Virus record (IMG/VR): IMGVR_UViG_3300025771_000096
Coordinates: 1-33,205 of that record
Strand: one strand, 5' to 3'
Source: a virus
Taxonomy: Duplodnaviria; Caudoviricetes
Length of the DNA stretch: 33,205 nucleotides
Positions 1-33,205 of the stretch are shown here, one piece after another. The position numbers and the translations under genes were made by a program. Within the stretch, counting starts at the first letter, position 1; each line of letters starts with the position of its first letter. The notes under the pieces were generated by a model. It was not told the origin of the DNA and ran no database searches. It worked only from the letters and a program-made list of their open reading frames with translations.

Positions 1-11
1 GGACAACCGAA

Positions 12-45
12 GGGCCCTCCTACTGCACTAGAAGTAGGGGGGCCC
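12..45. terminator. GC-rich stem-loop immediately downstream of the minus-strand late operon (possible bidirectional terminator)
   Basis: GGGCCCTCCTACT (12-24) pairs with AGTAGGGGGGCCC (33-45), with one G-U pair on the + strand and an 8-nt loop. It lies 2 nt from the HNH stop codon and has no strong U-tract. Confidence 0.55.
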
Positions 46-47
46 AC

Positions 48-302
48 CTATTTGGAGCCCTTGCGGCGGTTGACCTTGCGGGTCACTACGCGCCGGTTGC
101 TGCGGCCGTTTCCGCCGCCACGGCTTAGAGGCTTGATGTGGTCTACCTCTTTGCCGTCGCCCTTGCGCACCGCGCCTGCGCGCTCTGCCTGCCGACGAGC
201 CTTATTGCGGGCGGCCCGGTCCTTCTTAGCCTTCGTGCTGGACTGGAACTTCGCGTACTCGCGTTTGTAGTTCCGCTTGTTAGCCGGTTTCTCGCCCGGC
301 AT
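48..302 (-). CDS. Small basic HNH endonuclease-family protein
   Basis: Motif GDGKEVDHIKPLSRGGGNGRSNRRVVTRKVNRRKG (DH..P...GG.N...N..N) typical of small phage HNH proteins. ATG at 302 overlaps the upstream stop (TGATG); the ORF track starts at GTG 305. Confidence 0.85.
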   Translation of the reverse strand: MPGEKPANKRNYKREYAKFQSSTKAKKDRAARNKARRQAERAGAVRKGDGKEVDHIKPLSRGGGNGRSNRRVVTRKVNRRKGSK

Positions 303-547
303 CACTTCTGCTCCAGCCTCTCAATGCGCTCGTCTAGGCTGGCGACCTGCTGGACAAGCTCGTGCAGCAGCTTCTCCAGACGCATGTTGGTCGAGGCCTG
401 CGAACGCAGAAACTCTAGGTGCGACTCCACCACTCGGCTCATCAACGGACCTGCTTTACGCAGTACGCGCCATATTAGCGCGGACAAACCCAGCAGCAAT
501 ACGGTAGAAACCCCTAGCTCCTGCACCGCCTGTGTGACCTGTTCCAT
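302..547 (-). CDS. Putative holin-like membrane protein (one N-terminal TM helix plus coiled coil)
   Basis: Hydrophobic LGVSTVLLLGLSALIW followed by a heptad-rich C-terminus (LEKLLHELVQQVASLDERIERLEQK), located at the end of the late operon. Function is inferred. Confidence 0.5.
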   Translation of the reverse strand: MEQVTQAVQELGVSTVLLLGLSALIWRVLRKAGPLMSRVVESHLEFLRSQASTNMRLEKLLHELVQQVASLDERIERLEQK

Positions 548-548
548 G

Positions 549-3500
549 TCAATCTGCCCTGTACCCCTGCTTGCGTAGTTCTGCGCGAGTCGCCGCCGCT
601 CGCTCCTGAAGCTGCTTTAGTGTAACCGCCGGGCGCTTGCGACCGGAGACTGCTTCGCGCACAGATGCCTCGTATGCCTTGATGATCTCGGACTGCGTCT
701 CCGTGATGATCGTCGCGTATTCCGCGCGCTCCTCTTCGGTCTGCGCGGCCCTCATAAGGCGGCGCACCGGGGACAGATCGCGGTGGACCTCCTCGAACAC
801 CAGACCGAACCCGTAGCTTAGCTCGTACTTCTCAATCGACTGCTCGTAGCGCTCAGGGTCGGTTTTCTGCATCTCGTCGATCATCTCTACCACGCGTCCT
901 GTCTGCTCCCGGATCTCATAGAAGTTCCGCTGCACGGGCAGTTCAGGCGTCTTGTAGATAAACGACCCGGCAAAAGGGTTCTTATCCGGGCGGACTGGAG
1001 CGGCCGCCTCCTTGTACACCTTGCCCACGGTTCGCCAGATGTCGCGACCTAGCGAGCCGAAAAGGCTGTTCATCACGTGGTCGAAGTTGTCTGGCGTGAA
1101 GTCGCGCACGCTGTCCATGGGGCTTGGCTTCATAGCGTCGCCTCCAAGGACCTCGAATATCGCCTTCGTGGCCTCCTTTGCCGCACGGCTCGCGTCTGGC
1201 GTTTTCAGGTGGTCTGGCAGGTTGCGCTCCAGAAGGAACGGCGAGCTAATGTCGCCTCCGTACCACGTCACGTTCTCTCCAGCCTGAACGAACGGGTCGA
1301 AAACGCTAGGCGCGATGAGTTGACCAAACGTGGGGCCAGACGGCAGCGGGTTGAAGGTCTGCAACGCCGTCACCATCAGGTCGTAGCCCGACTCTGTAGC
1401 CTCCTTGTCGCCCATAGCCATAGCCATCATTTCCTGGCCTAGCGCCCAGAACACGTTCAGCCCGTAGGAGACGGGCATCTGGAAGTACGTGTCCCCGATG
1501 GGAATGATCGCGGTGCGGTGGCGGCGATGCGCCGGGATCATCGCGTACTCGTACTCGTCGTCAGGACCTTGCCCCATCAGGCCGCGCATCATGACGTAGT
1601 GGACAGCGCCCGACATCGCGACCCCGCCAAGGAACGCCCGGAATCGACGGCTCTTCCGGGCAGCGCGGATAAAGTTCATCGAGCCCTCGAACCCTGCGTT
1701 GAAGAACATCGTGTGGACGTTGACCCAGGGTCCGATGTAGCCCATTCGGTCAAAGTTCACGGTGGACTCCTTAGCCAGGAGCGCGGCCTCTGCCTCGCTG
1801 GCCCCAGCATCCAGGGCTGATTTGAACGCCGCAAGCCGCACAACCTCTTCGCTAGTCTGCGAGCCAAACTCAAGCGCGATGCCCATCATGTTCATCACTT
1901 TGGACAAGCTGCCGCGCTCTAGCTCTCGCCTCAGGTCGCGGCGCACGTTCTCAAGGCTCACGCTTTGGCGCCACCCAGTAAACGCGCCCGCTTCACGCGC
2001 CCTGCGATACAGGTCCGCCATCTCGCCCTGCGGCGACTGCTGCATGTTCATGGACGCCACCGCTGGCGCGACAAGGGCTATGTTCTTGACGACGTCGGCA
2101 ACGCCGATGTTTAGGCCGCTGTCCTTCCAAGCTTGGCTTTTGGCTATTGCGTACTCGATGTCACGGAACGCGTTGCTAACGCTGAACGTTGGCGACGCAG
2201 TCGTATTGAGGCGCGCTTGCGTTCTAGTCACAGCCCGGAACGCTTTCATGAACTTGGGCAAGGAATCCACGCCTACGCTGGCAATGGATCGCGCAAGATC
2301 AGGGTCGGCCAGCCGGATGCTGTGCGGCACGCCCTTGATGTTTAGCCGGAAATGGGTGTCGCGGTTGCGACGGCTGTAGCGCTCACCAGGGCGCAGCCTG
2401 CGAACCTCAAGTACCTGACGGGGAACCTGCCTAGCAATGTTGTAGAAGGCGATGCCGACCTCGTTGGCTACGCCTCGCTGAATGGCCTCGTAGGCCTGAT
2501 TCAGCACATAGACGACAGGGCTGTCCGGGCGACTATCGCGGCCACCACGCAACAGGGCCACCGGACCCCATGTCGAGAAGCCACGGCGCTTGTTTAGCGG
2601 CGACGGCTCTGAGTAACCCTCGTCCGTCTCCCAGCCACGCAGCGGAACGTAGTACTTGAACTTGTTCCACTCGTCGTACTGCTCCTGGCTAATAACCTCG
2701 GTCTGCAGCAGGAGGTCACGCGTCTCAGCAACCATCCCGTCAATGCGGCGCGCGAGCGCGGCAAACTCCGGGTACTTCTGGCGCAGCTGCTTGACGAGGT
2801 CCTTGGCCTGATCAGTCTCGTACACCTCGTACAGCAGGCGCGGGCGTATGGCGCGAGCGGTGGCCCTATTCCGCTTGATCTCGTCGCGCATAGCCTTGAC
2901 CTCAGATGCGGTGAGGAATCTGACGTTCGTAGCGGTTAGCACATTGGGGTCGTCCGACTCCAAGACACGCCCGGCAAGCTGATCAGCTAGCGCATCTGCC
3001 TGCGCCTCTAGGGCATCAGCCTGCGCCGCGCGCTGCTCTAGCACTGCGTTAGCCTCAGGGGCGTGACGCGCGATGAGGAAGTCCTCGAAGTCCGAGAAGG
3101 CCTGCCTGTTATCGAGGCCCGCGCTCCTAGCGGCCTTGAGGAACGGAGCCAGATGCCGCTCATTGAAGCCAAGAATCAGACCGCTTTCGCGGCTGGCGGA
3201 TAGCTCGGCTTTCCGCAAGGGGCTCCTTTCTGTCGGCAGGTTGGCAAGCCGAGGGTCGATCAGGCCGATGTATTCCTCGAAGTCGGCAAGCCTCGTGTAC
3301 CTGTCCTTGACCTCCGCCCACACGCGCCGCGTTATGCGCATGTTGGGCATCGGGGCGATGGTGTCAGTGTTCGGAGCAATGACGGGGGGCGCCCCACGGA
3401 ATTGGTTCTGGAACTCGCGCTCTACGTCCTGAGCGGCGCTTGACTCCATGGCCCTGATGACAAGGCCCATCATTCGCAGCGCGCGTTGGCGCTCGACGTC

Positions 3501-6500
3501 AGCTGAAGCGTCCGATTCGGCAAACAGCTGCTGCCTCATGCGGCCCAGCAAGTGCAGCTGCACCACGTTGTTAGATAGCTCAAGCCCCGGTGCCGCGAAG
3601 CCGCCGATCATCATGTTAGCGCGCGCAGACTGCAGGCCGTACTGATCGTTCAGGTCCTCTATGCCGCGAGTGCTTTCTGCAGCCTCGATAAGCGGCGGCA
3701 GAATCCCGCTCACCGACGCCGAGATCTGAGACTCTTGCTCCTGAGACAGGTTGCGCGCGTAGTTGTCTAGAGCGCGGAAGTACGCGTCCTGTTCGCGCTG
3801 GAACTCTGGCTCGTTAGCCAGCATCTCCTCCCTGGTCATGGACTGACCAAGAGGCAGAGCAAACTGGCTAATGAGATCGCGATCTACGCTAAAGTCTCTG
3901 CTCAGCGCGCCAGAGGCCTTCAGGGCCTCAACGGTAGCGTCTAGCTCTGACTGTCCGGGCTTTGGCGCGAGTCGGCTCGGCTCTCGTTCCTCAATGTTGT
4001 CGGCTCGGAATCGGGCGACGCCGGGAATCCACGATAGCGCGTCAAGATCTCGGCTAGAGAGGATGCGCCCAACCGACTGGACGTACTCAATCGCACTTTG
4101 TTGCGCTTTCTTTGACTTGCCCTTCGGTCGTCGGGCGTATTCGTCTGGCGTGAAGAATCGGGGTACTCCATGTGTGTCCTCAATAACGTAGCCACGGGTG
4201 CCGTCTGACAGGTACACGAAGGCCTGCTCAAACGTGTCTCGGCTCTGACGCCCCTCAATGACGCCCAGGCCTGCGATGTTGCCGTCGCCCGTAAAGCGGC
4301 GAAGGCTAGCGTGACCAACAGCCTGTGACGACACAAGCAGCCACGACTCCCAGTGGTAGCGGCCGACGTCGGGCTGACGATTCGTTCCTTGATAGGCCTC
4401 GTCAAGAGCGCTGCGCATGCCGCGCTCCATGCCCTCGTACAGCGCTAGCCCAGAAGGCCCGTCAAGAATGTCGGCTACACCGGCCGTGACCGGCTTGCCC
4501 TTCTTGTCGAACTGGCCTGGGACGACGACGCCGTCGTACGGGTCAACGGGCTTCTTGGCCTCACTGAACTGGGGCCACATGTTGCGCGCCTGCCAGCGGT
4601 CGATGACGAACACGTCTCGCTTGCCAGCGATAAGCATGACAAACGAGGTTAGCTTCGTGCCCATGCCGCTTTGACCGGCGTGGGACAGGAACAGGCGACG
4701 GACGTCGCTTCCAGTCGTGTTCGGATCCTCCAGGGCCTCGTGAACCACCTGCATCAGCGGCCGACCGTTGACGCGAGCGTTTGCCACGTTGCCAGCCCAA
4801 GACGTGTCGCGCCCCTCGCTACCGCCAATAGCGTTGAGGTTGGTCTTGGCGCTAGACATCCACTCGCCGTGCAGCTTCTTCTTATCCTCTTCCGCCAGGA
4901 CAGGCAGCCACCCCTTGACCCAGCTAGCCCACTCCTGCTCGTCGGCCTCGGTCCACTGCCCTTGCGCGATTCGCTCTGTGAACCGCGACAGCCCGTTTTC
5001 ATAGGCCATGAGGAACGCCGACTCGTGCGGCGCAGCGCTTAGCATGCGGCTCAAGAACGCCCACACGAACAAGTCTGCCGTGTCTGTCGGCGTCATCTCG
5101 CCGTTTTCGTAGCGTTGCCGCAGGACATCGGTTAGCTCGATGCCCTCATTGGCGTGCATGATCTGGTCAGCGTCCAGATTCGACAGTTGCTCGCGCAGCG
5201 TCTCAGGGTTGCGCACCCCATCGATCAAGCGCCGAGGCGGCGCGACGCTGAAGTCATCGCCAAACGCCGTCTTGACCAGCTTGTGCCACATGCGCGTGCT
5301 GGTCAGAGGGTTGGGAATCAGCCGCTCTAGGTTGACCAGCTGCGTAAGGTTGGCCTCACGGTTGCTGTCGTTGAACTTCTGCGTCAGCTTTGTGAAGTCA
5401 GGCACAGGCGCCTGATTCGTCGTGACCTGCAGAGGCGCGGGCAAGCTCTTGGGGGCAGCAAACCGCGACCGGCGGTCTAGCTCCTCTTGGCCGACCTCCT
5501 CGACAAACCGTCGAACGTTTTCTACGTCCTGCTCGGTGACCATACCGGCCACAGATGTACGCAGAGCCTCCTCTTGAGCCTCAAGACGAGTCATGCCGCC
5601 TTCGGCCATGGGGTCAATGCTGTCCGCTAGCGAGCGAAGTCGCAGAGCTAGTTGCTCCTGTTCAGTTGCGCTAGCTAAAAGCTCACGGTCCATTGCCGCG
5701 TCACGTAGCTGCTCTTGATCGTATAGCAGTTCATTCCGACGCTGGTCTAGCGCAGATACGCCACCGGCTGGCTGCGCAATGGTTTCTACGTCTCGCTGAC
5801 TGAGGTCGTCGAGACGGTCAGCCATGCCGAGTTCTGTGCGCCGCTGGTCATCAAACCGATCAAGCGCTTCCTCTAGCGGGCGAGCCGCCGTTTGGCGCTT
5901 CCGATTATCTGACAACCTTCGATACGGTGCATCGAGGGTTGCGCGCGCTGCCGTCATATCTACGTCTGTTCCCAACGCGACTGTCGTCAGCGCACGTGAA
6001 ATGTCTAGCAGACTGCCCAGGACAGACTCTTCTATCTCATTCCCGCGACCCAGCAGGTTCTCCTGCCCCATAGCGGCCCGCTCCGCAATAGTTGCTCCGC
6101 GTCGGAACACAGCCGAAAGTTCCGGGAACAGGCCGAGTCGATTGATGATGCTGAGGCCACGATCCTCAATCGCGCGCGCCATCATCTCGGCGGCCAACTC
6201 ACCACCGCGAGCAAAGTCGGCGCCAATCATGTTGTAGAAGCGCGGGCTTTCGAGGTAGTACGGTATTTGAGCGGCATCCTCTCCAAATAGCTCAACCAAC
6301 TCCTGCGTCAACAGCTGGCTGTCGCTGTCGCGCAGCATAATGTCGCGCAGCCGCGCAAACATTTGGACCACAGCGCCAGCCTTCTCGTTATTGACCATGT
6401 CGTCATACGAGATCATGTGCCCCAGTTCGTGCAGGAACGTGGTCCCGTATGTGGCGCGCTGCATGCCCTTGCGCCGCACATCACTGTATTGGCCGGGATT

Positions 6501-9500
6501 CATGATCAGGCGCCCGGCATGTGCTTGAGTGGAATATTTCACAAGCGCCGCTGCGCCTAGCATGCCCGGACGCTCGCGGAACCGCAGCTGCAGAACTGTG
6601 TCGCGCACGCGCTCCTGCGGCAACGACATGAGCATGAACGAGTAGGCAATAACCTGCTGCTCGCTAAACAGACCGTTGCGGTACAGCGCCTCCAGCTGCT
6701 TGGCCGCCATATCCAGCGGCGACCCTTGCGGAGCTTGCTCCATAACCCCCGGCAGAGGAATCCGACTCCACGGGGTCATTACCGGCGGCGGCAAAACCAT
6801 GTCGCTTAGGTCGTACCCGCTGACATCTTCGCCCCGCCGCTCAGCCTGCCGGACAATGGCTTCAGCCGCCTGCTTGTCTACCTGCGTGCGCCGACGATTT
6901 TGCGGGGCTCTCCCAGGCGTAAACATCTTCGCCTGCTCTGCCTGGGCCGCAGCCATTTCGTCCATAGGCGTGGGAAGGCCAACGATGGCGCCGGGCTGCC
7001 TACCGGGCATGGGCCTATCGCTCGCCTTTGGGCGTCCCGGCTCTGTGCGCGGCCGCGCAAACCGCGACTGCCCACGCAGCGCGTCTTGAGCAGCTTGGCC
7101 GATACGCTCCTGATCGCCCAGGGTCGGGTCTGCTACGCCCTCGACAGGAGTCAGTCGGTCTACAGCGACGACATCACCTGTTTCCAACCGCGCTCGCTGC
7201 GCGCCTTCGGGGCCAGTCACGTCTACAACGCGAACTGCGTCCGGGGCCCCAGGGCCACGGATGGGAATAAACGCCTCCTCACCCTCTGCGGCGGTTACGG
7301 CGTTGCGCACCATAGAGCCCGGCGCAATAGGCATGGACGCCGGGCCCTGTAGCTCGACGCCCTCTTGCGCAGACACAAGGTCATCCAGCGGGACGGCAAT
7401 GCGCCGATTGAGCGCTGCGTTGCCAATGCTGGCGTACTGGACGCCCTCGATGTCGTAGACGTTCTCGATGACCCAGGGGTCGCTTTGCTGAGTCTCCCCG
7501 ATCTTGCGCGTGTAGTTGCTGTTGCGCTGGCGCAGACGCACCGGAGCGCCCTCTACAAGCTCGCGCGACAGTGGGGTGCTGCCACGGAACGGGCTCGGCT
7601 GCTGTGCTTCTACGCGCGCCTGAAGCTCATCCAGAGGCAGGCCCTGTAGCTCCCCCTCAAGGTCGCCAAGCAGCTTGTCAGACTCGCGCTCCAGGGCGCG
7701 TATCTCTTTCTTGAGTTGCTGTCGTTTCTGGCGAGGCATCGTCGCGGGAGCCGCCTCAAGCTCCTGGCGCAGCGCTTCCGCCTGATTGCGCATGCGCAGC
7801 GCCGTCTCCATCGTCAGGCGCACAGCCTCCTGCTCAACGTCTACGTCTGCCGCTTGAGGCCGTTGTACGGACGGTGCTTGAGGCTCTCCTTCTACAGCAG
7901 GCTCTACCGGCTCCTGCGGTGCGGCGGGTTCAGCCGCAAGCTCAGCCAAAGACTCGTCCAAAGCTTCGCGCAGCGGCTGCGTCAGGTGCTGCGTCTCGGG
8001 CGCGTCAACGGCGTCGGTAATCAACTCGCGCGCCTCTGCGGACTGCTTACGGCCACGCACAATAGCGGCCACATCCATGGCCTCTAGCAGCGAATCAACT
8101 GCCGTGGCTCGGTCCACTGCGTCCGCAGGGTTATCCACGCCGCCCATTAGGCCAGCTTCCTGCAGTCGCTGTAGGCCAGACGCCTGCACGTCCATCTGCA
8201 GCATCTGGCGCGTCTTGCGCCACACGCGCTCTAGCAGGTTGCCGTCACGGCCCAGTAGGTCGCGCATCGCCTTGCGCACCTCACTGCGCTTGGCCCCCTG
8301 CGTCGCTCCAAACAGTGTGCGCCAGTTGCGCTGGGCAATGGTAGCTGCAGCCTCATCGGCAGATACGTCATCCTGTAGGTCAGCGCGGACAGGCAGACCA
8401 GCGGCTTCGGCCTCCGCGTCGTACTGAGCGCCCGCATCCTGCCATTCCTGAGTGGACTCAGCAGCGCCCACCATGGTGCGCCAATCTTCGCCCAGCACAT
8501 CGCTGACCGAGTGCCAGCCCTCGTGGTAGGCAAGCTCGCCCAGCGCCTGCGACACCGCCCCGCCCTCTTCCTCGGTGCCGAACGTGTCGCTGTTGATAAA
8601 GATGGTCCCACGGACCTGACGGTTGTAAAAGCCACCGGCTTTGGCTTCGTTCTCAGGCGTGCGCTCGCCTGGGCTGTAGAACCGGAGGTTGATACCCATG
8701 TTGCCCAGCGCCTCGACAACCGTCTCTGCGCCTTCGGGCATCTCGCCCTCACGCAGATCGTAGTTCTGCGCAAATTGCTGCAACTCCTCCGTCGTTGCCG
8801 CTGCCGCACGGTCGGTCCCAGCTAGCCTCTCAGCTGCCTCGCGGCGTCGGCGCATTCCGGGATCCTCCACGAGCGGCCGCACGACTTTTCCGGCAGCGCC
8901 CAGACCTTTGCGGGCAAGCTGAGTGCCGCCCATCGTTCCCGCGACAGTCAGCGCCTCGACGATCCACTCGTCGATTGTCGGGAACGCATCCTCCCAACTG
9001 CCCGTCTCTTCCTCGCCGGTCAGCCAGCCAGCCTTGCCCGCGCCAACCTCCATAAAGCGCGCAGCCTGCTCCTCAAATAGCTCGACCAGCGTGCCCTTAA
9101 CGCCAAATGGCGCCACGGGCACAAGGTTGCGCAAATCATTGCGCGCTACCATCGCTGCCCACTCCGCAGGCGAGATCCCTGGGAAAATCGTGCGGCCAAG
9201 GGGGTAGGACTGCGCAGCGGCCCCGTACTGCTTCAGCACGTTGCCCTGACCTGGGAAGAGGATGTTCGACACGCGCTCCGACGCGTACTCGATCAAAGCC
9301 TTGATGTGGTCGGGCCAGTCGGTTTGCTCTAGCGGTTGTGTCGCAAGGCTTTCCCATTGCGGCTTCATCGGATCGTCTCCGAAGCCGGTGATGATAGCTG
9401 CGTTTGCTAGCGCCTCTTCGACGTTGATGCGATCCGCAAGGCCATAGATAGGAATCTCGTCCGCTGCACCAGTGGCCGTAGACAGCAACACAGATGCGCC

Positions 9501-10520
9501 GACGTTGACCCCGTACTGCTCTGCCAGCGCCCACCCCTCGCCTGCGGTGCGGGTAGCCAGATTTGCGACGCCTTCGGTGGCCTGCGCAGCGCGCGCGACG
9601 AAGCCTGTTCCGCTAGCGGCGTTGCGCAAGTGCCCCAGCATGCCTGCCTGCATGCTGCGCATGATTGAGTTGCGAACACCGGCTTCCGTCGTTTCGGCGC
9701 CCAGCTTTTTCATTGCTGCGCCGAAACCGGCTTTCAAGCCAGCCCGTATGCCTCGGGCGCCTAGCCCGCCGACGAACATGTCGCCAACGAACTGCAGACT
9801 CGTCATCACGCCGTCATAGACCTGCGCGGCGGTCGTCTTCGGGCGATAGGTGTCAATCAGGTACTTGGTGATCCGCTCGTCTTCCTCAAGCGTCGTTTTG
9901 CCATCTGCGGACTTCTTCAGAAGACCGTAAAGCTCGATGTCGCTACGAACGTCCTGAATCATGCCCCAGACCGGGATCAGGGTTTCGTAGTCATAATCGG
10001 CTACGGCATCCAGCACATCCTTCTCAGGCAGTGCCGAGATCCAGTCCTGCATCAAGTCGCCGTAACCGGAGAAGGCTTGAGCGTAACGGCCATCCGTCGT
10101 GCCCATCATCTCGTCTAGGCGCGCGCCAAACGCCCGATCAGTATCCATGCTGAACTGATTGAGCAGCTGCGCGCGTATGATGCGCGGGTCGGATCCGTTA
10201 CGCAGCAGCTTCTCGGTGATGCCCAGGATCTGGTGAACGCCCCCAAGCCGACTCTCAATCAGTTGCCGGTCCTCCTCGGTCGTGAAGAGGCTGCGGAACA
10301 TTTCTGGCGCTTGAGTGGCCTCAACTGCTGTAGCAATGATGCCCCGCTCGTTTTGCTTGAGCGGCTTTAGGTCTAGTTCGTATGCGTCTAGCCCAAAGTC
10401 CTCTAGGCCTAGGTCCCTGGCCTTCATGACGGTCTGCAAGTACGTCCATCGCTCACGCGGCTCTTGCGTAGCCGGATCGGCGGTAGGGTCCAGAGCAGGG
10501 GACTTGGGCTCGTTGATCAT
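549..10520 (-). CDS. Giant (3323 aa) internal virion / ejection protein of large-polyvalent-protein type: two zincin HExxH modules, HhH-GPD-like module, C-terminal LPD38-like domain
   Basis: Uninterrupted 9972-nt ORF directly after two ejection-like genes. HEGWH at 8511-8525 and HELGH at 6417-6431. GMGTKLTSF...VFVIDRWQAR at ~4580-4670. C-terminal AKESTVNFDRMG..FFNA / PVSYG / NPL / GENVTWYG motifs resemble LPD38-containing proteins. Confidence 0.85.
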   Translation of the reverse strand: MINEPKSPALDPTADPATQEPRERWTYLQTVMKARDLGLEDFGLDAYELDLKPLKQNERGIIATAVEATQAPEMFRSLFTTEEDRQLIESRLGGVHQILGITEKLLRNGSDPRIIRAQLLNQFSMDTDRAFGARLDEMMGTTDGRYAQAFSGYGDLMQDWISALPEKDVLDAVADYDYETLIPVWGMIQDVRSDIELYGLLKKSADGKTTLEEDERITKYLIDTYRPKTTAAQVYDGVMTSLQFVGDMFVGGLGARGIRAGLKAGFGAAMKKLGAETTEAGVRNSIMRSMQAGMLGHLRNAASGTGFVARAAQATEGVANLATRTAGEGWALAEQYGVNVGASVLLSTATGAADEIPIYGLADRINVEEALANAAIITGFGDDPMKPQWESLATQPLEQTDWPDHIKALIEYASERVSNILFPGQGNVLKQYGAAAQSYPLGRTIFPGISPAEWAAMVARNDLRNLVPVAPFGVKGTLVELFEEQAARFMEVGAGKAGWLTGEEETGSWEDAFPTIDEWIVEALTVAGTMGGTQLARKGLGAAGKVVRPLVEDPGMRRRREAAERLAGTDRAAAATTEELQQFAQNYDLREGEMPEGAETVVEALGNMGINLRFYSPGERTPENEAKAGGFYNRQVRGTIFINSDTFGTEEEGGAVSQALGELAYHEGWHSVSDVLGEDWRTMVGAAESTQEWQDAGAQYDAEAEAAGLPVRADLQDDVSADEAAATIAQRNWRTLFGATQGAKRSEVRKAMRDLLGRDGNLLERVWRKTRQMLQMDVQASGLQRLQEAGLMGGVDNPADAVDRATAVDSLLEAMDVAAIVRGRKQSAEARELITDAVDAPETQHLTQPLREALDESLAELAAEPAAPQEPVEPAVEGEPQAPSVQRPQAADVDVEQEAVRLTMETALRMRNQAEALRQELEAAPATMPRQKRQQLKKEIRALERESDKLLGDLEGELQGLPLDELQARVEAQQPSPFRGSTPLSRELVEGAPVRLRQRNSNYTRKIGETQQSDPWVIENVYDIEGVQYASIGNAALNRRIAVPLDDLVSAQEGVELQGPASMPIAPGSMVRNAVTAAEGEEAFIPIRGPGAPDAVRVVDVTGPEGAQRARLETGDVVAVDRLTPVEGVADPTLGDQERIGQAAQDALRGQSRFARPRTEPGRPKASDRPMPGRQPGAIVGLPTPMDEMAAAQAEQAKMFTPGRAPQNRRRTQVDKQAAEAIVRQAERRGEDVSGYDLSDMVLPPPVMTPWSRIPLPGVMEQAPQGSPLDMAAKQLEALYRNGLFSEQQVIAYSFMLMSLPQERVRDTVLQLRFRERPGMLGAAALVKYSTQAHAGRLIMNPGQYSDVRRKGMQRATYGTTFLHELGHMISYDDMVNNEKAGAVVQMFARLRDIMLRDSDSQLLTQELVELFGEDAAQIPYYLESPRFYNMIGADFARGGELAAEMMARAIEDRGLSIINRLGLFPELSAVFRRGATIAERAAMGQENLLGRGNEIEESVLGSLLDISRALTTVALGTDVDMTAARATLDAPYRRLSDNRKRQTAARPLEEALDRFDDQRRTELGMADRLDDLSQRDVETIAQPAGGVSALDQRRNELLYDQEQLRDAAMDRELLASATEQEQLALRLRSLADSIDPMAEGGMTRLEAQEEALRTSVAGMVTEQDVENVRRFVEEVGQEELDRRSRFAAPKSLPAPLQVTTNQAPVPDFTKLTQKFNDSNREANLTQLVNLERLIPNPLTSTRMWHKLVKTAFGDDFSVAPPRRLIDGVRNPETLREQLSNLDADQIMHANEGIELTDVLRQRYENGEMTPTDTADLFVWAFLSRMLSAAPHESAFLMAYENGLSRFTERIAQGQWTEADEQEWASWVKGWLPVLAEEDKKKLHGEWMSSAKTNLNAIGGSEGRDTSWAGNVANARVNGRPLMQVVHEALEDPNTTGSDVRRLFLSHAGQSGMGTKLTSFVMLIAGKRDVFVIDRWQARNMWPQFSEAKKPVDPYDGVVVPGQFDKKGKPVTAGVADILDGPSGLALYEGMERGMRSALDEAYQGTNRQPDVGRYHWESWLLVSSQAVGHASLRRFTGDGNIAGLGVIEGRQSRDTFEQAFVYLSDGTRGYVIEDTHGVPRFFTPDEYARRPKGKSKKAQQSAIEYVQSVGRILSSRDLDALSWIPGVARFRADNIEEREPSRLAPKPGQSELDATVEALKASGALSRDFSVDRDLISQFALPLGQSMTREEMLANEPEFQREQDAYFRALDNYARNLSQEQESQISASVSGILPPLIEAAESTRGIEDLNDQYGLQSARANMMIGGFAAPGLELSNNVVQLHLLGRMRQQLFAESDASADVERQRALRMMGLVIRAMESSAAQDVEREFQNQFRGAPPVIAPNTDTIAPMPNMRITRRVWAEVKDRYTRLADFEEYIGLIDPRLANLPTERSPLRKAELSASRESGLILGFNERHLAPFLKAARSAGLDNRQAFSDFEDFLIARHAPEANAVLEQRAAQADALEAQADALADQLAGRVLESDDPNVLTATNVRFLTASEVKAMRDEIKRNRATARAIRPRLLYEVYETDQAKDLVKQLRQKYPEFAALARRIDGMVAETRDLLLQTEVISQEQYDEWNKFKYYVPLRGWETDEGYSEPSPLNKRRGFSTWGPVALLRGGRDSRPDSPVVYVLNQAYEAIQRGVANEVGIAFYNIARQVPRQVLEVRRLRPGERYSRRNRDTHFRLNIKGVPHSIRLADPDLARSIASVGVDSLPKFMKAFRAVTRTQARLNTTASPTFSVSNAFRDIEYAIAKSQAWKDSGLNIGVADVVKNIALVAPAVASMNMQQSPQGEMADLYRRAREAGAFTGWRQSVSLENVRRDLRRELERGSLSKVMNMMGIALEFGSQTSEEVVRLAAFKSALDAGASEAEAALLAKESTVNFDRMGYIGPWVNVHTMFFNAGFEGSMNFIRAARKSRRFRAFLGGVAMSGAVHYVMMRGLMGQGPDDEYEYAMIPAHRRHRTAIIPIGDTYFQMPVSYGLNVFWALGQEMMAMAMGDKEATESGYDLMVTALQTFNPLPSGPTFGQLIAPSVFDPFVQAGENVTWYGGDISSPFLLERNLPDHLKTPDASRAAKEATKAIFEVLGGDAMKPSPMDSVRDFTPDNFDHVMNSLFGSLGRDIWRTVGKVYKEAAAPVRPDKNPFAGSFIYKTPELPVQRNFYEIREQTGRVVEMIDEMQKTDPERYEQSIEKYELSYGFGLVFEEVHRDLSPVRRLMRAAQTEEERAEYATIITETQSEIIKAYEASVREAVSGRKRPAVTLKQLQERAAATRAELRKQGYRAD

Positions 10521-11965
10521 TGCTGGCCGGGGGCAATCTGCACGTTTGAAAATGCGGACTGGACGTCGGTGCTGCTGCCGACGTCTGTCGTGCCGGTGCT
10601 GCCGCTAAGGGTTGAATTGTTATTAGAGGGCGCGCGTGCAGACGTGGTGAGCCTACCCAGCGCCTCGCGCTGCTGCATGGTGTCGATGACCCATTGCTGG
10701 CTTTCTAGCTTGATCGCCATTAGTTCTGGCTGGGCGCTGATGTCGAGCGGATCAAGCGTTTGAATGATCCAGCGGTGCCACTCACTCTGGGTCAGTCGGT
10801 CTTCCGCAAGGCTTTCAAGCTCGCTCTGTTGACGGTCAAGCCATGACGATGGGTTCATCATTGACCTGTCCCCTAGATCCTCAGGCAGCTTGTTGGTGTT
10901 CAGCGCGGATGCGCCCAGCCCACCATACATCTCCTGCACTGACGCGACGAGCCCAAGGCCCTCCGCTTGCCTCTTGATGCTGAACTCGATTGCATCGGCC
11001 GCTCCGATCAGGCTCTGCGTCAGCGCCGCCGCCATCCCGTATTGGTTCCGCTGCTGCGCCTGGGCAAGCGCAGTCAGCCCTCGACTAAAGTCCGCATCTT
11101 GTAGCAACTGCGGCATTTCGGCCATCTTGCGGCGCAACGTCGTCATGTTGACCGTCGCGTCGCGCGCGTACTGGAACGACTTCTGCTCGAAGTAGTCGCT
11201 GACCACCTTTTTAACAGCGGCCCCTTTCATGGAGGGGGTCATGTCCGGGTCATCTGCGTCCAAGATGCCTTGCGCAGCGTCTGCAAGCTCATCTGGCAGA
11301 AAGTTCCTAATCGCGCCGAATCCAGCAGCGTATGCCTCGTCACTAAGGTCCTGCGCGCTAGCCGTTGCCTGCATGCGCTGAAACGCAAACTGCTCTGCTT
11401 CCAGTTTGGTTTGTGCCAGCTTGTTCTGCGTCTGCGCAGACTCTACTTGCTGGCCCAGCAGGCGCGCTGTGGCGTCGCGCGTATAGCTTCGGATCCGCGT
11501 GGACTCGGGGCTCGTAAACTCGTCGAACTCCAACTGCGCTCGACGCGCACCTAGCTCGGCCAAGTAAGCCTCGGCTGCCGCAGTCATCCTGCGCTGAGGC
11601 TCTAGAGCCTGTGTCTCTTCAAATTGGTATTGGGCGAGCGCATTGCCCAAGGCGCTTCCAGCAACTTGCTCTGTTAGCAGACTAGTCTCTAGTTCGGCTT
11701 GCACCCCAGCCTGTGCGTTGCGTGCGTTTGTGGCGTCGATCTCGCCCTGCAGCACGCCTTCTAGCTTAGATGCTAGCGCTTGCTGGACGCGCGCTTGCGC
11801 TTCGCGATACGGGGTTAGCGCATCAAACTGCCGTCGCTGTTCGCGCTGCTTCGATGCTTCAGCGAACATCCCCATTGTCTGCGCAGCGCCACGCTGGAAG
11901 CCAGCAGCGGCGGCGCCCGTAGGGCTCTCCTCTCCTGCGAGAACGCGGATTCCAAATAGCGGCAT
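10517..11965 (-). CDS. Putative internal virion (DNA ejection) protein, Ala/Gln-rich coiled coil
   Basis: 482 aa, helical A/Q/E-rich composition. Lies between a small ejection-like gene and the giant protein, as for the P22 gp7-gp20-gp16 and T7 gp14-15-16 triplets. Confidence 0.65.
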   Translation of the reverse strand: MPLFGIRVLAGEESPTGAAAAGFQRGAAQTMGMFAEASKQREQRRQFDALTPYREAQARVQQALASKLEGVLQGEIDATNARNAQAGVQAELETSLLTEQVAGSALGNALAQYQFEETQALEPQRRMTAAAEAYLAELGARRAQLEFDEFTSPESTRIRSYTRDATARLLGQQVESAQTQNKLAQTKLEAEQFAFQRMQATASAQDLSDEAYAAGFGAIRNFLPDELADAAQGILDADDPDMTPSMKGAAVKKVVSDYFEQKSFQYARDATVNMTTLRRKMAEMPQLLQDADFSRGLTALAQAQQRNQYGMAAALTQSLIGAADAIEFSIKRQAEGLGLVASVQEMYGGLGASALNTNKLPEDLGDRSMMNPSSWLDRQQSELESLAEDRLTQSEWHRWIIQTLDPLDISAQPELMAIKLESQQWVIDTMQQREALGRLTTSARAPSNNNSTLSGSTGTTDVGSSTDVQSAFSNVQIAPGQQ

Positions 11966-12654
11966 CAGGCAATTCCAGTGTTGATGATGGTGGTGTCGCC
12001 TCCGTCGAGGAAGAAGTCCTTGCCAAGGCCCATGCCAAAGAAGGTGCCTCCCAGGGTCCCTGCCATCGAAGACAGGCCAGTGTTGACGACAGGCTGGTAG
12101 CTACCCATCAGCTGAGCTAGCTGCGCGGCGCTTTGCGCCTCCATCTGCCCCTGCTGCATGTACATCTGACCGCTCTGCCCCGACAGCTGGGCCAGTTGGG
12201 TGGCTAGCTGCTGCTGCAGTTGCGCGCGCTGCCCGGCCCCTTGAGCTGCTACATCGAGCCCCATAAGACCCAAATTCCGCAACATCCCCTGGCTTGCCAG
12301 AGAGCCTAGGGTCGTTCCCATCTGCCCTCGGCCAAACGCCGTTTGTGTTCGCTGATCCTGCATCTGGCGGCTGCGCATATTGGCAAGCGTCTGAGCGCGC
12401 TGCTCGCCAGCCGTCAGGCGGCGCTCGGCGGCCTTAGTGCCTTCGCGGGCCTGGGCCTGCGCAGCGCGGTTCTGCGCTTGCGCGGCAGCATTTGCCGCGC
12501 GCTGCCGCGTTTGCCCCTGACGCATTTCGGAGATCGCGTTTGCGTACATGCGGTCTAGCTTCTTTTCAGCGCTCTTGGACTCCGCAAAGCCAAGGACGCC
12601 TCCAAGGGCCGTCATGCCAAGTCCCAAGTATCCCAGCGTAGGGTTTTCAAACAT
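11965..12654 (-). CDS. Putative small ejection/pilot protein (P22 gp7 / T7 gp14-like position)
   Basis: Start re-assigned to ATG 12654 (MFENPTLGYLGLGMTALGGVLG), which overlaps the nozzle stop (TGATG) and has AAGGAG upstream. Gly-rich hydrophobic N- and C-terminal segments flank a Q/A-rich coil. Confidence 0.65.
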   Translation of the reverse strand: MFENPTLGYLGLGMTALGGVLGFAESKSAEKKLDRMYANAISEMRQGQTRQRAANAAAQAQNRAAQAQAREGTKAAERRLTAGEQRAQTLANMRSRQMQDQRTQTAFGRGQMGTTLGSLASQGMLRNLGLMGLDVAAQGAGQRAQLQQQLATQLAQLSGQSGQMYMQQGQMEAQSAAQLAQLMGSYQPVVNTGLSSMAGTLGGTFFGMGLGKDFFLDGGDTTIINTGIA

Positions 12655-15600
12655 CAGCGATCTCTCCTTCGTCCTGCCAGATGCAGGTCTGCGTGTAGTG
12701 ACTCCAACGCCCACTGGCCGCCGCCAGTCGCGTTCTCTAGCTTGATCCAGATGTAACCGCCCCTAGCACGCGCAGGAACGCGGTCATTGTACCCAGCGAC
12801 CAAACTCCCAGACGCGACTGCCGTGCCCAGGGTTTCGGGGTTGTCGCTGGCGTACAGCGTGTAGCGGCAACCAGCGCCGATGTTCGCCACGATGGCGTGC
12901 AAGCTGCTGATCCGCTGCTCGGCAGGGGTGTCCGGCGCAAAGATCGGACCGATCAGCACATCCGACTCGATGGCCGTGCCGTCGTCGTTCGATGCAGTCT
13001 TATCGAACACCCGGACATATCCATCCTCGCATCCAATAGCGACCCGGCGGTCAGACGGCTTGAGCCCTTCAAGCAATACAGTGCTGTAAGGCTGAAGCGT
13101 CGTCGCGTTGAACTCCTGAGGCCACCAAGACTTTGTCCGGGCCTCCCAGAACCAGTGCTGGGTCGTGGCGCTTACGCTCCCTGTCAGGGGCGTGATGAAC
13201 ACATGCAGGCCCTGGCACTCTTGGTCCCACACCAGCTTCGGCAGGTACTGAGACAGGTCAATGTCTCGAAGCTCCTCCGCGATGGTGTCGCGCGTCAGTT
13301 CGACCGGCGGCTGGGTACGGCCATCGGAGCGCGGCGACATCACCCAGACACCGCCACGGCTACCGAAAAAGTACATAAGGCCCTCTGGGCTCAAAGCCCA
13401 TGAGTTGCCGAACGCCATCCCAGTGACATCCGTGAAGTAGTCAACCTGCCCGATCTCGCTCAGGTCGCCCCGGTACTGCGTGATGCTGTGGTCGCCACCG
13501 ACCAGCAGGACATCGTCGTAGAACGGAGCAAGCGCGTTTACGACGTCCGGGTTGCGGGCCGTGTCTTGGTTTGCTCCCCCGAACGCCTTAGTCAGACTCT
13601 CCGTCTTAGGGAAGAAGTCCCAGTTGTACGGGTCGCCAACCGCGCTGGCGAAGATGGTGTGCGGATCTTTGTCGGAGCGACCCAGAACCATTCGGCCTCG
13701 GTAGAAGGCCGCCAGTCGGCACCCCTCGGGGATTTCGCCAGCCGTGTCGGCCTCCCAGGGCTCGAACGTGCCGCCGTTCTTGACCGGGTCGTAGGTGGCG
13801 TACAGGCCATTGTCCACGAAGAACATCTGGCCGTAGGCAGCGACCGCCTGCGTAAACGCCGACTCGGACGAGCGCGCCACCGTGCCGATGCCGGTCCAAC
13901 TTGTGCCGTTGAGCCGATACGCCTGGGTGCCAGCCACTGCAAAGCGGATGACGTTCCGCACATTCTGGTTGCTGGCCGTCCTAGCGATCAGGGCCAGCTT
14001 GTGCTGCGTTAGCAGGTCCGGGATTGCGTCCTCGTTCGTGTCGAGGTTCTTGTTCGCAACCCAGATGTACTCTGGACCCGTAATGCTGGAATCCGGGTAG
14101 ACGTACTCCAGTTCAGGTCGGACACCAACGGCGCTGGTAGCAAAGTCTGCGCTCGCGCTACCGTTGATGTCGTAGTACCAGTTTTTGCTTGTCAGCGTGC
14201 TGTTGATGACAGAGTTTGCGATGCTGCCACCTTGGGGCTCAGGCACCCACTTCTGGATATGGCTGGCCTTGCTGGAGCTACCACTGGCAATCGGGCCAGT
14301 GCGCGGGACATACAGAGTGCCATCGGCATCCACAGACATGCGGAACACCGTGTCGTCTGGGTCTGGAATGACGTAGGGAACCAGCAAGTAGCCAGCACAG
14401 TTCCAGGCGCTCAACCTTTCGCTGCCGGACTTGGCCCCAGTGGAGCCCGTGAACTGCTGGAACTGAACATCGAAGTTAGACGGCGCGCTCGAAGTCAGCG
14501 TCATCGTCGGCGTGATGTCGAGTGCGCTGCTTCCGATCATGTAGACACGAATCGTGCGCGTGTCGCTGGATCCTTTGGGCGCATAGATCGGGTAGTTCGG
14601 CGGTGTCAGGCCGTTGACCGCGCTATAGAAGACCGTCTGGAACCCATAAGGGCTGGACTGGTCCGCCAAAGTCGTGTCTAGATCCGTTCCGATCTGGACA
14701 TCGTTTGTAGTGCTAGGCGAAGTACGGAAGGTCAGCACCGTCGTCGTCGTGCCATCCGTAACCGTCAGCGTGTCTCCATTGGCAGGGTTAGCAAAGAACG
14801 ATAGCTCTGCAAAGCCGCGCCGCCGAATGCGGACATACGGCCCGACATCTACCAGCTTCCGGCCCTGCACGACCCATTCGTACTCCTGGCTCGTAACAGC
14901 AGGAGAGCCTGGGTCCTTAGGGCCGATAGTGTAGATCAGGCCGTCGTTGTCATCCGAAACGACCCCGTACCCCATCCCTGCGCCAGACACAGCCCAAGTG
15001 TGGCTGCCATCAGTCAGTTGGATCTTCGCGGTGATGCCAAGCGTAGACTTGAGAGACTCGCTGATGGTCTGCCCCGTCAGCGCAGCTTGAAGCTCATCGC
15101 CTGACCCAGAGGGCGGCGTTGATCGGAACTGGTTGCCGTCAAAGTTGGCCCCAGTGCCAGTCTTGAGGACCGTGGCCGCTACACCCCACTTGTGAGCGAT
15201 GTAAGCCTCAACTCTCTCTACATCATCAAAGAAGGTGCTAGGGGGGGCTGGCAGCGTGCTGCGGACGCCATACGCATCGTCATGCGGGCTGCCTAGCGCG
15301 CTGCTGTCTCCAAAGTAGGTGATCGCTTCGCACAGCCACCCGTCAAAGTTGCTGAAGCCACCCCCGATGAAGTTGCGGCCTGTCCACACATTCTGGATCT
15401 GCCCCGAAAGGTATGGAGAGTGGAAGATCGTTGACCCGATGACATCGCGGCGCTTGTCGCGGTTGAAGTTCTCGGGGAAGAAGCTGACCTTGTCAGAGCC
15501 GATGCCAGTGACGTCTGACTCAGCATTTACGCGCAGGCGGATAGCCGGTCGGCCTGCACCAATACCGTCCTTTTCGCAGATAACGGTAATCAGGTACAGG

Positions 15601-17291
15601 CGCTCGACGCTGTTCGCCCCGTTATGTACTGCGCCGTGAATCTCTGGTGCGGCCCATGCGGCGCCATCCGTCAGCACCAAATCATCGGCCTCAAGGTCAT
15701 TGAGCGTGTTAGTCGTGCCGCCGTTGCCATCGTCTTCCTGTAGCAGCGACAACTCAGGCGAGTACAGCGCGACGGCCCCCGGAAGAGCCTGTGGCTTGCG
15801 CACCGGCCCGTAATACTCGCCAAGGCGTTGCGCTTCGTCCGGGTCGTGCATAAAAAACCGGCCCCACTCCGAAACGCCATGGCCGGTCCCGTGCCCGTTG
15901 ATCGTCAGCGCGACGTAGTTGCCCGGCAGCTTTTTGTCGCCACTCTTGGGCTTACCGTTCCAAATCCACAAGACCATCGGCACATCGGTCTTGCAGCGCA
16001 CCAGCATGGTCGTGGCCCAGGTCTGGTTCAGAACCTGTGGATACAAGCCGGTAGAGCGGGAAAGGACGTCGTTAGTCGAGATCTTGTCTCGATGCCACTC
16101 GCCGTCGCCCTCCAGCGGCGAGGTCAGTCCATAGCCTTCTGCATAGTTGAACCGGAACCTCGGCCCCTCGTCAGGGCTGCCCGCAGTAGCGTCAAACCGA
16201 TAGGCGGGGTACGGGCCTAGGCCGTTGGGGTCCCACTTCGGCCAGTTCGTGTTGCCCCAGACCTTGCTGGTATAGCCGCGAACTGTGTCGTCCGTGAAGT
16301 CATCGGTCTTCGAGGAAACCGCTAGGTACTCGTTGCGTCGGTCGAACGCCTGGACGTGAGTGCCCGGCGCAGCAGCCTGATGTGCGCGCGCGTCGATCCA
16401 GCAGTGAATGCGCTCCTCGTAGCTTGCAAGATCAAACGGCGTCCAGTCGATAACCGTTGGCCCGACATTCTGGACAAGCTCGCGGTCTACGCGGTCATCA
16501 GCTGGAGCCGAAGCGTACACGATGCCGCCTTTGCTGAACGCAATCTGGCGTATCGGGTATGTCGCGTTGTACTCCGCAGACTTGTACGGCGTGTCGCTAG
16601 TCAGGCCCTGGTAGGCGTCAATGTACGCTTCCTTCTCGTCGTCCTCATTGCGGGCGAGGAACAGGGTCCCGCCACGCAGCAACAGGTCGCGGTAGGTGCC
16701 CGGCTCAATGTCTACGACGTATTGCAGGTCTGCTCCGTCGTCATCGTCATTAGGAACAATCCTAGCTAGGCGCCCGACGTTGCTGCCGCCGCTGAACACG
16801 CCGTACACGCCGCCCTCTGCATCTACAGCGATCTTCCCCAGCAAATCCTCGCTGATAATCGGGAATGGCTCGGACCAGACCAGTACGCCCTGAGCATTGC
16901 GCTTCTCGACGGTCCCGTCCGAGGTCAGCCAGTACGAGTTGCCCGACTCGTCTACGACGACATCCAGCGATCCGCTGTCTGTATCGTTAGCGTTTTCCCA
17001 GTCCGCGACGATGTCGCCAGAGGTCTGGCTGTACGCGAAGGCTGGGCGGTCGTATACAAGCGAGGACACTGACCTCACCGGAGAAGTCGGGTGGACCTGC
17101 GCTGCGTCAGTGCCGGTTGCCGAGTCTTCTAGCTTTGCAAGACCGGGCCGCTGCCCACCCTGCATACGCTCTGTGCCCGCAGCGTAGTTGCGGACATTCT
17201 TCGCATCCGATGTCGTAAGCTCGGGCTGGTCGCCCCGCGCGTTGTTATCGACCCGGCCCTTAAAGGGCCACTGGATGCGTTGACGTGCCAT
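12654..17291 (-). CDS. Tail nozzle / tail tubular protein B-like beta-propeller protein with inserted lectin (LamG/ConA-like) and beta-sandwich domains
   Basis: 1545 aa, directly after the adaptor gene. The C-terminal part has nozzle-type propeller motifs (YRGRMVLG, IFASAVGDPYNWDF, MYFFGSRGGVW, HWFWEARTKSWW). The central insert runs from IHCWIDA to FDGWLCEAITY..VERVEAYIAHKWG. Confidence 0.7.
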   Translation of the reverse strand: MARQRIQWPFKGRVDNNARGDQPELTTSDAKNVRNYAAGTERMQGGQRPGLAKLEDSATGTDAAQVHPTSPVRSVSSLVYDRPAFAYSQTSGDIVADWENANDTDSGSLDVVVDESGNSYWLTSDGTVEKRNAQGVLVWSEPFPIISEDLLGKIAVDAEGGVYGVFSGGSNVGRLARIVPNDDDDGADLQYVVDIEPGTYRDLLLRGGTLFLARNEDDEKEAYIDAYQGLTSDTPYKSAEYNATYPIRQIAFSKGGIVYASAPADDRVDRELVQNVGPTVIDWTPFDLASYEERIHCWIDARAHQAAAPGTHVQAFDRRNEYLAVSSKTDDFTDDTVRGYTSKVWGNTNWPKWDPNGLGPYPAYRFDATAGSPDEGPRFRFNYAEGYGLTSPLEGDGEWHRDKISTNDVLSRSTGLYPQVLNQTWATTMLVRCKTDVPMVLWIWNGKPKSGDKKLPGNYVALTINGHGTGHGVSEWGRFFMHDPDEAQRLGEYYGPVRKPQALPGAVALYSPELSLLQEDDGNGGTTNTLNDLEADDLVLTDGAAWAAPEIHGAVHNGANSVERLYLITVICEKDGIGAGRPAIRLRVNAESDVTGIGSDKVSFFPENFNRDKRRDVIGSTIFHSPYLSGQIQNVWTGRNFIGGGFSNFDGWLCEAITYFGDSSALGSPHDDAYGVRSTLPAPPSTFFDDVERVEAYIAHKWGVAATVLKTGTGANFDGNQFRSTPPSGSGDELQAALTGQTISESLKSTLGITAKIQLTDGSHTWAVSGAGMGYGVVSDDNDGLIYTIGPKDPGSPAVTSQEYEWVVQGRKLVDVGPYVRIRRRGFAELSFFANPANGDTLTVTDGTTTTVLTFRTSPSTTNDVQIGTDLDTTLADQSSPYGFQTVFYSAVNGLTPPNYPIYAPKGSSDTRTIRVYMIGSSALDITPTMTLTSSAPSNFDVQFQQFTGSTGAKSGSERLSAWNCAGYLLVPYVIPDPDDTVFRMSVDADGTLYVPRTGPIASGSSSKASHIQKWVPEPQGGSIANSVINSTLTSKNWYYDINGSASADFATSAVGVRPELEYVYPDSSITGPEYIWVANKNLDTNEDAIPDLLTQHKLALIARTASNQNVRNVIRFAVAGTQAYRLNGTSWTGIGTVARSSESAFTQAVAAYGQMFFVDNGLYATYDPVKNGGTFEPWEADTAGEIPEGCRLAAFYRGRMVLGRSDKDPHTIFASAVGDPYNWDFFPKTESLTKAFGGANQDTARNPDVVNALAPFYDDVLLVGGDHSITQYRGDLSEIGQVDYFTDVTGMAFGNSWALSPEGLMYFFGSRGGVWVMSPRSDGRTQPPVELTRDTIAEELRDIDLSQYLPKLVWDQECQGLHVFITPLTGSVSATTQHWFWEARTKSWWPQEFNATTLQPYSTVLLEGLKPSDRRVAIGCEDGYVRVFDKTASNDDGTAIESDVLIGPIFAPDTPAEQRISSLHAIVANIGAGCRYTLYASDNPETLGTAVASGSLVAGYNDRVPARARGGYIWIKLENATGGGQWALESLHADLHLAGRRRDR

Positions 17292-17292
17292 G

Positions 17293-18024
17293 CTATGGGT
17301 TCGTCACTTGGACGTGGAACCGGGTATCCCAGTGATGCGGCCCGCTCTCGGCGGCGCCGTTAGTCAGGCGGCCAATGCCCGGCTGCAGGCTGCCGTCACG
17401 AGCGACAGCGTCCGTCCAGACTTTGCTTTGCGCCAAACGGGCAAGGCGGTCGTACCCCAGCATGCCCGCCTCGGCGCCCTTGTCGTACTCCTCGAACGCA
17501 CGCACGACCTCGGTGCAGGCCCAGATGAACACGGGCTCTAGCCACTCAGGGATCGACACGTAGTCCGTAGCGACTCTGACCGGCGTCCAGTCTGCATGAT
17601 AGTGCAGCACGAGGAAGTCGTTCGCGTCGGCACTAGGCGTCGGGTAAAGCTCGATGCGGGCGATAGGAGCGCCGCCACCGGCCTGCGGCGTGTGGGTTAC
17701 GGCGCCCCAGTACTTGAGCGGCGATACGGTGCCGGTGCTGCGGATCTTCTGGAGGTCATCAATCGTGGTGAACTCCCACTGCACCGTCAGGCCGTTGGTC
17801 GGGTACACGGAGACGATGCTCCGCAGCCTGGGCAGAGCCACGAAGCTCTGGCCCGACACTAGGCTCAGGTTAGCGGTCGCCCCCTCACACCACTTCCAAG
17901 GCCGTGCGTTCACCAGCCACTGGCCGGTGTGGTTCACGATGTTGACAGTGGTGTAGGGAGCAGCAGATGACCCTCCAAGCGCAGCTTCGAGGTACGTCTC
18001 AATGGTGCTTACTTGGAGGGCCAT
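17293..18024 (-). CDS. Head-tail adaptor / tail tubular protein A-like
   Basis: 243 aa between the decoration genes and the nozzle. Motifs ARPWKW, LSLVSGQSFVALP, IELYPTPS and IPEWL are typical of podophage adaptor proteins. Confidence 0.7.
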   Translation of the reverse strand: MALQVSTIETYLEAALGGSSAAPYTTVNIVNHTGQWLVNARPWKWCEGATANLSLVSGQSFVALPRLRSIVSVYPTNGLTVQWEFTTIDDLQKIRSTGTVSPLKYWGAVTHTPQAGGGAPIARIELYPTPSADANDFLVLHYHADWTPVRVATDYVSIPEWLEPVFIWACTEVVRAFEEYDKGAEAGMLGYDRLARLAQSKVWTDAVARDGSLQPGIGRLTNGAAESGPHHWDTRFHVQVTNP

Positions 18025-18027
18025 GTG

Positions 18028-18543
18028 TTACCGGCTAGCTTTGGCGCCCATGGATCCGGGCATAGGCTTCGCAACTTTGATGCGCGTTGCGTTAGCGGCA
18101 GTCTGATTGCCTGAACCCAGTACCGCCGGGCCATCTTCCATTGCGATGGCGTATACATTTTGGCCGTCAGGCGCGACGCCCATCATCCCATTGCGCTTGA
18201 TCGTCAGGTAGTCGCCTGCCGAAACCTGAGTCTCACCAAACGAGTTGTCGATGGCGACATCGACATACCCGGTAATGCGCGCGCGCACGGTGGTGTCGGC
18301 CTCGCCGGTTTGCAGGGCAATCGCAAGGATGCCGCCGCGCAGGTTGTCTTGAAAGGTGCCTGCGCTGTTGATGCCGCCGGTCACGAGGTACTTGTAGACG
18401 ATGCCCCCATCAGGCGACTCTTCAAGAGTCGTAGGGACCACGGCCCCAAGCACCACATTGGTTTCGTTGACGGCGGAGTACAGCGAAACTTCCGCGTCAT
18501 AGACGGGAACAACGCTCTGTGAGTCGAACTGACGGAAGACCAT
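18028..18543 (-). CDS. Capsid decoration/cement-like protein (paralog 2)
   Basis: 171 aa. ILAIALQ..TVRARITGYVDV..AGDYL..VYAIAMEDG resembles the upstream paralog and small beta-rich capsid cement proteins. Confidence 0.55.
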   Translation of the reverse strand: MVFRQFDSQSVVPVYDAEVSLYSAVNETNVVLGAVVPTTLEESPDGGIVYKYLVTGGINSAGTFQDNLRGGILAIALQTGEADTTVRARITGYVDVAIDNSFGETQVSAGDYLTIKRNGMMGVAPDGQNVYAIAMEDGPAVLGSGNQTAANATRIKVAKPMPGSMGAKASR

Positions 18544-18569
18544 GTTTGTATCTGTACAGGGGTAAGGCA

Positions 18570-18593
18570 GCCCCCCGGCCTAAGCCGAGGGGC
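18570..18593 (-). terminator. Intergenic stem-loop after capsid and first decoration gene (partial terminator or mRNA-stabilising hairpin)
   Basis: On the minus strand, GCCCCTCGGC-TTAG-GCCGGGGGGC pairs fully with one U-G; the + strand has a C-A mismatch. No U-tract follows. Confidence 0.5.
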
Positions 18594-18604
18594 CACCGTT
18601 AGGA

Positions 18605-19081
18605 TCAGGCGTGCCTGGTTCCGAAGCCGTTGAGGCCGTCGAACAGCACCTGCTTGAGTTGGCCGGAAACACCGTCCTCCATCATGAAGCCAACGATCTT
18701 GTTGCCCAACGCAGGAGCCTGGAGATCCTTAGTGGTTTCTTTGACGGCGACTGCCGCACCTTTGCCAGGAGTTCCAAAGATCTTGGCATCAACGACGCCC
18801 TGAACACGGAACTTGGCATAGACCGTGGTAATGGCATCAACATAAGTCGCAGCCTCAAGCGCCACGGCGAAAACGCCGAACTCGTTGTCGTCAGTGGACG
18901 TATTGGCGGTTGCGGGGGCCTTCGTCGTCGTAAAGCGGTTGCCCTCAGTTGCGCCAGGAGCAATCGCCACGACATCACCAGCGGCAACCGTAGCTGAGAT
19001 CTTAAGGACGACATCGCAAGGTGCCACCTCAAGGCCAATCGGGAACCCAGCGTAAGTGCTGGGAGAGTTGACAATACCCAT
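18605..19081 (-). CDS. Capsid decoration/cement-like protein (paralog 1)
   Basis: 158 aa directly after the major capsid gene with a strong SD (AGGAGG). Motifs AAGDVV, FAVALEAA, VQGVVDA, IVGFMMEDG. Confidence 0.6.
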   Translation of the reverse strand: MGIVNSPSTYAGFPIGLEVAPCDVVLKISATVAAGDVVAIAPGATEGNRFTTTKAPATANTSTDDNEFGVFAVALEAATYVDAITTVYAKFRVQGVVDAKIFGTPGKGAAVAVKETTKDLQAPALGNKIVGFMMEDGVSGQLKQVLFDGLNGFGTRHA

Positions 19082-19101
19082 ATCAGAACCTCCTAGTCAG
19101 A

Positions 19102-20343
19102 TCAGGCGTCTTGCTGCGGGGAAATAATGCCCAGCTTGCGCCGCTCGGTGCAGACAAGCTGGTGCCAGCAGTCAACCCACATGACGTGGCTGAACGGCTG
19201 GTTCGGGTGAGGCTGAGGCTGCTTCCGCGAGAAGTAACGCTCGTCGTGGAAGACCTTGCAGAGGACATCGGTGTCGATCCAGTAGAAGCGGGGGCCGACA
19301 TCAACGCCGCTGGCAACGTCAACGGTAGCGGTGCCTTCCGAAACAACCCCGGTCGAGCCGTCACCAGTGGCCTTACCCTCACTGTCGTACAGGGCCGCGG
19401 TGTCCAGCTTGCTGGCGTAAATCACCGGGACGCCCGCGTAGAGCGGGTTCAGGTAAGCAGGGTCCTGACGCGAGCCAGCGACCAGTTGGTCGTTGAGCTG
19501 GCGAAGGGCCGTCATGTAAGCCTTGCGGCCAGCCTTAGACGCGGCGATGAAGTTCGGGTTGTTCAGCGCCTCGCTCTGGCCCTCGTACATCGGCAGCGGG
19601 TTGTACTGGACGAGGTGCATCATTTCGTCGAAGGCGGCGAACAGAGCCTGGGCCTCGGCGTCACTGGCGGCGACATCGCCGTAGGCAGCAGTGCTGCCGT
19701 TACCAGCGTTGAGGCCAGTACTCTTGTCGTAGAACACGACTTGGTTGCCCCAGTTCGCGCTCGGGTCAATGCCCTCAAGCGTCGTGGACCAAGTGGTGGT
19801 CGAGGTGTGGGGGTCCTGGCCCGCATCGTTCTCAGTGATGAACGTCGGGATCGAGAACGGCTTGGAACCGGCAGAGCCCTCCATCGACTCATCCGGCACG
19901 GCGAAGAGATGATTCTCCATGTGCTTGATGATGGAGGTCGCAAGGCGCTGCTCCTTCACCGCGTACAGGTCGCGGATCCGGCGGTAACGAGCCTCACGGG
20001 TCATCGAGGTGTTGACCTGAAGGCCGATCTCGTGATCGGTCCAGGCCATGTGGTCGGCAGAGAAGCGCCAGTCCGCAACACCTTCGGTCACGATCTGCGG
20101 GTTGCTGATCGAGAGCGTGGGGTTCGGGCCGCCGTAATCGACCGCAGTGTTGACCTCGTCAAAGAAGGTCTGGAAGCGCATCCGCTCCCCGCCCTTAATG
20201 ATCTTGGCCGTGCCGGAAGCCTTCAGGAACTTGCCCAGAAGAGGGGACCGCTCGGTAGCTTGGTTGATCAGCTTGTCCGGCGAGTCGAAGTAAGTGTCGT
20301 CAGTGGTTGCCGCGAAGTCGGCGAAAACGTCAGTCCATCCCAT
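19102..20343 (-). CDS. Major capsid protein
   Basis: 413 aa after the scaffold gene, with a strong SD (AAGGAG) and highly biased codons. SPLL..GGERM, YAGVPVIY and RFYWIDT..QLVCTERRKLG fit the layout of an HK97-fold capsid protein. Confidence 0.85.
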   Translation of the reverse strand: MGWTDVFADFAATTDDTYFDSPDKLINQATERSPLLGKFLKASGTAKIIKGGERMRFQTFFDEVNTAVDYGGPNPTLSISNPQIVTEGVADWRFSADHMAWTDHEIGLQVNTSMTREARYRRIRDLYAVKEQRLATSIIKHMENHLFAVPDESMEGSAGSKPFSIPTFITENDAGQDPHTSTTTWSTTLEGIDPSANWGNQVVFYDKSTGLNAGNGSTAAYGDVAASDAEAQALFAAFDEMMHLVQYNPLPMYEGQSEALNNPNFIAASKAGRKAYMTALRQLNDQLVAGSRQDPAYLNPLYAGVPVIYASKLDTAALYDSEGKATGDGSTGVVSEGTATVDVASGVDVGPRFYWIDTDVLCKVFHDERYFSRKQPQPHPNQPFSHVMWVDCWHQLVCTERRKLGIISPQQDA

Positions 20344-20368
20344 TGGAGAACTCCTTGGTTAGTGGCCG

Positions 20369-21316
20369 TCAGCTAAGCCCGTGCTCTTGTTCCAGTCGCT
20401 TGAACATCTCGAATCCGCTGTCGAAGTCGGAGTCGGGCTGCACAGCGACCTTGCGCGCAGCAGTACGGGTCTGGCTGGCCGACCGTTTACGTGAAACAGA
20501 AGACCGCTTCTCCTTTGCAGCGTCACGAGGACTGCCAAACTCAAGGCGGGCGGCGTCGCGGAGTAGGTCATCCATCGACTGGTACTCGCCCCAGTTCAGG
20601 GAACGAGCCTTGGCCTTGACAGCCTCTTGCTGCTCAGGATCAGCAAGCTGCGGATACGCATCCGACAGCTGGCGAAAGCTCTCCTTGATCAGGAGGCCCT
20701 CAACAGCGTTAGACAGCATTTGGTTCTGCTGGCTGACACGCTGAAACATCGTCCGCATAGGGGCGATGACCGCCTCCGCATCATCGTCTCCGAAGGTGTC
20801 CTTGAGGGGTGCGGTCAGAGCGTCCCAGTCGATGTCTGCGGTCGCGTCTGCTTGCGCAGGCGCGGGGGTGTCCGCAGCTTCGACCGTGTCGTCGCCGTCC
20901 TCTTCAGATTCCGAAGCCGTCTTTGCAGATAGCTTGTTGTCCACATCTGCCTGGATCTTCGCCAGCTGAGCACCCCACGCAATGAGGTCCTCGTCTGACA
21001 GCCCATCCATTACAGACTGTGGAGTTTTGGCGCGGCGAAGGGCTCTAACAGCCGCCTCGCGCTCTTCAGACCGCGCAACAACAGGCTCGTTTGACGGAGA
21101 ATCCGCCTCGTCGTCCTGTTCCCCAGCGTCGCTCGCACTCTCTCCTCTCGCGAGAGCGTCTGCAGAGTCCTTCGCCGCATATTCGTCGTCGTCGTTCAGC
21201 CCAAGGCCTCTCTGGGCCTCTAGGGCTGCAAACGCAGCGAGCCCAGCGTCTTGGCTGGCCTCGGCAGGGGCGTCGGCTTGGGGCTCAACGCTGGTTGTCT
21301 CTAGTTCGTCGGTCAT
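20369..21316 (-). CDS. Capsid scaffolding protein
   Basis: Very acidic, low-complexity N-terminus with helical middle and basic patch, located immediately upstream of the capsid gene. Start set to ATG 21316 (MTDELETT), overlapping the upstream TAA. Confidence 0.7.
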   Translation of the reverse strand: MTDELETTSVEPQADAPAEASQDAGLAAFAALEAQRGLGLNDDDEYAAKDSADALARGESASDAGEQDDEADSPSNEPVVARSEEREAAVRALRRAKTPQSVMDGLSDEDLIAWGAQLAKIQADVDNKLSAKTASESEEDGDDTVEAADTPAPAQADATADIDWDALTAPLKDTFGDDDAEAVIAPMRTMFQRVSQQNQMLSNAVEGLLIKESFRQLSDAYPQLADPEQQEAVKAKARSLNWGEYQSMDDLLRDAARLEFGSPRDAAKEKRSSVSRKRSASQTRTAARKVAVQPDSDFDSGFEMFKRLEQEHGLS

Positions 21317-21567
21317 TACCACTTCTTGCACGACCAGTACCGTGCAGTCATCTTGCTGGGGGGTCTGGAGTCACACCCGTGCCGCGCTCGAAAGTTCTTG
21401 CGGCGGCCGGGCTGGTCCTTTTTGATCGTCATGTTGGGGTCACCGAAGCGGATGAGCTTGACTTGGTCGCCCTGCTTTGCGAGCACAGCGAACTTCTTGC
21501 TCTTGCCAGGGGTTCGCTTCGGCTTGTTGTAGCCGCTGAACCTTTCGCCTCGGTAGTTGATCGCCAT
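21316..21567 (-). CDS. Small highly basic conserved phage protein (RFGDPNM...RRKNFRARHGC...ARYWSCKKW)
   Basis: 83 aa, K/R-rich. The motif is recognisable as a family common in aquatic phage head modules; function unknown. Coupled start/stop codons on both sides. Confidence 0.75.
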   Translation of the reverse strand: MAINYRGERFSGYNKPKRTPGKSKKFAVLAKQGDQVKLIRFGDPNMTIKKDQPGRRKNFRARHGCDSRPPSKMTARYWSCKKW

Positions 21568-21878
21568 TAGCTGTCCAAACCCCAGTCTGTGGAGGCGCTG
21601 TCGCGCCCGTTGTTGCGCGCGATGAACTCCCTGGCCTCGTTGCGGTTGTTGAAGGCTGCCCAGCCCTCCTTGGTGTGGTGCTTGACGTCCGGGTGGAAGC
21701 GATGCACTTGCCGGGACACAAACCCGTTGTCTACTCGCGACGCGACCGACGAAAGGACTCGACGCAGCTTGCGCCCATCGTGGTTACGAATCGCGCCGAT
21801 GTCGTCGCACTCGTCTACGTGCAGGTAGATCTCGACGATCTCGTCGTTGGCTTCGTCAATGTACTCGTACAGGGGCAT
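21567..21878 (-). CDS. Hypothetical protein with FmdB-type MPLYEY start (zinc-ribbon cysteines absent)
   Basis: MPLYEY...RKLRRVLS. This gene type commonly follows the portal gene. Coupled to its neighbours. Confidence 0.65.
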   Translation of the reverse strand: MPLYEYIDEANDEIVEIYLHVDECDDIGAIRNHDGRKLRRVLSSVASRVDNGFVSRQVHRFHPDVKHHTKEGWAAFNNRNEAREFIARNNGRDSASTDWGLDS

Positions 21879-23698
21879 CAGACACCGTTCGCCATCATGT
21901 TGCCGGGGTTGTTAGCGCTCGCCGCCATGCGGCCAGCCAGAGGGTTAGCAGCGCCCGCGCTCATGGGGGAGGGCGACGAGCCCATAGCCGACTGCTGCAT
22001 TTGCATCTGCATGGCCTGCTGCTGCGCCTGCACCAAAGCCTGCTCGGTGATGAGCGTGCCCATGTCTTGCAGGTTCAACGACTCGGCGGCCTTCTGCAGC
22101 ATCTTGTCGATGACGGGCGCCAGCGGCGGGGCCTGAAGGCCAACGCCTGCCATCTGCACGTACATCTGCATGAACTCAAGGACGCGACGCTGATACAGGC
22201 CCTCGTTAGCCCGGTTCATGCTGTACGCGTCGATCTCAAACTCATAGGCGTCGAACGGCGTGGCGTCTTCCGGCGGTCGATACCACACGGTCCCCGGCTC
22301 CATACCGAGGCTGCGCGCCACATCTGCGGTCACCGGATACCGGCTGCGCTGGTCCTCGCGCATGTACCACGCCACGCGCCGCAGGATCTCGCGCACACCG
22401 CGATAGAACTGTTTGCGCACGAACTCCACGCGGATGTTTGCCGCGCTGTCTGCGATGCTGACCTCAGTAGCAGTGCCGCCGCCGCCAACCTGTCCGCGCT
22501 GCACATCAGTGATGCCCGACACGCGCTCTAGACGCTGGCGCTCGGCGTTCATGTACAGCATCAACTCGCTGTGCGGCCCGCCAACCTCAACCGGGACAAC
22601 GGCCTCGCGGATCGACAGGTTGCCGGTCTGCAGCGTGAAGACGCCCTGGTCCTCGAAGTTCTTGATCGCGTCAGCGACCTCCGGTTCCGAGGCGTTGATG
22701 GCTACGCCCTTCTTGGCCTTGCGAGCGCCATCGAGGAACGCGTTGGTGAAGTCGTTGAGACTTTGGACCTGATCTTCGACGGCAGCCAGAGGGGACAGCC
22801 AGTACGTCTCGTTCGGCACCGGGTACACGCCCCACACGACGTAGGGGCCCTCTTTGGGCCCGAACCACGGCTGCGGGTCACGCAGGAAGATGCCGTCGGT
22901 GGTGCCGTCTTTGTGAGACTGAGAGCCCAGCGTGTACAGCGTGCCGTTGAACCCGTCGCGCTCGCCAACCTCGTCATCGACGACCTGCTCAGGAATCCAC
23001 ACTTCGTAGATGCGAAGCTCGTCGCGATCCACCGTCTCTAGGTGGTCATCGTCCTGATGCGCAGAAGCCGCCGCACGGATCGCCTCTTCACGCCAGCCGA
23101 GATCCGGGTTGCGGGACGCCTCCTCAAGAAGGTCGTCGCGATCACGCGTGTAGCAGTGGCCCATGTAGCGCACCGCGTCACGGCGGGTCGCCAGCGGGTC
23201 CCAGAACACGTCGGTAGGGTCGATGGTAATGACGCGCGGGCGCATCACCACTTCGTCCTCCAGAAGCCCGTCGCGCGCCATCTCGGGCACCGGGCCGGGA
23301 TACGGCTCTTGGTAGACGTAGGCCACGCCCCAGGCGTAGAAGCCGTCGGTCGCGTAGTCCGTCAGGAGGCGGTCGAACTGGGTGTCTTTGACCCAGCGGT
23401 TGAGGCTGTGGGCCAGGGCCTCGGTGTCCGGGATCTCACCCATAGACGCCATGGCCGCCTCGTCGCGAGAAGTCACCCGCACCTTCGGGTTGTCCAGCAC
23501 CAGTCGCGGCAGCATCAGGCTGACGTACTCGTGGTAATGGTTCTCCAGGCACGCGCCGTGGCTGAGGTTGCTCGGGTTTTTGTATGCGCGGCCATGACTG
23601 CGCTGCACCATCTTGCGGAAATGGCGCATGTGCAGGTCGCGGTCCTCTTCGGCCGCTTTGACCTCGCTATACAGGCTGTTCTCGTCGTCCTTCAGCAT
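21878..23698 (-). CDS. Portal protein
   Basis: 606 aa immediately after terL. Contains DPTDVFWDPLA, RVSGITDVQRG..GTATEV and a Q/M-rich C-terminal tail, as in P22-like portals. Confidence 0.85.
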   Translation of the reverse strand: MLKDDENSLYSEVKAAEEDRDLHMRHFRKMVQRSHGRAYKNPSNLSHGACLENHYHEYVSLMLPRLVLDNPKVRVTSRDEAAMASMGEIPDTEALAHSLNRWVKDTQFDRLLTDYATDGFYAWGVAYVYQEPYPGPVPEMARDGLLEDEVVMRPRVITIDPTDVFWDPLATRRDAVRYMGHCYTRDRDDLLEEASRNPDLGWREEAIRAAASAHQDDDHLETVDRDELRIYEVWIPEQVVDDEVGERDGFNGTLYTLGSQSHKDGTTDGIFLRDPQPWFGPKEGPYVVWGVYPVPNETYWLSPLAAVEDQVQSLNDFTNAFLDGARKAKKGVAINASEPEVADAIKNFEDQGVFTLQTGNLSIREAVVPVEVGGPHSELMLYMNAERQRLERVSGITDVQRGQVGGGGTATEVSIADSAANIRVEFVRKQFYRGVREILRRVAWYMREDQRSRYPVTADVARSLGMEPGTVWYRPPEDATPFDAYEFEIDAYSMNRANEGLYQRRVLEFMQMYVQMAGVGLQAPPLAPVIDKMLQKAAESLNLQDMGTLITEQALVQAQQQAMQMQMQQSAMGSSPSPMSAGAANPLAGRMAASANNPGNMMANGV

Positions 23699-23699
23699 G

Positions 23700-25214
23700 T
23701 CACTGCTCCCGGAGCCTTATAAGCCGCAGGTACTCAGGGTCGCGCGTCAGAACGTGCTCTGGGCGCCTGGGCTCGTAGATCTCCATATTAGGGGGTTTGA
23801 CGTGCTTCTCAAATACTGCCCATAGCAGGTAAAGCATGGCGTCAATCCCGTGGTCGTTGACCTTGATGGGGATGTCCGCCGCCGGGCCCTCGCCCCCCAC
23901 GGCCTCGTACATTTTGGACGTCCGAACCGGGGCCCACTGGTAGCCCGGAATCTCCTCGACCGTCCGGGTGGGCTTTTTCCGCAGGTTCACGTCAGCGTCG
24001 TGCTTCCGGGAGTCCTCTAGGAACCGGATTTTGCCGCTGTGCATCAGGTGGTACGCGTGCATGACCATGGCGAACTTGCGCTTACCGGCCTTGCTGCTGT
24101 GCTTGTCCGCGAAGGTCAGCAGGGGGCGCCCGTCTCGGGCCCGCAGGCGGCGGTTAGCCATGGCTATGCCAGCGGCGTTCTCCGGGTCGCTGACGACCCT
24201 CCAGAAGCCGTAGTACTCGTGGAGCCTCTCGATCTCGTCCGTCCACCACGCGTCGTCTCGCTCGGTCTGGTAGACCTCCTCGACCAGATAGGCGGTCCCG
24301 TCAGACGAGAAGCCCCAGACGCTAACCACCCCTGGGCTCTTGAAGCCCCAGTCCTGGCCTGCCGCCATCCACTCCAGGCGGATTGGCTCCTGTTCAGGCT
24401 CAAAAACGTAGAAGTAACCGTCGTTTCCACGGCTGACCTCGGCGTGGACGACGTGCTGGTTGGGGTCGAAGCAGTCGAAAACCTGCCCCTCAGCGGCTGC
24501 CCAGCGGCCCTCATAGAGCCTCTGGAAGCGCACCCCGCTCATTCCGTACAGCAGGTTGTCCCGGAACTCGGCCCCAGCAGGGGTCCACTCCTCAGCATCG
24601 GCGTCGTAGTACGCCGGATTGTCCCGGAAAGTGGCCCTGCGCCTCACGAAGCCCGGAGGGGGGTCCTCGATGAACTTCTGGTAGAGCCAGTGGTAGGGCG
24701 AATCCGGGTTGGTTTCGACCACCATGACGTGGAATGGGGCCCCTTTGGGCCAGCGCAGGGAGCGGAAAAAGCGCTCGAAGCTGTCCTCGCTGGCCTCTGA
24801 GCCCTCCACCATCAGCACACCGTTCCATTCCGTGGAATAGAGCTTCTGGGGCTCGTCCAGGCCGCTCAAAACGATGGTGGAGCCCCCAATCGTGTACTCC
24901 TGACGGTGCTGTTTGCTGCCTCGCCCTGGGCTGAGCCCGTATGCAGGCAGAACTTGCTCCTCAAAAGAGGTCTGCCAGGAGTTCCTGAGGCTCTTGAGCG
25001 TCTGGCGGCACACAAGAAAGCGGGACCCAGGGTAGTCCAGGCACCACCGCACCAATGTGGCCCCCGTTCCAATCGACTTCCCGGTGCCCGCAGAACTGTC
25101 GATCATGATCGCGCGCACCCGATGGCCGTCCTCCTTGCGGTGGGGTAGCCAACGTAGCTCCTGCATCGGCCCCCGTAGCTCTAGGGGGATGCTCTTGACG
25201 TCTAGGAGGTCCAA
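23700..25214 (-). CDS. terL: Terminase large subunit
   Basis: Walker A SSAGTGKS, Walker B VLMVEGSE, coupling motif VETNP, nuclease AGQDWGF and C-terminal NDHGIDAMLY. Confidence 0.93.
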   Translation of the reverse strand: MDLLDVKSIPLELRGPMQELRWLPHRKEDGHRVRAIMIDSSAGTGKSIGTGATLVRWCLDYPGSRFLVCRQTLKSLRNSWQTSFEEQVLPAYGLSPGRGSKQHRQEYTIGGSTIVLSGLDEPQKLYSTEWNGVLMVEGSEASEDSFERFFRSLRWPKGAPFHVMVVETNPDSPYHWLYQKFIEDPPPGFVRRRATFRDNPAYYDADAEEWTPAGAEFRDNLLYGMSGVRFQRLYEGRWAAAEGQVFDCFDPNQHVVHAEVSRGNDGYFYVFEPEQEPIRLEWMAAGQDWGFKSPGVVSVWGFSSDGTAYLVEEVYQTERDDAWWTDEIERLHEYYGFWRVVSDPENAAGIAMANRRLRARDGRPLLTFADKHSSKAGKRKFAMVMHAYHLMHSGKIRFLEDSRKHDADVNLRKKPTRTVEEIPGYQWAPVRTSKMYEAVGGEGPAADIPIKVNDHGIDAMLYLLWAVFEKHVKPPNMEIYEPRRPEHVLTRDPEYLRLIRLREQ

Positions 25215-25426
25215 TCCGCGCGCTCCCAGCGCAGGATCTGCCTAGTGGGCTCTATCTGGTCCAGGGCGTCTTGCAATGCGTCGTGGCGCGCCAGCAGGGC
25301 TACGCAGTTGGGGTCTAACGGGTCGCCTGTTTCGTCGAGCGCGTCGTAGTACTCCAAAAGAGCGTCCTCCGCTAGCTCGCGGATACGCCTCCGGGCCGCT
25401 TCAACGTCAATCTTCCTGTTGACCAC
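25202..25426 (-). CDS. Small hypothetical helical protein between terS and terL
   Basis: GTG 25426 (MVNRKIDVEAARRRIRELAEDALLEYYD...) fills the terS-terL gap and overlaps both genes. Start is uncertain. Confidence 0.55.
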   Translation of the reverse strand: MVNRKIDVEAARRRIRELAEDALLEYYDALDETGDPLDPNCVALLARHDALQDALDQIEPTRQILRWERADWTS

Positions 25427-25856
25427 TAGGCAAAGGCTCCTGCAGACGATCCGCCACGTCGTCCAGACCAGCCTGCCGCAGCGCGGCAACGCAGGCCATT
25501 AGCACGTCCGCAGGGTTACGCGTCGCCTGCGCCGTCGCAAGCTGCTGCTCCTTGTCGAACGCGTCCGGGTTGTCCCCGTCGTGCCACTGCATTAGCTGCA
25601 GGGCCATCTTGCTGTCTATCTGACCGTCCCGAATGAGCGTTCTGAGGATCTCCTCCATCAGATTAGGATCGCCCATAAAGATCCGGCGCAGGTAGGTACG
25701 GAAGGACACGTGACCAGGGGGTCTTCCGCGTGGGTTCCCGCTATAGCCCGGAGCGAAGCGGCCGGATGACTCCCGCCCGTGGGGGTGGGGGTGGCGGTTG
25801 CCGTCGGCGTCGGTCACCCAGCGGTCATCCATGATAGCCGCCGCCCCGTTCGGCAC
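25407..25856 (-). CDS. terS: Terminase small subunit (DUF5681-type N-terminus)
   Basis: GRFAPGYSGNPRGRPPG motif and position upstream of terL. Start may be ATG 25832. Confidence 0.7.
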   Translation of the reverse strand: MPNGAAAIMDDRWVTDADGNRHPHPHGRESSGRFAPGYSGNPRGRPPGHVSFRTYLRRIFMGDPNLMEEILRTLIRDGQIDSKMALQLMQWHDGDNPDAFDKEQQLATAQATRNPADVLMACVAALRQAGLDDVADRLQEPLPSGQQED

Positions 25857-26085
25857 CTGTTAGCGTGTCGCATAATGTCCCTTCTGTTGCGCTGCAACGC
25901 GGGGGCTCTCCCCGGCCCTCTCGCGGACGGTAGCGGCCGGACGGCCACGAGTCCAGGCTCGACCCTTCCCGGCCCCCAGGCGCGCGCTCAGCCGCTCTCC
26001 GCCGATCCTGCGCCTGCGTGCAGCCCACCTGATAAGCAGGCTCTATTGCTTGTGCTGTCTGGCGCCCCAATTGTGTCCAACATAT

Positions 26086-26128
26086 TTCCTGAAATTCCCG
26101 GTTCGCTCCCGTTCGGATCGCCGCTCGG
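26086..26128 (+). promoter_or_regulatory. Putative early promoter, copy 1
   Basis: TTCC-TGAAATTCCCGG-TTCGCTC-N13-CGCTCGG, same spacing as the copies at 27244, 28541 and 29720. Predicted +1 near 26135. Confidence 0.5.
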
Positions 26129-26134
26129 TGTTGT

Positions 26135-26790
26135 GCGGGTCGAGGTCTGCTTCGCCCGCCGCTCTTTCTCTCCCTGCTTCCCTCCCTGATCGTGCTGCGC
26201 CCCCTGCGCCGCTCGTGACCCGGTGGGCCCGCAGCCCTGGCGCCTTGCGCCGGGCGCGCCCCTGGTCGCTTGCCGCCTTGCCATGGCTGACACCGTGACG
26301 GTCGAGGACGGCCCCCGCTGCGATAGCGCGGGCCGGACACGCTGGGCGCTGAGCGCCCCGCTCTCTGACAACCAAGTGCCCGCCAGCCCCTCCGCGCGAG
26401 TCCGTGACGCTGGCCCCTCGAAGGAACCCTCGGCCAGTGGCTTGGGGAAGTGGCGGCCCGAAGGAACGACCAAGAGCCCAGGCCGGAACGAGTAGCGACC
26501 GATACCTGACGGCGAGCGCCGCCCACTACGGGCAGGCTGGCACGGCCAGCCGCGCTGCAGCCGCGAGCCTGGGACACCGGGAACCGCCCCGGCAGCCCGC
26601 GAGACTGAGCGTGACAGGCTCAGGCAAGCGAGCAGCGGATCCGATGCTGCCTGCCTTCACAGCAGGCAAGCGAGCACGGCAGGTCGAGCAGGTTCACCCC
26701 TGGCTCGGCCTGCTGGCTCACCTCACCCAACCCATCATCCACCCCCTGAGCCTGACACACCGATTCTGCCCAGGGGGCAGTCTGTCCCGA
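26135..26790 (+). ncRNA. Candidate long structured non-coding RNA or 5' leader of the early operon
   Basis: No convincing ORF. Successive hairpins (e.g. 26135-26159 and 26679-26713) have G-U pairs favouring the + strand, and internal direct repeats are present. No known family recognised. Confidence 0.3.
26621..26676 (+). repeat. 14-bp direct repeat CAGGCAAGCGAGCA x2
   Basis: Exact copies at 26621-26634 and 26663-26676. Confidence 0.8.
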
Positions 26791-26817
26791 CCTAACCACA
26801 AGCCTAGGAGCACTCCC

Positions 26818-27243
26818 ATGTCCGACCCCCGCGAAGACCTCTTCGAGGCCTACCACTCCGCCGTCAACTCAGTGGGCGCCGCCGCTGTCCCCCTCTACCT
26901 GCTGGCGCTCGCAGACTGCGAGGACGCCGTGCTCGAAAGGCTGGAGGCCTGGGACTACACGCGGCTGAAGCTTGCCTCAGCGGGCCTGGAGGACGATCTC
27001 CTCCACGAGGTCCTCTGCGAGGTCGTGGACGAGTCCCCCTGGACCTCCGAGGCCCACCGGGCCCAGGCCGTCTACGACGGCGCCGACCGCCTCGGCAACG
27101 CGGCGAGGCACCTGCAGGAGGATGAGGACGATCCCCGCGAGCGCGCCCGCGCGATCCTGATCGGGGTCTTGGCCCCGCAGCTGGCAGACATTGCCGAGTC
27201 CCTCCGGCACGCCAGCGTCCGCTGGTCGATGGAGCACCGCTGA
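26818..27243 (+). CDS. Acidic first early protein, possibly Ocr (T7 gp0.3)-like DNA mimic
   Basis: ATG 26818 with AGGAG SD, 141 aa. About 29 D+E versus 13 K+R by hand count. DDLLHEVLCEVVD resembles Ocr DDLHDAIHMAAD. Confidence 0.6.
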   Translation: MSDPREDLFEAYHSAVNSVGAAAVPLYLLALADCEDAVLERLEAWDYTRLKLASAGLEDDLLHEVLCEVVDESPWTSEAHRAQAVYDGADRLGNAARHLQEDEDDPRERARAILIGVLAPQLADIAESLRHASVRWSMEHR

Positions 27244-27286
27244 TTCCCACATTTCCCCGTTCGATCCCACCCAGTACCACGCTCAG
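27244..27286 (+). promoter_or_regulatory. Putative early promoter, copy 2 (leaderless transcript)
   Basis: TTCC-CACATTTCCCCG-TTCGATC-N13-CGCTCAG. TTCG at 27260 is 33 nt before ATG 27293. Confidence 0.6.
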
Positions 27287-27292
27287 CCCGTC

Positions 27293-27475
27293 ATGACCGA
27301 GAACCCTGACAACCAGTACCCCCTCGAAGGCCCCTGGACCTTCTCTAACGGCCGCACCGTCTACTACGACCGCGTCGAGGGCCGCTACTACGACCGCTCC
27401 GTCGATCTGTACCTGACCGATGAGGAGGCCTACCTCCTGCACTTCGGCCGCCCCGCCCGCACCTTCCACGCCTGA
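27293..27475 (+). CDS. Small conserved phage protein (LEGPW.F.NG..VYYD..EG.YYD)
   Basis: 60 aa, Tyr-rich motif familiar from aquatic phage early regions, C-ending codon bias. Confidence 0.75.
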   Translation: MTENPDNQYPLEGPWTFSNGRTVYYDRVEGRYYDRSVDLYLTDEEAYLLHFGRPARTFHA

Positions 27476-27486
27476 CCCCTGATCCC

Positions 27487-27795
27487 ATGACCCTTACCCA
27501 GACCGCCCGACCCATGCGCGCCCTGCGCGTCCGCCGCCTCCCCGCGACCACCTATGTGGGCCATCGAGTTCGCATCTACGACGACCTGGGGATCATCGAG
27601 CGCCCGTTCACGGTTCCGTTCGACCATGACTTCAACACCTGCCTGGAGGTTGCCGCCGCCAAGCTGCAGCGCCACGGCTGGCAGATCGAGGCCTACTGCG
27701 TTGGCGGCTGGTCGCCCACTGGCACCGGGGACGACCTGCTGCTGGTTTCCGACTTCCACCGCGACCGCTGGACCAACGCCCTGCCCAACGCCTAG
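27487..27795 (+). CDS. Hypothetical early protein
   Basis: 102 aa, high GC3, tight spacing. LPATTYVGHRVRI resembles the recurring phage 'pT..G.Ri' small-protein motif. Confidence 0.7.
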   Translation: MTLTQTARPMRALRVRRLPATTYVGHRVRIYDDLGIIERPFTVPFDHDFNTCLEVAAAKLQRHGWQIEAYCVGGWSPTGTGDDLLLVSDFHRDRWTNALPNA

Positions 27796-27815
27796 CCCCT
27801 GACCCACCTAGAACC

Positions 27816-28097
27816 ATGCCCACCGAGATCTACTCCAACACCGTCCAGCGCCGCTACCGCCGCACCTACTACAGCGAGGCGCAGGTCCGCTTCCCCGATG
27901 TGCCCCCGGCCCCCTACCGGGAGGCCCTGAAGGCCTACGGGTTCCGCTGGCACCGCGCGGGGCAGTACTGGTACGCGCCCTCCAGCGTGGCCCGCGCGAC
28001 CGTCATCGACTGCCTGCACGGCGGCTGCACTGACCTCGACGACATCGCCCTGCATGTGGCCGAGTGCGAGGCCGAGGCCGCCTGCGGCATCATCTGA
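27816..28097 (+). CDS. Hypothetical early protein with F...P....R..LK..GFRW......W motif
   Basis: 93 aa. VRFPDVPPAPYREALKAYGFRWHRAGQYWYA is a motif often found in phage/plasmid leading-region and polyvalent-associated proteins. Confidence 0.75.
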   Translation: MPTEIYSNTVQRRYRRTYYSEAQVRFPDVPPAPYREALKAYGFRWHRAGQYWYAPSSVARATVIDCLHGGCTDLDDIALHVAECEAEAACGII

Positions 28098-28120
28098 TCC
28101 ACCCCTACCCCTGACCGACC

Positions 28121-28429
28121 ATGACTCCGCGACAGCACGAAAACGCATTCACCGTCAATCGACGCCTCATCCCCGGCTACTACGGGGAAAACGACCTGCC
28201 CCGCTACACCTACTGGGTGCAGCACAAGGGCTACCGCCCCCAAGAGGGGCCCTTTAAGACCCGCAAGGAGGCCCTGCGCGCGGGCTCGCACCAGCAGGTG
28301 ACTGCCCGCTACCTAGGGTGGACCCGCCGCAGTGTTGAGTCTCCCCCTCAGCTCATGCGCCGCATTGCGCGTGAGGACCGTGCCCGATTCATCGAGGCCG
28401 CAAACCGTGCCGTGGAGGAGGCCCGATGA
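28121..28429 (+). CDS. Hypothetical early protein
   Basis: 102 aa, contains GPFKTRKEAL, co-oriented and tightly spaced. Confidence 0.7.
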   Translation: MTPRQHENAFTVNRRLIPGYYGENDLPRYTYWVQHKGYRPQEGPFKTRKEALRAGSHQQVTARYLGWTRRSVESPPQLMRRIAREDRARFIEAANRAVEEAR

Positions 28430-28500
28430 GGCCCCTACTCCGCGCCCTGTTCCCCTGGGCGTTCCACCTGCTCCTGCTGTTCCTGCTGTGGGCAGCCTGA
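28426..28500 (+). CDS. 24-aa hydrophobic membrane peptide (MRPLLRALFPWAFHLLLLFLLWAA)
   Basis: ATGA overlap with the upstream stop and a GGAGGAGG SD. Too short for the ORF track. Confidence 0.6.
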   Translation: MRPLLRALFPWAFHLLLLFLLWAA

Positions 28501-28540
28501 GCGCTCCGTTATCCAGCTGGATAGCTAACCCTGACCGACT

Positions 28541-28583
28541 TTCCGCACTTTCTGCATTCGATCTACCAACCGAACCCTCTGAA
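28541..28583 (+). promoter_or_regulatory. Putative early promoter, copy 3 (leaderless transcript)
   Basis: TTCC-GCACTTTCTGCA-TTCGATC-N13-CTCTGAA. TTCG at 28557 is 33 nt before ATG 28590. Confidence 0.6.
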
Positions 28584-28589
28584 CCAACC

Positions 28590-29657
28590 ATGAGCCACAA
28601 CATCCAAGAGAACGACGCCGCCGCCTTCAACGCCCAGCCCGCGTGGCACGGCCTCGGACAGGTCCTCCCTGAGGGGGACCTCAACATCGAGCGGGTGCGC
28701 AGGCAGCTGCCCGGCTTCCTGTTCCCCATCGAGTCCCGCCCCCTGATCGTGGGGGACCGCACCCCGGTATTCACTGCCGACGGCGTCCTGGCCGACGGCG
28801 TGGTGCCCATGACTGGCGACGACGGCGCGCCCCGTATCGTCCCGGACAAGGTAGCCCAGGTCGCCGGGGACACGGGCGAGGTGCTCGCCGTGACTGGCGA
28901 CGGCTACGAAGTGTTCGATAACGGGCAGCTGCTCGACCTCGCCGCGCGCATCAGCGCCTTCGGGGACGGCACGACCCTGGAGTCCGCACTGACCCTGCGC
29001 GGACGGCGCACGGCCGTGGTGCTGGCCCACGCTGGGCAGTTCGTGCTGCCTGGGGACGATGTGAACGAGTCGTACTACCTCTTCACGACCACCCACGATG
29101 GCACGGCTGCTCTGCAGGTGCTGCCTACTAGCGTGCGCGTGGTCTGCTCCAACACGCTGGCGCTTGCCCAGGCAAGTAGCAAGAACACCCTGCGAGCGCG
29201 CCACACTAGCAACATGGCCGTGGCTATCGAGGCCGGGGTGGAGGCCATGCGCAACGGCGCAGCGTTCCACCGCCAGTTCGAGCAGCAGGCGCGAGCTATG
29301 GCATCCAAGCCTGCTAGCAAGGCCGATGTGCAGCGCTTCTTCCAGGCGGTGTACGAGGCCCAGTACGGGGCGCTGCAAGCTAACCCCAAGACGCGCGGCG
29401 AGAAGGCGCGCTACACCCGCGCGGTGGACATGGTCGCTAGCTGGACGCGCAACCTCGACGACCCGAAGCAGCGCATGCAAGGCAGCACCACCGTGTGGTC
29501 GCTGTTTAACAGCGTGACCCAGTACGCAGACCACGAGTCCAATGTGCGCCGCACTAACGGCGAGACGGCGACCTCTGCCCGCAACCACTCGCGCCTGTTC
29601 GGTCAGGCCGGGAAGCTGAAGGACGCTGCCCTGTCCCAGGCCCTGGCCCTGGTCTGA
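28590..29657 (+). CDS. DUF932-family phage/plasmid protein
   Basis: 355 aa from ATG 28590 (MSHNIQEN..PAWHGLG). Motifs Y...N, ESA..L.G.R, YYLFTTTHDGT, PTSVRVVCSNTL, RHT and TVWSLFNSVTQYADH are diagnostic of the family. Confidence 0.88.
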   Translation: MSHNIQENDAAAFNAQPAWHGLGQVLPEGDLNIERVRRQLPGFLFPIESRPLIVGDRTPVFTADGVLADGVVPMTGDDGAPRIVPDKVAQVAGDTGEVLAVTGDGYEVFDNGQLLDLAARISAFGDGTTLESALTLRGRRTAVVLAHAGQFVLPGDDVNESYYLFTTTHDGTAALQVLPTSVRVVCSNTLALAQASSKNTLRARHTSNMAVAIEAGVEAMRNGAAFHRQFEQQARAMASKPASKADVQRFFQAVYEAQYGALQANPKTRGEKARYTRAVDMVASWTRNLDDPKQRMQGSTTVWSLFNSVTQYADHESNVRRTNGETATSARNHSRLFGQAGKLKDAALSQALALV

Positions 29658-29668
29658 GCAGCAACACG

Positions 29669-29718
29669 GGGGCGGGGCTTCGGCCCTGCCCCGACACGCC
29701 CTGGTGATAGCCGCCAGG
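29669..29718 (+). terminator. Tandem stem-loops after the DUF932 gene
   Basis: GGGGCGGGGC-TTCG-GCCCTGCCCC (29669-29692, cUUCGg loop) and CCTGGTG-ATAGC-CGCCAGG (29700-29718), followed ~10 nt later by T6. Confidence 0.55.
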
Positions 29719-29719
29719 A

Positions 29720-29763
29720 TTCTGAAACTTTTTTCGTTCGGTCTTCGACCACTACCCGCTTAG
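29720..29763 (+). promoter_or_regulatory. Putative early promoter, copy 4 (leaderless transcript)
   Basis: TTCT-GAAACTTTTTTCG-TTCGGTC-N13-CGCTTAG. TTCG at 29737 is 33 nt before ATG 29770. Confidence 0.6.
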
Positions 29764-29769
29764 TTCCCC

Positions 29770-30063
29770 ATGACTACTACCAAAGCCAACAAGCGCCAGT
29801 CTCATACCCTCTTCACCCACCTCGTCGGCAGCCGCAAGAAGGGCGGCAGCATCACCGTCGAGTGGTCCGCGCCCGAGAGTAACGGCAACTACATCCCCGT
29901 GTCCCTTGTTGACACGGTCCACATCACCTCGCCTACGGGCAACCGTAGCACCTACGAGTTCGACCCTGGGGACACCCGCGTGACCATGCTCCTCGATGCC
30001 TGCGATGTGGCATGGACCAAGGGCCACGACTACGCGCTCGACCCGTTCGGATCAAAGGCCTGA
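29770..30063 (+). CDS. Hypothetical early protein
   Basis: 97 aa, phage-like codon usage. Its stop codon abuts the hammerhead ribozyme. Confidence 0.7.
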   Translation: MTTTKANKRQSHTLFTHLVGSRKKGGSITVEWSAPESNGNYIPVSLVDTVHITSPTGNRSTYEFDPGDTRVTMLLDACDVAWTKGHDYALDPFGSKA

Positions 30064-30116
30064 CCCGCTGACGAGTCCCGAGGCGTCGGGACGAAACGCC
30101 CTTCGGGGCGTCCGGG
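30064..30116 (+). ncRNA. Hammerhead ribozyme (type I)
   Basis: Stem I CCCG/CGGG (30064-67/30113-16). Core CUGACGA (30068-74). Stem II GUCCCGA-GGCG-UCGGGAC (30075-92). GAAA (30093-96). Stem III CGCCC-UUCG-GGGCG (30097-110). GUC cleavage triplet (30110-12). Confidence 0.92.
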
Positions 30117-30155
30117 ACGCACACCCGGCAGGCACGGTGCCTGCACTAGACAACC

Positions 30156-30446
30156 ATGAGCAACTACCCCAACCTTCCCCGCACCGCCTGGATCGTGTGC
30201 TTGGATGTTTACCACAAGGGCGAGGGCCTCGCGTACACCATGACGCGCCGGGTCTTTCTCGACCGAGAGCAGGCCCAGCAGTATTGCGAAGCCAAAGCAG
30301 CCGAGTCTGACTACAAGTGGTCTTGGGTTGCCAAAGAGTGGTGCTCCAGCTGGCAGCGCGACGGAAGCATGAAGACGCAGTACCGCATGTACATCAGCGA
30401 AGGTCGCCTGGAGCAGCCCGTTCCCCAGCAGGAGGAGGTGCACTGA
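30156..30446 (+). CDS. Hypothetical early protein
   Basis: 96 aa, first ORF after the ribozyme; no SD visible. Confidence 0.7.
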   Translation: MSNYPNLPRTAWIVCLDVYHKGEGLAYTMTRRVFLDREQAQQYCEAKAAESDYKWSWVAKEWCSSWQRDGSMKTQYRMYISEGRLEQPVPQQEEVH

Positions 30447-30447
30447 T

Positions 30448-30654
30448 ATGACTGACACTAAACGATACGCCCTGATCCAGGGCGACGCCGATCTGCGCGA
30501 TGTGCAGGACTACCTGCCCAGCAACTACACCGCCACGAGCACCGAGGACGGCATCCTGATTAGCGGGCACGACCGCTTCGGCTGGACCCTCGACGGCTAT
30601 GTGCTTCCGCGACTGGGCTCTGCTCTGATCGCGGGCAAGGAGGTGTTCAAGTGA
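30448..30654 (+). CDS. Small conserved phage protein (YLPSNY...G.D..GWTLDGYVLPRLGS)
   Basis: 68 aa with GGAGG upstream. The motif is recognisable from many phage early regions; function unknown. Confidence 0.8.
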   Translation: MTDTKRYALIQGDADLRDVQDYLPSNYTATSTEDGILISGHDRFGWTLDGYVLPRLGSALIAGKEVFK

Positions 30655-30896
30655 CCGGCTACTCAGAGGACGATGTGAACCAGACCTACTACCTGTTTAC
30701 GACGACAGACAAGGACCGTCTGCAGGACATTAGCCGCGTGCCGACGCGATTGTTCGAGGCTTTGGTAGTGCTGCGTGATGCGCTGGACGCGATGGCTTCG
30801 GGATATACCCCCGCGACTCAGGCCAACCTTGATGCTCTTGCAGACGCAATGCAGAACCTGCTCTTCCCTGGCATGAACGAGGAGGTGCAGGCATGA
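30651..30896 (+). CDS. Hypothetical protein
   Basis: 81 aa, GTGA overlap, AAGGAGG SD. Confidence 0.7.
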   Translation: MTGYSEDDVNQTYYLFTTTDKDRLQDISRVPTRLFEALVVLRDALDAMASGYTPATQANLDALADAMQNLLFPGMNEEVQA

Positions 30897-31252
30897 AACC
30901 AAACACGATGACAGCCGCCATCCCCGACCTGCTTAAGCAGGTAGATATTGAATGCAACACGCTCGTGTTTGCCTACGGCGACAACATGTGCTGGAAGGTG
31001 ATCGTCGCGCCACAGATCGACGACCGCCTGGAGTACGACACCTACGCATTCTCGGTCACCTGCTTGTACTCAGGCCCCGGAATGCCGTACCACGAGTCCA
31101 CGATCAAGTCCCGCCGCGATCTCCAGCACATGCTTGCAGAGCTTGTAGTCGAGGAGGGACTGCTACTGATTAGCGAGGTTCACGACATGCATGAGCCCAT
31201 GCCCGTGACCCTTATTCGAGAAGACCCCAAGACCGACCCCAAAGATGACTGA
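30893..31252 (+). CDS. Hypothetical protein
   Basis: 119 aa, ATGA overlap, GGAGG SD. Confidence 0.7.
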   Translation: MKPNTMTAAIPDLLKQVDIECNTLVFAYGDNMCWKVIVAPQIDDRLEYDTYAFSVTCLYSGPGMPYHESTIKSRRDLQHMLAELVVEEGLLLISEVHDMHEPMPVTLIREDPKTDPKDD

Positions 31253-31421
31253 CCTACACAAAGAGGACGCGCTGCAAGAGGCGATGCACCTCATCGCGCG
31301 CCTGCGCAACCACATCGAACTGCTGCAGAACGAGCACAACGCTCTCATCCAAGTCCTGCGCGACATCAGAAACACGAGCGCCCTCGGCAGGGCAAAGGAG
31401 GTTCGCGATGCCGAGGCATGA
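31245..31421 (+). CDS. 58-aa coiled-coil hypothetical protein
   Basis: MTDLHKEDALQEAMHLIARLRNHIELLQNEHNALIQVLRDIRN... fills the gap between neighbours. Not in the ORF track. Confidence 0.6.
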   Translation: MTDLHKEDALQEAMHLIARLRNHIELLQNEHNALIQVLRDIRNTSALGRAKEVRDAEA

Positions 31422-31623
31422 GCTAGACGCGTGGCGCGATCAGCAGGCGCGCGTCATCGAGAACCTGTGGATGGCCGTGCGCGGCGAGCATCAGGAACTC
31501 GTGGCTGAGCTTGCCGACCTGCGCAAGCAGAACAAACAACTGACGGATCAGCTGAACCGCTTGGCCGCAGCGGTCAAGCGTGCCGAGACTGTCGCAACCG
31601 TGTACCGCAACGGAGGACTGTGA
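31408..31623 (+). CDS. 71-aa coiled-coil hypothetical protein
   Basis: AAGGAGG SD; heptads ELVAELADLRKQNKQLTDQLNRL. Confidence 0.7.
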   Translation: MPRHELDAWRDQQARVIENLWMAVRGEHQELVAELADLRKQNKQLTDQLNRLAAAVKRAETVATVYRNGGL

Positions 31624-31937
31624 TGCCGACCTACCATCAAGAGGACGCGCAGGAGAGCAACCTGCCTAAGAAGGTGGCCTACCCTAACGGCCTGACCCTG
31701 AGCCGCATCTACTATGGTGCCCCGGACAGTGACTACTGGGAGGTGGCCGTGATCAAAGACCACCAGCTTCTGCCGCTGGTCGAGCTTATGCGTTTTGAAG
31801 AGGACGAGCCTGCCTACTGGGACACGGTCGCGATCATCCCTAAGACCGCGTACCCTAACCTGTGCGAACTAGTCTGCAAGGGCGACCTGACTGACATCCA
31901 GTCCTACCTGCGGACCTTTACCCCGGAGTACAAATGA
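31623..31937 (+). CDS. Hypothetical protein
   Basis: TGATG overlap and GGAGG SD. YPNGLTLSRI..G....WEVAVIK resembles a common small phage family (F.NG...Sv...G..E.Av). Confidence 0.7.
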   Translation: MPTYHQEDAQESNLPKKVAYPNGLTLSRIYYGAPDSDYWEVAVIKDHQLLPLVELMRFEEDEPAYWDTVAIIPKTAYPNLCELVCKGDLTDIQSYLRTFTPEYK

Positions 31938-32194
31938 GCAAGCAGAAGGAACGAGTGCTTACATGGCTGCGCGACGGCCGACCCCTGACCCGTCTTGTCG
32001 CCTGGGACACCCTCGGAGTGCTGGAGGCCCCGGCTCGTGTGCTGGAGCTACGGCGCGAAGGCTGGCCCATCAGCACAGAGATGGTCAAGGTGCGCAACCG
32101 ATACGGCGAGCCTGTGCGCATCGCGCAATGGAGGCTCGCCAAAGGCGCTACCCCGGAGAACGGCGTTGGACCTCTTCCAGTGCGAGCCGAGTGA
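31934..32194 (+). CDS. Winged helix-turn-helix DNA-binding protein (HTH_39-like)
   Basis: QKERVLTWLRDGRPLTRLVAWDTLGVLEAPARVLELRREGWPI matches the Q..RiL..L..G.iT..eA....G....aRi.ELR..G..I pattern. Confidence 0.8.
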   Translation: MSKQKERVLTWLRDGRPLTRLVAWDTLGVLEAPARVLELRREGWPISTEMVKVRNRYGEPVRIAQWRLAKGATPENGVGPLPVRAE

Positions 32195-32438
32195 CCCGGT
32201 AGTCATCGTGGAGCTCCCTGAGTCTGGGGACCTCCACATGTTCAGGGACACCGCCCACAATGTCATCGAGGCCTACATGCTGGCCGCCGACGACAGCCCT
32301 AGCTACATAAGCTGGTGCGTTGAGCGCAGCCGCGACTGTGACGACCCAAGAACAGCAGTAGAGTTTATGACTGAGGACCTCGCCATGTGGCTGGTCCTTG
32401 ACCCGAACTCCGACGCCGCTACAAGCTACCTGTTCTGA
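32166..32438 (+). CDS. Hypothetical acidic protein
   Basis: 3' part of ORF 31995-32438. Probable TTG start at 32166 with GGAG 7 nt upstream; start is uncertain. Confidence 0.5.
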   Translation: MDLFQCEPSDPVVIVELPESGDLHMFRDTAHNVIEAYMLAADDSPSYISWCVERSRDCDDPRTAVEFMTEDLAMWLVLDPNSDAATSYLF

Positions 32439-32524
32439 TGTTGATCATTCTCACAGTCGTCGTCCCGCTTTGGTTCCTGTGGGCGCTGTGCGTCGCGGCA
32501 GGAAGCGACGACCGCCACTGCTAG
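32438..32524 (+). CDS. 28-aa membrane peptide (MLIILTVVVPLWFLWALCVAAGSDDRHC)
   Basis: TGATG overlap with the previous stop, single hydrophobic segment, last gene before the convergent hairpin. Confidence 0.55.
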   Translation: MLIILTVVVPLWFLWALCVAAGSDDRHC

Positions 32525-32539
32525 GCGGTCGCATCACCC

Positions 32540-32571
32540 GAAGGGCCTCCCGTGACGGCGGGGGGCCCTTC
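32540..32571. terminator. Stem-loop between convergent transcription units
   Basis: GAAGGGCCTCCCG-TGACGG-CGGGGGGCCCTTC, 13-bp stem with one G-U on the + strand, lying between stops at 32524 (+) and 32576 (-). Confidence 0.65.
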
Positions 32572-32575
32572 ACCT

Positions 32576-33205
32576 TTAGGGTGTAGCCCCGTCTCCCCGG
32601 ATCGGCGGGACGATGACGGTGATCTTGTCCCCGCCATACGGGCTGGGCTCGTCATACGCAGCGGTCTGGTCGCTCGACCATCCCAGGTGCCGCGCATAGT
32701 AATTGACCGTGTGAACCATGCCGGGGATCGGCCTGTCCTGCCCCGTGAGCGTGGTCGGGGGGACGTCCACATGGATCATTACAGCCACGACGGTCGGGTC
32801 GCGCTCGAACTTCAGCCGGAACTGCGCCCCCTCTTCAAGAGCAGGCCGCCCGAAGGCCTCTGCCGAGGCAATGCTGCCCGGACTAAGCTGGATGAACGCC
32901 GTAAGTGCAGCCGTGCCAAAGGCTTCCGCGCTTTGTACGGCGACTGGACGGACCTGACCAGCCGCGTCTAGAACCGGGGTGCCGAAGGCCTCCTGGCTAG
33001 CAATGCCGGTGGGCTCGACGGGTGGCAGCGCCGTGCTGATTGTGGGTGTTCCGAAGGCCTCGTCGCTACCGATTGCGGTTGCCGTGGCCGTGACACCCCC
33101 GGCCTGTACGGTTGCTGTTCCGAACGCCTCTACGGACGCGATCCCTGTGGCGGTTACGGTGACAGCGCCTGGAGTCAGGGTCGGGCTACCGAACGCCTCG
33201 CCGCT
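32576..33205 (-). CDS. 5'-truncated repeat protein with tandem (GI)ASxEAFGTP repeats, probable tail fibre / minor tail protein
   Basis: Frame open from the window edge to TAA at 32576. Six S-x-EAFG units at 22-23 aa spacing; Thr/Ala/Gly/Val-rich. Confidence 0.7.
   Translation of the reverse strand, partial: SGEAFGSPTLTPGAVTVTATGIASVEAFGTATVQAGGVTATATAIGSDEAFGTPTISTALPPVEPTGIASQEAFGTPVLDAAGQVRPVAVQSAEAFGTAALTAFIQLSPGSIASAEAFGRPALEEGAQFRLKFERDPTVVAVMIHVDVPPTTLTGQDRPIPGMVHTVNYYARHLGWSSDQTAAYDEPSPYGGDKITVIVPPIRGDGATP

Follow-up and report, generated by a model that had tools for sequence, protein, structure and literature searches.

A conserved hammerhead ribozyme cassette between two phage genes with a likely role in transcript processing and leader shaping

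The role of bacterial hammerhead ribozymes is described as largely elusive in a 2019 review (PMC6765202), and type I hammerheads are already known from phage DNA (PMC13725137). The locus considered here raises the question of what such an element does when it begins directly behind the stop codon of one phage gene and lies shortly before the start codon of the next. The window, that is, the whole stretch of DNA that was analysed, is a phage record of 33,205 bases. Pfam/PHROG family searching placed the gene of the terminase large subunit on its minus strand (23700-25214). From position 26818 onward, short open reading frames (ORFs) follow one another in series on the plus strand, a DUF932 protein included, and this series is taken to be early from its gene content. 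The hammerhead lies between two of these genes, on the same strand (plus) as both. The upstream ORF (29770-30063) encodes 97 amino acids and has seven homologues with 49-99% identity, and the downstream ORF (30156-30446) encodes 96 amino acids. Neither of the flanking proteins matches any Pfam or PHROG family. Scans of viral contigs with the DUF932 protein and the upstream protein returned copies of the same phage only. As a host marker, the terminase gave just 27-31% identity among the 15 of 352 matches listed, and no host was assigned.

The element is a type I hammerhead at 30064-30116, and its stem I begins one base past the UGA (30061-30063) of the upstream ORF. The 5' strand of stem I, CCCG (30064-30067), and its 3' strand, CGGG (30113-30116), form four G-C pairs. 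The core segment CUGACGA (30068-30074) is followed by stem II (30075-30092), in which seven base pairs (30075-30081 with 30086-30092) close a GGCG loop at 30082-30085. The stretch 30093-30112 contains GAA (30093-30095), stem III, and the GUC triplet (30110-30112). Stem III has six base pairs (30096-30101 with 30106-30111), including A15.1-U16.1, and a UUCG loop. Stems II and III are closed and stem I is open. All 17 pairs are Watson-Crick, and the core is complete against the consensus (C3 U4 G5 A6 N7 G8 A9, G12 A13 A14 A15, U16 H17), just as the initial annotation had claimed for the three stems and the core nucleotides. The cut that it had placed between 30112 and 30113 coincides with the position predicted here, after C30112 of the GUC triplet, so that the downstream RNA is predicted to start at CGGG with a 5'-OH. 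The core can also be read as a type III hammerhead with stems of 3, 7, and 3 pairs; this reading was dropped, as both Rfam and the relatives support type I.

The hammerhead is real. The Rfam family RF00163 (type I, clan CL00010) matched over its whole model (45 positions) with 30 bits and an E value of 2.9e-4 on 8.2 kb; on the whole record, the E value was 2.8e-7, and 0 of 14 control genomes gave a match. A search with an Rfam hammerhead model, as proposed earlier, therefore finds the element, yet under the gathering score of 34 bits, and for this reason a default Rfam scan of the window returns 0 matches. The cut-off misses this phage form, since all 7 RF00163 matches in four other phage records also score below it, and membership in type I is given by structural class, not by the Rfam cut-off. 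A hammerhead descriptor applied to both strands of the window found one site. Dinucleotide shuffles produced a loose match in 6 of 300 cases and a match with equally long stems in none of the 300, and the claimed identity stands on this count, on the RF00163 score, and on the full core. The folding energy is unremarkable (z = -0.43) and uninformative. The window copy resembles the RF00163 model in its open-stem I topology, full core, and GUC triplet, but it differs in its longer stems II and III, its 4-bp stem I, and a predicted tail pseudoknot. Between 25000 and 33205, the other Rfam families gave sR30 only (E = 5.3, a chance match). BLASTN against cultured phages returned, as its sole result, 17 Streptomyces phage records that match stem III over 24-27 nt (E = 0.1-0.3); these were rejected as chance hairpin likeness. 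One hammerhead is present in the window and one in the 96% complete genome G003. No further Rfam ribozyme was found in the window, nor any other ribozyme or RNA family in the extra 12.5 kb of G003, and a repeat search detected no intergenic cassette repeated among the families listed.

Close relatives reveal how far the conserved unit extends. When metagenomes were scanned with an alignment built from the upstream protein, 84 pattern matches yielded 5 loci, and the ribozyme is present in all five, the L156 copy being cut by the contig end. The loci represent four lineages: L155 comes from the window's phage, and one upstream protein is shared by L156 and L157. Four copies (window, L157, L158, and L159) could be aligned. 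The conserved block is exactly 30064-30144: it begins at C30064, the first base of stem I, ends at C30144, and comprises an 81-nt unit of ribozyme and downstream hairpin. The initial annotation had given the element as 30061-30120; the ribozyme does lie there, but the conserved unit is longer. All 27 pairs are kept in the four copies (108/108 cells paired), and two pairs have both sides changed, one in stem III and one in the 30128-30144 hairpin, both in L159. The stem III pair 30098-30109 is G-C in the window and A-U in L159 and in X1, one of the four sequencing runs compared out of five listed, all as contigs. Loop III is changed in L159, and the X1 contig combines the same two changes, in the stem III pair and in the loop. 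Equal pairing and covariation were reached by 29 of 500 shuffles, which is modest support when taken alone. L159 has GUA instead of GUC, and GUA is still a cleavable triplet by the consensus (PMC3088659). The hammerhead is under structural selection and is probably active in self-cleavage.

The downstream part of the unit is a 7-bp hairpin (30128-30144, -11.9 kcal/mol) with a compensatory change from A-U to U-A in L159, and conservation stops at its last base. Beyond it, an 11-nt A/C-rich spacer without a Shine-Dalgarno sequence precedes the ATG (30145-30155) and varies among relatives. The downstream gene varies as well: L158 shares the 96-aa ORF of the window, L157 has one of 107 aa in its place, and L159 one of 79 aa; no significant similarity to the 96-aa protein was found for these last two. 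In a contig of run X4, positions 30060-30148 are kept and 330 different letters follow. The distance from the cut to the start codon is 42-43 nt in the relatives (43 in the window). The conserved unit does not include the upstream stop codon, whose first base has different positions relative to the C of CUGA: -7 in the window and in L156/L157, +1 in L158, where the frame crosses stem I and ends at the core UGA, and -17 in L159, which leaves 10 nt free before stem I.

A wider set of phage hammerheads was assembled through pattern scans of viral contigs, which gave at least 125 loci from 21 of 64 collection parts (about 380 stretches in total); further scans added loci. The resulting 154 loci contained 151 distinct type I hammerheads, of which 140, the window copy included, were left after a redundancy filter. 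The set is biased by the search patterns to GUCC/GGAC stems and GUC triplets, and its genes are the longest open frames, taken with no gene finder. A strong leader hairpin is rare in it (15/138).

The comparison supports the tertiary contact that had been proposed between the GGCG of loop II and CGC at 30118-30120. In the window, this CGC is part of the tail ACGCA (30117-30121) and is predicted to form a pseudoknot with GCG of loop II (30083-30085). A YGC located one base past stem I was found in 7 of 9 hammerheads with a GGCG loop (the nine include the window copy, two from one locus, and one with a six-base loop) vs 2 of 131 others. Opposite the last loop G, the tail shows C and U alternately. 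Loop-tail pairing of at least 4 bp occurs in 26 of the 64 hammerheads with a G+C-rich stem I, against a mean of 12.2 and a maximum of 22 in 1000 swaps; the 75 A+T-rich hammerheads show no excess. It is likely, on this comparative basis, that the 4-bp stem I is held by the pseudoknot between loop II and the tail. A contact of the GGCG-loop/AYGC-tail type was not found in the open-access literature. In the set of Perreault et al. (2011), pseudoknots are reported for about 40% (PMC3088659).

The tail also offers the 3' strand of stem I another partner. The fold-back strand CCCG (30124-30127) can pair with 30113-30116 in place of stem I. It is invariant in the four aligned copies, but such a fold-back has a chance probability of 0.48 in the window copy and is not significant alone. 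Fold-back pairing is enriched among hammerheads with a G+C-rich stem I (33/64 vs 8.3 expected) and not among the A+T-rich ones (22/74 vs 23.8 expected), and it is partly a by-product of the pseudoknot. Nearest-neighbour folding of 30030-30175 gave stem I a probability of 0.0. In this fold, the fold-back is favoured by 1.4 kcal/mol (-41.5 vs -40.1), the 3' strand of stem I prefers 30124-30127, and its 5' strand is taken up in pairs with the last part of the coding region. In minimal context, the stem I probability of the window copy was 0.98. The folding model has no pseudoknot or core term, and it also rejects stem I in most phage hammerheads that have 4-bp stems (19/24). It is known that flanking sequence can block ribozyme cleavage (bioRxiv 10.1101/2024.07.19.604288). 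In the tails of L001 and L004, the pseudoknot strand (GCCGC-type) adjoins the Shine-Dalgarno sequence of the next gene; its sequence also complements the 3' strand of stem I, and there may thus be competition between initiation, the pseudoknot, and the fold-back.

The best explanation of the observed motif, its conservation, its compensatory changes, and its layout is that 30064-30144 is a conserved cassette for transcript processing and leader shaping. It probably cleaves itself after C30112 and provides the downstream genes with a defined 43-nt 5'-OH leader, a reading that is favoured with some reserve. Cleavage, the stability of the products, and the effect on translation are deduced as follows. 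Once transcription has passed 30120, the ribozyme would fold and the RNA would be cut after C30112. In the upstream product, the stop codon would be retained, and stems II and III would form the 3' end, which would bear a cyclic phosphate. The downstream product would have a 5'-OH, followed by the possible fold-back hairpin, the conserved 7-bp hairpin, the open 11-nt A/C-rich stretch, and an AUG without a Shine-Dalgarno sequence. The splitting of a polycistronic transcript, which the initial annotation had put forward, is supported as the likely role and has also been proposed for other phage hammerheads (PMC3088659). For the downstream gene, the cassette would act like a natural counterpart of the RiboJ insulator. 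In favour of insulation, the cassette is constant while the downstream gene is swapped among three proteins. Any stabilisation of the downstream RNA would depend on host nucleases.

The results that speak against simple constitutive cutting are the stem I probability of 0.0 in context, with the competing fold-back, and a contig from the RNA run X1 (depth 3.8). This single contig spans the gene end and the cassette and crosses the cut site unbroken; it represents either uncut RNA or DNA. A scan for sigma-70 promoters between 25800 and 33205 found 0 sites, and no terminator-like sites were found on the plus strand of the same region. The promoter numbered four and the leaderless promoters of the initial annotation were not reproduced, and the motif upstream of ORF 29770 is single in the window. 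This two-part motif, CGTTCGGT ... CCGCTTAGT (29735-29766), ends 4-5 nt before the ATG of ORF 29770, occurs once in that form in the window, and is kept in L158 and L159. It is a possible non-canonical or leaderless promoter. L156 and L157 have a canonical sigma-70 promoter instead, TTGACA-16-TATAAT, 36 nt before the orthologue's ATG. Seven successive ORF starts on the plus strand (27294-30156) have no Shine-Dalgarno sequence and are preceded by A/C-rich leaders that often contain CUGAC/CUAGA, whereas a Shine-Dalgarno sequence is present in most of the overlapping genes from 30448 onward.

Several further features were noted in the region. A G+C-rich hairpin without a U tract (29669-29692) follows right after the DUF932 stop codon, and L158 has one too. 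A 39-nt stretch of the DUF932 gene (29054-29092) recurs at 30668-30706 with 85% identity, in the 5' part of ORF 30651-30896 and with the same reading (DDVN..YYLFTT), which suggests a duplicated gene piece. Repeated short motifs (GAGCCTG..CAC; GGCAAGCGAGCA twice) occur in a long intergenic stretch at 26540-26810 and at 28495, for which no Rfam match was found. Phage L001, which is unrelated, has a similar sequence, GAGCCTGAGCACAC, in its early leader (near 285-300).

The contact with the stop codon was assessed in the wider set. For 134 hammerheads with 280 nt of upstream sequence, the upstream stop starts at -12 to -4 in 46, at -3 in 13, and at +1 in 21, so that 80 of the 134 fall between -12 and +1, vs 3.4% of 2600 control anchors. 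A further 13 stops lie at -30 to -13 and 7 are farther upstream, 8 frames read past the core start, and no ORF was called in 26. Among the 93 hammerheads with a stop at -30 to +1, the gap between stop and stem I is 0 in 21, which is the mode and the layout of the window; it is -1 in 9, the overlap is deeper in 40, and at least 1 nt separates the two in 23. Of 57 upstream ORFs that enter the ribozyme, 49 stop at or before the core UGA and 3 pass +15, a point passed by 158 of 420 blind frames used as a control. The distance from the cut to the next ATG has a median of 27 nt and is 15-45 nt in 86 of 133 cases (23 without a call). Contact with the stop codon is the usual, modal layout of phage type I hammerheads. 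The pattern fits tight gene packing together with avoidance of read-through; on this view, the stop codon meets the ribozyme as a result of the dense gene order of phages and of keeping translation out of the core. Neither this layout rule (stop at or inside stem I, no read-through, start about 27 nt from the cut) nor an account of phage hammerheads that touch a stop codon or are coupled to translation was found in the open-access literature searched.

The same layout could also indicate that translation gates the cleavage, and the initial annotation had suggested cleavage coupled to termination. Ribosomes that end the upstream gene would melt stem I and the core, the 3' strand would be trapped in the hairpin of 30113-30116 with 30124-30127, and cutting would occur only when upstream translation stops or uncouples, which would make the ribozyme a translation sensor. 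Both the gating and this consequence are rather unlikely. A terminating ribosome with the stop codon in its A site covers roughly 6-9 nt farther 3', and a short delay in folding is therefore plausible. The gap distribution peaks sharply at 0, the competing fold is within 1.4 kcal/mol, and the fold-back is enriched in hammerheads with a G+C-rich stem I. Moreover, riboJ57, with a translated frame inside it, did not function in cells, although its authors also cite A+U richness (PMC7536230). Nevertheless, the peak at 0 is predicted by tight packing alone, and the fold-back, partly a pseudoknot by-product, is not significant for the window copy itself and not enriched in A+T-rich copies. One ribosome-free interval would be enough for an irreversible cut. 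Most importantly, the orthologues keep the cassette while their stops move from -7 to +1 and -17, in L159 with 10 nt of clearance. These positions argue against a tuned coupling to translation; the stops of L158 and L159 led to the rejection of a tuned spacing between stop and stem as the main reading, and the suggested coupling to termination is weakened accordingly. In the favoured reading of processing and leader shaping, a terminating ribosome may briefly delay folding without acting as part of a tuned switch. The extension of gating to phage type I hammerheads in general, as ribosome-gated mRNA scissors in which the fold-back then locks the released 5'-OH end, is likewise doubtful. If true, hundreds of phages would have a general means of tying mRNA processing to translation without a protein.

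It is unlikely that the cut serves as a decay or separation signal, which would detach the upstream cistron or speed the turnover of one product and so time early expression, without stabilising the downstream RNA. Cleavage by the glmS ribozyme leads to degradation, a cut can destabilise mRNA in some hosts, and a review leaves "different stabilities or translation efficiencies" as possible outcomes (PMC6765202). The low identities of the terminase matches, with the host unassigned, leave room for such a host. On the other hand, structural selection acts on the hairpin by the new 5' end, and this is more in line with protection or leader shaping than with decay. Less likely again is a conserved junction for gene exchange, possibly with a weak pause or a protein-binding structure, at which cleavage is slow or incidental. 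Genes do vary on either side of the nearly invariant 81-nt unit, the X1 contig is uncut, and stem I is weak in context folding. However, all core nucleotides are kept, and the changes are compensatory pairs, a loop change, and GUC to GUA; covariation counts against a junction, because a recombination anchor needs identity, not covariation. The single copy in the near-complete genome G003 also speaks against it.

Hammerheads in arrays between successive short genes were observed elsewhere in the set, in L001 (G001, 565-1920), which has five copies in 3 kb, and in L009/L010, L026, L050, L081, and L085. In 31 of 48 pairs of neighbours, the core-proximal 4 nt of stem I are identical, vs 7 of 48 for stem III, and the two ends of each gene-length RNA could therefore pair. 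It is nonetheless most improbable that the ribozyme makes circular or re-ligated gene-length RNAs in the present phage, which has a single hammerhead and no other Rfam ribozyme found, and circular or spliced products were sought without success in 2011 (PMC3088659). In L058 and L060, an apparent tRNA gene start, identified by eye, lies within about 6 nt after the hammerhead tail, an arrangement that would recall the tRNA-linked ribozymes of phages.

The cassette can be placed among known systems. Perreault et al. (2011) reported hammerheads that flank prophage genes and proposed processing into gene-length mRNAs; cleavage of the clustered prophage hammerheads was shown both in E. coli and in vitro, activity was found for 14 of 18 consensus hammerheads, and single phage copies were also reported, among them the halovirus hammerhead of HF1/HF2, for which a 5' end maps near the cut (PMC3088659). 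The window element shares with these the intergenic position among small phage genes, the variable neighbours, a pseudoknot between stems I and II (predicted here), and the proposed processing role, but it is a single copy, not part of a cluster, and has a conserved leader hairpin. The main text of that paper has 0 occurrences of "stop codon", whereas the window ribozyme abuts one (PMC3088659). RiboJ, a hammerhead followed by a hairpin, fixes 5' UTRs, lowers RNase affinity, and raises stability (PMC7536230). The same order of hammerhead and hairpin before a start codon would fix the 5' UTR here, a likeness of function only; RiboJ is synthetic, whereas the window cassette is natural, intercistronic, and without a Shine-Dalgarno sequence (PMC7536230). 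Type I hammerheads of eukaryotic RNA viruses also lie upstream of a start codon and are tied to translation initiation, but they lack typical loop-loop contacts, whereas the window is from a DNA phage with a predicted pseudoknot.

Phage hammerheads of this kind have been known since 2011, the element is common, and its stop-adjacent position is common and not fixed in close relatives. What the present locus contributes is a group of natural variants by which the hypotheses can be told apart: one cassette that occurs with stops at -7, +1, and -17, with three downstream genes, and with a compensated leader hairpin. While the purpose of phage and bacterial hammerheads is still regarded as open (PMC6765202), this set of variants constitutes a compact test of insulation vs translation gating.
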